Shown here piece after piece: positions 1-64,000 of a DNA stretch of 64,000 bases. The notes beneath the pieces are model-generated. The model made no database searches and was not told the DNA's origin. It was given only the letters and a program-made list of their open reading frames with translations. The DNA comes from Candidatus Marinacidobacterium sp. (GTDB lineage: Bacteria > Acidobacteriota > Vicinamibacteria > Marinacidobacterales > Marinacidobacteraceae). The position numbers and the translations under genes were made by a program. How positions within the stretch are numbered: position 1 is the first letter of the stretch; every line of letters starts with the position of its first letter. The stretch lies in assembly GCA_965204755.1 (NCBI GenBank), contig OZ242011.1, positions 448,001-512,000 of the forward strand. The letters run 5' to 3'.

Positions 1-1
1 T

Positions 2-1438
2 TTCTCCGCTTCCCTGCTGGCCGCCTTCGTCCTCCCGGCGGCGGGCGCGGCGCTGCCCGCCGCGGCGGAAGACGACGCCGCCCACGCCGTCATCGGCGAG
101 TTCCTCGGCGCGCAACGCTCGGACTTCGAGGAAGTGGCGCTCAGCATCTGGGAGTGGGCCGAGGTCGGCTACCAGGAGGAGAAGAGTTCCGGCCTCCTGC
201 AGGAGCAACTGCGGGCCGCCGGGTTCGAGGTCGAGGCCGGGGTCGCCGGGATGCCGACCGCGTTCGTCGCCGAGTGGGGTTCCGGCGGGCCGGTGATCGG
301 GATCCTCGCCGAATACGACGCCCTGCCGGGGATCAGCCAGACAGCGGCCCCCCGGCCGGAAGAGCGCGAAGGGGTCGGCGCGGGCCATGCCTGCGGCCAC
401 CACCTCTTCGGAACGGCCTCGGTGGCCGCCGGGCTGGCCGTGAAGGACTGGCTGGCGCGCAGCGGGGCCGAGGGGCGCGTCCGCGTGTACGGCACGCCGG
501 CGGAGGAAGGCGGCGCCGGCAAGGTGTACCTGGTGCGGGCGGGGCTGTTCGCCGATGTGGACGCCGTCCTCGCCTGGCACCCGGGGGACCGGAACGACGC
601 GAGCCCGGGGGACTCGCTCGCCAACCTCTCCGCCAAGTTCCGGTTCCGGGGCGTCTCCGCGCACGCCGCCGGGGCGCCCGACCAGGGGCGGTCGGCGCTC
701 GACGGCGTGGAGGGCATGAACTTCCTGGTGAACCTGATGCGGGAGCATGTCCACGAACGCAGCCGCATCCACTATGTGATCACCCGGGGCGGCGAAGCGC
801 CGAATGTGGTGCCGAACTTCGCCGAGGTCTATTACTACGCCCGCCATCCGTCGGTCGAGACCGCCCGGTCGAACTGGGAGCGCATCCTGGAGGCGGCGGA
901 GGGCGCGGCGCTGGGCACCGGCACCGAAGTCAGCCACGAGATGATCCACGGGATCTACAACCTGCTGCCGAACGAGACGATCGGGCGGCTGCTCCACGCG
1001 AACCTGACCGCGATCGGGGGCTTCGCCTACACCGAGGAGGAGCGCGCGTTCGCCGAGGAGATCCAGACCAGTCTGGCCCGCCCCCGGCCGATCGGCTCCC
1101 AGGAGGGCGTGTCGGAGTGGAAGCGCACGCCCGCCGGAGGCTCGACCGATGTGGCGGATGTGAGTTGGGTGGCGCCGACCGCGCAGTTCCGCACCGCCAC
1201 CTGGGTGCCCGGCACGCCCGCCCACAGTTGGCAGGCGGTGGCCGCCGGGGGCAGCAGCATCGGGCTCAAGGGGATGCACCTGGCGGCGGAGGTGCTCGCC
1301 CGGACGGCCGCGGACCTGATGCGCGACCCGGAGACGCTGGCCGCGGCGCAGGCGGAACTCGAGGAGGCGCGGGGGCCGGACTTCGTTTACGAGCCGCTGC
1401 TCGGGGACCGTCCGCCGCCGCTGGACTACCGGCGGTAG
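2..1438 (+). CDS. M20 amidohydrolase (AbgB-like), 5' end beyond window, signal-peptide-like N-terminus
   Basis: Frame is open from position 2 (FSASLLAAFVLPAAGAALPAAA-EDD). Motifs AEYDALPG, GHACGH, GTPAEEG, GGSTDV and HSWQ are typical of AbgB/M20D. Confidence 0.85.
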   Translation, partial: FSASLLAAFVLPAAGAALPAAAEDDAAHAVIGEFLGAQRSDFEEVALSIWEWAEVGYQEEKSSGLLQEQLRAAGFEVEAGVAGMPTAFVAEWGSGGPVIGILAEYDALPGISQTAAPRPEEREGVGAGHACGHHLFGTASVAAGLAVKDWLARSGAEGRVRVYGTPAEEGGAGKVYLVRAGLFADVDAVLAWHPGDRNDASPGDSLANLSAKFRFRGVSAHAAGAPDQGRSALDGVEGMNFLVNLMREHVHERSRIHYVITRGGEAPNVVPNFAEVYYYARHPSVETARSNWERILEAAEGAALGTGTEVSHEMIHGIYNLLPNETIGRLLHANLTAIGGFAYTEEERAFAEEIQTSLARPRPIGSQEGVSEWKRTPAGGSTDVADVSWVAPTAQFRTATWVPGTPAHSWQAVAAGGSSIGLKGMHLAAEVLARTAADLMRDPETLAAAQAELEEARGPDFVYEPLLGDRPPPLDYRR

Positions 1439-1564
1439 TGCGGCCCCGCCCTTTCCCGGCGCGGGGGGAGGCGCCCGACGGCGGAACCGGCCCTCCCGGC
1501 GTCCCCCCGCGCGGGGCGGATACACTCGCCCCCCACCCTCTCTCCCCGCCCGGAGGAACGCTCC

Positions 1565-2947
1565 ATGTCCTCGACGCCGCTCTCCCGCCGTCCGTTCCGT
1601 CTCGCCGCACTGCTCGCGCTGTTCGGCGCCGTCGGTCTCGCCGCCGGCGCCTCCGCCCAGGGCGGCCTTCGCCTGGCCCTCACCGGCGACTCGATCATCA
1701 CCCGCAAGTTGAGCGTGTACCAGGAGCCGCAGTTCCTGGAACTCATCGATCTCCTGCGGGACGCCGACCTCGCCTTCACCAATGTGGAGGTGCTGTTCCA
1801 CGACTACGAGTCGTACCCGATGAGTTCGAGCGGCGGCACCTACATGCGCGCCCAGCCGGAGTTGGTCTCCGAACTCGCGTGGGCCGGGATAGACCTCGGG
1901 TCGCTGGCGAACAACCACTCCGGCGACTTCGGGCCGCCGGCGATGCTGATGACGCAGAAATATGTGCGCGAAGCGGGCATCGTCGCCGCCGGCGTGGGCG
2001 GGAGTCTGGCGGAAGCGCGCGCCGCGAAGTTCGTCGAGACCCGCCACGGCCGGGTGGCGCTGATTTCGGTCTCCTCGACCTTCCCGTTCCACTCCATGGC
2101 CGGGAAGTCGCGCGACGACATCCCGCCGCGGCCCGGGCTGAACCCGCTCCGCCACACCACGACCTACCTGGTGACCCGCGAACAACTCGAGGGCGTCCGC
2201 GAAACGATGCGCGGCCTGGGTATGGCCCCGCCGGAGAGCGGCGACTCGCTCTCGTTCCTGCGCCAGCGGTTCGAAGTCGCCGACGCTCCCGGCATCCGGA
2301 CGGAACCGCACGCCGGGGACTTGGCGGAGATCGCCTCCGTCGTGAACAACGCCAGCCGGCTCGCCGATGTGGTGATGGTGACCATCCACGCCCACGAGGG
2401 CGCGGGGAGCCGGTTCGTACCCGCGCAGTTCCTCGAGACTTTCGCCCGGGCGATGGTGGACGCCGGGGCCTCGGTGTTCGTCGGGCACGGACCGCATGTG
2501 CTCCGCGCCATCGAGATCTACAAGGGCGCGCCGATCCTCTACAGCCTCGGGGACTTCGTGTTCCAGAACGAGACGCTGGAGCGGCTGCCCTACGAGAACT
2601 ACCAGCGCTACGGACTGAGTGAAATGGACGGGCTGGCCGACTTCAACGCCGCCCGCTACCAGAACGACACCGTCGGGTTCCCGGCGATTCCGGAGATCTG
2701 GGAGGCGGTGGTCGCCATCCCCGAGTTCCGGGGCAGCCGCCTCGCCAGCCTGACGCTCCACCCGATCACGCTCGGACACGGGAAACCGGTTTCCGTGCGC
2801 GGCCGGCCGATGATGGCCGAAGGCCCGCTCGCCGACAAGATCCTCGACGACCTGGTCCGGTTGTCGGAGCCGTACGGGACGCGGTTCGAACGCCGGGACG
2901 GGATCGCCGCCGTCGTACTCCCGCAGCAGACGACGGACGAGCAGTAG
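1565..2947 (+). CDS. CapA/PgsA-family metallophosphoesterase-like protein, secreted
   Basis: Motifs LTGD, NVE, LANNH, IHAHE, GHGPH and YSLGDF; hydrophobic signal peptide. Confidence 0.85.
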   Translation: MSSTPLSRRPFRLAALLALFGAVGLAAGASAQGGLRLALTGDSIITRKLSVYQEPQFLELIDLLRDADLAFTNVEVLFHDYESYPMSSSGGTYMRAQPELVSELAWAGIDLGSLANNHSGDFGPPAMLMTQKYVREAGIVAAGVGGSLAEARAAKFVETRHGRVALISVSSTFPFHSMAGKSRDDIPPRPGLNPLRHTTTYLVTREQLEGVRETMRGLGMAPPESGDSLSFLRQRFEVADAPGIRTEPHAGDLAEIASVVNNASRLADVVMVTIHAHEGAGSRFVPAQFLETFARAMVDAGASVFVGHGPHVLRAIEIYKGAPILYSLGDFVFQNETLERLPYENYQRYGLSEMDGLADFNAARYQNDTVGFPAIPEIWEAVVAIPEFRGSRLASLTLHPITLGHGKPVSVRGRPMMAEGPLADKILDDLVRLSEPYGTRFERRDGIAAVVLPQQTTDEQ

Positions 2948-2952
2948 CGCCG

Positions 2953-4140
2953 GTGCGTCGCGCGTCCGGCCGGCGGGCCGCCGCGCGGGGCGGGGCGGCG
3001 GCGCTCGCCGGCGCGGTGGTCGGGGCGGCGTTCGCCGCGCCCGGAGCGGTGTCCGGGCAGGAGTCCCGCCCGACTTCCGGCGCTCCGACCGCGGCGGCCG
3101 AACGCCCGTTGCGCGTGGACATCCACGCCCACCCGTCGCGGTTCCACCGCGCCGACGCGCCGCGGATCAGCGACGAGGAGATCGCCCGTTACCTCGACCG
3201 CGGGATGGACGCGGTCGTCGCCACGATCAGCACGGATACCCCGTATCGAGGCGGGTATGTGTTGCGCGACGGGACGCGGATCGAGAGCGGGAACCGCCGC
3301 CCCGATCCCGGCGAACCGTGGGCCTACACGCTCGACCGGTTCGAGCGGCTGTCGCGCACGGTCGCCGAAGCGAACGCGGTGTTCGCGCGGACGCCGGCGG
3401 AGGCGCGCGCGGCGCGGGCGGCGGGTTCGCTCGCGCTCCTGCCCGCGGTGGAAGGGGCCGATTCCCTGGAGGGGGACCTCGACCGGCTGCGCGAACTGCA
3501 CCGGATGGGGCTCGCGCTGCTGCAACTCGTCCACTTCCGGCCGAACGGTCTGGGGCATATCCAGACCTGGCCGTACACGCCCGGCGGCCTCACCGACTTC
3601 GGCCGGGAAGTGGTCCGGGAGTGCAACCGCTTGGGAATCGTCCTGGATCTCGCCCATGCCAACCCGGAGACGATCCGGGACACCCTGGAGATATCCGAAC
3701 ACCCGGTGGTGTTCAGCCATACCGGGTCGTTCGCCCTGGCGGAGCACGACCGGCATCTCCGCGACGCCGAAATCGCGGCGATCGCGGAAGGCGGCGGCGT
3801 CATCGGGATCTGGCCGAACGCCGGCCTCGTTCCGACGGTGGCCGATCTCGCCCGGCATGTGCGGCGGGTGGCGGAGGTCGCCGGCGTCCGCAGCGCCGGT
3901 TTCGGCAGTGACCTGCGCGGGATGTCCGCTTACAGCGAAGGCTTCGGCGACGAAGCGAACTTCGAGGCCGTCGCGGAAGCGCTCGGCGACGCCGGCTTCG
4001 ACGAAAGTGAGGTGGACGCGGTGCTCGGCGGCAATTTCGAGCGCGTGTGGACCGCCGTTACCGCTCATCTTCCCGGGGGCGCGGATCCGCCCCCGGACAG
4101 CGCCGCTCCGTACGGCGGCGAAGGAGGGAATCGTCCATGA
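2953..4140 (+). CDS. Membrane dipeptidase (M19 family)
   Basis: Motifs DIHAH, AVEGAD, GLTDFG..V..CNRLGIVLDLAH, FSH and GFGSD. Confidence 0.85.
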   Translation: MRRASGRRAAARGGAAALAGAVVGAAFAAPGAVSGQESRPTSGAPTAAAERPLRVDIHAHPSRFHRADAPRISDEEIARYLDRGMDAVVATISTDTPYRGGYVLRDGTRIESGNRRPDPGEPWAYTLDRFERLSRTVAEANAVFARTPAEARAARAAGSLALLPAVEGADSLEGDLDRLRELHRMGLALLQLVHFRPNGLGHIQTWPYTPGGLTDFGREVVRECNRLGIVLDLAHANPETIRDTLEISEHPVVFSHTGSFALAEHDRHLRDAEIAAIAEGGGVIGIWPNAGLVPTVADLARHVRRVAEVAGVRSAGFGSDLRGMSAYSEGFGDEANFEAVAEALGDAGFDESEVDAVLGGNFERVWTAVTAHLPGGADPPPDSAAPYGGEGGNRP

Positions 4141-5351
4141 CCCGTAGGGATTCCGTGACCCCGCCCCCACCGGGCCGCGCGCCCGCGGCGCCGCGCCCGC
4201 TCCGGCAATCGTCCTCCCCGGGGACAGCGCGCGTTTCGACCCGCCGACGCTTCGCGCGGCTGTCCGTTTGCGGCGGGTTCGCCGGCCTGCTCGGCGCCGC
4301 GTGCTCCTCGCCGGACCCCGCGGCGCTGCGGGACGAGCGGTTCCGCGAGATCGTCGCCGCCGCCCGCGACGCGGCCGGCAGTCCGGGTCTCTCCGCGGCG
4401 GTCGCCGTCGGGGGCGAGATCGTCTGGAGCGGCGCCTCCGGCCTCGCCGATGTGGAGAACGCGGTCCCGGCGACGGCGGACAGCGTGTACCGGATCGCCT
4501 CGATCTCGAAACCCATCGCCGCCACCGCGGTCATGCATCTCGCCGAACAGGGCGTCCTCGACATCGAAGCGTCCGTCCGGGAGTACTTCCCGGCCTTTCC
4601 CGAAAAGGGACACCCGGTGACGGTGCGCCAACTCATGAACCACACCTCCGGCATCCGCCACTACGAACCGGGCGAGTTCGACATGAAGGAGCACTTCGAC
4701 ACCGTCGAAGCCGGGACGGTGATCTTCCGCGACGATCCCCTGCTGTTCGAACCCGGCGCGCAATACAGTTATTCCACCTACGCCTACAACCTGTTGGCCG
4801 GGGTGGTGGAATCGGTCTCCGGACAGTCCTTCGACGACTACCTGCAGCAGAACATCTGGGGCCCGGCCGGCATGGAGACGACCTACCTCGAACACCAGGG
4901 CGACATCGTGCCGCACCGCGTCCGCCAGTATGTGAAGTCCGAGGAGCCGCCCCTGGTGCGGAACGCCCCCTTCGCCGACCTCTCCATCAAGTGGGCCGGC
5001 GGCGGCATGATCGCCACCGCCCCCGACCTCGTCCGCTTCGCGCTCGCGCTGGACGCGGAAACCATCCTCTCCACCGCGACCCAGGGCCGGATGACCACCC
5101 CGACCGAGTTGGCCGACGGCTCGCTGAGCCCGTACGGCCTCGGCTGGCGGGTGGAAGAAGATGAAGTGGGCCTCTGGGTCGCCCACTCCGGAGGCGCCAC
5201 CGGCGGCACCACCCACCTCCTCCGCCTCCCCGAACGCGGCCTCGCCGTCGCGCTCACCGCCAATGTCCAGAGCGGCGAAGGCCTCCCCGACGCCGCCCGC
5301 CGCCTCGCCGACGCCGCCCTCGCCACCGCCGCCGAACTCACCACCCGGTAA
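4137..5351 (+). CDS. Serine hydrolase, beta-lactamase/PBP-like family; probable Tat lipoprotein
   Basis: SISK (SxxK), LMNHTSG, YSYST and HSGG motifs. TRRRF plus LGAAC lipobox. ATGA overlap with the upstream stop. Confidence 0.85.
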   Translation: MTRRDSVTPPPPGRAPAAPRPLRQSSSPGTARVSTRRRFARLSVCGGFAGLLGAACSSPDPAALRDERFREIVAAARDAAGSPGLSAAVAVGGEIVWSGASGLADVENAVPATADSVYRIASISKPIAATAVMHLAEQGVLDIEASVREYFPAFPEKGHPVTVRQLMNHTSGIRHYEPGEFDMKEHFDTVEAGTVIFRDDPLLFEPGAQYSYSTYAYNLLAGVVESVSGQSFDDYLQQNIWGPAGMETTYLEHQGDIVPHRVRQYVKSEEPPLVRNAPFADLSIKWAGGGMIATAPDLVRFALALDAETILSTATQGRMTTPTELADGSLSPYGLGWRVEEDEVGLWVAHSGGATGGTTHLLRLPERGLAVALTANVQSGEGLPDAARRLADAALATAAELTTR

Positions 5352-5378
5352 CCGCCGCCCCCCGCCCTCCCCCGCCCC

Positions 5379-6644
5379 ATGCTCGAACGCCTCACCGTCC
5401 GCGGCTTCAAGTCGCTGCGGGATGTGACTTTCGAGCCCGGCGAACACCTGACCGTCCTCTTCGGCGCGAACGCCGCCGGAAAAACGAACTTGGTCGAGTC
5501 CATCGCCGCCCTCGCGGCCCTCGCGACCGGAGCCGACCTCCACGACGCCCTCGACCGCCCGTTCCCCGTCCGCGGCAATCCCGCCGAGGTGTTCGCCTTC
5601 CCGCCGCCCGGACTCTCGGCGCTGTTGGAGACGGAAGGCCCGGATCCGGTCCTGTCGATCGAGGCCGACTTGGCAACCGAACGCGGCTCGTACCGGTACC
5701 GCATCGCGCCCGGTCTCACGCGTCCGTCCGGCCACCTCTTCGTCGCCGACGAATACCTGGTCCGGACGGGGACGGAAAACGAGTCCGGGCCACTGATCGA
5801 GCACGCGGACGAACGACTCCGCATTCGCGGCGACGGTCGGCAGGTGGAGGCGCAGTACGAGCCACTCCGCCAAAACCACTCGATGCTGTCCTCCGATCGC
5901 TTCCGCGGTCCCGGATACGAGCGACTCGACGCCGTTCGTCGCGAATTCCGGAATTGGCGCTCCTGCGCCCTGGAGCCGCGGTTCCAGATGCGGAGCCTCC
6001 AATTCCCCGCCGATGTGAAGGACATCGGCCCGCACGGTCAACACCTGGCTTCCTTTCTCCACAAATTACAGACTGCGGCGCCCGAGCACTTCGAGTCGTT
6101 GATTCTCAAGATGCGGGTTCTCGTGCCCGCCGTCGAGGGCCTGCGCATCCATAGGGAACCGATTCGAGGCGCCCTCGACATCATGGTCAGCGAAGGCGGC
6201 GTCGAATACCCGACCGCGCTCGTGTCGGAGGGAACGCTGCGGGCGCTCGCCCTGTGCGCCATCGCCGTGAATCCTTGGCGGGAGGGCGGCCTCCTCACCA
6301 TGGAGGAGCCGGAAAACGGCGTCCATCGGCGCCACCTCGACCTCTTGGCCCGGCTGCTGCTCTCCCTGGGTCAGGACGGCCGGCGCCAGGTCATCGTCAC
6401 CACGCACTCTCCACGATTCGTCGAGACCGTGCTGAAGATGAAGCGCGACAGCGAACAGCCGGACGGAATACGCCTGTTCCAAGTTCGGCGCGCGAACCCC
6501 GGGAACGGCAGCGGCGCCAGCGTCGAGCCCTTCGAGATCCCTCCCGCGCTCCTCGATGATCCCGAACTCACCCGCGCCCTCGCCGACCGCGGCGACGACG
6601 GGCTGTTCGAGGGCCTGCTCCTGCGCGGGTACCTGGATGGCTGA
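5379..6644 (+). CDS. ABC-type/AAA_21 ATPase (defence-associated), copy 1
   Basis: N-terminal GFKSL, Walker A GANAAGKTN, signature SEGTLR, Walker B MEEPENG, TTHS H-loop. Confidence 0.85.
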   Translation: MLERLTVRGFKSLRDVTFEPGEHLTVLFGANAAGKTNLVESIAALAALATGADLHDALDRPFPVRGNPAEVFAFPPPGLSALLETEGPDPVLSIEADLATERGSYRYRIAPGLTRPSGHLFVADEYLVRTGTENESGPLIEHADERLRIRGDGRQVEAQYEPLRQNHSMLSSDRFRGPGYERLDAVRREFRNWRSCALEPRFQMRSLQFPADVKDIGPHGQHLASFLHKLQTAAPEHFESLILKMRVLVPAVEGLRIHREPIRGALDIMVSEGGVEYPTALVSEGTLRALALCAIAVNPWREGGLLTMEEPENGVHRRHLDLLARLLLSLGQDGRRQVIVTTHSPRFVETVLKMKRDSEQPDGIRLFQVRRANPGNGSGASVEPFEIPPALLDDPELTRALADRGDDGLFEGLLLRGYLDG

Positions 6645-7286
6645 GGAAGTCTTCGCCGTCCTGCTCGCCGAAGACCGCGCCCATGAACTGTTCCTGAAGC
6701 CCCTGCTTCGCCGACTCGCCGAAGAAAGCGGCGCAACGATGGAGATCCGCGTTATCTCCGCGCGGGGCGGTCACGGCGTCGCGCTTGGTGAGTACCGGAC
6801 CTACCAACGCGCCCGATCCATCCTGTTCGCCGGTGATCCGGTCCCCGACCTCGTCGTCGTAGCACTCGACGGCAACTGCTCGTCCTTCGCCGAGACGCGA
6901 GCGAGCATCGAAGATGCCACCGACGACACGCTGCGGACCCGCCTGGTCACCGCCTGCCCCGATCCCCACATCGAACGCTGGTACCTCGCTGATCCCGCGG
7001 CCCTGAAACGGCTCGTCGGAAAGGCGCCGACCCTCGGGGCGACGAAATGCGAACGCCACTACTACAAGCGACTACTACAAGCGACTACTACAAGCGACTC
7101 CTCGCCGAGACGCTGCGCGGAGGACGCTATCCCGCCGTGCGGTACGACGACACCGAGTTCGCTCCCCGGATCGTCGAAGAAATGGACCTGCACCGCGCCG
7201 GCAGGAACGACCACTCGCTGAGAGCCTTCCTTCGCCAAACCGCGGACCGGCTCCGGCAGATCGTCGGCGTACGCTCCCGGGACTGA
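6637..7286 (+). pseudogene. DUF4276/TOPRIM-like partner protein, frameshifted by a 13-bp tandem repeat
   Basis: The N-part (AEDRAHE..LDGN..ACPDPHIERW) and C-part (LHRAGRNDHSLRAF) lie in different frames and both align to intact paralog 8874-9509. Removing 26 bp gives a 207-aa ORF. Confidence 0.8.
7058..7099. repeat. Tandem repeat ACTACTACAAGCG x3 (+ACT)
   Basis: Exact 13-bp units at 7058, 7071 and 7084. Confidence 0.95.
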
Positions 7287-7320
7287 GGGTCGCCGCATCC
7301 CGCGTATCCGGATCGCCGCG

Positions 7321-7600
7321 CCGGAGGGTATGGAGACCACCTCCCCTCGAACATCGAGGAGACATCGCGACGAAACGCGCCCGACAGCATGGGAACTCCC
7401 CGGCATCCGCCGCCGGTGCGGAACATGACCTTGCCCACCTCTCCGTCGCGGGTGTCGGGGACGGTATGATCGTCGCCGTGCTCGATCTCATGCGCTTCGC
7501 GGTGGCGCCGGGCGCCGAAACGATCCCCGCCGCCGCCGCCGCTGCCCGCTGCCTTGCCGGAGACACCCTCGCCTCGGCCGCCGAAGGCTCCGCCCGGTAG
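7321..7600 (+). pseudogene. Degenerate remnant of the 3' end of the serine hydrolase gene (duplication scar)
   Basis: Aligns by eye to about 4863-5070 and 5290-5351, e.g. atggagaccacctcccctcgaacatcg vs atggagacgacctacctcgaacacca; ends cccggtag vs cccggtaa. Confidence 0.8.
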
Positions 7601-7624
7601 CCGCGCCGCCAACCTCCTCGCGCC

Positions 7625-8881
7625 TTGCTCGAACGCCTCACGGTCCGCGGCTTCAAGTCGCTGCGCGATGTCACCTTCGAGCCGGCGGCCGGCCTGTCCG
7701 TGCTCTTCGGTCCCAACGCGGCGGGAAAGAGCAACCTGCTCGAAGCCATCCAGGCGCTCTCCGCCATGGCGGAGTCCCGCACGCTCCGGGATGTCCTCGG
7801 GCCTCCACTCCCGGTACGCGGGCATACCATCGAATCCTTCGCCTTCCCGCCCGGCGCGATCCCCGCCCTCTTCAACGACAACGGCCCCGGCCCGGTCCTG
7901 ACCCTGGAAGCCGACCTCGTGTCCGCGGCCGGCGCCTATCGCTATCGAATATCCCCCCGGCTGCACCCGGCCTCCGGCCGCCTCGGCGTCGCGGACGAGT
8001 ACCTCGGCAAGAGACCGGCAAAGGGGCGAGCGCTTCGGCCGGCCATCGAGGCCCGGGACGGCCGACTCCATATTCGCCGCAACGGCCGCCTGACCCACCC
8101 TCCACGAAACGGTCTCGAGTCGAACCGCGCCGTTCTCTCCGACCACGGTCTTTCTGGCGCCGGGTACGAGTGGTTGGACGCCGTCCGGAACGAACTCGCG
8201 GATTGGCGCATCTACTCGCTCGCTCCGCGTTTCCGGATGCGCAACGAGCAGTCAATCGCAGATGTCGTCGACATCGGACACTTCGGTGAAGATATCTGTC
8301 CGTTCCTGTACAAACTCCGCGGCCTGTTCCCCAAACACTACGAACAGGTCTCCCGCCTGCTCCACCAGTGCGTTCCGGAAATCGAGAGACTGGATATCCT
8401 GGTGAACGAAGTTCGCGGGACGCTCGACTTGACCGTCTTCCAATCCGGTATCCGGTATTTCTCCCGGGTCATGTCGGAAGGGACGCTCCGCGCCATCGCC
8501 TACTGCGCCATCGCGGTGAATCCTTGGGCAAGCGGCGGTCTCGTCGCGGTGGAAGAGCCCGAGAATGGCATCCACCCCCAGCGTCTGGAAATGATCGCCC
8601 GCCTCCTTCTCTCCCTCGCGGAAAAAGGCGGAAAACAGGTCATCGTCGCCACGCACTCGCCGCTGTTCGTCAGCACGATCGCGGCGGCCAAGAGACGATC
8701 CCGCGATCCGGACGGAATCGGTCTGTTCCAAGTGCGTTTCGAAGACGAACAGACCGTCATCGAATCCATCGAGATTCCCGATTCCGTGTTCGAGAACGAA
8801 GAGGTCGCCTCTTCGCTCTCCGACCGCGGGGAGCAGAGCGTGGTCGAGGGCCTGCTCCTTCGCGGGATGTTGAGTGCCTGA
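7625..8881 (+). CDS. ABC-type/AAA_21 ATPase, copy 2 (TTG start)
   Basis: GPNAAGKSN, SEGTLR, VEEPENG, ATHS. N-terminus identical to copy 1 (MLERLTVRGFKSLRDVTFEP). Confidence 0.85.
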   Translation: MLERLTVRGFKSLRDVTFEPAAGLSVLFGPNAAGKSNLLEAIQALSAMAESRTLRDVLGPPLPVRGHTIESFAFPPGAIPALFNDNGPGPVLTLEADLVSAAGAYRYRISPRLHPASGRLGVADEYLGKRPAKGRALRPAIEARDGRLHIRRNGRLTHPPRNGLESNRAVLSDHGLSGAGYEWLDAVRNELADWRIYSLAPRFRMRNEQSIADVVDIGHFGEDICPFLYKLRGLFPKHYEQVSRLLHQCVPEIERLDILVNEVRGTLDLTVFQSGIRYFSRVMSEGTLRAIAYCAIAVNPWASGGLVAVEEPENGIHPQRLEMIARLLLSLAEKGGKQVIVATHSPLFVSTIAAAKRRSRDPDGIGLFQVRFEDEQTVIESIEIPDSVFENEEVASSLSDRGEQSVVEGLLLRGMLSA

Positions 8882-9509
8882 CGGCTTTCGCGTCGCCCTC
8901 TTCGCGGAGGACGCGGCGCACCGGGCCTTCCTGGAGCCGATGTTGCGCCGCGTCGCCGCCGAAGAGTCGGTGTCCGTGCGGATCGCCATCATATCCGCGT
9001 TGGGTGGTCACCCGAGAGCGATGAGGGAGTTCGGGGCTTGGCATACGAATTGGACCGAGCGCCGAACTTCCGCGACCGAGGCGGACATCGTCGTGGTTGC
9101 CATAGACGGGAACTGTTCGACCTTCCGGGAGACTCGGGAGCGCATCAGGAACGCGGCATCGGCGGAGATCCGGGACCGGGTCGTCGCCGCCTGCCCTGAT
9201 CCGCACATCGAGAGATGGTTCATGGCCGATCCTGCTTCCTTCGCTCGCGTCGTCGGCGCCAGCCCCGTACTGGGTCCCGAGAAGTGCGAACGGGAGCATT
9301 ACAAGACGATCCTGTCCCGCGCGGTCAGCGGCGCCGGCTCGAGCCTGCGCCTGGACCTGGACGGCGCCGAGTTGGCGCCGGATCTCGCCGGGGACATGAG
9401 TCTGTATCGCGCCGGCAAGAACTGCCCGTCCCTCGGGGCGTTCGTCCGGGACTTGCGCAACCTGCTGAAACGGCTCGCGGCGCAGTCCCCGACGGGTCGA
9501 GGCGCGTAG
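8874..9509 (+). CDS. DUF4276/TOPRIM-like protein, partner of the ATPase
   Basis: AED..H..FL, IDGN and ACPDPHIERW motifs; 8-nt overlap with the ATPase stop. Confidence 0.7.
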   Translation: MPDGFRVALFAEDAAHRAFLEPMLRRVAAEESVSVRIAIISALGGHPRAMREFGAWHTNWTERRTSATEADIVVVAIDGNCSTFRETRERIRNAASAEIRDRVVAACPDPHIERWFMADPASFARVVGASPVLGPEKCEREHYKTILSRAVSGAGSSLRLDLDGAELAPDLAGDMSLYRAGKNCPSLGAFVRDLRNLLKRLAAQSPTGRGA

Positions 9510-9565
9510 CGAACGCGCCCCCGACCGGCCGGCGCGCGGGGGAGCGCTGGCCGGCGGGATTCAGG

Positions 9566-11668
9566 TCAGTTGCCGCCCTCGTCGGTTTCGGCGGTGTCCT
9601 CGTCGGTTTCGGATTCCGGGGCGGTCTCCCATTCGTAGTCCAGGCCGCGGACATGGCGTTCGAACCAATCGATCTCCACATTGACCTTGAAGAGTTCGTG
9701 GCGGAGTTCGCGCCAGCCGTGGGGCTCCCTCGGCGCGATGTAGAGGTGCGTGTCCACGCCGTTCGTCTTGAGCGCCCGGTAGAGTTCGACGGACTGCGGC
9801 GGCGGGACTCGGACATCGTTCTCGCCCACGAGGACGATGGTGGGCGTGGTCACCTTGTAGATGTCCTTGAGCGGGGAATGGCCCCAGTAGGTGTCGATCG
9901 GGGCGTCCTCCTGCCAGGGCGTGCCGCCGAACCAGGGCGTGCGGTAGATGCGCACATCGCTCTGGCCGTACATGGAGATCCAGTTCACCGCGCCCGCGCC
10001 GGAACTCGCCGCCTTGAAGCGGTCGGTGTGGGTGATGATCTTGTTCGTCATGTGGCCGCCGCCGCTCCAGCCCATCTTGGCCATGCGGTCGCCGTCGGCG
10101 ATTCCTTCGGCGATCAGGTAGTCCACGCCGGTCATCACATCGAGGTGCGCCTGGTGGAAGTAGTGGCCGACCATGTCCCGGAGGAAGTCGTCGCCGTAGC
10201 CGGTGCTGCCCCGGTAGTTCGGTTTGAAGACCGCGTAGCCCCGCGCCGCCAGCACCTGGACATAACTGCTCCACCGGCCGAAGCCGAACTTGTCCGAAGC
10301 GGCCGGGCCGCCGTGCGTCTGGACGACGATCGGGTACCGCTGCCCTTCCTCGTAGCCGAGCGGCAGGTAGAGGATTCCCTCCACTTCGACGCCGTCTTCG
10401 CCCGGCCAGCGGACCGCCTTCTGGATCGGCAGTTCGAAGGTTTCGTCCAGGTAGTCGAAGACGGAAGTGACCTTGGTCATCCCGCCTCCTTCGGCCGGGA
10501 GGCGGTGGATGTCCCCGGCGTTCTCCCGGGTGTTGACGCCGAAGACATGGGCGCCGGCGGCGGCGCTGAAACTCCAGCCGCCGATGCTGTGGTCGCCGGC
10601 GGTGAGCGCGGTCGGCTCGGCGTCGTCCACGCCGCCGTGGAAGAGTTCCGTCCGGATACCGGTGTTCGCCGTGAAGTAGATGGTTCCGTCCGGCGCCCAG
10701 CGGGCGGAGGTCACTTCGTGCGGCATCGCCTCGTAGAGCATCCGGTGCGGGCCGCCGGCGGCGGGGACGAGGAAGATGTTGTCGTTGAAGTAGGTCTCGA
10801 AGTCGGCGCTCGAATCCGAGAGGAACATCACCGCGCTCCCGTCCGGCGAGATCTCGGCGCCGCGCTCCGCCACCGTGTTGTCGGTGAGTCGGAGCGCGCC
10901 GCTCCCGTCGGCGTCCATGATCCAGACTTCGCCTTCGTCGCGGTTGTCGACCAGCGGGGTCGGCGCGCGCGAGTGCGCGACCCGGGCGCCGTCGGTCGAG
11001 AGGCGGAACTCGAGCACCGAGTAGTCACCTTCGGTGATCCGCTCGGCGGCGCTTTCCGCGCCGGGGCTCGCGGCGATGCGCCACAGGTGGCGCTGCTTGT
11101 AGTCCTCGTCGAAGGCGAAGACATCGTCCTGGAGGTCGTCCTTCTTCTTCTCTTCGGGGGTCTTGGGGTCGGGGGCGATGAAGTAGATCCAGGCGCCGTC
11201 CGGCGAGAAGGCGAACGACGAAACGGAACTCTCGTGCTCGGTGAGCGGCGACGCTTCGCCGCCCCGGTTGCGCATGACGAAGACCTGGGTGAACGGGCTC
11301 TCCCCGCGGCGCGCCAGGAAAGCGACGCGCGAACCGTCCGGCGACCAGCGGGGGCTCGACTCGCCGTGTTCGCCGTTGGTGAGCCGCACATCGCCGCTGC
11401 CGTCGGCTTCGATCCGGTGGATGTGCGTCGTGCGTCCGTTCTTCTTCCAGTCGGTGTCCGACCGGGTGTAGAGCAACTGCGAACCGTCGGGAGACAGCCG
11501 CGGGCTGCCCACGCCGGGGACATCGAGCAACTCCACGATGGTCATCGGACGCTTGGCCTGCGGGGCGGCTAGCGCCGAGGACGCGAGCGGAACGAGCGCG
11601 AACGCCGCTGTCGCGGCGACCGCCGCGCGAGCGGTAAGGGAACGGGAAACGGAACGGAACGGGACCAT
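9566..11668 (-). CDS. S9 family peptidase (dipeptidyl/acylaminoacyl peptidase), secreted
   Basis: WSPDG propeller repeats, HGGP, NYRGSTGYG, GWSGGG nucleophile, D-RVP and EPHG. Confidence 0.9.
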   Translation of the reverse strand: MVPFRSVSRSLTARAAVAATAAFALVPLASSALAAPQAKRPMTIVELLDVPGVGSPRLSPDGSQLLYTRSDTDWKKNGRTTHIHRIEADGSGDVRLTNGEHGESSPRWSPDGSRVAFLARRGESPFTQVFVMRNRGGEASPLTEHESSVSSFAFSPDGAWIYFIAPDPKTPEEKKKDDLQDDVFAFDEDYKQRHLWRIAASPGAESAAERITEGDYSVLEFRLSTDGARVAHSRAPTPLVDNRDEGEVWIMDADGSGALRLTDNTVAERGAEISPDGSAVMFLSDSSADFETYFNDNIFLVPAAGGPHRMLYEAMPHEVTSARWAPDGTIYFTANTGIRTELFHGGVDDAEPTALTAGDHSIGGWSFSAAAGAHVFGVNTRENAGDIHRLPAEGGGMTKVTSVFDYLDETFELPIQKAVRWPGEDGVEVEGILYLPLGYEEGQRYPIVVQTHGGPAASDKFGFGRWSSYVQVLAARGYAVFKPNYRGSTGYGDDFLRDMVGHYFHQAHLDVMTGVDYLIAEGIADGDRMAKMGWSGGGHMTNKIITHTDRFKAASSGAGAVNWISMYGQSDVRIYRTPWFGGTPWQEDAPIDTYWGHSPLKDIYKVTTPTIVLVGENDVRVPPPQSVELYRALKTNGVDTHLYIAPREPHGWRELRHELFKVNVEIDWFERHVRGLDYEWETAPESETDEDTAETDEGGN

Positions 11669-11758
11669 GGAAAAGCCCTCCTTCGGTGCGGATTCTCCCG
11701 CGCCGGGCGCGGCGCTTCAACCGCGCGCCGCTAGAATCGCCGAAACGGGCGGGGCCGG

Positions 11759-12817
11759 ATGCGAGTCGGAATCACGGGCGCGACCGGGCTCGTCGGGCGC
11801 GCGCTGATCCGCGAGTTGCTGGGCGCCGGGGCGGAAGACGCCGGCGCGGAAGGCGCCGGCGCGAAGGACGTCGGCGGGACGCCCGCCGGGTGGCGCGTCA
11901 CCGCCCTGACCCGGAGCGACGCCCGCCCGGCCGGATTGCCCGCCGAAGTCGAGACCGCGCGCTGGGATCCGCTCGGCGGCCCTCTCGGCGGCGCTGACGC
12001 CTCGCTCGACCGCGCCCTCGGCGAACTGGACGCGGTCGTCCACCTGGCCGGCGAACCAGTCGGCAAGCGCTGGACTGAGGAGCGGAAGCGCCGGATCCGC
12101 GAGAGCAGGCTCCGGGGGACGGCGACCCTAGTCGCCGCGCTCGGGCGCGCCCGGACCGGAACGGGCTCCGGCGGGTCGGACTCCGGCGGGTCGGACTCCC
12201 CCGGCGGCGAGAACGGCGGCCCTTCGCGGCTGCTCGCCGCCTCCGCCGTCGGCTACTACGGCGCCCGGGGGGACGAGGAACTCGACGAAGACGCCGCGCC
12301 CGGCGAAGGGTTCCTGACCGAGGTCTGCCTCGCCTGGGAGGCGGAGACCGCCGCCGCCCGTGAACACGGCGTGGAGACGGCGTCGCTCCGGCTGGGACTG
12401 GTGCTCGCCCCGGACGGCGGCGCGCTGGCGCGGATGCTGCCGCCCTTCCGGTTCGGCCTCGGCGGACGGCTCGGCGACGGCCGCCAGCGGATGCCCTGGA
12501 TCCACCTCGAGGATGTGGCCCGCGCCTTCCGCTTCCTGCTCGAAGCGCCCGCCGGTTCGCTCGCCCCGACCTACAACCTGACCGCGCCGGCGCCGGCGAC
12601 GAACGCGGAGTTCACCCGCGCCCTCGGCCGGGCGCTCCGCCGGCCCACGCCGTTCCCGGCGCCGGGCTTCGCGCTGCGCCTCGCCCTCGGCGAGATGGCT
12701 GACGCGCTCCTGCTCAGCGGACAACGGGCCGTCCCGAAGCGACTCCTCGACTCCGGTTTCGACTTCCGCCACCGATCCCTCGACGCCGCCCTCGAGAGCC
12801 TGCTCGGCCGGCGCTGA
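11759..12817 (+). CDS. TIGR01777 family NAD-dependent epimerase/oxidoreductase
   Basis: TGATGLVG, VVHLAGE, SAVGYYG, G..GDGRQRMPWIH. Confidence 0.9.
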   Translation: MRVGITGATGLVGRALIRELLGAGAEDAGAEGAGAKDVGGTPAGWRVTALTRSDARPAGLPAEVETARWDPLGGPLGGADASLDRALGELDAVVHLAGEPVGKRWTEERKRRIRESRLRGTATLVAALGRARTGTGSGGSDSGGSDSPGGENGGPSRLLAASAVGYYGARGDEELDEDAAPGEGFLTEVCLAWEAETAAAREHGVETASLRLGLVLAPDGGALARMLPPFRFGLGGRLGDGRQRMPWIHLEDVARAFRFLLEAPAGSLAPTYNLTAPAPATNAEFTRALGRALRRPTPFPAPGFALRLALGEMADALLLSGQRAVPKRLLDSGFDFRHRSLDAALESLLGRR

Positions 12818-12839
12818 CCCGGCCCGTCCGACCCGCCCG

Positions 12840-15194
12840 TTGCCGAAGCGACGCGCCCCGGCGGCCGGCCGGAAGAAACTCTCCCGCCGCCGACGGGCCG
12901 GGGGCGGCGGGCGCGCCCTGGCGCGCGGCATCCTGCTCGGCGCGCTGTTCACCGGCGCGGCGGTCACCGGCGTGATCCTCGGCCTGCTCGCCGCCTACCA
13001 GAGCGATGTGGGGGTCATCGAGCGGATCGAACAGGCCCTCGACCGCGAGGGCGCCACCACCTTCGTCTACGACCGCCACGGGACGGAGATCGGGCAGTTC
13101 CGCAGCGAGGACCAGCGCCGGATCGTCCTCGAATACGAGGCGCTGCCGAAACACCTGCGCGACGCGCTGGTCGCCTCCGAGGACAAGCGGTTCTGGGCGC
13201 ACCACGGGTTCGACCCGATCGGGATCGTCCGCGCCGCCTGGCGGAACTTCCGATCCGGGCGGACGGTGCAGGGCGCGAGCACGATCACCCAGCAGGTGGC
13301 CCGCGAACTGTTCGACGAACGCGCCCCGACCATCGAACGCAAGATCCGCGAAGCCATCACCGCCGCCGAGATCGAGCGGGCGTACACCAAGCAGGAGATC
13401 CTCACCCACTACGCCAACCTGGTCCACCTCGGCAACAGCAACGACGGGGTGGGCGCGGCGGCGGCCGACTACTTCGACAAGAGCGCCTCCGAACTCACCG
13501 TGGGCGAGGCGGCGATGCTGGTCGGCATCGCCCCGAACCCCGCCCGCTACAACCCGTTCCGCAGCGTGGAGGAAGCCGCGCGGCAGCGCGACCGGGTGGT
13601 CGGCCGCATGTTGGCCGAGGACTTCCTGACCGAGGAAGAGGCGGAAGCGGCCCGCTCCGAGCCGGTGCGCCTACGCCCCCGGGGAGGCAACCGGCTGGGC
13701 GCGCATTTCCTGGAGATGGTGCGGCTGCGCCTCCGGCGGGACTACGGCGGGGCGCGGACCCGGGAAGGCGGCCTCCGGGTGTACACCACGCTCGACGCCG
13801 GGATGCAGGACTCCGCCGAGCGGGCGGTGGCGCGGGCGCTCCGGGCCCACGACAAGCGGCGCGGGTTCCGGGGATTCGAGCGCAACCTGCTCGACGAAGG
13901 GCTCGCGATCGAGGACTTCGCCACCGGTTCGCGGGGAGCGCCGGCGGCGCCGGGGGCCATCCTCCCCGGCGTCGTAACCGAAGCCGGCCGCCATCCGCGG
14001 GTCCGCATCGGCGGGCGGACCGCCTGCGTGGACGCCGGCTCGCTGGCGTGGACCCACCGGCCCGCGGAGCGCCTGTTCCGGGTCGGCGATGTGAGCCCCT
14101 TCCGCATCCTGTCGCCGGACGACGAGACTTCCTCCCTGCCCCCGGAGTGCGGACTCCTGTGGAAGGTCGCGCTCGAACAGGAGCCGCAGGCGGAGGGCGC
14201 CTTCGTCGCGCTCGAGACCGGCACCGGGGCGCTCCGGGCGCTGGTCGGCGGCTTCGACTTCGACCGGAGCGAGTTCAACCGGGCGACGCAGGCCCGCCGC
14301 CAGGCCGGCTCCTCGTTCAAGCCGTTCGCCTACGGGGCGGCGCTGGCCAGCGGCCGGTTCTCGACCGCGTCGCTGCTCTTCGACCAGCCGTTCTCCTACA
14401 CCGACCCGGTGACCCGGGCGGTGTACGAGCCCCACAACTACGACGAGGAGCACCTCGGCTGGATCACGCTGCGCCGGGCGTTCGAGGGGTCGCGGAATGT
14501 GCCGGCGGTGCGGATGGTCCACGAACTCGGCCCGGAGCGGGTCGCCGAGTTCGCGAAGCGCCTCGGCATCTCCGGCGACCTGCTCCCGGTGCTCTCCATC
14601 ACCCTCGGGGCCGCCGATGTCTCGCTCCAGGAGATGGTCTCCGCGTACGGCGCGTTCCCGAACCAGGGCGTGCGCATGAAGCCCTACTTCATCACCCGGA
14701 TCACCGACCGGGAGGGCCGCGAACTCGAAGCGTTCCACCCCGAGACCGCTTCGGTGATCCGCGCCGACCTGGCCTATGTCCTGACGCACCTGCTCGAGGG
14801 CGTGGTGCAGCGGGGCACGGCGGTGTCCGCCCGGCGGCTGGGACGGCCCATCGCCGGGAAGACCGGCACCACGAACGACTTCACCGACGCCTGGTTCATC
14901 GGGTTCGACACCGAGTTGGCGGCGGGCGTCTGGGTCGGGCACGACCAGCCGAGCCTCACCCTCGGCGACAAGGAGAGCGGCGCCCGGGTGGCGCTCCCGG
15001 CCTGGACCTGGTTCATGGAGGAAGCGCGCGCCGGGGCGCCGGCGACCCCGTTCCCGGCGCCGCGCAATGTGGCGCTCGTCCCCGTGGACCTCGAGAGCGG
15101 CCAGCCGGCCCCCGCCGGCCCGAACACCATCCTGGAAGCGTTCCTCCCCGGCACCGAGCCCGCCACCGGCGGCAACAACGACGACGACCGGTAA
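12840..15194 (+). CDS. Penicillin-binding protein 1A (transglycosylase/transpeptidase)
   Basis: EDKRF..HHGFD, GASTITQQ, RKIRE, SSFK, SRN and KTGTTN. Confidence 0.92.
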   Translation: MPKRRAPAAGRKKLSRRRRAGGGGRALARGILLGALFTGAAVTGVILGLLAAYQSDVGVIERIEQALDREGATTFVYDRHGTEIGQFRSEDQRRIVLEYEALPKHLRDALVASEDKRFWAHHGFDPIGIVRAAWRNFRSGRTVQGASTITQQVARELFDERAPTIERKIREAITAAEIERAYTKQEILTHYANLVHLGNSNDGVGAAAADYFDKSASELTVGEAAMLVGIAPNPARYNPFRSVEEAARQRDRVVGRMLAEDFLTEEEAEAARSEPVRLRPRGGNRLGAHFLEMVRLRLRRDYGGARTREGGLRVYTTLDAGMQDSAERAVARALRAHDKRRGFRGFERNLLDEGLAIEDFATGSRGAPAAPGAILPGVVTEAGRHPRVRIGGRTACVDAGSLAWTHRPAERLFRVGDVSPFRILSPDDETSSLPPECGLLWKVALEQEPQAEGAFVALETGTGALRALVGGFDFDRSEFNRATQARRQAGSSFKPFAYGAALASGRFSTASLLFDQPFSYTDPVTRAVYEPHNYDEEHLGWITLRRAFEGSRNVPAVRMVHELGPERVAEFAKRLGISGDLLPVLSITLGAADVSLQEMVSAYGAFPNQGVRMKPYFITRITDREGRELEAFHPETASVIRADLAYVLTHLLEGVVQRGTAVSARRLGRPIAGKTGTTNDFTDAWFIGFDTELAAGVWVGHDQPSLTLGDKESGARVALPAWTWFMEEARAGAPATPFPAPRNVALVPVDLESGQPAPAGPNTILEAFLPGTEPATGGNNDDDR

Positions 15195-15242
15195 CCGCCG
15201 CCCCGCCGGACGCCGCCCCGCTCCCCCCATCGAAAGGGCCCC

Positions 15243-15860
15243 ATGAACAAACGAACCGTCCTGCTCGGCTGCGGCGGCGCGCTGGCCGCGCTGCTGGTGG
15301 TCGGCGCCGTCCTGTTCTCTTCGCTGACCTCGACCTACAACTCGCTGGTGACGCTCGACGAAGCGGTGAAGGCCGGCTGGTCGCAGGTCGAGAATGTGTA
15401 CCAGCGCCGCTCCGACCTGATCCCGAACCTGGTGAACACCGTCCAAGGCGCCGCCGACTTCGAGCGGGAGACGCTCGAGGCGGTGGTCAGCGCCCGGTCG
15501 CGGGCCACCGGGGTGCAGGTCTCGGCGGCGGACTTGAACGACCCGCAGGCGCTCGCCCGGTTCCAGGCGGCGCAGGGCGCGCTCTCCGGGGCGCTCTCCC
15601 GGCTCATGGTCGTCGTCGAGCGGTACCCGGACATCAAGGCCAACCAGAACTTCCTGAGCCTCCAGGACGAGTTGGCGGGGACGGAGAACCGGATCGCCGT
15701 GGAGCGCCGCCGGTTCAACGAGGCCGCGCAGGCCTACAACACCCGGCGGCGCCGGTTCTTCGCCCGGATCGTGGCCGGGTGGTTCGACTTCGGGGAGGCG
15801 GCCTACTTCGAGGCCGAGGAAGGCGCGGAGGCGCCGCCGGAAGTGGACTTCTCCCGTTGA
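15243..15860 (+). CDS. lemA: LemA family protein
   Basis: QRRSDLIPNLV, ERYPDIKANQNF, LAGTENRI. Confidence 0.92.
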   Translation: MNKRTVLLGCGGALAALLVVGAVLFSSLTSTYNSLVTLDEAVKAGWSQVENVYQRRSDLIPNLVNTVQGAADFERETLEAVVSARSRATGVQVSAADLNDPQALARFQAAQGALSGALSRLMVVVERYPDIKANQNFLSLQDELAGTENRIAVERRRFNEAAQAYNTRRRRFFARIVAGWFDFGEAAYFEAEEGAEAPPEVDFSR

Positions 15861-16792
15861 GGACCCGCCTCCCGGCGGGGCTGCGCCCGCCGCTCCTCGC
15901 CGCGCCGGCGCTGATCCTGGCGGCCGCCGCTCCGCCCGCCGCCCAGGAGCCGGGCCCGGAGACCGCGTTCCCCGAACTCACCGGGCGGGTGGTGGACTCC
16001 GCCGGCATCCTCTCTCCCGAGGACCGGGCCTCGCTGGAAGCGACCCTCGCGCAGTTGGAGCGGGACACCACCGTCCAGGTCGTGGTCGCCAGCGTGCCCC
16101 GGATCGAAGGCGCCATCGAGGACTACTCGCTGCGGCTCGCCGAGCACTGGGGGATCGGGCAGGCCGAGACCGACAACGGGGCGCTCGTCCTCGTCTCGAT
16201 CGAGGATCGGCGGGCGCGGATCGAGGTCGGCTACGGGCTCGAAGGGGCGATCCCGGACGGGCTGGCCGGCCGCATCATCCGGAACGAACTGGCGCCCCGC
16301 TTCGCCTCCGGCGAGTACGCCTCCGGCCTCGCCGCGACGGCCCTGGCGCTCGGCCAGGCCGCGCGCGGCGAGTACCGCGCCGCCGCCGCTCCGGCGGGCC
16401 CGGGCGCCCAAGGCCGGCGCGGAAACCGTTCGCGCGCCTGGCCGCTGCTCTTCTTCGGCGCCTTCATCGTCCTGCAGTTGCTCGGCTATGTCGGGAACGC
16501 CTTCCATCCGGCGGGGGCGGCGGCGCTCGGCGGCGGGTTGGCGGCGCTGCTCGGCCTCCTGCTGCTCGGCGGGCTGGCCTCGCTCTGGCTGGCGCCGGTC
16601 GGACTCCTCGCCGGATTCGGCGCCACCGCCTTCACCCGCGCCACCGCCGGGCGGGCCTCCGGCTGGGGCTACGCCGGCGTGCCGGGGGGCGGCGGCGTGG
16701 CCTTCCGCGGCGGAGGCTTCGGGGGCGGCTTCTCCGGTTTCGCCGGGGGCGGCGGCGGTTTCGGCGGCGGCGGCGCCAGCGGGAGTTGGTGA
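15857..16792 (+). CDS. TPM domain membrane protein (YgcG-like) with Gly-rich tail
   Basis: GRVVD, IEVGYGLEGAIPD and C-terminal GGGGFGGGGASGSW. TTG start inferred, overlapping the lemA stop. Confidence 0.85.
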   Translation: MRTRLPAGLRPPLLAAPALILAAAAPPAAQEPGPETAFPELTGRVVDSAGILSPEDRASLEATLAQLERDTTVQVVVASVPRIEGAIEDYSLRLAEHWGIGQAETDNGALVLVSIEDRRARIEVGYGLEGAIPDGLAGRIIRNELAPRFASGEYASGLAATALALGQAARGEYRAAAAPAGPGAQGRRGNRSRAWPLLFFGAFIVLQLLGYVGNAFHPAGAAALGGGLAALLGLLLLGGLASLWLAPVGLLAGFGATAFTRATAGRASGWGYAGVPGGGGVAFRGGGFGGGFSGFAGGGGGFGGGGASGSW

Positions 16793-16826
16793 GGCCCATG
16801 ACCGCAACCGAACGGAATCCCTCCCG

Positions 16827-17279
16827 ATGAGGGTCCCGCGCGCGCTCCGGGCGCACCTCTCCGAAGAAGACCTCGACCGCATCGCCGCCGCCATCGGCGA
16901 AGCGGAGCGGGAGACCTCGGGCGAACTCCGGGTCCATGTGGTCGCGCGCCTCCTGCCCTTCGAGAAGCCGCGCCGCCGGGCGATCCGCGAGTTCTTCTCG
17001 CTGGGCGTGGACCGGACGAAGGACGGCTCCGGGGTCCTGCTGTTCCTCGCGGTGAAGTCCGGCCGGTTCGAGATCGTGGCCGACCGGGCGATCGACGAAA
17101 AGGTGGGAACCGACGCCTGGAACGGGATCGCCGCCGAGATCACCGAGCACATCCGGGAGAACGGGATCGCCGACGGCCTCGAACACGGCGTCCGCCGGAT
17201 CGGCGCCTTCCTGAAGTCCCACTTCCCGATCCAGCCGGACGATGTGAACGAACTCCCGGACGAAGTGACCTTCGGGTGA
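16827..17279 (+). CDS. TPM domain protein (DUF477-like)
   Basis: AERETSGELRV, GVLLFLA and NELPD; usual third gene of the lemA-TPM-TPM cluster. Confidence 0.85.
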   Translation: MRVPRALRAHLSEEDLDRIAAAIGEAERETSGELRVHVVARLLPFEKPRRRAIREFFSLGVDRTKDGSGVLLFLAVKSGRFEIVADRAIDEKVGTDAWNGIAAEITEHIRENGIADGLEHGVRRIGAFLKSHFPIQPDDVNELPDEVTFG

Positions 17280-17290
17280 TCCCCGGAGGA

Positions 17291-17386
17291 TCTGCGGGAG
17301 ACCGACTCAACCATGAACGAATCGCACGGCGCGCAAATCGTTGCTTCCCATGACCTTTCCAGTTATCTGACCGGCGACGGCTCAAC
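17291..17386. promoter_or_regulatory. Two HAIR-like (HspR-type) operator candidates upstream of lon
   Basis: TCTGCGG-N7-ACTCAAC (17291-17311) and TCTGACC-N7-GCTCAAC (17366-17386) vs consensus CTTGAGT-N7-ACTCAAG. Only the right halves match well. Confidence 0.35.
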
Positions 17387-17493
17387 TTCCGGCGGGCCGG
17401 GCGCGGCTCCCGCCCTCCGCCGGCCGGCGGCGCGGCTACTATCCCCGCTGCCCGCCGGCCCCTCCCCGGGCGGGAAGGAGCGTTCCGCGTCCC

Positions 17494-20025
17494 ATGTCTG
17501 AAGCCAGCGACCCCAAGAAGAAAGCAGCGAAGGGGAAGTCCTCCGGGAGCGGCGCCGTGAGCGCCCCGGTCACGGAGAGCGACTCGCCGCACGGGCAGGT
17601 GCACCGGATGGTGCCGGTGTTGCCGCTCCGGGACATCGTCGTCTTCCCGCACTCCTTCCTGCCGCTCTCGGTGGGCCGGAAGAGCACGCTCCGGATGCTC
17701 CGGGACGCCACCAAGGAAGCGTCCGACGCCGCCGGCGGGGGCTCGAACCCGCGGGTGATGCTGGCCGTCCTGACCCAGAAGGACGACTCGGTGGACCAGC
17801 CGGGCGAGGAGGACCTCTACCAGGTCGGCACCGCGGCGCGGCTGGAGAAGCAGGTGAAGATGCGCGAGGGCACGGTGCGCATCGTGATCCGGGGCAGTTT
17901 CCGCTTCCGGGTCGAGCGGATCGTCCAGACCGAGCCCTATGTGCGGGCGGACATCCGGGTGCTCGACGGCACCGTCGGCGCGAACAAGTCCGTGGAGTTC
18001 GAGGCGCTCACCCGGAAGATCCGGGAAGAGTTGCAGGAGATGATCAAGACCGACCTGTTCCCCCGGGCGCGGGAGGTCATGAAGACCAACCTGGCGCGGG
18101 TGGGGAGCGCCGGCCAACTCGCCGACTTCGTCGCCGAGCAACTCCCCAGCCTGAGCACCGAGATGCGCCAGGAAGTGCTCCAGACGCTCTCCATCGAGGA
18201 GCGGCTGGGCCTCGCCTACGCCGCGATCCTCCGCGAAAAGCAGGTGCGCGATCTGGGCCGGAGCATCGAGTCCAAGGTCAAGAGCGAGGTGGGGCGTTCG
18301 CAGCGCGAGTTCTTCCTGCGCGAGCAGATGAAGGCCATCCAGAAGGAACTCGGCGAAGGCGAAGACACCTCCCGCGAACTCGACGAGTTGCGGGAGAAGA
18401 TCGAGAAGGCGGGGATGCCGGAGGAAGCGGAGAAGGAAGCCCTCCGCGAATTCCGCCGCCTGGGGCGGATCCCCTCCGCCTCCGCGGAGTACACCGTCGG
18501 GCGCACCTACCTCGACTGGCTGGTGCGGGTCCCCTGGGACAAGCGCACCGAGGACAAGTACGACATCCCCCGCGCCAAGGAGATCCTCGAAGCCGACCAC
18601 TACGACCTGGAGAAGGTCAAGGACCGGATTCTGGAGTTCCTCGCGGTGCGGGAGCGGAAGCCCGACCAGAAGGGCCCGATCCTCTGCTTCGCCGGGCCGC
18701 CCGGCGTGGGCAAGACCAGCCTCGGGAAGTCCATCGCCTCCGCGGTGGGGCGGGAGTTCGTGCGGCTGAGCCTCGGCGGCATCCGGGACGAAGCGGAGAT
18801 CCGCGGGCACCGGCGCACCTACATCGGGGCGCTCCCCGGCCAGATCATCCAGGGGCTGGTGCGCGCCGGCACCAGGAACCCGGTGTTCATGCTCGACGAG
18901 GTGGACAAACTGGGGATGGACTTCCGCGGCGACCCGAGTTCCGCGCTGCTCGAAGTGCTCGACCCGGAGCAGAACGACAGTTTCCGCGACCACTACCTCG
19001 ACCTGGCGTTCGACCTCTCCGATGTCCTGTTCATCGCCACCGCGAACATGGTGGACCCGATCCCGCCGGCGCTGAAGGACCGGATGGAAGTCCTGCACCT
19101 GCAGGGCTACACCGAGGAGGAGAAGATCCAGATCGCGGTCCGCCACATCATCCCCCGGCAACTCGAGAACCACGGCGTCGAGGAAGACGAAGTGGCGCCG
19201 GCGTTCGAACGGGACGCGATCGCGCTCATCATCCGCGACTACACCCGCGAGGCGGGGCTGCGGAACATGGAGCGGTCCATCGCCAAGATCTGCCGGAAAG
19301 CGGTCCGCAAACTGGCGGAGGGGGAGAAGGGGCCGCTCCGCGTGACCCCGGAAGTGGTCAGCGACCTGCTCGGGGCGCCGACTTCGCTCTCCCGCGAGTT
19401 GGCGCAGCGCGTCAGCGTGCCCGGGGTGGCGGTCGGGCTGGCCTGGACGCCGGTGGGGGGCGACCTGCTCTTCGCCGAAGTCTCCCGGATGAAGGGCAAC
19501 AACCGGCTGACGCTGACCGGTCAACTCGGGGAGGTCATGAAGGAGTCCGCCGCCGCCGCGCTCTCCTGGGTGCGGCGGAACGGCCCCGCCTACGGGCTCT
19601 CCGGGGACTTCTACCGGAAGTCGGACATCCACTTCCATGTGCCGGAGGGCGCGACGCCCAAGGACGGCCCCTCCGCCGGGATCACCCTGGTGGCGGCGCT
19701 GGTGTCGGTGATCGCCGGCGTCAACTGCCGGCCGGAACTGGCGATGTCCGGGGAGATCACCCTCACCGGGCATGTGCTGCCGGTGGGCGGGATCAAGGAG
19801 AAACTCCTCGCCGCGCACCGCTACGGCATCCGGGAAGTGATCCTGCCCCGGCTGAACGAGCCGACCTTCCTCGAGGATGTGCCCGACGAGATCCGGGACG
19901 ACCTGCAGGTGCACTTCGTCGCGAACCTGGACGAGGCGCTGGCGATCATCTTCCCGACGCTCTCGCCGGCGGCGCGCGCGTCGCTGGAAGGCGCCGCCGG
20001 GGATTCGGACCGGGCGATCCACTGA
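17494..20025 (+). CDS. lon: Lon ATP-dependent protease
   Basis: GPPGVGKTS, RGHRRTYIGA, LDEVDK, PKDGPSAG, GGIKEK. Confidence 0.97.
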   Translation: MSEASDPKKKAAKGKSSGSGAVSAPVTESDSPHGQVHRMVPVLPLRDIVVFPHSFLPLSVGRKSTLRMLRDATKEASDAAGGGSNPRVMLAVLTQKDDSVDQPGEEDLYQVGTAARLEKQVKMREGTVRIVIRGSFRFRVERIVQTEPYVRADIRVLDGTVGANKSVEFEALTRKIREELQEMIKTDLFPRAREVMKTNLARVGSAGQLADFVAEQLPSLSTEMRQEVLQTLSIEERLGLAYAAILREKQVRDLGRSIESKVKSEVGRSQREFFLREQMKAIQKELGEGEDTSRELDELREKIEKAGMPEEAEKEALREFRRLGRIPSASAEYTVGRTYLDWLVRVPWDKRTEDKYDIPRAKEILEADHYDLEKVKDRILEFLAVRERKPDQKGPILCFAGPPGVGKTSLGKSIASAVGREFVRLSLGGIRDEAEIRGHRRTYIGALPGQIIQGLVRAGTRNPVFMLDEVDKLGMDFRGDPSSALLEVLDPEQNDSFRDHYLDLAFDLSDVLFIATANMVDPIPPALKDRMEVLHLQGYTEEEKIQIAVRHIIPRQLENHGVEEDEVAPAFERDAIALIIRDYTREAGLRNMERSIAKICRKAVRKLAEGEKGPLRVTPEVVSDLLGAPTSLSRELAQRVSVPGVAVGLAWTPVGGDLLFAEVSRMKGNNRLTLTGQLGEVMKESAAAALSWVRRNGPAYGLSGDFYRKSDIHFHVPEGATPKDGPSAGITLVAALVSVIAGVNCRPELAMSGEITLTGHVLPVGGIKEKLLAAHRYGIREVILPRLNEPTFLEDVPDEIRDDLQVHFVANLDEALAIIFPTLSPAARASLEGAAGDSDRAIH

Positions 20026-20032
20026 CCGCGGC

Positions 20033-20055
20033 GGGGCCGCCGGGCGGGCGGCCCC
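20033..20055. terminator. GC hairpin between convergent lon and tsaC
   Basis: GGGGCCGCC-gggcg-GGCGGCCCC, with no strong U-tract. Confidence 0.4.
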
Positions 20056-20069
20056 CCCTTCCGGCGAGG

Positions 20070-20687
20070 CTACGAAGCCGGCGGGAGCGAGTCCAGCGAT
20101 CCCCGAATCGCGCGCGGGGTCGGCCCGGTGAGGTCGAGGATGACCGAGGGAGCGCCCCCCGGGGTCGTCCCCCCGTCGAGCACCGGGATCGGGGATCCCT
20201 CCGGGACGGCGGGCGCCAGCCCGGCGGCCGCTTCGGCGGCGGTTCGCGCCGGGGGTTCGCCGCTGCGGTTCGCGCTGGTGGAGATGACGGGGTGGCCGAT
20301 CCCGGCGGCGAGGGCGCGGGCCAGCGGATGGGCGCTCACCCGCACCGCCGCCGACCCGGCGCCGCCCCGGAGCGGCAGCACCAGGGTGAGCGGCCCCGGC
20401 CAGTAGCGGCGGGCCAGCGCCTCCGCCGCCGGGGGGAACTCGCACGCCGCCGCCGCCTGCTCCCGGTCGGCGGCGATCCAGGGGAGCGGCTTCCCGGGGT
20501 CGCGCGCCTTGAGCCGGAACACGAGCGAGCGGCCGCGCTCCGACCGGGGGTCCGCGCCCAGCGCGTAGAAGGTCTCGGTGGGATAGACGGCGGCGCCGCC
20601 GGCGAGGAGCGCGGCGCAGGCCGCCTTGAGCGCCGCGCTCCGGGCGGCCTCGTCCCCGCAGGGGAGGATCCGGAGGCCGGGGCTCAC
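20070..20687 (-). CDS. tsaC: L-threonylcarbamoyladenylate synthase (TsaC/Sua5)
   Basis: YPTETFYAL, K.R...KPL, YWPGPLT, STSANRSG. GTG start overlaps the xerD stop. Confidence 0.9.
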   Translation of the reverse strand: MSPGLRILPCGDEAARSAALKAACAALLAGGAAVYPTETFYALGADPRSERGRSLVFRLKARDPGKPLPWIAADREQAAAACEFPPAAEALARRYWPGPLTLVLPLRGGAGSAAVRVSAHPLARALAAGIGHPVISTSANRSGEPPARTAAEAAAGLAPAVPEGSPIPVLDGGTTPGGAPSVILDLTGPTPRAIRGSLDSLPPAS

Positions 20688-21634
20688 GAGCCGTCCCGCT
20701 TGGCGCGGGGGTGGTGGTCGTCGTAGATCTGGCGCAGCCGCTCCTCGGAGACATGGGTGTAGATCTGCGTCGTGGTAACCGAGGCGTGGCCGAGCAGTTG
20801 CTGGAGGCTCCGGAGGTCGGCGCCCCGTTCGAGCAAGTGGGTGGCGAAGGAGTGGCGGAGCACATGCGGGGAGAGGGGCCGCCGGATCCCGGCGACGGCC
20901 TGGTACTCCCGCACGATCTGCCAGAAGCGGATCCGGCTCATCGCCCGGCCGCGGGCGGTCACGAAGACGACCGGCGCCGCGCCGCGGCCCTTGAGGAGGG
21001 CCGGCCGGCCCTCCGCCAGCCACTCCCGAAGCCGCGCGCCGGCGGTCTCCCCGAAGGGGACGATCCGCTCCCGGTCCCCCTTCCCCACGATGTCGAGATA
21101 GCCGGGCGCGCCGACTTCGCCGAGCACCACGCCGGAGAGCGGCAGCCCCACCAGTTCGCTCACCCGGAGACCGGTGGCGTAGAGGAGTTCCAGCATCGTC
21201 CGGTCGCGGACGCCGCGCGGCGAGCCGTCGGGCGCGGCGAGCAGGCGCTCCACTTCGTCGAGCGAGAGGTAGCGCGGCAGCGCGGCGAGCGTCCGGGTCG
21301 GGGCGATCTCCCGCGACGGGTCGCGCTCGATGAGTCCTTCCTCCACGAGGAAGCCGTAGAAGCCGCGGACGGCGGAGACCGCGCGGCGGATGGAGCGGAA
21401 GTCGAGGCCGCGGTGGTGGAGGAACGAGACGAACTCCCGCAGGTCTTCGGCTTCGAGCGCCGGCAGGGCCCGGTCGCCGGCGAACTCCGCGAGTTTCGCC
21501 AGGTCGCGGCGGTAGGCGGCGAGCGTGTTCCGGGAGAGCCCCCGCTCCACCGCCAGGTGGTCGAAGTAGGGGCCGTACTGCGGAGGGGCGGCCTTCGCCG
21601 GGTCGGGCTTGCCCGAGGCGCGGCGGCTCGGCAC
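20684..21634 (-). CDS. xerD: Site-specific tyrosine recombinase XerD
   Basis: ERGLSRNTL.AY, RDRTMLELLYATGLRVSEL, SPHVLRHSFATHLL, LGH..TTQIYTHV. Start approximate. Confidence 0.88.
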   Translation of the reverse strand: MPSRRASGKPDPAKAAPPQYGPYFDHLAVERGLSRNTLAAYRRDLAKLAEFAGDRALPALEAEDLREFVSFLHHRGLDFRSIRRAVSAVRGFYGFLVEEGLIERDPSREIAPTRTLAALPRYLSLDEVERLLAAPDGSPRGVRDRTMLELLYATGLRVSELVGLPLSGVVLGEVGAPGYLDIVGKGDRERIVPFGETAGARLREWLAEGRPALLKGRGAAPVVFVTARGRAMSRIRFWQIVREYQAVAGIRRPLSPHVLRHSFATHLLERGADLRSLQQLLGHASVTTTQIYTHVSEERLRQIYDDHHPRAKRDGS

Positions 21635-21645
21635 GGGGGGCGGCG

Positions 21646-23376
21646 TCAGGGCGCGGGCCCGGCCCCGGCGGAACCGGTTCCCGGCGGACGGCGGCGAAGG
21701 ACCTGGAGCAGGCGGCGGAGGAGGGGGGCGGCCGCTTCCCGGATCGGCCCGTAGTCGGCCGGCGCGAGCCGCCGGGCCGCGAGGGAGAACGCGCCGAGCC
21801 CGATCCCGACGGCGGCCGCGACGGCAACGAGGTCGGGAAGCGTCCCCGGCCCCGCCCCGGAGCGGATCGCCCACGAGACGGCGGCCGCCGCCCCTCCGGT
21901 GACGAGCGCCACCGGGCCCGCGCGGAGCGCCGCTCCCGCGAGGTCGAGGTACGCGGCGCGGGCCCGCGAGCGGCCGAGTCCGTCCCGCCCGAGCCGGGGC
22001 GCGAGCAGGACCGCCTGCGCCAGCAGGGAGAAGTAGGACACGGAGACCACGGCCAGCGGTAGCCCGACTTGGCCCAGGTCGGCGGTGACCACGAAGGCCC
22101 GGGTCAGCAGGTAGGTGACCCCGGTGCCGACCACCGCCACCAGCAGCGGCGGGCGGGTGGAGCCGAGGGCGAAGAAGGCGTCGGTGAGGATCTTGGCGGT
22201 CCCGAACGCCGGGAGACCGAGGGCGAAGACCGAGAGGAGGAGGGTCACCTGGGCGGCGTCCTCCGGGGTGAACGCGCCCCGGCGGTAGATGAGCGAGACC
22301 AGCGGTTCGGCGACGGCGGTGAGCCCCGCGGCCGCGCTCAGTCCGAGCAGGATCGTCAGCCGGCCGGCGCGGGTGAGGACGCGGGCGAAACCCTCCGGGT
22401 CGCCGCGTCCGGCGGCGCGGGTGAGCGAGGGGAGTCCGGCGTTCGAGAGCGCGACGCCGATCAGGCCGGACGGCAACTGCGCCAGCCGGTACGCCATGGA
22501 GAACCAGGAGAGCCAGGAGGTCCCGATGGAGGCGAAGTGCCGCGAGATCAGCACATTGATCTGGAGCGTCCCGGCGGCGCCGGCGGCGGGGGCGAACAGC
22601 CGGGCCACCCGGCGGAACGCCGGGTCGCGGAGGGTGGCCCGGAGGCCGCCGGCCGGGGTGCGCCGGTAGCCGGCGCGGCGGAGCCCGACCGCCTGGGCCG
22701 CGAGTTGCGCCAGCCCGCCGACCGGGACGCCGACCGCCAGCCCGGCCATCGGGTGGAGGCCGAGCGCCTCCGCGGAGAAGTAGCCGGCGACCGCGAACAC
22801 GATCGTCGCCACATTGAAGAGCGAGGACGCGAGGCCGGTGAGGAAGAAGCGGTGCCGGGCGTGGAGCGCGCCCAGGTAGAGGGCGGCGAGCGCGGCGAAG
22901 AAGATGAACGGGAACATCAGCCGGGTCAGCCAGACGGTGAGTTCCCTCCCGGTGGCGAACCGGCCGCCGAGCGCCTCCGGCAGCGGCGCCCGGAACGCTT
23001 CGCGCGAGAACACGAAGTCCACCAGGGCCGGCGCGAAGACCACGCCCAGGACGGTGACCAGCAACGCCGCCAGGAAAAGCGCCCGGAAGACGCGGGTGAA
23101 GAGCCGGTGGGCGGCCTCGCGCCCTTCGCCGGCGTCCACCGCGGCGAAGGTGGCGATGAAGGCCTTGGAGAGCGCTCCCTCGCCGAGCATCTCCCGGAGG
23201 GTGCTCGGGAAGGTGTAGGCGGCGAAGAAGGCGTCGAGCAGCGCCGTGGGGAAGAGGTAGGCGAGCACCTGCTCGCGGAGGAGGCCGCTGATCCGGGAGA
23301 CCACCACGCCGAGACTGACCGCCCCGGCGCGGCGGGTCAGTTGGCGCTCGTCCCGGGCGGCGCTGGATTCGGACAT
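21646..23376 (-). CDS. murJ: Lipid II flippase MurJ (MviN)
   Basis: SRISGLLRE, EGAL, RLAQLP and multiple transmembrane segments. Confidence 0.9.
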   Translation of the reverse strand: MSESSAARDERQLTRRAGAVSLGVVVSRISGLLREQVLAYLFPTALLDAFFAAYTFPSTLREMLGEGALSKAFIATFAAVDAGEGREAAHRLFTRVFRALFLAALLVTVLGVVFAPALVDFVFSREAFRAPLPEALGGRFATGRELTVWLTRLMFPFIFFAALAALYLGALHARHRFFLTGLASSLFNVATIVFAVAGYFSAEALGLHPMAGLAVGVPVGGLAQLAAQAVGLRRAGYRRTPAGGLRATLRDPAFRRVARLFAPAAGAAGTLQINVLISRHFASIGTSWLSWFSMAYRLAQLPSGLIGVALSNAGLPSLTRAAGRGDPEGFARVLTRAGRLTILLGLSAAAGLTAVAEPLVSLIYRRGAFTPEDAAQVTLLLSVFALGLPAFGTAKILTDAFFALGSTRPPLLVAVVGTGVTYLLTRAFVVTADLGQVGLPLAVVSVSYFSLLAQAVLLAPRLGRDGLGRSRARAAYLDLAGAALRAGPVALVTGGAAAAVSWAIRSGAGPGTLPDLVAVAAAVGIGLGAFSLAARRLAPADYGPIREAAAPLLRRLLQVLRRRPPGTGSAGAGPAP

Positions 23377-23716
23377 CGGGTTCCGGCGCCGGGCCCGGAG
23401 CGCGCCGTTCGGGCCCCCCGGACGGCGCCGGAAGGGATGGTACGCCGGGTTCGCCGCGCGTTTCGGGCGGTCGAGCGACCGCTGCGGAGACTCCGGGGAA
23501 GAGTCGGGGGGCCGCCGGGTACGGGAAAACGGCCGGCCCGTCGGGGCGCGTTGCCCGACGGAACCGGCCGAGGGAGGGGGCGTCGGCCCGCGTCCGACCG
23601 ATCCGGCTGGAGGAACCGGACGGCCGGGCGGTCGATGGCCGACCCGCATCGAGACCGGGCCGGCCCCGGCGCGGGAGACGCGGCGAGCGCCTTCCCGCGG
23701 GCCGGAGGGAAGTCGG

Positions 23717-24277
23717 TCAGTGCACGGTGACTTCGATCTGCCGCGGCAGCGCCTTCTCCGCCTTCGGGAGCGTGATGGTGAGCACCCCGTCCCGGGACTC
23801 GGCGCGGATCGCGGAGACCTCCACGGTCTCCGATACCCGGAAACTCCGGCGGAACCGCCCGAGCGCCCGCTCGCGATGCGTCCACCGGCCCCGGCCGTTC
23901 TCCGCGACCTTCTCCACGACCGGCGCGGCGCCGCCATCGTCCGAGCCGCCCTCGGCGGCCGTGGAGTTCCCGTTCGAGGGGCTCCCGTTCGCGGGCCGGC
24001 CGCGGTTCCCTTCGAGGGTCAGCGTTCCGGAGTCGAACCGGATCGCGATCTCCTCGCGCGGAACGCCGGGCAGATCCGCTTCGATCACCACCGCGGCGCC
24101 GGTGTCGCGGACATCCACGCGGGGGCTCCAGGAGGGCCGGGCCCCGTCGCGGCCGAGGTCGGGCGGGAGGCCGCCGCCGTCGGCGAGCAGCGGCCCGAAG
24201 ACCCCGTCTCCGGGGAACGAGCCGTCGAACAGCCGCCGGAACGCGCCGGCGGGGTGGAAGAGAGTGAGGTTGGTCAT
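23717..24277 (-). CDS. Hsp20/alpha-crystallin small heat-shock protein
   Basis: PRVDV, ADLPGV, ER..G.F.RSF, DGVLTITLPK. AAGGAG RBS before the ATG at 24277. Confidence 0.92.
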   Translation of the reverse strand: MTNLTLFHPAGAFRRLFDGSFPGDGVFGPLLADGGGLPPDLGRDGARPSWSPRVDVRDTGAAVVIEADLPGVPREEIAIRFDSGTLTLEGNRGRPANGSPSNGNSTAAEGGSDDGGAAPVVEKVAENGRGRWTHRERALGRFRRSFRVSETVEVSAIRAESRDGVLTITLPKAEKALPRQIEVTVH

Positions 24278-24294
24278 GAGTGTCTCCTTCATGA

Positions 24295-25767
<1,473 letters not shown>

Positions 25768-25938
25768 CCCGCCCCGCCCGGCCTCGGAACCACCGGGCGG
25801 GCGCGACGAATGGCCGGGGCCGCGAGCCGCCGCGTCCGCCCGGTCAGCCGGCGCCAAGCCGAGCGCCCGGGCAGCCCCGATTCAGGCCCCGCCGGGAAAC
25901 CCGAAGAACGGGTGAACCGCTGACCCGGCGTCCGGATC

Positions 25939-26559
25939 GTGGAAGAACGCGCCGGCCCGGTTCGGGCCCCGAACCCCGGAAGGAACTGGACCCGGGGCCT
26001 GCCGGAAGACCTGAGCGAGAAGATCGACCGTGCCGACTACGACCAGGCCCGCACCACCGTCCGCTCCATCGTCGAAAGCCCGATCTTTGACCTGTTCCGA
26101 GCCGAGCCCCGAGGGGACATGCCCGTCGGCGTGTTGGACCGGCAGGTGTGCGAATGGATCGGAGCACGGACTTTTCTCGTTCGGCTCCCTGACCGCGTCA
26201 TGCACAAACAGGACGGCCGTCACGCCAACGCAGACCTGCCGGGCCATCCGGAACTCACCATGGACGACTATCGGCGCCTCCCGGCGCTCGTCGAACGCCC
26301 CGACTTCGTCTTCCGCGCCGAACCGCGTCGCTCGACCGGGATTGGCACGCTCGACCGCCGACTGAACTTGGTCCGCCAGGTTGACGGCCGGATCTACCAC
26401 CTCGTCGTCGAACGGCGGGCGACGGATCGGAGCGTGGAAGTCGTCAGCCTCCACCGAATCAAGGCCCCGAGAGTGAGGGCGAGGCTCGAACGAGCCGAAG
26501 TATTCCGACCTGTGGACTGGAAGAATTGGGACTGGAAGAACTGGGACTGGAAGGGATGA
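25939..26559 (+). CDS. Hypothetical protein, putative BECR-fold (PBECR2-like) RNase toxin domain
   Basis: KQ..(R)H...HPELT.DDY..LP followed by a beta-strand run (LNLVRQVDGRIYHLVVE...VEVVSLHR), recalling PBECR domains of MuF-type polymorphic toxins. Recognised from memory only. Confidence 0.5.
   Translation: MEERAGPVRAPNPGRNWTRGLPEDLSEKIDRADYDQARTTVRSIVESPIFDLFRAEPRGDMPVGVLDRQVCEWIGARTFLVRLPDRVMHKQDGRHANADLPGHPELTMDDYRRLPALVERPDFVFRAEPRRSTGIGTLDRRLNLVRQVDGRIYHLVVERRATDRSVEVVSLHRIKAPRVRARLERAEVFRPVDWKNWDWKNWDWKG
26512..26556 (+). repeat. 15-bp tandem repeat encoding (W)DWKN x~3 at the C-terminus
   Basis: gtggactggaagaat tgggactggaagaac tgggactggaaggga. Confidence 0.85.
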
Positions 26560-26560
26560 G

Positions 26561-26714
26561 GCGGGACTGCGCCTGGTAGTCCCATGGGGCCGCCCGACGA
26601 GCACCGCGCTAACGCTCGCCGCTCGGAAGAACCGAGTCCTTTTGTCGGGTTGCCAGGCACCCCTCACCGCATCAGCGTATGCGTAGAGGCGACGGCCCTT
26701 GGGCGGATGCTAGC
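26561..26714 (+). ncRNA. Candidate structured ncRNA, copy 1 (hairpin, multibranch junction, pseudoknot)
   Basis: Begins 2 nt after the ORF stop. Pairings GGGACT/AGTCCC, GGGCCG/CGGCCC, CCCGAC/GTCGGG, CTCGG/CCGAG, CCTC/GAGG; loop GCCTGG complements CCAGGC. Duplicated 203 bp downstream. Confidence 0.55.
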
Positions 26715-26815
26715 ACGGGATCTGGTTGGCGGCGGGGCCGTAGCGAAACCGGAAGAGACGACAGCGGGACTGCGCCTGGTAGTCCCGCGGGGCCGCCCGA
26801 CGAGCACCGCGCTAA

Positions 26816-28776
26816 CCGGAAGTTCCAAGGGGCAAGAGGCCAGAAGTCCAAGAAGGGACGGGGGATCCGGGAAGCGGGGGGTGTTCGGTTCTGGCTACGC
26901 GGAGGCGGGAAGGCGGAGCAGGTCGAAGGCCTTTGCCTGGAGCCGGGTGGGGTTCGCGCGCATCTGGAAGGTGGCGTTCCGGCTGGGGGCGCGGACGGTG
27001 TTGAGGGTGAGGGTCCCGAGGTGCTGGATCAGCGTCGGGAAGTCGTGCAGCGGCAGCCCCTCCGGGGTGCGGCGGGCGGCGACCTTGGCCTTGGCCGCCG
27101 GGGAGCGCTGCGCGGGCTGGACCGGGGAGGGGCGCTCGCGCTCGGCGGCCTCCCGGTCGTGGTCCTGGAACAGGACGGGGGCGAGCGCCTGGCGCATGTG
27201 CCATTCCAGGTAGTAGGCGAGCATGCACAGGAAGATGTGGGAACGGACCCGGTCGGGGCGGCGGTGGTGGATGGGGCGGACCTGGAGGTCGAGGGACTTC
27301 ATGCTGCGGAAGGCGGTCTCCACCGAGGCGAGGGACTTGTAGGCGCGGACGGTCTGTTCGGTGGAGAGGAGGTCGGGTTCGGCGTTGGTGCGGAGGATGT
27401 AGAAGCCGTCGAGGGCCCGTTCCCGGGCGATGGCGTCTTCGTTCCGGCGAAAGGCGAAGGAGTCGTCGGTGATCTCGGTGAGGAAGTGCTTTTCGACCTT
27501 GAAGCGGCCGATGAGGGCGCCGACGCGCTTTCCGATGCGGGCGGCGCCGCGCAGCGGGCGGCGCTCGCGCCGGGTGGCGGCGGCGATGGCCTCCAGCCGC
27601 TTCTCGGTGGCGGCGAGCAGGTCTTCGCGCTTGCGGCGGCGCTCCTCGGCGAGCCGGGGGTTGAAGCAGACCACCAGGCGCTCCCCGGGGTAGCGGTCGG
27701 AGGAGATCTCGGCCAGGTCCCGCCGGTCGAACAGGGTGGGGTTCACCGCGCCGGCTTCGACCAGGGCGCGGATGTCGGCGGAGCGCAGCGCGGTGACCCA
27801 GCGGAAGCCCTCCTCCGGGCTCAGGTCCTCGCGGATGCGCCGGGCGGTGAGCATCCCCCGGTCGCCGACCAGGACCAGTTGGCGGAGGCCGAAGCGGTCG
27901 CGGAGTTTGGCCACCTGGGCGGCCACCGTCCCGGGGTCGGCGGTGTTGCCGGGGAAGACCTCGACGGCGACCGGGCAGCCCTCCTTGGAGCAGAGCAGGC
28001 CGAAGACGATCTGCAGGGTGTTGCGCTTGCGGTCGCGGCTGTAGCCGCGCCGGGCCAGCGGGCAGCGTCGGCCCTCGAAGTAGGTGGAGGTGAGGTCGTA
28101 GAGGATGAGGGTGTTGTCGCGGAGGTGGCGGGCGGCCAGCCGGGTCTCGACGGCCTGCTGGCGGGCGCCGAGCCAGTCGAGGGCGGCGTAGAGCTCGTTC
28201 TCCTCGACTTCCCCGAGATCGAGGAGGGCGCCGAGGGAGGTGGAGGCGGTCTCCGGGGCGAGGGTCCGGGCGGTGGCGAGTTTGGAGCGGGGGGCGAGGA
28301 GTCGGGCGGCGATGAGGGCGAGGGCGAGGTCGCGGGGGCGGGAGCGGCGGCGGTCGAGGAGGGCGGGCAGTCCGAGGCGCTTGAGGGTTCCGAGGGCGGC
28401 GGCGGCGTGGCCGTGGGGGAGGGCGCGGAGGATCTGGAAGGCGTCCCCGGGTTCGACGAGGTTCCGGCCCTCGAGGCTGAGGCGGACGGCCTCCACGGCG
28501 TCGGGTTTCGCGCGGTGGAGGGGGGTGAGGTTGGCGAGGGTTCGCTTGCGGACTTTCCCGTTTTCGCGGAAGGACTCGCGGAGGAGGACGGTGGGCGGGG
28601 AGTTCCGGTTGGGGACGAACTCGACATACATGGGCCGTATTGTAGTGATAAACCATTCAGATATCAACATCAACTATCAGGAGATGGCATATATACATGG
28701 CTACACCGTTGACTCGATCCTGCCGCAACGATCCGTAGGTCAACGACTTATCTCGAAACCCGGCTGGAACTTCCGG
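26816..28776 (-). mobile_element. IS1634-family insertion sequence
   Basis: Terminal inverted repeats CCGGAAGTTCCA / TGGAACTTCCGG; CTAA duplicated at 26812-26815 and 28777-28780; single transposase ORF. Confidence 0.92.
26895..28631 (-). CDS. IS1634-family DDE transposase
   Basis: LLRESFRENGKVRKRTLANL, YDLTSTYFEG, RGYSRD, GDRGM, VETAFR..K, RVRSHIFLCMLAY. Confidence 0.92.
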   Translation of the reverse strand: MYVEFVPNRNSPPTVLLRESFRENGKVRKRTLANLTPLHRAKPDAVEAVRLSLEGRNLVEPGDAFQILRALPHGHAAAALGTLKRLGLPALLDRRRSRPRDLALALIAARLLAPRSKLATARTLAPETASTSLGALLDLGEVEENELYAALDWLGARQQAVETRLAARHLRDNTLILYDLTSTYFEGRRCPLARRGYSRDRKRNTLQIVFGLLCSKEGCPVAVEVFPGNTADPGTVAAQVAKLRDRFGLRQLVLVGDRGMLTARRIREDLSPEEGFRWVTALRSADIRALVEAGAVNPTLFDRRDLAEISSDRYPGERLVVCFNPRLAEERRRKREDLLAATEKRLEAIAAATRRERRPLRGAARIGKRVGALIGRFKVEKHFLTEITDDSFAFRRNEDAIARERALDGFYILRTNAEPDLLSTEQTVRAYKSLASVETAFRSMKSLDLQVRPIHHRRPDRVRSHIFLCMLAYYLEWHMRQALAPVLFQDHDREAAERERPSPVQPAQRSPAAKAKVAARRTPEGLPLHDFPTLIQHLGTLTLNTVRAPSRNATFQMRANPTRLQAKAFDLLRLPASA

Positions 28777-28916
28777 CTAACGCTCGCCGCTCGGAAGAAC
28801 CGAGTCCTTTTTCGGGTTGCCAGGCACCCCTCACCGCATCAGCGGAAGCGTAGAGGAGGACGGCCCTTGGGCGGATAGTAGCCCGGCGTCGCGATCGGCG
28901 GCGGGCCGGCTGACGG

Positions 28917-29516
28917 TCAGGCTTCGTCGGGTTCCGGTTTCGTTTCCGCGGGGTCCTTCGCGGCGTCGGGACGGCGGAGGGCGCCGTCGACGCCGGAGTC
29001 GCGTTCCAGGACGCGGCCGTAGAGCCAGAGGAGGTCGGAGAGGCGGTTCACGAAGGCGAGGGTCTCCGGGGACGGAGCGGCGGCCTCGCCGCTCTCCGCC
29101 AGGCGGAAGAGGGCGCGTTCGGCGCGGCGGCAAGCCGTCCGGGCGAGATCGAACGCCGCCGCCGCCGTGTGGCCGCCGGGGAGCGCCCAGTCGGAGAGCA
29201 TCCCCTCGCGGGATTCGAGGCGGCGCACCTCGTCGGTGACTTCGGCGACGGCCTCCGCCGGGACGCCGCGGGCGCCGGCGGCCGGTTCGGCGGATGCCGG
29301 GGCGCCGATGGAGGCGGAGACCCCGAACAGCAGTCGCTGCAGGTCTTCGGCGCGGCGGCGGATCTCCGGCGAGGGCGCGAGGGAGCGGGCGAAGCCGATC
29401 GCGGAGACCAACTCGTCGAGGGCGCCGAGCGCTTCGACGGCGGCGGACGCCTTCGACACCCGGCGGTCGCCGAGTTGCGTCCGGCCGGTGTCCCCGAGCG
29501 TCGTGGAGATGCTCAC
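28917..29516 (-). CDS. ATP:cob(I)alamin adenosyltransferase, PduO type
   Basis: T..GD.G.T, G.LDEL, RTACRRAER, NRLSD. Confidence 0.9.
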   Translation of the reverse strand: MSISTTLGDTGRTQLGDRRVSKASAAVEALGALDELVSAIGFARSLAPSPEIRRRAEDLQRLLFGVSASIGAPASAEPAAGARGVPAEAVAEVTDEVRRLESREGMLSDWALPGGHTAAAAFDLARTACRRAERALFRLAESGEAAAPSPETLAFVNRLSDLLWLYGRVLERDSGVDGALRRPDAAKDPAETKPEPDEA

Positions 29517-29556
29517 GGCGCCCTCCGGACCGCGGAGCGCCGGCGCGAGCGGCTCG

Positions 29557-31995
29557 TCACCGGCCCCGCCATTCCAGCCGGACGCGCGCGGCCCGGCCGA
29601 GCGGGCGGAAACCGCCGCTCTGGTAGGCGCCGTCGTCGAAGGCGTCCTCGACCACCGCGCGCAGCGTGAGCCCGGGGACGACTTCGAAGGAGGCCGCGAG
29701 GTCCAGCCGGCGCATTCCGGAGAAGCGGAAAACGCGGGTGGCGAAGGTCTCCGGATCGAAGACCGGCGCGTGGAGGGCGGAGGAGAGGTGGAGGTCCGCC
29801 GACCAGGCGAAGCGGGCCGACGGCGCGCCGGAGAGGAGCGCCCCGCCCTGGTGGAGCGGCAGCAGCCAGGCCGAAGGCAGTTCCGGCGGGGCGCCCTCCG
29901 GGGGGTCGGCGGCGGTGCGGGTGTAGGTCAGCCGGGCGCGGACCCGGCCCGGCAGGGCGAAGCCGAAGTCCGTCTCGAAGCCGCGCGCGGTCCCGGCGGA
30001 GTCGTTCCGGTAGCCCCCGGTCCGCCCGAAGGGGTCCGCCGCCGGGTCGAAGGAGCCGAAGGCGATGACCTGCGGGCGGCGGGAGTGGAACGCGGCGGCC
30101 CGAAGGCGCGCCCCGCCGTCCGCCGACTCCCAGGCGAAGCCGGCGTCCGTCGCGGAGGCGCGCTCCGGTTCGAGCGTCGGGTCGCCGAACACCGAGTAGC
30201 CGAACGCGGAGTACCAGGTCCCGAACCGCTCGTAGAGCGAGGGGGCGCGAAACCCCCGGCCCCAGGAGGCGTGGAGCGAGAGCCCGGGGCCGGCGGCGAC
30301 GGTGGCGGAGGCATCGGCGGTGAGGGCGGCGGCGCCCGGCGGCGGGACGGCGCCGGAGTAGGGGCTGCCCTCCCGGGGTTCGAGTTCCGGCGCCGCCGTG
30401 CGGAACCGGTGGAGGCGCAGCGCGCCCCGGAGCGAGGCGCGCCCCCCCGGCGTCCTCGCCTCCCCCTGGGCGAAGGCGGCGAGCGCGGACTGGCGCAGCC
30501 GGGCGGAGAACGCCGGATCCTCCGTCCGGGCGCGCTCCTGCTCCGCCTCGCCGCCGAGGAGCCAGCGGTAGGCGCCGCGGGCGACCTCGATCCGGGCGGC
30601 GCCGGAGCGGAGGCCGCCGGCGTAGGAGATCGTCTGCGCCTCCGGCGGGTCCCACGGGTTCCGGCCGGCCGGGCCGTCGGTGTTCTTCCGCCGCGTGGCC
30701 AAGTCGTGGAAGCGAAGGGTCCACGAGACATTCGGCGTCGGGTCGGCGGAGAGGGAGACCAGCGTGGAGAGCAGCCGCGTCCCCTGGACGGCGTCCGGGT
30801 CGGCCGCCGCCGGAATGAAGGTCGCGGAGCCGAAGTCCAGCGAGTCGGCGGACTCGCCCGCGTCGTAGCGCCGGAGGACTCCGGGAGCCGGGGCGGCCGC
30901 GGCGACGACGCCGGTCGCCGGGGCGGCGAACGGGAACGGCTCGTCGGAGAGTCCCACCTCGGCGTCCGAGAAGAAGGCCCGGCCCGAGAGACGGAGGCCG
31001 GAGGAGAACCGGCGGCCGAGGCGCAGGCCCGCCGTCCGGTTGCGGAACCGGTCGTCGCCGGTGGCGCCGTCCGAAACCCGGCGTTCGCCGAAGGAGGCGA
31101 ACACGCCGCCGCGCGGGCCGCCGGCGCCCCACTCCCCGGCGCCGGCCGCCTGCCCCGCGGTTCCGAGTTCGGCGAACAGCCGGCCGCCCTCCCCGCGGGC
31201 GCCCCGGCGGGTGACGACCTGCAGGACGCCGCCCATGGCGTTCGTGCCGTAGAGGGTGGCTCCGCCGCCCCGGCGGAGTTCCAGCCGCGCCACCCCCAGC
31301 AGGTCGAGCGACGGGAGGAGCGCCGCGCTGTCGCCGGTGATCGAGGCGGTGTCCCGGAGCGGCGCGCCGTCCACCACGACGGCGGTGGCGGAACCGGGGA
31401 GCCCGCGGACCTGGAGTTCGGCCACGGTTCCCGGCCCGCCGGTCTGCCGGAGCCAGACCCCGGCGAGGCCGCGCAGCGCCTCGACCGCCGCCCACTCCCC
31501 GCGGCCCCGCAGTTCGGCCGCGGTCAGGGCGTCCACCGACTGCCCGGACTCGCGCTCCGCCCGGGGAGCGAGGGCCGCGGAGACGACGACCGACTCCCGA
31601 TGCGCGGCGAAGCGCAGGACGAGTTCCACCGGGGGCCCGCCGGAGCGGTGGTCGGCCTCCACCGGCGAGGCGGCGGTGTCGCCGAGGGACGCCGACAGGA
31701 GGTAGCGGGCGGGCGGGAGGTCGGGGAACGCGGCGGCGCCGCTCCCGTCGGTGAGGGCGGCGGCGCGCTCCCCGCCGAGCACGGCGTCCGCGAAGACCCG
31801 GGCCCCGGCGGCGGGACGGCCGGCGGAGTCCCGGACGACCACGATGAGCGCGTCGGTAAGCGCGTCGGGGAGCGCGCCGGGAGCCGACTGCGCCGGCGCG
31901 GCGGCGGCCGCACCCGGGAGGGCGAGCGCGAAGAGGACCGCGCCGCCCCGGCGGCGCGGGAGGGAGAAGAAGCGCCCGAGAGGGTGCTGACGCAT
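29557..31995 (-). CDS. TonB-dependent receptor, probable vitamin B12 transporter (BtuB-like)
   Basis: Signal peptide, carboxypeptidase-regulatory-like N-domain, plug motifs (VRG..VVVDG, LYGTNAMGGV), GFRAPSL and LEPER; downstream of a B12 riboswitch. Confidence 0.85.
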   Translation of the reverse strand: MRQHPLGRFFSLPRRRGGAVLFALALPGAAAAAPAQSAPGALPDALTDALIVVVRDSAGRPAAGARVFADAVLGGERAAALTDGSGAAAFPDLPPARYLLSASLGDTAASPVEADHRSGGPPVELVLRFAAHRESVVVSAALAPRAERESGQSVDALTAAELRGRGEWAAVEALRGLAGVWLRQTGGPGTVAELQVRGLPGSATAVVVDGAPLRDTASITGDSAALLPSLDLLGVARLELRRGGGATLYGTNAMGGVLQVVTRRGARGEGGRLFAELGTAGQAAGAGEWGAGGPRGGVFASFGERRVSDGATGDDRFRNRTAGLRLGRRFSSGLRLSGRAFFSDAEVGLSDEPFPFAAPATGVVAAAAPAPGVLRRYDAGESADSLDFGSATFIPAAADPDAVQGTRLLSTLVSLSADPTPNVSWTLRFHDLATRRKNTDGPAGRNPWDPPEAQTISYAGGLRSGAARIEVARGAYRWLLGGEAEQERARTEDPAFSARLRQSALAAFAQGEARTPGGRASLRGALRLHRFRTAAPELEPREGSPYSGAVPPPGAAALTADASATVAAGPGLSLHASWGRGFRAPSLYERFGTWYSAFGYSVFGDPTLEPERASATDAGFAWESADGGARLRAAAFHSRRPQVIAFGSFDPAADPFGRTGGYRNDSAGTARGFETDFGFALPGRVRARLTYTRTAADPPEGAPPELPSAWLLPLHQGGALLSGAPSARFAWSADLHLSSALHAPVFDPETFATRVFRFSGMRRLDLAASFEVVPGLTLRAVVEDAFDDGAYQSGGFRPLGRAARVRLEWRGR

Positions 31996-32034
31996 GGAGA
32001 ACCATCCTTCCCAGCGAAGAGATCGCGGTTCGGG

Positions 32035-32262
32035 GCTTCCGGGCAGGTCTCCTGACTCACGGAACGGACGCCGGTCCGCGGCGTCCCCGCCCGATCCCCC
32101 CTTCCCCCCGGCTGGCAGCCGGGAGTGGGCGCCGCGCCCGCCGAAGCGGGGCGGCCCGGGTCGGGCCTCTCCGATCACAGTGGCGTGGGCCGTCCGGGAT
32201 TTCCACCCGGTTCCCTCTTCGTCCGACCGCCGGTTGCCCCGGCCGCCGGAAACCTGGAAGCC
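32035..32262 (-). promoter_or_regulatory. Cobalamin (AdoCbl) riboswitch
   Basis: Minus strand AGGGAA-CCGGGTGGAAATCCCGG-ACGGCCC..GCCACTGTG ... GGGAAG ... B12 box GAGTCAGGAGACCTGCC, closed by GGCTTCC/GGAAGCC. Confidence 0.92.
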
Positions 32263-32357
32263 AGACTTGTGTTGGAAGCGCGGAGGATAACGCCGCCCCC
32301 GGAGGCCGCCGCCCGGCCGGCCTGCGCCGCCGGAGGCTTCGCGTATCGTTCGCCTCC

Positions 32358-33614
32358 GTGGAAATCCCGGAGGCGCTGCGGCTCTCCGACCTCGACCTCC
32401 GCGGGAAGCGGTTGCTCCTCCGCTGCGACCTGAATGTCCCCCTCGAGTCCGGGCGGGTCGCGGACGACTTCCGGATCCGGGCGGCGCTTCCGGGGATCCG
32501 GGCCGCGCTGGAAGCCGGGGCGGCGGTGGTCGCGGCGACCCACCTGGGGCGGCCGAAAGGCCGGTTCGACGCCGCGCTGAGCGTCCGCCCGGTGGCGGAG
32601 CGCCTCGCCGGGTTGCTCCCGGCGCCGGTGCGGTTCCGCCCCGAGCCGGTCCGCCCCGGCGCCCGCCCCGCGGGCCGCCGGCCGGAGGAGCCCGCGCCGG
32701 GGGAGGCGCTCGTTCTGGAGAACCTGAGGTTCCACCCCGGCGAGGAGGCGAACGACCCGGACTTCGCCGCCGCGCTCGCGGCGTTCGGCGACGAGTACGC
32801 GAACGACGCCTTCGGCGCGGCGCACCGGCGGCACGCCTCGGTGGACGCCTGCGCCCGCCGGTTCCCCCGCGCGGCGGGCGGGCCGCTGCTGGAGCGCGAA
32901 GTCGCGGAACTCGGCGGCCTCCTGGGCTCGCCCCGCCGCCCGTTCGTCGCCGTCCTCGGCGGCGCGAAGATCTCGGACAAGGCCGCCGTGGTCGAGTCCC
33001 TCCTCGCGCGGGCCGACCGGGTGCTCCTCGGCGGGGCGATGGCCTACACCTTCCTCGCCGCCCGCGGCGTCCCCACCGGCCGATCCCTGGTGGAGCCGGA
33101 CCGCATCGCCGACGCCGCCCGGCTGCTGGCCCGCTGCGCCGATCGGCTCGAACTGCCGCTCGACCACCGCGCCGCCCCGGTTGACGGGTCGGCCGCCGGG
33201 GAGGAGCCCGCACCCTCGGTGTTCCCCGAAGCCGGCCTTCCCGGCGGCTGGAGGGGACTCGACATCGGCCCGGAGACCGCGGAGCGCTATGCCGCCGAAA
33301 TCGGGCGCGCGGCTACGGTTCTCTGGAACGGGCCGCTGGGACTCGCCGAGGATCCCCGTTTCGCCGGGGGCACGAACCGGATCGCCGCGGCGGTGGCCGA
33401 GGCCGCCGACCGGGGCGCGGCGACCGTCGTCGGCGGCGGGGACTCGCTCGCCGCTGTCCGCCGGGCCGGGTTCGCCGACCGGATCGGCCACCTCTCCACC
33501 GGCGGCGGCGCGGCGCTGGCCTTCCTCGCCGGCGAACCGCTCCCGGGCCTCGACGCCCTCGCCGGGAGCGGGCGCCGAACACCTCCAACCCCGCCCGAAA
33601 CACCGCCCGAATGA
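32358..33614 (+). CDS. pgk: Phosphoglycerate kinase
   Basis: R.DLNVP, THLGRP, LENLRF, NDAFGAAHR.HAS, GGAKISDK, STGGGA. Confidence 0.95.
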   Translation: MEIPEALRLSDLDLRGKRLLLRCDLNVPLESGRVADDFRIRAALPGIRAALEAGAAVVAATHLGRPKGRFDAALSVRPVAERLAGLLPAPVRFRPEPVRPGARPAGRRPEEPAPGEALVLENLRFHPGEEANDPDFAAALAAFGDEYANDAFGAAHRRHASVDACARRFPRAAGGPLLEREVAELGGLLGSPRRPFVAVLGGAKISDKAAVVESLLARADRVLLGGAMAYTFLAARGVPTGRSLVEPDRIADAARLLARCADRLELPLDHRAAPVDGSAAGEEPAPSVFPEAGLPGGWRGLDIGPETAERYAAEIGRAATVLWNGPLGLAEDPRFAGGTNRIAAAVAEAADRGAATVVGGGDSLAAVRRAGFADRIGHLSTGGGAALAFLAGEPLPGLDALAGSGRRTPPTPPETPPE

Positions 33615-34474
33615 CCGAACCCTCCTCCGACTCCCCATCCGAGTCCCCCGCCCCGGAGCGCGCGCCCTTCGTCGTCGGCAACTGGAAGATGAACCTGAAC
33701 CCCCCGGAGGCCGCGGCGCTCGCCCGGGTGGTCGCCGGCCGCCTCCGCCGCGAAGTCTTCCCGCCCGAGCCGGGCGAGGAGGGAGACAGCGCGCTCGAAG
33801 TGGGGCTCGCCCCGGCGTTCCCGGCGCTGGCCTCGGTCCGCGACGGGCTCTACGGCAGTCCGCTGCGGCTGGTCGCGCAGGATGTCTTCCCGGAGCCGGA
33901 CGGCGCCTTCACCGGCGCGGTCTCGGCGACGATGGCAGCCGCCTGCGGCTGCTCGATGGCGCTCGTCGGCCACTCGGAGCGCCGCCGGGTCTTCGGCGAA
34001 ACCGACGAAGTGGTGAAGCGGAAGGCGGAAGCGGCCCTCGCCGCCGGCCTCGACCCGATCCTCTGCGTGGGCGAAACCGAGGCCCAACGGGACGCCGGCG
34101 AGGCGGAGGCCGCCGTGGCGGCGCAACTCCGCGCGGTGCTGGAGGGGGCGCCGGAAGCGGCGCGTCCCCGCTTCACCTTGGCCTACGAGCCGGTCTGGGC
34201 CATCGGGACCGGCCGGACGGCGACCCCGGAGACCGCCGCCGGGATGCATCGGGCGATCCGCGCCGAGGCGGCCCGCCACCTCGGGGAGGCCGCGGCGCAG
34301 GCGATCCGGATTCTTTACGGGGGCTCGGTCAGCGGCGATAATGCCGCCGCTCTCTTGGAGAGCCCCGATGTGGACGGCCTGCTCGTCGGCGGCGCGAGCC
34401 TGACGGCCGATTCCTTCCTCGCCATCTGCGCCGCCGCCGCCGGCGAGCCGCAGCCGCCGGACTCCCCCCGATGA
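33611..34474 (+). CDS. tpiA: Triosephosphate isomerase
   Basis: GNWKMN, GHSERR, AYEPVWAIGTG, YGGSV, LVGGASL. Confidence 0.97.
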   Translation: MTEPSSDSPSESPAPERAPFVVGNWKMNLNPPEAAALARVVAGRLRREVFPPEPGEEGDSALEVGLAPAFPALASVRDGLYGSPLRLVAQDVFPEPDGAFTGAVSATMAAACGCSMALVGHSERRRVFGETDEVVKRKAEAALAAGLDPILCVGETEAQRDAGEAEAAVAAQLRAVLEGAPEAARPRFTLAYEPVWAIGTGRTATPETAAGMHRAIRAEAARHLGEAAAQAIRILYGGSVSGDNAAALLESPDVDGLLVGGASLTADSFLAICAAAAGEPQPPDSPR

Positions 34475-34884
34475 CCATCCTCCTGACCGCCTTCCATGTG
34501 CTGGTCTGCGTCTTCCTCATCCTGGTGGTGCTGACCCAGCAGGGCAAGGGACAGGACCTGGCGAGCGCGTTCGGCGGCGCCGGAACGCAGGCGGCCTTCG
34601 GCGCGCGCGGCACCGCGACGCTGCTCACCCGCGTCACCGCCGGCGCGGCGGCCATCTTCATGATCACCTCGCTGCTGCTCGGCTACATCAGTTCCGAGTC
34701 CGGCGAGCAGTCGGTGGTCGGCCCCGGCGGCGTAGCCGCGCCGGCCCCCGACCCGGCGGGCGAAACCCCGACGGACGCCGAGGCGGAGGACGACGCGGCC
34801 GCCCCGGAGGGCGAAACGGACGCCGAAGACGCCGGCGCGGGCGAAGAGCCCGAACCGCCCGATCCCGAGCCCGAGCCCCGATAG
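34471..34884 (+). CDS. secG: Preprotein translocase subunit SecG
   Basis: Two transmembrane segments with a Q.GKG..L..AFGG loop; follows tpiA. Confidence 0.9.
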   Translation: MTILLTAFHVLVCVFLILVVLTQQGKGQDLASAFGGAGTQAAFGARGTATLLTRVTAGAAAIFMITSLLLGYISSESGEQSVVGPGGVAAPAPDPAGETPTDAEAEDDAAAPEGETDAEDAGAGEEPEPPDPEPEPR

Positions 34885-34968
34885 AGATACCCCGCGTCCC
34901 CGGGAGTCGACCCGGGGGCGCGTCCGGGCGGGGCAAGTCGTCCCGCTCGGAGACCTTCGTCCGCTGGC

Positions 34969-35007
34969 GTGCTGTATGGCCATATGTTAGAGTGTGCTGT
35001 ATGGCCA
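34969..35007 (+). promoter_or_regulatory. Probable autoregulatory operator/promoter of the TA pair
   Basis: GTGCTGTATGGCCA direct repeat at 34969 and 34994; palindrome TATGGCCATA; TGnTAGAGT extended -10 lying 7 nt before the ATG. Confidence 0.55.
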
Positions 35008-35324
35008 GCATCACCAAGAAGTACACCTACTCCTTCGACCTCGACACCGCCGGCCGGGTCGAGGAACTCGCCGCGCACTGGGAGGTGTCCCGCACCGAGG
35101 CGCTGCGCCGCGCCATCCACACGGTCTCGAGCGCCGAGATGCCCCGCAACCGCGCGGCGCTCGAGGCGCTCCGCAGCCTCGCCCGCCACCCGCCGAGCCG
35201 GACCGACGAAGAAAGGGACGCCTGGTGCCGTGAAATCCGCCTCGAACGCGAGGCCTCCACCCGGAGGATGTTGGAGAAGGTGGGGGCGGCGATGGCGGCG
35301 CCGGACGAACCGGAAACGCCGTGA
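35001..35324 (+). CDS. Putative antitoxin (ribbon-helix-helix/CopG-like)
   Basis: YTYSFD..T..RVEELA..WEVSRTEALRRAI RHH pattern; overlaps the PIN gene by GTGA. Confidence 0.7.
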   Translation: MASITKKYTYSFDLDTAGRVEELAAHWEVSRTEALRRAIHTVSSAEMPRNRAALEALRSLARHPPSRTDEERDAWCREIRLEREASTRRMLEKVGAAMAAPDEPETP

Positions 35325-35728
35325 GGATCCACCTCGATACGAGTTTCCTGATCCAGGCATTGGAACCGGGTCATCGGAAGTACTCGCAACTCGAACACTG
35401 GCTTCTCGACGGTGTGGAAATCGAGGTCAGCGCCGTGGCTTGGGCCGAATTCTCGTGCGGACCCGTCACGGAAGCCGAGTGGCAGGCCGCCCGGCGCATC
35501 CTGCGACAACCCATCTCCATGACCGTCCGTGACGCCGAGGAAGCCGCCCGGCTCTTCAACCTCGCCGGCCGCCGCCGGGGATCGCTCGCCGACTGCATCA
35601 TCGCCGCCATGGCGATTCGGGCGGGCGCCCTCCTGGCCACCGTGGACATCGCCGACTTCCGCCGTTTCGAGGCCGCAGGACTCGAGATCGCCCCAAGCAG
35701 CGAGTCGCCCGCGGGGGCAGGCGAGTAA
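35321..35728 (+). CDS. PIN-domain VapC-type toxin
   Basis: LDTSFLI, WAEF, ADCIIAA.A, LAT.D..DF.RF. Confidence 0.88.
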   Translation: MRIHLDTSFLIQALEPGHRKYSQLEHWLLDGVEIEVSAVAWAEFSCGPVTEAEWQAARRILRQPISMTVRDAEEAARLFNLAGRRRGSLADCIIAAMAIRAGALLATVDIADFRRFEAAGLEIAPSSESPAGAGE

Positions 35729-35887
35729 CGCCGGGAAGCCCCGGGAGGTCCGCTGCCGGAGGATCCCCGACCGACCCCGAGGGTGCCCGACCGCCCGAGA
35801 CGACCTCCGCCGGTGGGAGGTCAGATCGAGAAACCCGGTTCGACCGATCGCCGGGTTCTGTCCGCCCGTGGAGTCGGCGGGAGAGCG

Positions 35888-35909
35888 CCCCGCCGGGGAC
35901 CCGGCGGGG
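35888..35909. terminator. GC hairpin between convergent vapC and tRNA-Leu
   Basis: CCCCGCCGG-ggac-CCGGCGGGG. Confidence 0.4.
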
Positions 35910-35969
35910 ACTTCCTGCCTCCAGGTAGAACGGCGAAGCCGGGGCGTTCTTCGCGCGGGCCGCTGACGG

Positions 35970-36055
35970 TGGTGCCGAAGGGGGGACTCGAACCCCCACG
36001 GGAGTGATCCCATACGCCCCTCAAGCGCACGTGTCTTCCATTCCACCACTTCGGC
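35970..36055 (-). tRNA. tRNA-Leu (anticodon GAG)
   Basis: Reverse complement GCCGAAG...TGGAATGG..anticodon loop TTGAGGG, long variable arm, GTTCGAGTC and encoded CCA. TATAAT upstream at 36104-36099. Confidence 0.95.
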
Positions 36056-36137
36056 AGCCGCGTTCCTCCGCGCGCCGGCGGCCCCGGACGGGCGCGGGAT
36101 TATAGGGCGCGGGCCGGTCGGGCCCGGCGGCGGCCGC

Positions 36138-36872
36138 CTACCGGCCCCGGCGGGCGGTGAGCAGGTGGTGCGGCGTCCCCTCGTCGTCCTCGACCCGTTC
36201 GACGGCGGAATCGGTGAACCCCAGACCCTCGAGCCACTCCAGGACCCGCGGGCTCCCGGCATGCACCGGATCCACGGTCTCCTCCTCGTGGTGGAAGCGG
36301 GTGTGGCGATGGTCCTCGGAGAACACCTCGTCCACCAGCAGCAGCCGGCCCCCCGGCGCGAGGACGCGCCGGACCTCCCGGAGCCCGGCCTCCGGGTCCG
36401 CCCAGTGGTGGAACGCGTTCACCGAGACGACCAGGTTCGCCCGTCCGTCCGGCGCCGGCAGGCGTTCCGCCGCGCCCCGGCGCGCCCGCACCCGGAGGCC
36501 CGACCGCAGCGCCCGCCACCGGGTGGTCAGCACGAACGGCCAGCCGGGATCCACCGCCAGCACCTCGACGCCCGGCGCCGCCGCGGCGAGCAGCGCCGCC
36601 GACTCCCCCGGGCCGCAGCCGATGTCCACGACGCGGTCGCCGGCCTCGACCCCGGCGCGGGCCACCGCCATCCGGTTCCACGCCCCGTGGTAGTGCCGGA
36701 CGGCGTAGCCGATCGCGGCGGTGGGGCGGAAGGACTTCCACCAGGGGCGGCGGCCGCCGCGGCGGCGGGCGTTCTTCGCGCGGTCTCGGGGTCCGGGCAC
36801 GGGCCGGAGAACAGTACGCGCAACCGCAGCCGGCCGGGGCGGCGGCGGGCCTGCGGGTATCGTTTCCACCAT
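36138..36872 (-). CDS. Class I SAM-dependent methyltransferase
   Basis: VVDIGCGPG, AERLP, FHHW, RVLAPGGRL. Start uncertain. Confidence 0.85.
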   Translation of the reverse strand: MVETIPAGPPPPRPAAVARTVLRPVPGPRDRAKNARRRGGRRPWWKSFRPTAAIGYAVRHYHGAWNRMAVARAGVEAGDRVVDIGCGPGESAALLAAAAPGVEVLAVDPGWPFVLTTRWRALRSGLRVRARRGAAERLPAPDGRANLVVSVNAFHHWADPEAGLREVRRVLAPGGRLLLVDEVFSEDHRHTRFHHEEETVDPVHAGSPRVLEWLEGLGFTDSAVERVEDDEGTPHHLLTARRGR

Positions 36873-36926
36873 GCCCGAAACCCCTCGGAAACCCGCTTGG
36901 AAACCCCCCCGGAAACCCCCGGCAGC

Positions 36927-37820
36927 GTGAGCACCGGACTGGTGTACCGCGAGGCGTTCCTGCGCCACCGCATCCGCCCGGGCCACCCGGAGTCCCCGGC
37001 GCGGCTGACCAGGATCCGGGAGGCGCTCGCCGCCGCCGGGCTCCTCGAGCAGTTGACGCCGGTGGAGAACTGGCCCGACCCGCTGGCGGCGATCCTCGGC
37101 CACCACCGGCGCGACCATGTGGACCGCATCCGGCGGATCCCGACCACCGGCGAGGTCGCGGAACTCGCGGTGGCCGGCGCCCTGGCCGCCGTCCGGGAAG
37201 TCTCCGCCGGAAGGCTGCGCAACGCCTTCTGCGCGATCCGTCCTCCCGGCCACCACGCGAACGACGCCGGCGAGGAGGAGGGGTTCTGCTTCTTCTCGAA
37301 CGCCGCGGTCGCGGCGAAGTACGCGCAGCGGGAATGCGGCCACGAACGCGTCCTGGTCGTGGACTGGGACTACCACCACGGGAACGGCACCCAGAACGCG
37401 TTCTACGACGACCCGAGCGTCCTGTTCTTCTCCACCCACAACCGGCACGACTATCCGGGCACCGGCGACCCGGCGATGACCGGCGCCGGCGAGGGCAGCG
37501 GAACGAACCTGAATGTCCACCTCGGCCCCGGCGCCACCGACCGCGACCTGCTGTCGTCCTGGGACCGCGCGCTGCTTCCCGCGGTCGAGCGGTTCCGCCC
37601 CGACTTCGTCCTGGTTTCCGCCGGTTTCGACAGCCGGCGCGACGACCTGCTGGGGACCTTCGAGGTGACCGACGACGCCTTCACCCGGATGACCCGGACG
37701 CTCATGGAAGTCGCCGACCACTACTGCGGCGGCCGGCTGGTCTCCCTGCTCGAAGGCGGCTACAACATCGACGGCCAGGCGCGCGCCGCCGCGGCGCATG
37801 TGGCCGCGCTGACCGACTGA
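36927..37820 (+). CDS. Histone deacetylase family amidohydrolase
   Basis: HPESPARL, RPPGHHA, GFC, DWDYHHGNGTQ, SAGFD, LEGGY. Confidence 0.93.
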   Translation: MSTGLVYREAFLRHRIRPGHPESPARLTRIREALAAAGLLEQLTPVENWPDPLAAILGHHRRDHVDRIRRIPTTGEVAELAVAGALAAVREVSAGRLRNAFCAIRPPGHHANDAGEEEGFCFFSNAAVAAKYAQRECGHERVLVVDWDYHHGNGTQNAFYDDPSVLFFSTHNRHDYPGTGDPAMTGAGEGSGTNLNVHLGPGATDRDLLSSWDRALLPAVERFRPDFVLVSAGFDSRRDDLLGTFEVTDDAFTRMTRTLMEVADHYCGGRLVSLLEGGYNIDGQARAAAAHVAALTD

Positions 37821-37834
37821 AGGGGATTCCTCCG

Positions 37835-40800
37835 ATGCCGACGCTCCGCTCGCCGTCTTCTTCGCCGCCGGCCCTCGCCGCGGCGCTCCTCGTCCCGTTC
37901 GCCGCGGCGGCGGGTTTCGCGCAGGACCAAACGCCCGCGGTAACCGCCGAACTCCTTTCGGGGCTCGAGTGGCGCGGCATCGGCCCCGGCGCGCGGTCGG
38001 GCCGCGTCGCCGATGTGGCGGTGGACCCGACCGACCGCGCCACCTGGTACGCGGCGATCGCTTCCGGCGGCGCCTTCCGCACGAAGAACCGCGGCACCAC
38101 CTGGGAACCCATCTTCGAGGACTACCCGGTCTATTCCGTCGCGACCATCGTCATCGACCCGAAGAACCCGAATGTCCTGTGGCTCGGAACCGGCGAGAAC
38201 AACGGCCAGCGCTCCGTGGGTTACGGCAACGGCGTGTACCGGAGCCGCGACGCCGGCGACTCGTTCGAGCACCTGGGCCTTCCCGAGTCGGAACATATCG
38301 GCAAGATCGTCCTGGACCCGCGCGACAGCGAGACCGTCTATGTCGCGGCGCAGGGGCCGCTCTGGCGCGCCGGGGGCGACCGCGGCCTCTACAAGACCAC
38401 CGACGCCGGGAAAACCTGGGAACGCGTCCTCCACATCTCCGAGGACACCGGCATCAGCGATGCGGTGCTCGACCCCCGCGACCCGGACATCGTGTACGCC
38501 GCCTCCTGGCAGCGCCGCCGCCATACCGGGCTGCTCGTCGCCGGAGGCCCGGAAGGCGGGATCCACAAGTCCGAAGACGGCGGCGCCACCTGGCGGCGGC
38601 TGACGCGCGGCCTCCCCTCGCCGACCCGCCACGACATCGGCCGCATCGGGCTCGCCGTTTCACCGCACGACCCGGACATCCTCTACGCGCTCATCGCCGC
38701 CTCCGACGACGCGAGCGGCTTCTACCGCTCCACCGACCGGGGGGAGAGTTGGGAGAAGCGCAGCGACTACATCTGCGTGGACCCGCAGTACTACATGGAG
38801 ATCTTCCCCGACCCCCACCGGCCCGGGCGCGTCTATTCCATGGATGTGGTGACGCAGGTGACGGACGACGGGGGCAAGACCTTCCGCGGCGTCAACACCC
38901 GCTGGAAGCATGTGGACAACCACGACCTGGAGTTCGACCCCGACGACCCCGACTACCTGATGATGGCCTCCGACGGCGGCATCTACGAGAGTTGGGACCT
39001 CGGCGAACACTGGAAGTTCCACGCGAACCAGGACATCACCCAGTTCTACCGGGTGGGCATCGACAACGACTTCCCTTTCTACAATGTGTACGGCGGCACG
39101 CAGGACAACGCCACGCTGGGAGGGCCGTCGCGCACGGTGAATGTGCACGGCATCACGAACGCCGACTGGCTGGATGTGATCGGCGGGGACGGTTTCCAGG
39201 CGCGTGTGGATCCGGAGGATCCGAACATCGTCTATGCGCAGTTCCAGTACGCCGGGATCGCGCGGTTCGACCGGCGCACCGGCGAGCGCGTGGACATCCA
39301 GCCCCAGTCGGAGCCGGGGGATCCCCCGCTCAAGTGGAACTGGGATTCGCCGCTGCTGATTTCGCCGCACGACCCGGCGCGGCTCTACTTCGGGGCGAAC
39401 CGCCTCTACCGCAGCGACGACCGGGCGAACGGTTGGACGCCGATCAGCGGCGACCTCACCCGCGGGATCGCCCGTTCGGAACGGCCGGTCATGGGCCGGT
39501 CGTGGAGCGTGGACGCGGTCTGGCGCAATGTGTTCACTTCGACCTACGGCAACATGGTCGCTCTCGACGAATCGCCGCTGGTCGAAGGGCTCCTCTATAC
39601 CGGCATGGACGACGGGCTGATCCAGGTCAGCGGCGACGGCGGCCTCGAGTGGCGCGCGGTGGACCAAGTTCCCGGCGTGCCGCCGCTCACCTATGTGGCG
39701 GACCTCCATGCTTCGCGGCATCATGAAAACCGCGTCTACGGCGTCTTCAACAACCACAAGCAGGGCGACTTCCGCCCTTATGTGATGCGGAGCGACGACC
39801 GGGGCGTCACCTGGGAAGACATCACCGGCGACCTCCCCGAAGACCAACTCGCCTGGACGCTGGTCGAGGACCCGGGACAGGACGGCCTGTTGTTCCTGGG
39901 AACCGAGTTCGGGCTCTTCTTCACGAACGACGGCGGCGGGAAGTGGGTCCGGCTGAAGGGCGGCCTGCCGACGATCCCGGTGCGCGACCTGGAAATCCAG
40001 GCGCGGGAGAACGACCTGGTGGCGGCGACTTTCGGCCGCGGCTTCTACATCCTCGACGACTACACCCCGCTGCGCCACCTCTCGCCGGAGACACTCGCCG
40101 CGGAGGCCTTCGTCTTCCCGGTGAAGGATCCGTGGATGTATGTCGAGGCGAATCCGCTCGGCGGCGGCGAGAAGTCGCAGCGGGGCGACGCCTTCTTCAC
40201 CGCGCCCAATCCCCCGTTCGGCGCGGTCGTCACCTACTACCTGAAGAAACCGGTGCGCTCGCTGCGCGAAGAGCGGCGCGAGCGCGAACGCGCGAACGCG
40301 GCCGCCGGGGAACCCCTGCCCTATCCCGCCTGGGACGCGCTGCGGGCGGAAGACCGCGAGGAGGCCCCGGCGCTCTCCGTCGTGATCCGGGACGAGTCCG
40401 GCGGTTTCGTCCGGCGCATTCCCGCGCCGATGACCGCCGGCATCCACCGGGTGGCCTGGGACCTCCGGCACGCCGACCCGGCCGCTCCCGGCGCGGGCGG
40501 GCGCGGACGCCGGGGCGGCCCGCTGGCGATGCCGGGCCGTTACACCGCCGAACTGGCGCTTCGTTCCGGCGGAACTTCCCGGCGATTGACGGAGCCCGCG
40601 GGTTTCACGCCGAAACTCCTCGTCCGCGCCGGAGTCCCCGAGTCCGACGCCGCGGCGAGGGGCCGGTTCCAGGCCGAAGTCGCGGCTCTCTGGCGGCGCG
40701 TGCTGGGCGCGGCCGCGGCGCTCGGGGCGTCCGTCGAACGCGTGGAGGCGCTGCTCGCCGCCCTCGACCACTCCGGCGCGCCGGCGGAGATGCGCGAACG

Positions 40801-41107
40801 CGGCGCGGCGATCCGCAGCGGCCTGCTCGACCTGCGCGTCGAATTCTTCGGCGACGACAGCGTCCGTTCCCGCCGGGAAGCCGTCGCCCCCGGCATCCGC
40901 GACCGCCTCCAGCGCGTCGTCGGCGCCTTCTGGTCCACCGCCGACCCCACCCAAACCCACCGCCGCCAGGCGGAGATCGCCCGCGAACAATTCGAACCGG
41001 CGAACGCGGCGCTCATCCGACTGGTCGAAGAAGACTTGGCCGCCCTCGAAGCCGAAGCCGACGCCGCGGGCGTCCCCTGGACCCCGGGCCGCCGCCTGCC
41101 CCGGTAG
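37835..41107 (+). CDS. Secreted VPS10/BNR-repeat glycosyl hydrolase-like protein
   Basis: Repeated S.D.G.(T/S)W BNR motifs, GG.QDN, GTEFG, ATFGRG.YILDD. Confidence 0.85.
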   Translation: MPTLRSPSSSPPALAAALLVPFAAAAGFAQDQTPAVTAELLSGLEWRGIGPGARSGRVADVAVDPTDRATWYAAIASGGAFRTKNRGTTWEPIFEDYPVYSVATIVIDPKNPNVLWLGTGENNGQRSVGYGNGVYRSRDAGDSFEHLGLPESEHIGKIVLDPRDSETVYVAAQGPLWRAGGDRGLYKTTDAGKTWERVLHISEDTGISDAVLDPRDPDIVYAASWQRRRHTGLLVAGGPEGGIHKSEDGGATWRRLTRGLPSPTRHDIGRIGLAVSPHDPDILYALIAASDDASGFYRSTDRGESWEKRSDYICVDPQYYMEIFPDPHRPGRVYSMDVVTQVTDDGGKTFRGVNTRWKHVDNHDLEFDPDDPDYLMMASDGGIYESWDLGEHWKFHANQDITQFYRVGIDNDFPFYNVYGGTQDNATLGGPSRTVNVHGITNADWLDVIGGDGFQARVDPEDPNIVYAQFQYAGIARFDRRTGERVDIQPQSEPGDPPLKWNWDSPLLISPHDPARLYFGANRLYRSDDRANGWTPISGDLTRGIARSERPVMGRSWSVDAVWRNVFTSTYGNMVALDESPLVEGLLYTGMDDGLIQVSGDGGLEWRAVDQVPGVPPLTYVADLHASRHHENRVYGVFNNHKQGDFRPYVMRSDDRGVTWEDITGDLPEDQLAWTLVEDPGQDGLLFLGTEFGLFFTNDGGGKWVRLKGGLPTIPVRDLEIQARENDLVAATFGRGFYILDDYTPLRHLSPETLAAEAFVFPVKDPWMYVEANPLGGGEKSQRGDAFFTAPNPPFGAVVTYYLKKPVRSLREERRERERANAAAGEPLPYPAWDALRAEDREEAPALSVVIRDESGGFVRRIPAPMTAGIHRVAWDLRHADPAAPGAGGRGRRGGPLAMPGRYTAELALRSGGTSRRLTEPAGFTPKLLVRAGVPESDAAARGRFQAEVAALWRRVLGAAAALGASVERVEALLAALDHSGAPAEMRERGAAIRSGLLDLRVEFFGDDSVRSRREAVAPGIRDRLQRVVGAFWSTADPTQTHRRQAEIAREQFEPANAALIRLVEEDLAALEAEADAAGVPWTPGRRLPR

Positions 41108-41128
41108 TCTCCGGGCGAGTCCGCCGCC

Positions 41129-42364
41129 ATGCTCCGTCGTTTCGCCGTCCGCGGCTTCAAGTCGCTCCGCGACATCGACATCGAGATGCCCCGGTTCTCG
41201 GTGTTCCTCGGTCCGAACGCCGCGGGAAAGAGCAACCTGCTCGACGCGATCCAGGCGTTCTCCCGCATCGGTTCTTCCCGCACGCTCGGCGAGGCGATGA
41301 ACGGCGACCTGCGCGGCTTCCCGATCGAGGCGTTCTCCTTCCCCGCCGGCGGCTTCGAGGAACTCCTCTCCTCACCGACGGCGCACTTCGACTTCGAGGC
41401 CGAGTTGACGACGGGAAAGCGCCGGGGTCAGCGATACCGCTACGGCGTCTCCGTCGAGATCAACTGCCGGTCAGGAGCCCTCAGCGCCCGGCGGGAGAGT
41501 CTCGTTCCGCTCACGGCCGGCGGCTCGCCGAAGCGCAGTCCTGTCATCGAGACGGCGGACGACGCAGTCGTTGTCCGCCAGCGCGGTCGCGGCCACCCGC
41601 GAAAGGAGCCCTTGGATCGTCCCTTCGCGGCGCTGTCCGACCCCCGCTTCACCGATCCCGACCACGAACCGGTGCGGAGCGTCCGGGACGAACTCGTCGG
41701 TTGGCGGACCTACCACCTCGACCCCCGGGTGCCGATGCGAAGCGGCTGGCCGCCCCTCGATGTCCGCGATATCGGCGTATACGGCCAACACCTGGCGCCG
41801 TACCTGTATCGCCTTCGCCACGAACACCCCAAGCGCTACGCCGCCGTACGGCGCGCCCTGCGAGTCCTGGTTCCCGACATCGAGGAGTTGGAGGTCCGCG
41901 TGAACCACGCTCACGGCAAACTCGAACTGTGGATCCGGCAAGATGGAATCAGTTTTTCTTCCCGCGTCGTCTCCGAGGGGACATTACGAGTCTTGGCCCT
42001 GGCGATCTTGGCCGTGGATCCGTGGGCAGGCTCCCTCGTGGCGTTCGAAGAGCCGGAGGTCGGCGCGCACCCGCGCCGCGTCGAGTTGATCGCCGACTTG
42101 TTGTATTCCCTCGCCCGCGAACGCAAACGCCAGGTCGTCGTCGCAACACATTCACCGCTGTTCTGTGACGCGGTCCTGAGGAAGGCGCGAGAAAACGACC
42201 GGAACATCGGCCTGTTCGCCGTGGGGCGTAAGGAGCGAGCCACCTGCATCCGACGGCTCGATCTCTCCGGCCCCCTCTTCAACGATCCGAGAATCCGGGA
42301 TGCCCTGAGCAGCGACGACGCCGTGTTCGAGTCGCTGTTCGCGCACGGCTTCCTCGACAACTGA
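41129..42364 (+). CDS. ABC-type/AAA_21 ATPase, copy 3 (no DUF4276 partner)
   Basis: GFKSL, GPNAAGKSN, SEGTLR, FEEPE, ATHS; paralog of 5379 and 7625. Confidence 0.85.
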   Translation: MLRRFAVRGFKSLRDIDIEMPRFSVFLGPNAAGKSNLLDAIQAFSRIGSSRTLGEAMNGDLRGFPIEAFSFPAGGFEELLSSPTAHFDFEAELTTGKRRGQRYRYGVSVEINCRSGALSARRESLVPLTAGGSPKRSPVIETADDAVVVRQRGRGHPRKEPLDRPFAALSDPRFTDPDHEPVRSVRDELVGWRTYHLDPRVPMRSGWPPLDVRDIGVYGQHLAPYLYRLRHEHPKRYAAVRRALRVLVPDIEELEVRVNHAHGKLELWIRQDGISFSSRVVSEGTLRVLALAILAVDPWAGSLVAFEEPEVGAHPRRVELIADLLYSLARERKRQVVVATHSPLFCDAVLRKARENDRNIGLFAVGRKERATCIRRLDLSGPLFNDPRIRDALSSDDAVFESLFAHGFLDN

Positions 42365-42462
42365 GCCGTTGGCGCTCGATCCCGCCGCCGGCGCCCGAAC
42401 CCTCGACTTGCTCTCACGCGCCGCCCACCTCCCCGGGATTCCCGGCCGACCCCGGTAGTCGA

Positions 42463-43437
42463 ATGCCGAACGGTCCGGCCGCGCATCCGCCCGCCGACGG
42501 CGAAGCCCGAAGCGCGGGTCTTCCGGCCTCCCCCGGCGGCCGGCTCCCGTTCCGGGGCGAACCCCGGCCCCGCGCCGCCGCGCCCTTCCTCATCCTGAAC
42601 GCGAAGTCGCGGCCCGCGCTTCCGTCGCTCTCGAAGCCGCTGATGCTCTGCGGGGACGCCTACGAGGCGTTGGACCTCCTGCCGGCGGAGTCCGTCTCCA
42701 CCGTGGTCACTTCCCCGCCCTACTGGTCGCTCCGGGACTACGGGGTCGAAGAGCAGACCGGCGCCGTCGAGCCGCTCGACTCGTACATCCGGGCAGTGAC
42801 GCGCGTGTTCCGGAAACTCCGCCGCGTCCTCCGGGACGACGGTTCCGTCTGGCTGAATGTCGGCGATGTCTATACCTCCGGGAACCGTACGACCCGGGCG
42901 CCGGACCGGAAGAACCGGGTGCGCCGCATGAACTTCCGCCCGCGGACGCCTACCGGTCTGAAGCCCAAGGACCTGATCGGCATTCCATGGCGGCTGGCGT
43001 TCGCGCTCCAGGCCGACGGATGGTGGCTGCGGTCCGAAGTGATCTGGACGAAACCGAATGCGCACCCGGAGTCCGTTCGGGATCGTCCGACGAAGTCCCA
43101 CGAGACGGTTTTCCTGCTTACGAAGCAGCAGGACTACCACTACGACCTGGAGGCCGTGCGCGGCCCCAACGGCCGGCGTCTCCGCACCACTTGGGAAATC
43201 CCCACGGATCCCCAGCGCGCAAACGGCCCGGGCGCCGCGCACCCGGCCGTGATGCCGCTCGCCCTCGCCCGCCGCTGCATTGCCATCACCTGCCCCGCGG
43301 GCGGCGTCGTCCTCGACCCCTACGCCGGCTCGGGAACCACCCTGCTCGCGGCCCGGCAGTTGGGCCGCTGCTGGGTCGGCATCGAGTTGAACCCGGACTA
43401 TGTGCAGTTGATTTCCCGGCGTCTCTCCTCGTCGTGA
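42463..43437 (+). CDS. Amino-DNA methyltransferase, beta class (probably N4-cytosine)
   Basis: TSPPY precedes DPYAGSGTT; KPKDLIGIPWRLAFALQ.DGW and ESVRDRPT resemble the M.SmaI group. Confidence 0.9.
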   Translation: MPNGPAAHPPADGEARSAGLPASPGGRLPFRGEPRPRAAAPFLILNAKSRPALPSLSKPLMLCGDAYEALDLLPAESVSTVVTSPPYWSLRDYGVEEQTGAVEPLDSYIRAVTRVFRKLRRVLRDDGSVWLNVGDVYTSGNRTTRAPDRKNRVRRMNFRPRTPTGLKPKDLIGIPWRLAFALQADGWWLRSEVIWTKPNAHPESVRDRPTKSHETVFLLTKQQDYHYDLEAVRGPNGRRLRTTWEIPTDPQRANGPGAAHPAVMPLALARRCIAITCPAGGVVLDPYAGSGTTLLAARQLGRCWVGIELNPDYVQLISRRLSSS

Positions 43438-44183
43438 CCCATCGCGAACTCAAGAACGCCATCGATCGGCTCTCGCCGACCGCCGTCCGCTTCGTCGCCC
43501 GAGTCGTCGACTCGCTGACCGACCCGCCGCGCGCCGATGTCTTCTCCGAGGGCACCTGGATCACCGGCTCCGCCGAGTGGATGGAGTACTTCACCCTGGC
43601 TCTCTCCGTCCATCACTCCGCCACGACCGAGCCGCTGGGCCTGCGGGGCTTCGAATCGGTGTTTCGCAGCGCGTGCGAACACGCCGGCTGGACCGTGGAC
43701 GAACCGGGCTCCCCGACGAGGCGCTTCCTCGACCTCGAGGTTCGACGCGGGAGCGAACTTCGCCGGCTCTCGCTCAAGACCACCGCCGCGCGGAAACTCT
43801 CGGAAACGACGCTCCACATCTCGAAGTTGACTGAAGCGGCGTGGATTCAGGACACGCGCAAGCCGCGAGACCGGAAAGATCGCATCCTCCGGTTGTTTCG
43901 GGAGTACGCCGACGGCGTGGACTCCATCGTCATGCTGCGCGCCTTTCGCCGGGAGCCGCAGGTGACGCCGCATCGTTACCAACTGGTCGAGGTCCCCACC
44001 GCGCTCTTCGACTCGATCCAGGACCTGCCGGTAGAGGCCTTCGAGAGCGACGCCCCCGTCCTGCCCTGTATGCGGGACGGCGAAGTCGCCGCCTCCATCG
44101 CCGTGGACCGCTCCGACGCCAAGATCACCGTGCGGAATGTCCGCGTGGCATCCTGCATTCGCCATGCGGAATGGTTCTCCTGA
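43434..44183 (+). CDS. SmaI-like type II restriction endonuclease
   Basis: HH motif, D...SLKT, LHISKL.E, YQLVEVP and C..H..W resemble R.SmaI as recalled; translationally coupled (GTGA) to the MTase. Confidence 0.7.
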   Translation: MTHRELKNAIDRLSPTAVRFVARVVDSLTDPPRADVFSEGTWITGSAEWMEYFTLALSVHHSATTEPLGLRGFESVFRSACEHAGWTVDEPGSPTRRFLDLEVRRGSELRRLSLKTTAARKLSETTLHISKLTEAAWIQDTRKPRDRKDRILRLFREYADGVDSIVMLRAFRREPQVTPHRYQLVEVPTALFDSIQDLPVEAFESDAPVLPCMRDGEVAASIAVDRSDAKITVRNVRVASCIRHAEWFS

Positions 44184-44282
44184 ATCGCGGCGGCACCTGA
44201 GCGGAGGCCGGGACAGGCGGGCATAACCTTGAATGGCGGAAGACCATGTTCAAGGATCGTTCGCTATCATTGATCTGCGGCC

Positions 44283-45545
44283 ATGGCTCGGTTGGAAGAA
44301 CGGCGCTGGGAGGGGGATACCTCCGGTTCGACTCGGCGAGACCGGCGGCCCGGGCGCTACTCGGTCTATCTGCCGGACCCGCTGGTCGGGCGGAGGTTCG
44401 TACTCGACGGCGCGGTCGCAGCCGATGTCGCGCGGGCCGAGGTGGCCCTGGCGCGGTTCGAGGAGAGAGGAGCGGTCATCGCCGGGGGTGAAGGGATCGC
44501 GCGGCTCCTGCGCCGCGCCGAAGCGATGGCCTCGTCCCGGATCGAGGGGCTGGTCATCGGCGGACGGCGACTGCTGCGGATGGCCGCCGCGCGGCGACTC
44601 GGGGACTCGCCGTGGGATCCGACCGCGAACGAAGTGCTGGGAAACATCGAAGCGATGGAATGGGGGATCGCGGCCGTCACGCCGGGAGGAGAAATTCGCG
44701 GCGAAGCCGTGCTGGAAGCGCATCGCCGTCTGGTCGCCGGAACCGGGATCGAAGAGCATGGAGGCGCCCTCCGCCGGGTGCAGAACTGGATCGGCGGGAG
44801 TTTCCACAGCCCCTGCTTCGCCGACTTCGTCCCGCCCCCGCCGGAGGCCGTTCCGGCGCTGCTCGAGGACCTGTGGGCGTTCTGCAACGAGGACACGCTG
44901 CCGGCGCTCGCGCAGGCGGCGGTCGCGCACGCCCGGTTCGAGACGATCCATCCGTTCGTGGACGGGAACGGGAGAACGGGCCGGGTGCTGATCCACATGG
45001 TCCTGCGGCGGCGCGGATTCGGTCGGCGCGCGCTGGCGCCGGTGTCGGTGATCCTCGCGGCGCTCGTGGACGACTATGTGCGCGGGCTCGTCGGAACGCG
45101 CCAGGTCGGGGCGGCCGATTCCTCGGAGGCGCACGAGGGCTACGACTACTGGATCGAGTTCTTCGCCAACGCGTGCCTCCGCGCCGTCGAGGACGCCCAC
45201 CGTTTCGCGGAGCGCGTCCGGGCGCTGCAGTCGGAATGGAGGGCTCGCGTCGGCCCGGTCCGGCGCGACTCCGCCGCCGCGCGCCTCATCGAAGCGCTCC
45301 CGTCCGCACCCGTGTTGACCACGGCCACCGCCGCTACGCTCGTCGAGCGTTCGTTCCAAGCCACGACCCTGGCGATGAACCGCTTGGTGGACGCGGGCGT
45401 CCTCGTCCGGGTGAATGTGGGCCGCCGCAACCGCGCCTTCGAGGCGCCGGAGTTGATCGACGCCTTCAACGCGCTGGAGCGGCGCCTCGCCGCCCCCGTC
45501 GCGGACACGCGCCTCTCGGCGCCCACCGGCCGCGTTCCGGAATAG
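44283..45545 (+). CDS. Fic family protein with C-terminal HTH-like region
   Basis: HPFVDGNGRTGR, SSRIEG, RRVQNWIG. Confidence 0.92.
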   Translation: MARLEERRWEGDTSGSTRRDRRPGRYSVYLPDPLVGRRFVLDGAVAADVARAEVALARFEERGAVIAGGEGIARLLRRAEAMASSRIEGLVIGGRRLLRMAAARRLGDSPWDPTANEVLGNIEAMEWGIAAVTPGGEIRGEAVLEAHRRLVAGTGIEEHGGALRRVQNWIGGSFHSPCFADFVPPPPEAVPALLEDLWAFCNEDTLPALAQAAVAHARFETIHPFVDGNGRTGRVLIHMVLRRRGFGRRALAPVSVILAALVDDYVRGLVGTRQVGAADSSEAHEGYDYWIEFFANACLRAVEDAHRFAERVRALQSEWRARVGPVRRDSAAARLIEALPSAPVLTTATAATLVERSFQATTLAMNRLVDAGVLVRVNVGRRNRAFEAPELIDAFNALERRLAAPVADTRLSAPTGRVPE

Positions 45546-45587
45546 GCGGCGCCGGTCGCCGGGGGCGCGGGTGGCGCGGTCGACGCG

Positions 45588-47075
45588 TTACGGCTGCTTC
45601 TTCGCGCGCTGCGCGACCGGCAGTTCCACGGTGATGTCCCGCCCGAACCGAACACCGGCGACTTCGCAAGCCCAGCGGATCAGCTCCACCTTTCTGGGAC
45701 TTCCCATGTGCGTTCCGAGGAAGTAACCGCCCGGCAGTTCGCGGGCCGCCGACTTCGCCAGATGCGGGTGTCGCGGAAACAATTCCTCCCGACTGCGAGC
45801 GACATAGACGAGTTTCCTGCCTCTATGCCGCACTCCGAACTGCTCGCAGAACTTGGGGTCGTTCTTCGCAAAGACCGTGAAGATGGCCGCCAACAGGTCA
45901 GCGGAAGTCCGAAAGCGCTGCGTCTTCCCGCGCAGGGTGAAGGAGTAGGAACCCTCATGGACCGGACGCGCCTCGCGCCGAGGCGGAAGCGCGGGAGACG
46001 CGGGAGAAGAGCGGCGCTCCCGAAAACGGACGACGAGATCGCGACCGAACTCGAGTCCGGCGACTTGGCACGCTTTCTCGATGAGACGCCCCTTGTTCGG
46101 CATTCCCGCGTCGATCCACCAGCCGCCGGGCAGCCGAGCATGGGCCTTGCGCCGTCCGGGATCGAGGTCGTCGAGATTCCGCGACACTCGCTTCCCGCCG
46201 GACGGGGCGGCGGCGAACCGTTCCAGAAAGGCAGCGTCCCGCCGCGCGAGATCGGAGAAGACCGCGGCCAGCAACTCGGTATTCGTCCGGAAAGAACGAG
46301 TGGCCCCGTCGAGAGTAAAGGAAGCGCCCCCTTGCGGTGGAGTCGGAGTCGGGGCCGGACGAGGCGCGGGTACCGGTCGCGGTATCGGAGCCGGGGGGCG
46401 TTCCGTCCCGGTGTCTTGCAGGAACGAAACGACGGATTCGGCGGAAGGGGCGATGCCGCATTCGTCGCGGACGCGGGAGCGAACCAACTCGACGAGCGGC
46501 CCGTCGCGGTCTTCCGCGAGACGACTCCAGACGGAGGGGAGCGCTTCCTCGGCCTTTCGTTGGCGCCAGCGGGAATCGAGGTCGGCTTCGGCGCGCTTCC
46601 TGGCCTCGCCGTCCAGGACCGACTCGCGGGAGAGATAGCGGCGCAGGGCCGATGCGTTTCGTTCCGGATCGCCTTCCACCAGGTCCACCGCGGCGAAACG
46701 ACGATCCTCGAAACTCCCTTCGCCGGTGGTCAGGTAGAGCCGCCAACTTCGGCCGTCGGTGAGCGCGATGATCGGGGTCCCCTGGCGGAAGGCGTACGCG
46801 AACAACTGCTCCTCGCCGACCTCGATGTTCCCCACCCGCTTCACTTCCAGCAGCACCGACGGAGTGCGGAACTTGCCGATGAGCGCGTAGTCCACGCGGC
46901 GGCCCTGTATCGAGTACTCCCGGGTCACGACGGTGGTGTCGAAGACCGGCCAGTCGAGGTCGTTCAGCACGCGCATCACGATGCCCTGACTGACCTTCGC
47001 CTCGTCCGGGAACTCGCCCCGGCGGAGACGGTCGCGGATGTCCGCGATGGTCGCGGTCAGGGCTTCGGCGCTCAT
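45588..47075 (-). CDS. HsdR_N-like PD-(D/E)xK nuclease fused to two SeqA-C-like domains
   Basis: N-terminal EY...RVDYAL..LEVK..QL..YA..LTDG..W. After a Pro-rich linker come two internal repeats (FTL.G....FRT...LLAA.F...D..F.E.F...LPGG(W/Y)...AC.VAG..FGRD). Confidence 0.7.
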   Translation of the reverse strand: MSAEALTATIADIRDRLRRGEFPDEAKVSQGIVMRVLNDLDWPVFDTTVVTREYSIQGRRVDYALIGKFRTPSVLLEVKRVGNIEVGEEQLFAYAFRQGTPIIALTDGRSWRLYLTTGEGSFEDRRFAAVDLVEGDPERNASALRRYLSRESVLDGEARKRAEADLDSRWRQRKAEEALPSVWSRLAEDRDGPLVELVRSRVRDECGIAPSAESVVSFLQDTGTERPPAPIPRPVPAPRPAPTPTPPQGGASFTLDGATRSFRTNTELLAAVFSDLARRDAAFLERFAAAPSGGKRVSRNLDDLDPGRRKAHARLPGGWWIDAGMPNKGRLIEKACQVAGLEFGRDLVVRFRERRSSPASPALPPRREARPVHEGSYSFTLRGKTQRFRTSADLLAAIFTVFAKNDPKFCEQFGVRHRGRKLVYVARSREELFPRHPHLAKSAARELPGGYFLGTHMGSPRKVELIRWACEVAGVRFGRDITVELPVAQRAKKQP

Positions 47076-47121
47076 CGGTAGGTTCCGGCGAAGGGATCGG
47101 GGACGGCTGGCCCGGCGACTA

Positions 47122-50100
47122 CTACTCCTCCTCCGCGACCACGACGGCGGGGACGCCGAGGGACGCTACGCGGGCGTTGAACGGCGCCAAGTGTTCGCCG
47201 AGGGCGGAGGCGAGGTCGGAGTGGATGGCGTCGAGTTCGGGTTTCAGGTCGTCGTATCGTTCGTAGGCGCCGGCGGTGGGTTGGTGGTCGCCCTGGACGA
47301 TGTAGCCGTAGAGGGTGACCAACTGGTTGTCGATCTGCGGCGGGAAGTTGATCGGGTCCTGGCTGGACTTGCTGTTGGTCTGGGTGATCGTTTCCTCGAT
47401 CTCGGTGAGGCGGTCGGTGAGGGCCTTGCTCAGGGTCCCGAGTTCCTCGTCGTCCTTCCCGGCCTTCTTCAGCCGGGCGACGATGTCGCCGGCCTGCGAC
47501 TTCACTTCGCGGACGCGGGTCAGCGCGGCGAAGAGTTTCTCGATCTCGCCGCCCACGGTTTCGCCGAGTTCCGCCTGCTTCGCCAAGTCGTCGGCGGTGG
47601 CGGAGACATTCGGGTGGATCGCCACCTCCAGCATCTCGGTGCGGGTTTCGTCGCCGACGGTCAGGCGGACCTCGTAGGTTCCCGGCAACACCGACCGGCC
47701 CGGAGTGCCGCCCCAGTGCACCACGCCCGCCGGACGCTCGATGCGCTCGCCGCGGAGGTTCCAGCGGAAGGTGTTCGCGCCCTTCGCCGCCGGCAGCCGG
47801 GCCGGGGCGCCGCCGCCGAAGAAGGCGGCGAACGGGGAAACCGGCCCGGACGCCGGCGCCGCGCCGGGCTGGCCGGTGACCTTGCGCACGGTTTCGCCGG
47901 ACGAGTCCACGATCTCCAGGGTGATCGCCGCCTCGGGCTCTTCCTTCAGGTGGTAGTGGATCTCCGCCGCGCCGCCGAAGCCGCCCCGGTAGGCCTTCCT
48001 CGGGGCGTAGAGCACCGACGCCGCCGCCACCGCTTCGTCGGTCAACTGGTGGAGCGGGGTGAGGTCGTCGAGGATCCAGAACGACCGGCCCTGGGTCGAG
48101 ACGACCAGGTCCTGCCGATGCACCTGCAGGTCGGTGACCGGGGTCACCGGGAGGTTGTTCTGGAACCGCTGCCAGTGCGCGCCGTCGTCGAAGGAGAGGT
48201 AGAGGCCGAACTCGGTTCCGGCGTAGAGGAGGCCCTTCCGGTCCGGGTCTTCGCGGATCGCCCGCGTGGGGTGCGTCGGCGGTATCCCGTTCGTCCCGTC
48301 GGTCAGCAACTCCCAGTCCGCGCCGGCGTTGTCGGTGCGGAAGATGTACGGACGGAAGTCGTTCTCCCGGTAGCGGTACACCGCGATGAGGGCGCGCGCC
48401 GGGTCGTGGGCGGAGAGTTCGATCGCGTTCACCGTTCCGCCTTCGGGCATGTCGGCGGGAGTGATCTCCGTCCAGGTCGCGCCCCGGTCGCGGGAGAGAT
48501 GCATCCGGCCGTCGTCGCTCCCGGCCCACAACTCGCCGGCGGTATGCGGCGATTCCTCGAACGAGAACACCGTGTTGTACACCTCGACCCCGGTGTTGTC
48601 GCGGGTGATCGGCCCCCCGGCGTAGTCCTGGTGTTCGGGGTCGTTCGTGGTGAGGTCGGGGCTGACCACCGTCCAACTCTGCCCCTGATCGCCGGACATA
48701 TGCACCACCTGCGAAGCGTGGTAGAGGATGTCCGGGTCGTGCGGCGAGAGGCGGATGGGGGCGTTCCACTGGAACCGGTACTTGAGGTCGCGCGCCGCCT
48801 GTCCGAGTTGCAGTTGGGGGTAGTGGAGGATCTGCCGGTATTCCCCGGTCTTGCGGTTCACCCGGCTGATGCTGCCGCCGTAGCAGCCGGCGTAGATGAT
48901 GTCCGGGTCGCGCGGATCCACCGCGATGTGACCGCTCTCGCAGCCGCCGACCGAATACCAGTCGGGCACTACGCCGAAACCGCCGCGGGACGGCACCGAG
49001 ATCGTGCTGTTGTCCTGCTGCGAGCCGTAGATGCGGTAGGGCCACTGGTCGTCCACGAAGACGCGGTAGATCTCCGCGGTCTCCTGGTTCCGCTGGCCGG
49101 TCCAACTCTTCCCGCCGTCGAAGGAGACATTCGCGCCGCCGTCGTTGGCGTTGATCATGTTCATCGGGTCGTCCGGGTTGATCCACAGGTCGTGGTTGTC
49201 GCCGTGCGGCACCCGGATGCGCTCCGGGAAAGTGCGGCCGCCGTCTATGGACTTGTGGAAGCCCACATTCAGGCCGTACACCGTGTTCTCGTCACGCGGG
49301 TCGGCGAAGATGTGGATGTAGTACCAGGGGCGCTGGCGGAGGTTCGCGTCGCCGTTGATCCGGCTCCAGGTGTCGCCGCCGTCGTCCGACCGGTAGAGCC
49401 CGCCTTCGTCGCCTTCCTTTTCGATGAGCGCCCAGATCCGGTTCGAGTTCGCCGGGGAGATGGCGATCGCGGTCTTGCCGATGAGTCCTTCGGTGGGCAG
49501 GCCGCCTTCGACCCGGCTCCAGTTGTCGCCGCCGTCGGCGCTGCGGTAGATGCCGCCGTCTTCGCTGCCGGAGATCATCGTCCAGGGCTTCCGCTCCGCC
49601 CGCCAGGCGCCGGCGTAGAGGATGCGCGGGTTGTTCGGGTCCATCTGGATGTCCACCACGCCGGTGCGGTCGGAGAGGAAGAACACCTTTTCCCAGGTGG
49701 CGCCGCCGTCCTTCGTGCGGAAGACGCCGCGCTCCTCGTTCGGCCCGAAGATGTGCCCGAGCGCCGCGGCGTACGCCACATCCGGGTCCTCCGGATGCAC
49801 CGCCAGCGAGCCGATCTGCCCGGCCTGGCGCAGGCCGATGTGCGTCCAGGTCTTGCCGGCGTCGGTGGAGCGGTAGATGCCGTCGCCCACCGAGATGTTG
49901 CCGCGGGGACACGCGGAACCGGTGCCCACATAGACCACATTCGGGTCGGAGGGCGCCACCGCGATCGAGCCGACGGCGCCGACTCCGAGGAATCCGTCGG
50001 TGACATTCGTCCAACTGTGGCCGGCGTCGGCGGTCTTGAAGACGCCGCCGCCGGTTCCGCCGAAGTAGTAGGTCAGCGGGTCGCCGGGAACGCCCACCGC

Positions 50101-50286
50101 CGCGGTGGACCTCCCGCCCCGGGTGAACCCGACGGCGCGGAACTCCATTCCCTCGTAGTACTCCGGAGGGACGGTGACATTCGCCTCGTCGAAGCGCTCG
50201 TCGTAGTCGCGGTGACTGCCCTGCGAAAACGCGAGCGGGGCGGCGCCGAGCGCCGCGAGCAGGAGCGGGAGGGTTCGAAAGTGCAT
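47122..50286 (-). CDS. Secreted VPS10/BNR-repeat glycosyl hydrolase-like protein (paralog)
   Basis: BNR repeats, QQDNS, GTEFG, STQGRSFWILDD; signal peptide. Confidence 0.85.
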   Translation of the reverse strand: MHFRTLPLLLAALGAAPLAFSQGSHRDYDERFDEANVTVPPEYYEGMEFRAVGFTRGGRSTAAVGVPGDPLTYYFGGTGGGVFKTADAGHSWTNVTDGFLGVGAVGSIAVAPSDPNVVYVGTGSACPRGNISVGDGIYRSTDAGKTWTHIGLRQAGQIGSLAVHPEDPDVAYAAALGHIFGPNEERGVFRTKDGGATWEKVFFLSDRTGVVDIQMDPNNPRILYAGAWRAERKPWTMISGSEDGGIYRSADGGDNWSRVEGGLPTEGLIGKTAIAISPANSNRIWALIEKEGDEGGLYRSDDGGDTWSRINGDANLRQRPWYYIHIFADPRDENTVYGLNVGFHKSIDGGRTFPERIRVPHGDNHDLWINPDDPMNMINANDGGANVSFDGGKSWTGQRNQETAEIYRVFVDDQWPYRIYGSQQDNSTISVPSRGGFGVVPDWYSVGGCESGHIAVDPRDPDIIYAGCYGGSISRVNRKTGEYRQILHYPQLQLGQAARDLKYRFQWNAPIRLSPHDPDILYHASQVVHMSGDQGQSWTVVSPDLTTNDPEHQDYAGGPITRDNTGVEVYNTVFSFEESPHTAGELWAGSDDGRMHLSRDRGATWTEITPADMPEGGTVNAIELSAHDPARALIAVYRYRENDFRPYIFRTDNAGADWELLTDGTNGIPPTHPTRAIREDPDRKGLLYAGTEFGLYLSFDDGAHWQRFQNNLPVTPVTDLQVHRQDLVVSTQGRSFWILDDLTPLHQLTDEAVAAASVLYAPRKAYRGGFGGAAEIHYHLKEEPEAAITLEIVDSSGETVRKVTGQPGAAPASGPVSPFAAFFGGGAPARLPAAKGANTFRWNLRGERIERPAGVVHWGGTPGRSVLPGTYEVRLTVGDETRTEMLEVAIHPNVSATADDLAKQAELGETVGGEIEKLFAALTRVREVKSQAGDIVARLKKAGKDDEELGTLSKALTDRLTEIEETITQTNSKSSQDPINFPPQIDNQLVTLYGYIVQGDHQPTAGAYERYDDLKPELDAIHSDLASALGEHLAPFNARVASLGVPAVVVAEEE

Positions 50287-50368
50287 CACGGACTCCATCG
50301 GTGGAAGGAGGAGGAAGAGAGTCGGGGGCGAAACATGATATCCGGCGCGCCGGGCGCCGTGGAACGGG

Positions 50369-51397
50369 TCAATCGTCCGCGTCTTCGGCGGCCGAATCCG
50401 GCTCCTGGAAGGCGACGACTTCGGCCAGCGTTCCGGCGCCGAGGGCCGCCATCACCACGCGGTCCACGCCGAGGGCCACGCCCGAGCAACGCGGCAGTCC
50501 GCCTTCCGAAAGCGCGGCGAGGAATGCAGGATCCGGCTGCCGTTCCGGAAGACCCGCGTTCCGCCGCGCCCGGTTTTCGGCGGCGAAGCGGCGGCGGTGT
50601 TCGTCGGGGGATTGCAACTCGTCGTAGCCGTTCGCCAGTTCCAGCCCGGCGAAGAACGCCTCGAACCGCTCGGCGGTGCGCCGGTCGTCGTCCGAGAGAC
50701 GCGCGAGGGCGGCGAGCGGCGCCGGGTAGCGGGTCACGAAGACCGGCGCATCGCGCGGCAGGCCGGGCTCGACCGAGCGGGCGAAGAGGTAGTCGAGCGC
50801 CCCCGCCCGATCGGAGTCGCCTCCGTCCGGACACCCCTCCGCGCGGGCGGCGCGCCGGAGGTCGTCGTCGGAAGCGGCGAGCGGGTCGAGCCCGACAGCC
50901 GCCTCGAACACCTCCCGGTAAGTCGTCGTCACCGCCGGCGGCGAGCCGAGCAGGTGGGAGAGAAGCAGGTCCATTTCCCGCAGGAGGCCCGCGAGCGGCC
51001 CCGGGCGGTACCACTCGGCGATGGTGAACTCGACGGCGTGGCGGCGGCCGCTCTCGCCTCCGCGAAATGCCTTGACGACCTGGTAGATGGGGCCGCTCCC
51101 GGCGGTCAGCAGCCGCTTCATCGGGAACTCCGGGGAGGTATGGAGGAAGCCGCCGCCGGCCGGCACGCTCTCGAGGTGCCGGTCGGGAACCGCGTGGCGG
51201 CCGAGGATCGGCGTTTCCACTTCCAGGTAACCGCGCGCTTCGAGGAAACCGCGCAGGCGGCGGACGATCTCCGCGCGGCGGCGAAGGTGTTCGAGCGGCG
51301 CGCTCGGCCGCCATTCGGAAGACGCGGGAACGGAGGCCGCGCCGACGGAGTCAGCCGCCGTCGGCCCGCCGCCTCGGGCGGCGGCAGGCGAGGTCAG
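50369..51397 (-). CDS. epmA: EF-P lysine aminoacylase EpmA (GenX/PoxA)
   Basis: [45 protein letters not shown]; lacks an anticodon domain; follows efp. Start approximate. Confidence 0.9.
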
Positions 51398-51966
51398 GTC
51401 TTGACCCGCGCCACATACGCCCCGGTGCGCGTGTCGAGGCGCAGGACTTCGTCCACTTCGACGAACAGCGGGACGCGCACCACCGCGCCGGTTTCCAGCG
51501 TCGCGTTCTTGGAACCGCCGCTGGCGGTATCCCCCCGGATTCCCGGCTCGGTCTCCACCACCTTCAACTCGACGAACTGCGGCGGGTTCACCAGCAGCAC
51601 CGCGTCGTTGTAGAGGGTCACCGCGCACTGCATCCCCTGCCGGATCCACTTGGCGCCGTCGCCGAGCGCCGAAGCGCCCGCCGAGAACTGTTCGTAGGTC
51701 TTCGGGTCCATGAAGTGCCATTCCCCGCCGTCGCTGTACAGGAACTGCATCTCCGTGTCCATGACATCGGCGGCCGGCGCCTTTTCGCCCGACTTGAGCG
51801 TCTTGTCGAGCACGCGCCCGGTCTTCAGGTTGCGGTAGCGGATGCGCGTGAACGCCTGCCCCTTTCCCGGTTTCACGAACTCGCAGTCGAGCAGGACGCA
51901 GGGGTCGCCGTCGAGCAGCACCTTGAGCCCGGCGCGGAACTCGTTCGTCTGGTAGGTATCGGCCAA
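51394..51966 (-). CDS. efp: Elongation factor P
   Basis: KPGKGQAF, PGIRGDTA, LETG..VPLF, DTRTG.Y; TTG start. Confidence 0.95.
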   Translation of the reverse strand: MADTYQTNEFRAGLKVLLDGDPCVLLDCEFVKPGKGQAFTRIRYRNLKTGRVLDKTLKSGEKAPAADVMDTEMQFLYSDGGEWHFMDPKTYEQFSAGASALGDGAKWIRQGMQCAVTLYNDAVLLVNPPQFVELKVVETEPGIRGDTASGGSKNATLETGAVVRVPLFVEVDEVLRLDTRTGAYVARVKT

Positions 51967-51992
51967 GAGACTCTCCTCGGGGCTTTTCCGGG

Positions 51993-53243
51993 TCACACCT
52001 CGGTCAGCAGGTGGCCCATGCGTTCCTTCTTGGTGCGCAGGTAGTCGCGGGAATGCTCGGTCGCCGGCACCTCGATCGGCACGCGGCCGGCGATCTCCAG
52101 CCCGTGCGCTTCGAGGGCGACGAACTTCCGCGGGTTGTTCGTGAGCAGCCGGATGCGGCCGACCCCGAGTGCGCGGAGGATCTGCGCGCCGACGCCGTAC
52201 TCCCGCTGGTCGGCGCGAAACCCCAAGTGGTGGTTCGCCTCCACGGTATCCATGCCGTCGTCCTGCGCGGCGTAGGCCCGCAGTTTGTTCACGAGGCCGA
52301 TCCCCCTCCCCTCCTGGTTCAGGTAGAGGAGCACGCCGGCCCCTTCCTCCCCGATCCGGGCGAGCGCCGCTTCGAGTTGCGGGCCGCAGTCGCAGCGCAG
52401 CGAACCGAACACTTCGCCGGTCAGACATTGGCTGTGCACCCGGACGAGCGCCGGTTCCTCGGGCCGCGCCTCGCCGAGTTGCAGCACCAGGTGTTTCGCG
52501 CCGTCGAGGGTGTTCTCGAAGGCCAGCGTGCGGAAAGTCCCGAACCGGGTGGGGAGCACCGTTTCCGCGAGCCTCCTCACCAGGGATTCGGTGCGCAGCC
52601 GGTGGCGGATCAGGTCGGCGACGCTCACGATGCCGATCCCGTGGCGGTCGGCGAACGCCTCGAGGTCCGGGAGCCGCGCCATCGAACCGTCCTCGTTCAT
52701 GACCTCGCAGATCACCGCCGCCGGCTCGAGACCGGCCAGGCGCGCCAGGTCCACGCCCGCCTCCGTCTGGCCGGCGCGCTGCAGCACGCCGCCGGGGCGG
52801 GAGCGCAGCGGGAACACATGACCGGGGCGCACCAGGTCGCCGGGCTCGGTGCCTCCGGCGATGGCCACCCGCACCGTACGCGCGCGGTCCGCAGCCGAGA
52901 TTCCGGTGGTTACGCCGTGTTTCGCCTCGACGGAAACGCAGAACGCGGTCTCGTGCACCGAGGTGTTGTCCCGCACCATGAGCGGGATTTCCAGGGCGTC
53001 CAGCCGCTCCGGCGTCATCGGCATGCAGATGAGGCCCCGCCCGTGGGTCGCCATGAAGTTGATCGCGTCGGGCGTGACTTTCGACGCGGCGATCGTCAGG
53101 TCCCCTTCGTTCTCCCGGTCCTCGTCGTCCACCACGATGACCATGCGGCCGGCGGCGATCGCCGCCACCGCCGCCTCCACCGACAGGAACGGGCCGGAGG
53201 AGCCCCTTCCGGCGTCGGGCGGTTCGGGTTCGGCGGGGCTCAT
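51993..53243 (-). CDS. ribBA: Bifunctional DHBP synthase / GTP cyclohydrolase II
   Basis: [45 protein letters not shown]. Confidence 0.95.
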
Positions 53244-53330
53244 GTGCGGGGGGATCGCGGCGGCGCGGGAGCGCGGGCGCGAAACCGGCAATTCTACCGA
53301 CCCCGGGCGCGATCCCCCGACCGCGGGAAG

Positions 53331-53945
53331 TCAGTCCCGGGGGCGGGCGTACTTCGCCAGGATGTCGTATTCCAGGTTCACCCGGCCGCCGGGGCGGAGG
53401 CGCCCCAAGGTGGTTTCCCGGCGCGTGTGCGGGATCAACATCACTTCGAACTCGCGGGAGGCGGGGAGCGACTTCGCCACGGTGAGGCTCACGCCGTCGA
53501 GCGCCACCGAGCCCTTCTCGACGATCCACTCCGGCGCCGGGTGGCGGACGAGGAGCCGGTAGTCCCCGTCGGGGCCTCCCGCCGCCCGCACCTCGCCGAC
53601 CGTGTCCACATGCCCCTGGACGAAGTGGCCGCCCAGCCGGTCCGACGCCCGCAGCGGCAGTTCCAGGTTCACCGCCGCCCCCGCCGCCAGCGCGCCCAGG
53701 GTGGAGCGGGCGAGCGTCTCCACCGCGACCTCGAACGCCGCCTCCCCTCCGCCGTCGCTGCTGCTGCTGCCGCCGCCGCCGGGCCCGACCACGGTGAGGC
53801 AGACGCCGGCGACCGCCACGCTGTCGCCGACCGCCGACTCCGCGAGGAACCCCTCCGGCCCCCGCACCGCCAGCCGCGCCCCCCCGCCGGCGAGCGGCGC
53901 CCGCTCGACGACTTCCCCGACGGCGGCGACGAGTCCGGTGAACAC
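53331..53945 (-). CDS. ribE: Riboflavin synthase alpha chain
   Basis: (M)FTGLV, GVCLT, LGGHFVQGHVD, KGSVALDGVSLT, VNLE.D...KY. Confidence 0.95.
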   Translation of the reverse strand: MFTGLVAAVGEVVERAPLAGGGARLAVRGPEGFLAESAVGDSVAVAGVCLTVVGPGGGGSSSSDGGGEAAFEVAVETLARSTLGALAAGAAVNLELPLRASDRLGGHFVQGHVDTVGEVRAAGGPDGDYRLLVRHPAPEWIVEKGSVALDGVSLTVAKSLPASREFEVMLIPHTRRETTLGRLRPGGRVNLEYDILAKYARPRD

Positions 53946-54055
53946 GGGAGCGGGAGATTGCCGCCGCCGAAGGCGGAACGCAAGGCCCGCCGGGCCGCTC
54001 GAATACCCCGGCGTCCGGGCGGCGAACCGCGGCCCTTCCCCGTACGATCCCCCCG

Positions 54056-55282
54056 ATGGACGAACGGTTCCTCCGGCGGGCGCTGGAACTGGCCGCGCTC
54101 GGCCGCTACACCGCGCCGCCGAACCCGGCTGTCGGAGCGGTACTGGTACGCGACGGCCGCGTCCTCGCCGAAGCGTTCCACGCCCGCGCCGGGGGGCCGC
54201 ACGCCGAAGCGCAGGTCCTCCGCGTGGGCGCCGCCGCCCGGGGCGCGACCCTGTTCGTGAACCTCGAACCATGCTGCCATGTGGGCCGGACGCCCCCCTG
54301 CGCCGAGCGGATCATCGCCGCCGGCGTCTCCCGGGTGGTCGCCGCCCACGCCGACCCCGACCCCCGCGTCCAGGGCGGCGGCCTGGCGCTGCTGCGGCGG
54401 CACGGCGTCCCGGTGAGCGTCGGCCTGCTCGAAAGCGAGGCGAAGGAGTTGAACCGCCCGTTCTTCAAGTACCTGGAAACCGGCCTCCCCTGGGTGACGG
54501 TGAAGGCCGCCGTCTCGGTGGACGGGGTCATGGCCCCGCCGGGGACGAAGTGGATCACCCGGCCCGGGGCCCGTCGGCACGGCCGGGTGCTCCGTCGGGA
54601 GAACGAAGCCCTCCTCACCGGCATCGCCACGGTGCTGGCGGACGACCCGCAACTCACGCCCCGCCCCCGCCGCGGCGCCGGGCGCCTCCTCCGCATCGTC
54701 CTCGACCCGCTGGCCCGGACCCCGCCGGAGGCCCGCCTGTTCCGGGGAGCGGAGCGCGACCCGGTGCTGGTGCTGGTCGGCCCGGACGCCCCCGCCGGGG
54801 CGCGGCGGCGGCTCGAGGACCGCGGCGCCGAAGTGCTCCCGATCCCCCCGGCGAATCCCCCTTCCCGCCGCGCTCCCGCTCCCGGTCCCGGTCCCGGTTC
54901 CGGTCCCGATGGCGCGACCCGCGCTCCCGGCGCCCCCGGCCGGGCCCTCTCCCTCCGCGCCGCGCTCGCCGCGGTCGGCGGCCGGGGCGTCCGCACCCTG
55001 CTGGTGGAGGCCGGCCCGCGGCTCACCTCGTCCCTGCTGCGGGAAGGCCTGGCCGACCGGCTGCTCCTCTACCTGGCGCCGAAGTTCCTGGGCCGGGGCG
55101 AGGGCAGCGGCCTCTTCGACGGCGCCGCGCCGACGAACGCCGGCGGCCCCGCCCCCCCGCGCGCGCAGCCGACCCCGGCGAGCGCCCGCTACGCCCGGCT
55201 CGGCCCGGACCTCCTCGCGGACTTCCGCCTCACCGACGCCGCGCCGACCGACCCCCCGCGTCCGCCCGCCCCCCGGCCCTGA
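54056..55282 (+). CDS. ribD: Riboflavin biosynthesis deaminase/reductase RibD
   Basis: PNP.VG, HAE, LEPCCH.GRTPPC, DPDP, SVDG, DDPQLT, LVEAG. Confidence 0.93.
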   Translation: MDERFLRRALELAALGRYTAPPNPAVGAVLVRDGRVLAEAFHARAGGPHAEAQVLRVGAAARGATLFVNLEPCCHVGRTPPCAERIIAAGVSRVVAAHADPDPRVQGGGLALLRRHGVPVSVGLLESEAKELNRPFFKYLETGLPWVTVKAAVSVDGVMAPPGTKWITRPGARRHGRVLRRENEALLTGIATVLADDPQLTPRPRRGAGRLLRIVLDPLARTPPEARLFRGAERDPVLVLVGPDAPAGARRRLEDRGAEVLPIPPANPPSRRAPAPGPGPGSGPDGATRAPGAPGRALSLRAALAAVGGRGVRTLLVEAGPRLTSSLLREGLADRLLLYLAPKFLGRGEGSGLFDGAAPTNAGGPAPPRAQPTPASARYARLGPDLLADFRLTDAAPTDPPRPPAPRP

Positions 55283-55341
55283 CCCCGACCCGGGGGCCGC
55301 CGCAGCGCGCTATCCGGGCGCCGGGATGACGCGGTGCCGCC

Positions 55342-55656
55342 TCAGGTGAACCTGAGCGCGGCGAACATGAGGCCGACGATGGCGAGGAAGGTCACCAGTT
55401 GCCGGTTCATCACCGAACTCATCTCCGAGCGCAACGCGGCGACCTCCGTGCGCAACTCGGCGATCTTGATGTCCATCCTCGCGGACAACTCGATCCGCAA
55501 GCCCTCGATGCCCTTCTCCACGCGTTCGATGTCCGCTTTCGTGGCCAAGCCGCTTCCCGCTTGGGAGACCAGCGTCACGACGGCTTGCGCCTGCGAAGCG
55601 CCGAAGCCTTCCTTCTCGAGTCGGCGGGTGGCTTCGAGGGCGTCAACGGGCGGCAT
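55342..55656 (-). CDS. DUF1640/CCDC90-like coiled-coil membrane-anchored protein, copy a
   Basis: D.L...R.L...GF...QA.A head, LATKADI, heptads and C-terminal transmembrane helix; GGAGG RBS. Confidence 0.75.
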   Translation of the reverse strand: MPPVDALEATRRLEKEGFGASQAQAVVTLVSQAGSGLATKADIERVEKGIEGLRIELSARMDIKIAELRTEVAALRSEMSSVMNRQLVTFLAIVGLMFAALRFT

Positions 55657-55920
55657 GTCGGGAAACCTCCTCGACGAGGATCACGGCCTCGTCTTCGGCA
55701 GGATCCTAGCGCGATTCCCTCGCAGCCGGAGGAACGGCGACGGCCCCCTCCCCGTCCCGCCGGGCGCGGAGGCAGCCCCCCGGCGCCCGGCCGAAACGGA
55801 CCGGTTCGGGTCGGGTCGGATCTCCTCCGCCGCGCAGGGAAACACGGGCGGGCGCCGGACGCCCGGGCCGCGCGGCCGGCTCTTCGCCGTCCGCCCGGTC
55901 GGGCGGCGGTCCCGGACCGG

Positions 55921-57066
55921 CTATTCGCGGGCGGCGCCTTCGTCCGGCGGCGGCGCGTGCTCCAGGATGTAGTCCATCAGGCTCGGAATCCCCGGCTCCC
56001 AACTCGGTATCCCCCGCGTCTTCCAGACGAAACCCAGGTGTTCGAGGGCCGCCGCGGCCTCGAGTTCGGTAGCCCGGTCCCCGACAGCCGCCGCCCGCCG
56101 GATCGCCTTCCCGAACCCGGCATGCGGGAGCCGCTCCCGGTCGCGGAATGCCAGAGCCACTTCGCGCGCCGCCCCGAGCCATCCCTGCCGGTCCAACTCG
56201 TCGAACCGGTCGAGGTAGTAGCGGTTCCGCCGGATCTCGAACTCCCCGACCGCTTCCTCCACGACCGCCATCGTCACCGCGCCCCCTCCGCCGCCGGCCC
56301 CGCGCACCCGGTCCCACACCGCCCGGCCCCACAACTGGACGAAGAACGGATACCCGTGAGTCTCCCGGACGATGCGCGCCAGCGCCTCGTCCTCGACGCC
56401 GATCCCGTCGTCGGCCAAGGGCCGGCGGATCGCCTCCTCGGCGGCCCCCTCGTCCAACCGTCCGAGCGGGAGTTGCTCCGCCCGGTTCCAGAAAGACGCT
56501 TCCATCTCGGACAACCGAGCCCGCAGGTCGGGCGTCCCGGCGAGAACCAACAGGAAGGGCGCCCGGCGGCCGGCGATCTGCGCGGCGTTCAGCAGCCACT
56601 GCCCCACCTCCGGCTTCAGCGTATGCGCCTCGTCCAACAGGATCAGCAGCGGCTTCGCCTTCGCGCGGGCCTCGAGCGCGTCCTCGAGCGGGGGGTAGTC
56701 CTCGCCTTGGCGCAAGGAGACGCCGACGCCCCCGAAGGAGATGCTGTCCGCCGAGAGTCGGTCGAACAGCGAAGAGAGTCGGAGCCGCCGCACCAAAGCC
56801 TCCGGGGCCGGAACGCTCGATCCGGTGAGCCAGCGCGCTTCGAGCCCGTCATCGCTCTCGGCCTCCCGCTCCGCCCAAGCCAGCAGGGCCGTCTTCCCGT
56901 TGCCGCGCGGCCCGTAGAGGAGGATCGGGGCGGGGACCGACTGTCCGCGTCGAAGAGCATCGAAATGGCTGCGGAACAGCGACTGCTCCTCTTCCCTTCC
57001 GGCCAAGTACGGGGGCGGAGCCCCGGTACCGGGCTGGAACGGGCCGAGTCCGGTCGAAACGGCCAT
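55921..57066 (-). CDS. AAA_16-like ATPase with winged-helix-like tail, copy 1
   Basis: PFQPG.G.PP.LAGRE, GPRGNGKT, LLDEAH, GYPFFVQLWG. Confidence 0.8.
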   Translation of the reverse strand: MAVSTGLGPFQPGTGAPPPYLAGREEEQSLFRSHFDALRRGQSVPAPILLYGPRGNGKTALLAWAEREAESDDGLEARWLTGSSVPAPEALVRRLRLSSLFDRLSADSISFGGVGVSLRQGEDYPPLEDALEARAKAKPLLILLDEAHTLKPEVGQWLLNAAQIAGRRAPFLLVLAGTPDLRARLSEMEASFWNRAEQLPLGRLDEGAAEEAIRRPLADDGIGVEDEALARIVRETHGYPFFVQLWGRAVWDRVRGAGGGGGAVTMAVVEEAVGEFEIRRNRYYLDRFDELDRQGWLGAAREVALAFRDRERLPHAGFGKAIRRAAAVGDRATELEAAAALEHLGFVWKTRGIPSWEPGIPSLMDYILEHAPPPDEGAARE

Positions 57067-57111
57067 CGCCCGCCAAGTATAGAAACGGCGAACGCCGATC
57101 GCCGCGAGCGG

Positions 57112-58257
57112 CTACGCGCCGGCGGTTTCCTCGTCGTCCGGCGGCGGCGCGTTCTCCAGGATGCAGTCCATCAGGCTGGGAATCCCCGGCTCCCAACTCA
57201 GCGTCCCCTTCGCCTGCCAGACGAAACCGAGATGTTCGAGCGCTTTGGCCGCCTCGCCGATACCCGGCCCGCCCCCGCCGCTTCGCGCGATGGCCCGGTC
57301 GAGCGCGGCGTCGCTGAGACGGGCCTCGTCCTGAAACGCCGCCGCCACCGCCCGCGCCGCCGGAAGCAGGGCCCTCTCCTTCAATTCCCGGTAGCGGTCG
57401 GAGTAGTAGCGGTTCCGCCGGATCTCGAACTCCCCGGCGGCTTCCTCCGCGACGGCCATCGTCACCGAGCCCGCTCCGCCGCCGGCCCCGCGCACCCGGT
57501 CCCACACCGCCCGGCCCCACAACTGGACGAAGAACGGATACCCGTGACTCTCCCGGACGATGTGCGCCAGCGCCTCCTCCTCGACGCCGATCCCGTCGTC
57601 GGCCAGCGGCCGGAGGATTGCCTCCCCGGCCGCCCTCTCGTCCAACCGGCCGAGCGGGAGTTGCCTGGCCCGGTTCCAGAAAGACGCTTCCATTTCGGAG
57701 AGCCGAGCCCGCAGGTCGGGCGTCCCGGCGAGGACCAGCAGGAACGGCGCCTCGCTCCCCGCCGCCTGCGCGGCGTTCAGCAACCACTGCCCCACCTCCG
57801 GCTTCAGCGTATGCGCCTCGTCCAACAGGATCAGCAGGGGTTTGGCCCTCGCGCGCGCCTCGAGCGCCTCCGCGAGCAACAACGGCCGATCGTCGCCCCG
57901 GCGCAGCGAAACCCCCACCCCGGCCACCGAGACGCTCTCCGGCGCGATCTTCCGCAGCCACGAACCGAGCCCCAGCCGCGCCACGAAGTCGCCCGGCGAC
58001 GGGATCTCCGACCCGACCAACCAATGCGCGTCCAACGCGCCGTCCGCGGCGGCCTCCCGCTTCGCCCACCGGAGCAGCGCCGTCTTCCCGTTACCCCGCG
58101 GCCCGTAGAGGAGGATTTCGCCGGACGCCGACCGGCCGCGCCGAAGAGTGTCGAAGTACCTGCGGAACAGCGTCTGCTCCTCTTCCCTTCCGGCCAGGTA
58201 GGGAGGCGGCCTCCCGGTGCCGGGCTGGAACGGGCTGAGTCGGCTCGGAACGGGCAT
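57112..58257 (-). CDS. AAA_16-like ATPase, copy 2
   Basis: Same motifs, with long identical blocks shared with copy 1. Confidence 0.8.
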   Translation of the reverse strand: MPVPSRLSPFQPGTGRPPPYLAGREEEQTLFRRYFDTLRRGRSASGEILLYGPRGNGKTALLRWAKREAAADGALDAHWLVGSEIPSPGDFVARLGLGSWLRKIAPESVSVAGVGVSLRRGDDRPLLLAEALEARARAKPLLILLDEAHTLKPEVGQWLLNAAQAAGSEAPFLLVLAGTPDLRARLSEMEASFWNRARQLPLGRLDERAAGEAILRPLADDGIGVEEEALAHIVRESHGYPFFVQLWGRAVWDRVRGAGGGAGSVTMAVAEEAAGEFEIRRNRYYSDRYRELKERALLPAARAVAAAFQDEARLSDAALDRAIARSGGGGPGIGEAAKALEHLGFVWQAKGTLSWEPGIPSLMDCILENAPPPDDEETAGA

Positions 58258-58304
58258 CGCCCGCCAAGTATAGGAACGCCGAACGCCGGTCCGCCCCGAG
58301 CCGC

Positions 58305-58490
58305 TATCCGCCGATGTCGTCGGCGTCGTCCGGCGGCGGCGCGTTCTCCAGAATGCAAGGGCCGCAGCGCTCGAACCGGCCCTCCTCCCGAAACGCCGCC
58401 GCCACCGCCCGGCCGCCGGGAGCAACTCCCTCTTCGCCAGTTTCCCCGGTAGCGGTCGAAGTAGCGGCGATCCCGCCGGATATCGAAAGT
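58305..58490 (-). pseudogene. Decayed 3' fragment of a third AAA ATPase copy
   Basis: cgtcgtccggcggcggcgcgttctccagaatgca and gaaacgccgccgccaccgcccg match 57132-57166 and 57333-57355, with an internal deletion. Confidence 0.75.
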
Positions 58491-58532
58491 ACGGATGCGA
58501 CCGCGCCCCCGACTGCTCCGGGGGCCGCCGCC

Positions 58533-58895
58533 TCAGGTGAACCGGAGCGCGACGAACAGGAGGCCGAGGGCGGCGATCATCACCATTCGTTGGTTGCTCG
58601 CCTGTTTGTTCATCATGGCGACCAACTCCGCCCGGAGCGCGGAGATGTCGGTGCGCACCTCGGCGATCTCCGAGCGCACCTCGGCGATCTTCGTGTCCAT
58701 CCTCGCGGTCAACTCGGTCCGCAGGCCCTGGATGTCCTTCTTCGTGGAGGCCTCCAGGCGTTCGATGTCCGCCTTCGTGGCCAGGCGGGTTCCCGCGTGG
58801 GCCACGATCGTGACGATGGCTTCCGCCTGCGGGGTGGCGAAGCCCGCCTTCTCGAGTTGGCGGGCGGCCTGGAGGGTGTCCACGAGGGGCGGCAT
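58533..58895 (-). CDS. DUF1640/CCDC90-like protein, copy b
   Basis: Paralog of 55342-55656; ends ALRFT. Confidence 0.75.
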   Translation of the reverse strand: MPPLVDTLQAARQLEKAGFATPQAEAIVTIVAHAGTRLATKADIERLEASTKKDIQGLRTELTARMDTKIAEVRSEIAEVRTDISALRAELVAMMNKQASNQRMVMIAALGLLFVALRFT

Positions 58896-58933
58896 ATACG
58901 ACCGCGCCTCCGACCGGGCCGGGGGCCGCCGCC

Positions 58934-59284
58934 TCAGGTGAACCGGAGCGCGACGAACAGGAGGCCGAGGGCGGCGACCATCACCATCCGATGGTTGCTC
59001 GCCTGTTTGTTCATCATGGCGACCAACTCCGCCCGCAGCCCGGAGATGTCGGTGCGCACCTCGGCGACCTCCGCGCGCACCTCGGCGATCTTCGTGTCCA
59101 TTCTCGCGGTCAACTCGGTCCGCAAGCCCTCGATGTCCTTGGTCACGCGTTCGATGTCCGCCTTCGTGGCCAGGCGGGTTCCCGCGTGGGCGACGATCGT
59201 GACGATGGCTTCCGCCTGCGGGGTGGCGAAGCCCGCCTTTTCGAGTTGGCGCGTGGCCTGGAGAGTGTCGACGAGGGGCGACAT
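58934..59284 (-). CDS. DUF1640/CCDC90-like protein, copy c
   Basis: Near-identical to copy b; shares its upstream leader with copy a. Confidence 0.75.
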   Translation of the reverse strand: MSPLVDTLQATRQLEKAGFATPQAEAIVTIVAHAGTRLATKADIERVTKDIEGLRTELTARMDTKIAEVRAEVAEVRTDISGLRAELVAMMNKQASNHRMVMVAALGLLFVALRFT

Positions 59285-59400
59285 GACGGGAACCTCCTCG
59301 ACGAGGAGCGCGGCCTCGTCTTCGGGAGGATCGTAGCGCGCCGGACTGCTCGCCGGCGGACGCCCGGGATGCGGCGACGCGCGACCGTCCACCGGGCGGA

Positions 59401-62400
59401 CTAGAACCGGAGGGTGCCGCGGAGGCCGAGGCGGAGGTAGGCCGGGGTGTCGCTGTACGAGGCGCGTTCGCCGGACAACTCCAGGTCGAACATCCGGCCC
59501 GGGCTCAGGGGGTCGCCGTAGCGGAGGCCGAAGCGCACCCGGTTCCGGCCGTCGCCGGCGCCGTAGTCGGTGAACGGGGTGAAGACGCCGGGGAGCGGGC
59601 CGGCGGGGAAGCCGTAGCCGAACCGGGCCTCGAAGGCGCCGCCTTCCGGACGCCGGGCGGCGGCGGCGCCGGCGCCGGTGAACAGGTTGGCGTCCGGGCG
59701 CCAGAGCGCGTCCTGCCCGCCCCGGCCGCCCCAGGTCGGGGCCAGCGAGAAGGACAACCCCGCGCCGTCCTGCCTCGGCTGGAGGAGCGCCGTCAGCCCG
59801 GCCCCCCGCTCCCGGAAGCCGTCCTCGCTGTGCGCCGCCAGCATCCGGCCCTGCGCCTCCAGGCGGAACCGCGTTCCCGCCGTGAGCCGCAGCCCGCCGG
59901 CCAACTCCAGGCCCCGGCCGGTCACTTCGGTGTCCCCGTCCGCCCGCGCCGACACCGTCGCGAACGGCTCCACCGCGCCGCCCCCGCCGAGACCCTGGCG
60001 GAACCGGGTCTCCACGCCCGCCCGCAGGCGGAAGGCCCGCGCTTCGAGGCCGCCGGAGACGCCCGCGCCGGACGCGGTGGCCAGCCGGCTCAGCCCGGCG
60101 TCCCCCCGGACCGCCAGTTCCAGGCCCTCGCCGGCGCCCGCCACCCGCAGCCGCAGCCCGACCAGGCCCATCCCCAGCGACAGGGACTGCGACTCCCGGC
60201 CCCGTTCGCCGCGGTCGGTTTCCAGGGTCCCGGAACCCGCGCCGCCGATCGCCCAGAACTCCGTCCGGTCGGTGGGCCGGACGCTGGCGTAGGGCAGGAC
60301 GCTGGTGATCCGCGCCGTGGTCTCGCCGGTCCCGGTGGTCTCCCCGGCGAACGAGTAGTCCGCCCGGCCGAAGGTCCGGGCGACCGCCAGCCCCGCGAGC
60401 CAGGAGTCCCCGGAGACATCCGCGCCCACATACGGCGTCCGCAGGTCGCCGGAGTAGGCGGCGCCCGCCGCCGGGGCGCCTTCGAAGGACACCAGGTCGC
60501 CGGCGCCCCACAGGCCCCAGCGGAGGCCGCCGTCGTCCGCGCCGCCCGTCCCGGAGCGGCCGCCCTCGTCGTCCTGCCCGAAAGTCAGGGCGAAACTGTC
60601 CCGCACCGGGTCGAAGCCTTCGAGCGACGCCGCGTTCTCCAGCGGGCGCTCGCCCCGGAACAGGGTCTGGACGCCGAGCGCGGCGTTCTCCAGCCCGCCG
60701 ACCGGCAGGCCGCCGTTCCCGCCGGAGAGCGCGGTCATCGTCAGCCGGCTGCTCCCGCCCCGCGCCTCCATCCGCCGCCCGATCACCTCGGAAGCGCTCG
60801 ACAGGAAGCCCCGGCCCATCCCGGTGAGGGTCTCGGCGACCACCGCCGCCTCCGCCGGGTCCGCCACCACGGTTACCGCGAAGGACTGCTCCGCGCTCCC
60901 GGCGCGGTTCGACGCCGTAACCGTCACCGAGGCCTCGCCTTCGGTCAGCGGCGACACCGAGACCACCGCCGCCCCGGTGAGCAGCGCCGACGCCACCCCC
61001 GGCGCGGACGACGAAGCCGCGTAGCGCTCCGCCCCGGAGAAGGCCGCCGCCACTTCCACCGGGTGCGGATCCGCGCCGGCGATCAGCGTCAGCGCCGGGA
61101 GCGTCCCCACCGCCCGCGGCGGCGAGATCCCCCGCACCGGGTGCTCCGGCTGGTCGGCGAGCGCCGGGTGCGACAGGTCCACCCGCTGGCCGGGAACCCC
61201 GGTAACCGCCGAAGGAACCGCATCCTGCGGGACGGAGACGCCGTTCTCGTCCCAGTCACCTTCGACCACCCGGTAGGCGAAGCGCAGCGCCGCCGTCCCC
61301 GCCCCCGACCGGTAGCCCGCCGGGCGAGCCGAGAGCCCCACCGTCAGCGGCAGCGACGGCGTCCCGGACACCCGCGCCGGCGAACTGAACTCCACCGCCA
61401 CCTCCACGGTCTGCCCCACCCGGTAGGCGACCCCGTCCGGCGGGGTGGAGGAGATCCGCACCTCCCGCACCGTCAGCGGGTCGATCCCCCGCACCCGGTG
61501 CTCCGCGCCGCCGGAGACCCCCCGGTGGCCGAGGGCCACCCGCTGGCCCGGCGCGCCGGAGACCGCCCCGGCGAGGGTGTTCGCGGTCACCTCCACCCCG
61601 TCCTCGTCCCAGTCCGGGATCTCCACCGGGTAGCCGAACCGCAACTTCGCCGTGCCCGAACCGGCCAGGTAGGCCGCCGTCCGGGGCGAGCCGCCCAGGG
61701 CCAACTTCAGGCTCGCCGCGCCGCCCACCCGGGCCGGGCCGCTGAACGCCACTTCCACGGTGATCGTCTCGCCGGCCCGGTAGAAGGCCCCGTCCGCCGG
61801 GCTGGAGACCAGCGAGACGCCGGTAACGGTGAGCGCGGCCTCCGGCGGGGGCGGGGGCGGCGGCGCGGTCCGGGCGTCCACCCGGTGCGCCGGGTCGTCG
61901 TCGAGGCCCCCGTGCGCCAGCGCCACCTCGTCGCCGCGCAGCGTGCGGATCTGCCCCGGGCGGAACGGGTTGGGCGGGACCGAGATCCCGTCCCGGTCCA
62001 GGTCGCCGGCGGCCACCCGGTAGCGGAACACCACCCGGGCGCTTCCCGCGCCTTCGCGGTACGCCGCCGTCCGCGCCTCGTCGCCCACCGTCAGCGCCAG
62101 CCGCTCCCGCCGGTTGACGGACACCGCCTCGCTGAAGGCCGCCAGGAAGACCACCGTTTCACCCTCCCGGTAGGCGTCGCCGTCCGCCGGCGCCGAGACG
62201 ATCGACAGGGAGACGACGCGCGGCTCGCCGGCGGCCGGGGCGCCGCCCCCGCCTCCGCCGCCGCCCCCGCCGCCGCCGGGGTCGCTCGCCGGGGTCGGGG
62301 GCGCCAGCGCGAACTGGCCGTCGTCGGCCACCGCGTGGACGCCCAGCGCCAGGTTCGCCGGGTTCGGGTTGGCTTCCTGGGCCGCCACCCCGTCGGTGAT

Positions 62401-63999
62401 CGACCCGCCGTTCAGGTCGAGCGCCCCCGAACCGATGCTGATCCCGTTCGGGTCCTCGTCGCCCGGCAGCACCCGGTACTCGAACAGCAGGCCCCGGAGG
62501 TCGTCGGTCTGCCCGGTGTAGCGCGCCGTAACCACCTCCATCCCCGGCGTTCCCCCCTGGCCCCGGCGCAGCACGCCGGAAGTCACGGCCCGCGCCGAGG
62601 TCCCGCCGCCCAGCGTCAGCCGCAGCAACGGCATCCCGCTCACCGCCACCGGCTCCGAGAACCGGACTTCCACCCCGATCGAGTCGCCCGGCGCGAAGGT
62701 TCCCCCGGCGCCGCTCCCCCGCCCGGAGAGAACCACCCCGACCACCGTCGGCTGCCGGTCGTCCGAGGCGCTCCCCGCCACCGGCAGGTCCGCGTCGTTC
62801 GCGAAGGCGTGGTCGCCGAGGCCGAGGGCGGCGGCCGTCCCCCCGCCGTCCACGATCGTCCCGCCGTTCAGCGCGAGCGCCGAGGCCGCGATGCCGAGAC
62901 CGTTCGCGTCGGCGTCCGCGGCGACCACGGAGTAGCGGAAGACCAGCGTGGAAGTCCCGCTGCCGGAGGCGTAGTCCGCTTGGCGGGTGGCCGAGCCGAT
63001 GGTGAGCGCCAACTGCGGCGTCCCGGTAACCGTCACCGGCTCGGAGAAGGAGACCCCCACCGCGACGACATCGCCGGCGATGTACGCGCCCCCCGCGCCG
63101 TTCCCCGGGTACGCGGAAGACACCGTTACATCGATCACCGTCGGCGCCACCACATCGGCGCCGTCGCCGTCCACCACGATCTCCGGGTCGGCGTCGAAGG
63201 CGTGGCCGCCGAGGCGCAGGTCGGCGTCCTTGCCGCCGCCCACCCGCTCGCGGATCCGGCCGCCGGAGGGGGTCAGCGCCGAGGAGCCGATCCCGACCCC
63301 GTCGGCGTCCTCGTCCGACCGCTGCACGGTGTAGCGGAACCGCTGGAGGCGGCGGTCGAGGCTCGAGGAATGCCAGCGCGCCGGACGCCGCGCGTTCCCG
63401 ACGGTCAGCGCCACCTGCGGCGTCCCGCTCACCGAGACCGGCTCCGAGAAGCGCACCTCCACCTGGATCACATCGCCGGCGATATAGACCCCGTTCGCCC
63501 CGTTCCCCGGCCAGGCCGCCGACACGGACAGCCCCACCACCGTCGGCGCCCGGGTGTCCGAGCCGCCGCCCGAAACGACCGCGTCCCCGTCGGTGATCGC
63601 GTGCCCGGCCAGCGACAGGTTCGCGTTGTTCGGGGTGGACGCCCGGTCGACGATCGCCCCGCCGTTCAGCGCGAGCGCGGCCGCCCCGATGCTGATCCCG
63701 TCGGCGTCGGAGTCCGCGAGCGCCACCCGGTAGCGGAACGACAGCGCCGGCGTCCCGCTGCCGGCGGCGTAGTCCGCCTGGCGCGTCCCCGCCCCGATGC
63801 CGAGCGCCAACTGCGGCGTCCCGGTGACCCGCACCGGCTCCGAGAACTCCACCACCACCTCGATCGTGTCGCCGGAGATGTACGCCCCGTCGAGGCCGTT
63901 CCCCGGGAAGGCCGCCGAAATCGAGACCCCGCGCACCGTCGGCGCGCGCACATCCGCCCCGTTCCCGTCCACCCGGATCGCGTTCGCGCCGACGACCGT
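59401..63999 (-). CDS. Large repeat-rich surface protein with autotransporter-like beta-barrel C-terminus (5' end beyond window)
   Basis: At least 7 repeats of ~120-135 aa (Y..G(D/E)...V.FS.P..V.G.P.L.L..G...R.A.Y..GSGT..L.F.Y.V...D.D.DG), Gly- and Pro-rich linkers, amphipathic strands ending in a terminal F. Frame open to the window edge. Confidence 0.8.
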   Translation of the reverse strand, partial: TVVGANAIRVDGNGADVRAPTVRGVSISAAFPGNGLDGAYISGDTIEVVVEFSEPVRVTGTPQLALGIGAGTRQADYAAGSGTPALSFRYRVALADSDADGISIGAAALALNGGAIVDRASTPNNANLSLAGHAITDGDAVVSGGGSDTRAPTVVGLSVSAAWPGNGANGVYIAGDVIQVEVRFSEPVSVSGTPQVALTVGNARRPARWHSSSLDRRLQRFRYTVQRSDEDADGVGIGSSALTPSGGRIRERVGGGKDADLRLGGHAFDADPEIVVDGDGADVVAPTVIDVTVSSAYPGNGAGGAYIAGDVVAVGVSFSEPVTVTGTPQLALTIGSATRQADYASGSGTSTLVFRYSVVAADADANGLGIAASALALNGGTIVDGGGTAAALGLGDHAFANDADLPVAGSASDDRQPTVVGVVLSGRGSGAGGTFAPGDSIGVEVRFSEPVAVSGMPLLRLTLGGGTSARAVTSGVLRRGQGGTPGMEVVTARYTGQTDDLRGLLFEYRVLPGDEDPNGISIGSGALDLNGGSITDGVAAQEANPNPANLALGVHAVADDGQFALAPPTPASDPGGGGGGGGGGGGAPAAGEPRVVSLSIVSAPADGDAYREGETVVFLAAFSEAVSVNRRERLALTVGDEARTAAYREGAGSARVVFRYRVAAGDLDRDGISVPPNPFRPGQIRTLRGDEVALAHGGLDDDPAHRVDARTAPPPPPPPEAALTVTGVSLVSSPADGAFYRAGETITVEVAFSGPARVGGAASLKLALGGSPRTAAYLAGSGTAKLRFGYPVEIPDWDEDGVEVTANTLAGAVSGAPGQRVALGHRGVSGGAEHRVRGIDPLTVREVRISSTPPDGVAYRVGQTVEVAVEFSSPARVSGTPSLPLTVGLSARPAGYRSGAGTAALRFAYRVVEGDWDENGVSVPQDAVPSAVTGVPGQRVDLSHPALADQPEHPVRGISPPRAVGTLPALTLIAGADPHPVEVAAAFSGAERYAASSSAPGVASALLTGAAVVSVSPLTEGEASVTVTASNRAGSAEQSFAVTVVADPAEAAVVAETLTGMGRGFLSSASEVIGRRMEARGGSSRLTMTALSGGNGGLPVGGLENAALGVQTLFRGERPLENAASLEGFDPVRDSFALTFGQDDEGGRSGTGGADDGGLRWGLWGAGDLVSFEGAPAAGAAYSGDLRTPYVGADVSGDSWLAGLAVARTFGRADYSFAGETTGTGETTARITSVLPYASVRPTDRTEFWAIGGAGSGTLETDRGERGRESQSLSLGMGLVGLRLRVAGAGEGLELAVRGDAGLSRLATASGAGVSGGLEARAFRLRAGVETRFRQGLGGGGAVEPFATVSARADGDTEVTGRGLELAGGLRLTAGTRFRLEAQGRMLAAHSEDGFRERGAGLTALLQPRQDGAGLSFSLAPTWGGRGGQDALWRPDANLFTGAGAAAARRPEGGAFEARFGYGFPAGPLPGVFTPFTDYGAGDGRNRVRFGLRYGDPLSPGRMFDLELSGERASYSDTPAYLRLGLRGTLRF

Positions 64000-64000
64000 C

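Follow-up and report, generated by a model that had tools for sequence, protein, structure and literature searches.

A covarying pseudoknotted RNA behind MuF C-terminal RNase-like domains of Mu-like phages and Vicinamibacteria: a candidate RNA antidote

Introduction

What is encoded at positions 26561–26714 of the window analysed here, a 64,000-nucleotide stretch of a Candidatus Marinacidobacterium genome, and what might it do there, starting a few bases 3' of the stop codon of an ORF for a MuF C-terminal (PBECR, BECR-fold RNase-like) domain? Head proteins of the MuF type that end in an RNase-like domain are widespread among temperate phages, and the locus bears on two questions about them, namely what the MuF-C domain targets and how the cell that produces such a domain tolerates it. 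An earlier note on this DNA described a folded RNA with a 5' hairpin and a long-range closing helix round a multibranch junction, a description that is borne out by covariation. It was written without the context of the locus: the stop codon of the MuF-C/PBECR-like ORF, the multi-copy state of the RNA, the splitting of the second copy by an insertion sequence and the occurrence on Mu-like phages. The features of the locus are collected in Table 1.

Table 1. Features of the locus, in window coordinates
Feature	Position	Strand	Remarks
ORF P0001, 206 aa (start codon uncertain)	25939..26559	+	stop TGA 26557-59
RNA copy 1 core, P1 to P2 3' strand	26563..26699	+	CM R1 149.5 bits
P1 hairpin GGGACU/AGUCCC	26563..26583 (26563-68 / 26578-83)	+	9-nt loop GCGCCUGGU
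P1-loop bases GCCUGG	26571-76	+	PK1 5' partner
P2 5' strand GGGGCCG	26586..26592	+	partner 26693-26699
P3 local hairpin CGACGAGC / GCUCGCCG, loop ACCGCGCUAAC	26595..26621	+	
P3b hairpin CUCGG-AAGAA-CCGAG, then U-rich stretch	26622..26636	+	3/5 pairs altered on both sides (A2)
P4 hairpin GGGU/ACCC	26647..26662 (26647-50 / 26659-62)	+	loop contains CCAGGC 26653-58, the PK1 3' strand
P5 variable hairpin CGCAU-CAGCGU-AUGCG	26668..26683 (26668-72 / 26679-83)	+	
P2 3' strand CGGCCCU	26693..26699	+	partner P2 5' strand
RNA copy 1 variable tail with UAGC	up to about 26714	+	
RNA copy 2, 5' part (P1, P2 5' strand, P3 5' strand and loop)	26766..26816	+	96% identity to 26561-26613; partial CM match
Insertion sequence, 1959 bp, splitting copy 2	26817..28775	-	11-bp terminal inverted repeats CGGAAGTTCCA
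Target duplication of the insertion sequence, 6 bp, GCTAAC	26811-16 and 28776-81		
DDE transposase ORF of the insertion sequence	26895-28673	-	Pfam DDE_Tnp_1 E 1.6e-15
RNA copy 2, 3' part (P3 3' strand, P3b, P4, P5, P2 3' strand)	28776..28867	+	direct-repeat families D3, D4, D6; CM 53.6 bits
Copy 2 CCAGGC (P4); P2 3' strand	28820-25; 28861-67	+	

Structure and conservation of the RNA

Comparison of its copies indicates that the element is a genuine structured RNA, read from the plus strand and belonging to a family with units of ~140–160 nt. In the predicted overall fold, the 5' hairpin P1 is followed by the closing helix P2, within which P3, P3b, P4 and P5 are enclosed; P2 opens with a conserved G-U pair, from which the strand of the RNA can be told. 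The final structure was drawn by hand after running RNAalifold on a MAFFT alignment of 13 unbroken genome copies, a calculation that recovered P1, P2 and P3b and drew P3 and P4 wrongly.

The earlier note had named folding better than that of shuffled sequences and covariation among homologs as checks. The first is not seen with copy 1 alone, for which the thermodynamic test is not significant on either strand (-66 kcal/mol versus -63.7 +/- 4.1 for shuffles, z -0.56, with 53 of 200 shuffles folding equally well; z -0.16 for the reverse strand). On the other hand, covariation is strong in each of three alignments. Among the 53 copies fitted to the model (A2), 93.2% of paired cells are complementary versus 89.0% after shuffling, with both-sided changes at 20 pairs versus 10.5, and sliding the structure along the alignment leaves only 36–51% of cells paired. 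The corresponding values are 96.3% versus 85.6% and 17 versus 9.9 for 13 phage copies (A5, MAFFT), and 94.1% versus 87.2% and 15 versus 5.3 for nine phage copies (A6, MAFFT). None of 500 shuffles reached the observed values in any of the three, although copies within one genome are related, so that the shuffle counts overstate independence. The z-score of -0.56 is what speaks for a GC-rich repeat with chance pairings and no functional RNA. We regard that reading as having practically no chance of being right; it is already contradicted by the comparative data, that is, by the covariation in three alignments, by two pseudoknots with compensatory changes, and by conservation across phyla at G+C contents from 47% to 74%. 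Array copies likewise maintain their helices via compensatory changes, and the copies have no reading frame in common (10 of 22 contain stops in all three frames).

Most of the individual helices of the earlier note survive this comparison. P1 is as it was drawn, with an A-U to G-C change in seven of 53 copies (A2) and an entirely different stem, GAGGCG/CGCCUC, in one phage copy (L276). P2 stands with one further pair at its site and is altered on both sides at 5/8 (A2), 8/10 (A5) and 6/8 (A6) pairs. The small hairpin P3b and the inner hairpin of P5 were also correctly placed. P3b is peripheral, being missing from some phage versions, and together with its U tract it forms a terminator-like pattern that is no commoner than in shuffles. 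The P5 site is occupied in the remaining copies by hairpins of other sequence, as read from the alignments. The note's P3, CCCGACGAG/TTTGTCGGG, fared differently: copy 1 allows it, and the centroid fold of that copy contains it, but it is not conserved in the others. It was rejected in favour of the local hairpin that the family keeps with compensatory changes, CGACGAGC (26595-602) with GCTCGCCG (26614-21), in which 7/7 pairs are altered on both sides (A2). P4, too, shows both-sided changes, at 4/5 (A5) and 3/6 (A6) pairs, and the conserved local P3 and P4 hairpins both exclude the note's P3. An alternative pairing had been suggested for GGGCGG near the 3' end; the letters are present at 26701, but apart from a UAGC motif the 3' tail varies among copies, and the pairing was rejected on this comparison. 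The picture is of a conserved core with variable P3b, P5 and 3' tails, carrying invariant unpaired bases within what appears to be a compact double-pseudoknot architecture.

The first pseudoknot, PK1, had been described as pairing between the P1 loop and a junction strand. The complementarity of GCCTGG and CCAGGC and the involvement of the P1 loop hold up, but CCAGGC lies in the loop of hairpin P4 and not in a junction strand, which makes PK1 a predicted kissing contact between two loops. All 6 pairs can form in 22/22 phage copies, and a G-C pair has been replaced by A-U twice independently, giving GCCUGA/UCAGGC (L242, L246) and ACCUGG/CCAGGU (L276); in Marinacidobacterium-type rows, PK1 was judged from A2 column counts. 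PK2, as predicted in the phage versions, pairs the P3 loop with the strand immediately 5' of the P2 3' strand. Here 5/5 pairs are found in 20 of 22 phage copies and 4/5 in the other two, with four complementary haplotypes, and the observed value was reached by 0 of 10,000 shuffles. In Marinacidobacterium-type copies no consistent register was found for PK2; this includes the copy of the window, where it is not evident.

The RNA family is undescribed and absent from Rfam 15. Against that database the whole window yields, at the gathering score, just a cobalamin riboswitch and a tRNA, both elsewhere; the region 26400-26900 at E<=10 gives only SNORA38 noise (13.7 bits), and at E<=1 two sets of related loci, of four and of fourteen, give only CRISPR repeats and noise. 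The earlier note, which could not match it to a known riboswitch or ribozyme, is thereby borne out for Rfam 15. A literature search found no description of this RNA, what matched the 13-mer being papers from bone and dental cell biology that have no bearing on it. One of the related loci, L186, is an ordinary CRISPR array in which one spacer targets a phage of the RNA-bearing kind; at another, L093, the RNA lies 12 nt from a CRISPR array, which we do not take as functional.

The upstream protein

The stop codon of P0001 ends 3 nt upstream of RNA copy 1. P0001, which carries three WDWKN repeats at its C-terminus, is on modelling and profile evidence a stand-alone MuF C-terminal, PBECR-like (BECR-fold RNase-like) domain. 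It aligns with the C-termini of phage MuF proteins and begins past the MuF core; the N-terminal Phage_Mu_F domain, present in 5/5 phage ORFs tested (PF04233, E 7e-9 to 2e-27), is absent from P0001 itself. The match to Pfam PBECR3 (E 0.016, 15.6 bits) lies below the curated cut-off of 30, and PBECR matches of the phage homologues are weak but recurrent (14.7, 16.9 and 16.6 bits; 14.1 bits for PBECR1). Homologues of ~200 aa form 18 clusters, one of them with PF18812 in a precomputed table, so the stand-alone ORF is conserved. An AlphaFold2 model (pLDDT 84.5) finds its best VIA-align matches in BrnT (Z 5.2), CdiA-CT (5.1), colicin D (4.5) and RelE (4.3), Z values that by the tool's own caveat are moderate. 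Foldseek against the PDB returned no match at E<=0.001, and no PHROGs family was found.

The accessible text of PMC5512222 and of bioRxiv 10.64898/2026.08.28.747851 describes the PBECR site as K/H in a helix plus S/T (H) on the last strand, K/H...S/T. The 13 sequences of alignment A7 all have K90 and S170, with H or R at position 97; among the 30 sequences of A8, S170 alone is invariant and K90 nearly so. K90, H/R97 and S170 would therefore fit the site so described, a comparison on which the supplementary alignments of Iyer et al. could bear. The same genome encodes four further PBECR-like paralogues, none of which has such an RNA.

Copies and arrays in Vicinamibacteria

The genome of the window holds 14 copies of the RNA. 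The second copy, to which the earlier note refers, is not a simple repeat, its two parts being separated by an insertion sequence that interrupts the loop equivalent to the P3 loop. The intruding element is an insertion sequence by its transposase, inverted repeats and target duplication, and is putatively IS4-like. On its outer sides the module in the window is flanked by housekeeping genes, GAPDH upstream and cobalamin adenosyltransferase downstream.

Genomes of this Vicinamibacteria lineage have several loci at which between one and six RNA copies stand in tandem behind the stand-alone domain ORF; such ORF + (RNA)n arrays are present in the window's own genome as well. A same-genus genome has 32 model matches and, within 10 regions examined, 33 P1 hairpins; nine of these 33 copies lie directly after a long ORF, one after a fragment, and the other 23 are either orphans or repeats further downstream. 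The array units contain the 3' end of the ORF, the ORF fragments being only ~40 codons, as is expected from unequal crossing-over.

Multiplicity of this order (14 copies here, 32 matches in the other genome), with tandem arrays and orphans, compact double-pseudoknot architecture and invariant unpaired bases, is what a self-cleaving ribozyme or selfish mobile repeat might show, its adjacency to MuF-C then being a target-site preference. We consider this very improbable. The RNA units lack terminal repeats and target duplications, and no recombinase accompanies them; the inclusion of the ORF 3' end is what unequal crossing-over predicts; no Rfam ribozyme family matches; and linkage to one domain across phyla, with two RNA architectures, argues for partnership.

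Phage versions and linkage to the domain

The same RNA is present on Mu-like phage contigs from several phyla, and the only protein domain that it adjoins is the PBECR-type domain at the C-terminus of phage Mu F-like head proteins. At 17 of 21 phage-type RNA loci with sufficient upstream DNA, a homologous ORF ends -1 to 55 nt before P1. Seen from the protein side, the RNA lies directly after the stop codon at 8 of 39 loci and at 5 of 13 in a second set; most or all of the remaining protein loci, judged by eye, have a smaller related RNA sharing the P3/PK2 core, that of L269 being different again. The family thus appears, from these comparisons, to have at least two architectures.

Among isolated phages, those with the closest F proteins, B23 and POA1180 (41% and 37% identical), gave nothing below E 0.29 with CM R1. 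A blastn search of 50,697 phage records matched neither subtype A nor subtype B, nor the type-2 representative L232; the one match, a partial one of type 2, is in a Mannheimia phage. In phage Mu, a single case, the F and G genes overlap and there is no RNA; its MuF-C is reported, in the accessible part of the source, to be catalytically inactive. Matches from a pattern scan, 36 of 48 viral ones and most of 63 distinct metagenome ones, were dropped as chance matches in coding DNA.

In the phages, the RNA spans exactly the interval from the F stop codon to the ribosome-binding site of the next (G-like) gene, and copies of subtype B end ~10 nt before GGAGUAUAGCnAUG of a Phage_tail_S/G-like gene. 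Filling this gap, the RNA would equally suit a cis-regulatory role in the late (head) operon, whether in translational coupling, in mRNA processing or stability, or possibly as an operator for autoregulation by MuF-C, with the bacterial copies as remnants. Terminating ribosomes would have to unfold the closing helix, which begins a few nucleotides past the stop codon, and the BECR-fold RNase RegB of T4 has phage mRNAs as its targets according to the available text of PMC5512222. A cis-acting element is nevertheless unlikely in our estimation. In the window, RNA copy 1 is followed by copy 2, the insertion sequence and then a convergent gene, with no same-strand gene; arrays of up to six copies per ORF, and orphans with compensatory changes, are hard to reconcile with a coupling device; and the L088 and L100 phage copies have no downstream start nearby.

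Possible function as an RNA antidote

By analogy with type III antitoxins, the RNA may bind and neutralise the RNase-like domain, a reading that we hold tentatively, at somewhat under an even chance. The RNA would share a transcript with the ORF whose stop codon lies 3 nt before it and would be, we infer, the dedicated partner of the PBECR-type domain, binding it probably while it leaves the ribosome on the same transcript. Once bound, the RNA would restrain the putative RNase activity of the domain and so act as an RNA antitoxin or immunity factor. Until the protein is packaged, the RNA would shield the cell that produces the phage; on chromosomes, the modules and the orphan copies of the RNA would act as toxin-antitoxin or orphan-immunity modules.

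We count for such neutralisation the covariation, PK1 and PK2, the linkage to the domain, the RNase-like character of the protein, the ORF + (RNA)n genetics and the housekeeping-gene flanks, as well as the protein immunity gene that holds the same downstream position in a related MuF-BECR family and the lack of the RNA in phage Mu. Against it we count that the toxin-first order, the ~150-nt unit and the toxin fold differ from every known type III system, that Pfam PBECR scores are sub-threshold and structural Z at most 5.2, that four paralogues lack the RNA, that B23 and POA1180 give no model match, and that the window's copy shows no evident PK2.

The known type III systems (ToxIN, CptIN, TenpIN) have RNA repeats of ~34–36 nt upstream of a toxin of ToxN/AbiQ-type fold. 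They resemble the present module in pairing an endoribonuclease, here a putative one, with a pseudoknotted, tandem non-coding RNA, whose co-transcription is predicted here, and in occurring as phage and chromosomal modules, often in multiple copies. The units here, in contrast, are ~150 nt long with two pseudoknots and lie downstream of a BECR-like protein; short (~34–36 nt) repeats upstream of a ToxN/AbiQ/CptN/TenpN-type toxin were not found in the window module.

A similar organisation is known from CDI and Rhs loci, where orphan toxin-tip/immunity arrays, built of units of a toxin-gene 3' fragment plus a protective gene, follow the full-length gene. The likeness lies in tandem ORF-3'-fragment units after a full-length gene; here, though, an ORF fragment spans only ~40 codons, and an RNA takes the place of the "immunity" unit.

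The MuF polymorphic toxins of temperate phages, as far as the accessible literature describes them, share an N-terminal MuF head domain, a variable C-terminal toxin domain and a protective factor encoded immediately downstream; in the related MuF-BECR family, the available text of bioRxiv 10.64898/2026.08.28.747851 places a protein immunity gene directly downstream (DUF6883/DUF4926). Here, by contrast, the downstream factor is an RNA and not a protein, and the MuF core is lost in the window's genome; no protein immunity gene was found immediately downstream, this stretch being RNA with no common reading frame. The PBECR/MuF-C domains, to which the upstream ORF is assigned, have been predicted to bind RNA or to act as RNases (Iyer et al. 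2017). The accessible portion of that paper names no RNA partner, and the RNA described here would be that partner.

That same predicted RNA-binding role of MuF-C, again in the accessible portion of Iyer et al., would also suit an RNA that is cofactor, cargo or substrate rather than inhibitor, either as part of a MuF-C ribonucleoprotein that is packaged and injected or as a guide or activator of the RNase, the variable hairpins and tails of the array copies conferring different specificities. MuF-type proteins are virion components, the conserved core contrasts with variable P3b, P5 and 3' tails, and a single ORF is followed by arrays of diverged copies. The stand-alone bacterial modules, on the other hand, have neither MuF core nor capsid context, and activation and inhibition are not distinguished by any result; we judge a role of this kind to be distinctly unlikely.

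Significance

Conserved and covarying, with two pseudoknots and a fixed place at the 3' end of the domain, the RNA is a concrete candidate for the domain's partner and makes the question of target and tolerance testable. Whatever its function, it represents a previously undescribed family of RNAs with two or more architectures and no entry in Rfam 15. It is conceivable, though we would give it appreciably less than an even chance, that this is the first RNA-based immunity to a phage-delivered BECR-fold RNase: a double-pseudoknot RNA encoded after MuF-C would neutralise the toxin in the producer, and bacteria would have captured domain and RNA together as free-standing modules and multiplied the RNA copies. 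The resulting arrays would supply surplus antitoxin or act as decoys for the MuF-C toxins that incoming phages inject. Such a system would found a new class of type III-like toxin-antitoxin or immunity modules, novel in toxin fold and RNA architecture and reversed in gene order. Should the RNA prove to be an antitoxin, RNA-mediated toxin neutralisation would extend to the BECR superfamily and to polymorphic toxins, and the RNA arrays in Vicinamibacteria genomes would be explained.

Fold of the RNA and its comparative support

Copy 1 of the RNA begins 3 nt past the TGA stop codon of the window ORF and has the helices listed in the table. Every pairing given in the earlier note does occur in the sequence at the place claimed for it. 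Its P3 (CCCGACGAG/UUUGUCGGG), though, draws on strands of P3 as well as of P4 and is not conserved in the other copies, and its alternative pairing of the 3' end is without comparative support, because the 3' tail varies among copies except for UAGC. Of the pseudoknot proposed there, the pairing between the P1 loop and CCAGGC stands, but CCAGGC is the loop of P4 rather than a junction strand, so that the pseudoknot is a kissing contact of the P1 and P4 loops (PK1). A conserved G-U pair opens P2 in 49 of 53 Marinacidobacterium-type copies and in 13 of 13 of subtype A, one of two phage forms, and thereby fixes the RNA on the + strand.

Coordinates of the features discussed (window positions unless a locus or contig is named)
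Feature	Location	Strand	Remarks
Window ORF	25939-26559	+	206 aa; stop TGA 26557-59
RNA copy 1	26561-26714	+
P1	26563-68 / 26578-83	+
P2	26586-92 / 26693-99	+
P3	26595-602 / 26614-21	+	local hairpin
P3b	26622-26 / 26632-36	+
P4	26647-50 / 26659-62	+	loop holds CCAGGC 26653-58
P5	26668-72 / 26679-83	+
RNA copy 2	from 26766; remainder 28776-28867		interrupted after 51 nt
Insertion sequence in copy 2	26817-28775	- (transposase)	1959 bp; 11-bp inverted repeats; 6-bp GCTAAC target duplication
Cobalamin adenosyltransferase gene	28917-29516	-
Cobalamin riboswitch	32025-32272	-	64.9 bits; 5' of long - strand ORF
tRNA	35973-36055	-
RNA-less PBECR-like paralogues	G000:C1 (window's genome) 2823505-2824377, 3086133-3087860, 1183765-1185057, 3059711-3060646
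Type-2 RNA	L232-L241, L244, L247-L265, L267, L268, L271-L274, L278		first ~110 nt past MuF-C stop

Better folding than shuffled controls, one check suggested in that note, was not found: as a single sequence, copy 1 has a minimum free energy of -66 kcal/mol, where dinucleotide shuffles give -63.7 +/- 4.1 (z -0.56; opposite strand, z -0.16), and the folding of copy 1 alone is uninformative. The covariation among homologs that it also called for is present, with 0 of 500 shuffles reaching the observed value in each of three alignments. Within the RNA, P3b together with the U-rich tract behind it (26621-26646; 28789-28814) resembles an intrinsic terminator, a pattern that is not enriched over shuffles (3 vs 2.3 +/- 1.8).

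The first alignment comes from the window's genome, a single 3.98-Mb contig of 71.7% G+C, and its relatives. Fourteen copies of the 21-nt P1 hairpin are present in this genome, and behind every one of them comes the remainder of the element, with 69-93% identity. A covariance model built from the 13 unbroken copies and run on 61 genomes (the window's own and 60 relatives) gave 15 matches in the window's genome (copy 2 counted twice), 32 in the one other genome of the genus, 4, 1 and 1 in three members of a second genus, and zero in the other 56. With the corrected fold, 93.2% of cells are paired in 53 aligned copies vs 89.0% when shuffled, and 20 pairs are changed on both sides vs 10.5 expected (equalled by 0 of 500 shuffles), in an alignment that is fitted to the model and whose copies are related, so that independence is overstated. 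Sliding the 3' partners as a control leaves only 36-51% paired.

The phage alignments are free of model fitting. An exact-pattern scan for the P1 hairpin matches MAGs titled Calditrichia, Halothiobacillus, Zhongshania and Gammaproteobacteria, as well as IMG/VR viral contigs and metagenome contigs. The majority of matches are chance occurrences in coding DNA (36 of 48 in the viral set) and were dropped on reading the sequences. The 22 distinct full-length members kept (47-72% G+C; covariance-model E-values down to about 1e-15) split by their peripheral hairpins into subtypes A and B, each aligned with MAFFT and not fitted to any structure. Subtype A (13 sequences) is 96.3% paired vs 85.6% shuffled, with both-side changes in 17 pairs vs 9.9; subtype B (9 sequences) is 94.1% paired vs 87.2%, with 15 such pairs vs 5.3; for each subtype 0 of 500 shuffles do as well. 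These alignments support P1, P2, P3 and P4 as predicted helices. In the phage-type RNAs, P4 has 5-6 bp closing a 7-nt loop, CCAGGCA, and the stems read GGGGG/CCCCC, GAGAG/CUCUC, GGGAA/UUCCC, CCCAG/CUGGG and CCCUG/CAGGG. No reading frame is shared by the 22 RNAs, 10 of which have stops in all three frames.

Two pseudoknots

All six PK1 pairs are present and invariant in the 22 phage-type sequences, an invariance that, taken alone, proves nothing. Among homologs found from the protein side, L242/L243 and L246 pair a P1 loop GCCUGA with UCAGGC; in L276/L277, where the P1 stem has a wholly different sequence, ACCUGG pairs with CCAGGU. The two double changes, each from G-C to A-U, are independent of one another and affect opposite ends of the kiss. 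Variants in Marinacidobacterium-type copies are few and mixed: two wobble pairs, five unpaired cells and one double change, in a degenerate copy.

In the second pseudoknot, PK2, the P3 loop CUNNN pairs with NNNAG, which lies immediately 5' of the AUUUUGCC found before the 3' strand of P2. The 22 sequences carry the haplotypes CUCCC/GGGAG (9), CUCGC/GCGAG (6), CUCGC/UCGAG (2), CUGCC/GGCAG (4) and CUGGA/UCCAG (1); all five pairs form in 20 and four in the other two. Re-dealing the strands gives a mean of 4.00 +/- 0.14 pairs, and in 10000 re-deals the observed mean of 4.91 is never attained. No consistent PK2 register was found in the Marinacidobacterium-type copies, the window's included.

The upstream MuF-C domain

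The constant neighbor of the RNA is a protein domain. The window ORF matches Pfam PBECR3 weakly (E 0.016, under the cut-off), and its paralogues lie directly 5' of other RNA copies in the same genome. Where phage-type loci have enough upstream DNA, a homologous ORF ends -1 to 55 nt before P1 in 17 of 21; longer gaps coincide with apparent frameshifts or small insertions, and four loci (L156, L179, L192, L195) are orphans. The metagenome contig L192 (3-611) has its subtype A RNA 186 nt past an unrelated ORF, the C-terminus of which presumably resembles that of a restriction-modification enzyme. On the Halothiobacillus MAG contig L093 (695-1421), a frameshifted MuF-C ORF precedes a complete copy of the RNA, which is 12 nt away from a CRISPR array (33 bits; DR16-like repeats), an arrangement that may reflect a defense island, a remnant or the assembly. 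The metagenome contig L186 holds a 24-repeat CRISPR array with a 38-nt spacer (787-824) that matches, in L142/L161-like phages of subtype A, the stop codon together with the P1 hairpin; this junction is thus one at which hosts target such phages.

The phage ORFs consist of a Mu F core (YPPNGWGCRCRV) followed by the C-terminal domain. Pfam Phage_Mu_F matches 5 of 5 tested (E 7e-9 to 2e-27), and among isolated phages the closest relatives bear the annotations 'F protein' and 'head morphogenesis protein'. Passages of Iyer et al. (2017; PMC5512222) name the C-terminal domain MuF-C and class it as PBECR (BECR-fold), expect its active orthologues to be RNases, call Mu's own inactive, and predict for MuF-C 'a previously unknown role ... 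probably via RNA binding'.

The window ORF, modeled with AlphaFold2 (30-sequence alignment; pLDDT 84.5, pTM 0.81), has no Foldseek match at E<=0.001. A wider structural search places BECR toxins on top, with BrnT (Z 5.2), two CdiA-CT (5.1), a Salmonella toxin (5.0), colicin D (4.5) and RelE (4.3), values that are moderate by the search tool's own caveat. K90 and S170 are invariant in a 13-sequence protein alignment, where position 97 is H or R; among 30 sequences S170 alone is invariant and K90 nearly so. This pattern fits the lysine/histidine plus terminal-strand site described for PBECR3 and colicin-like RNases in passages of a preprint (bioRxiv 10.64898/2026.08.28.747851).

In the window's lineage the MuF core is absent, the ORF starting just past its position, and the stand-alone protein of ~200 aa is conserved (18 database clusters, 42-99% identity). 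The module is not part of a prophage; GAPDH is encoded on one side of it and, convergently, cobalamin adenosyltransferase on the other. Just before the stop, tandem 15-nt repeats (26514-26551) encode a WDWKN x3 tail that paralogues and phage homologues do not have. Four more distant PBECR-like paralogues in this genome are without the RNA; one of these ORFs has two such domains, and one lies directly 5' of the ORF heading a four-copy RNA array.

Arrays, orphans and related RNAs

Of the 14 copies in the window's genome, four come immediately after a long ORF; another four, in tandem arrays with periods near 350 and 560 nt, come after repeats of the ORF's last ~40 codons. Two are preceded by a shorter remnant of the ORF end, one (copy 2) by copy 1, and three by no remnant. 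In the same genome two copies, G000:C1 2041878 (+) and 2042197 (-), stand tail to tail about 35 nt apart, the former without a long ORF upstream. The insertion sequence (DDE_Tnp_1 transposase, Pfam E 1.6e-15) sits in the P3 loop of copy 2, a copy that should be inactive. Ten regions fetched from the same-genus genome hold 33 P1 hairpins, one above the 32 model matches: nine directly after a long ORF, one after a fragment and 23 further repeats or orphans, a tally that gives the array layout as ORF + (RNA)n, with n up to six. Differences between array copies in P3 and P5 are compensatory, which suggests that the copies are maintained. That the RNA is a ribozyme or a selfish repeat we consider very improbable.

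Scanning viral contigs with the C-terminal domains alone returned 39 loci for relatives of subtype B and 13 for those of subtype A. With subtype-specific models, window-type RNA is detected immediately 3' of the stop codon at 8 of the 39 and 5 of the 13 loci, respectively. Largely these are the closest relatives: all eight of the B scan belong to them, and of the five in the A scan four are among more distant matches. The 230 nt past the stop were read by eye in all 52 loci, and nearly all the others carry, on this reading, a smaller 'type-2' RNA. Its closing helix starts at or beside the stop codon, and a P3-like hairpin presents a CUNNN loop whose partner NNNAG sits in the loop of an ACGG/CCGU hairpin, with further complementary haplotypes CUCGA/UCGAG, CUUGC/GCAAG and CUGC/GCAG. 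Judged the same way, it has the closing helix, P3 and PK2 core in common with the window-type RNA, without P1 and P4. The type-2 RNA partially matches, by blastn, an unannotated stretch of Mannheimia phage vB_MhM_3927AP2. What looks like a third form lies 3' of a MuF-C ORF on viral contig L269 (1050-1170); its closing helix is GAGUUGA/UCAACUC, and of its hairpins one resembles P3 and another contains GCCAGGCA. The survey makes the window's RNA one architecture of a wider MuF-C-tied set, none of which Rfam matched at E<=1.

About 10 nt separate the 3' end of the subtype B RNA from the Shine-Dalgarno sequence and initiation codon that open a Phage_tail_S (Mu G-like) gene. A cis-regulatory element would account for a phage RNA that exactly fills the F-G gap; we hold this reading to be unlikely. 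In phage Mu itself gp30 (F) and G overlap by 4 nt (L279 1890-1893), with no room for an intergenic RNA. Two isolated phages with related F proteins have unannotated gaps of 273 and 308 nt and gave no hit with the covariance model.

A candidate inhibitor of the MuF-C domain

At the level of sequence comparison, the element is a structured RNA with two pseudoknots, on the strand of the ORF and genetically locked to the MuF-C domain. We infer that it would be a ligand of that domain. A role as cofactor, cargo or guide seems to us still more doubtful than cis-regulation. Tentatively, at somewhat less than an even chance, we favor a putative inhibitor of MuF-C acting as antitoxin or immunity factor, because the domain keeps a predicted RNase-like site, the module has spread in stand-alone and multi-copy form like toxin-antitoxin pairs, one ORF heads several RNA units, which would be expected if RNA excess were required, orphan RNA copies persist, and Mu, with its domain reportedly inactive, has no RNA (a single case). 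Inhibition is also favored because a related MuF-BECR family has a putative immunity protein at the same downstream position, proposed as such from conserved association in passages of the same preprint (bioRxiv 10.64898/2026.08.28.747851). The RNA being closely spaced to the stop codon, a nascent domain could meet its own RNA on the same transcript.

In proposed working, and by analogy of inferred action, the nearest known systems would be the type III toxin-antitoxin pairs. These have short repeats upstream of a ToxN-type toxin, an anatomy that the RNA/MuF-C module does not share. MuF polymorphic toxin/immunity pairs are alike in position, but here the candidate 'immunity' factor is an RNA. 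Like the earlier note, which could match the element to no known riboswitch or ribozyme, we found no matching family in Rfam 15, and a search of the full-text literature returned no description of it. The RNA gives MuF-C, a phage domain that is widespread, a well-founded candidate partner that lends itself to testing.
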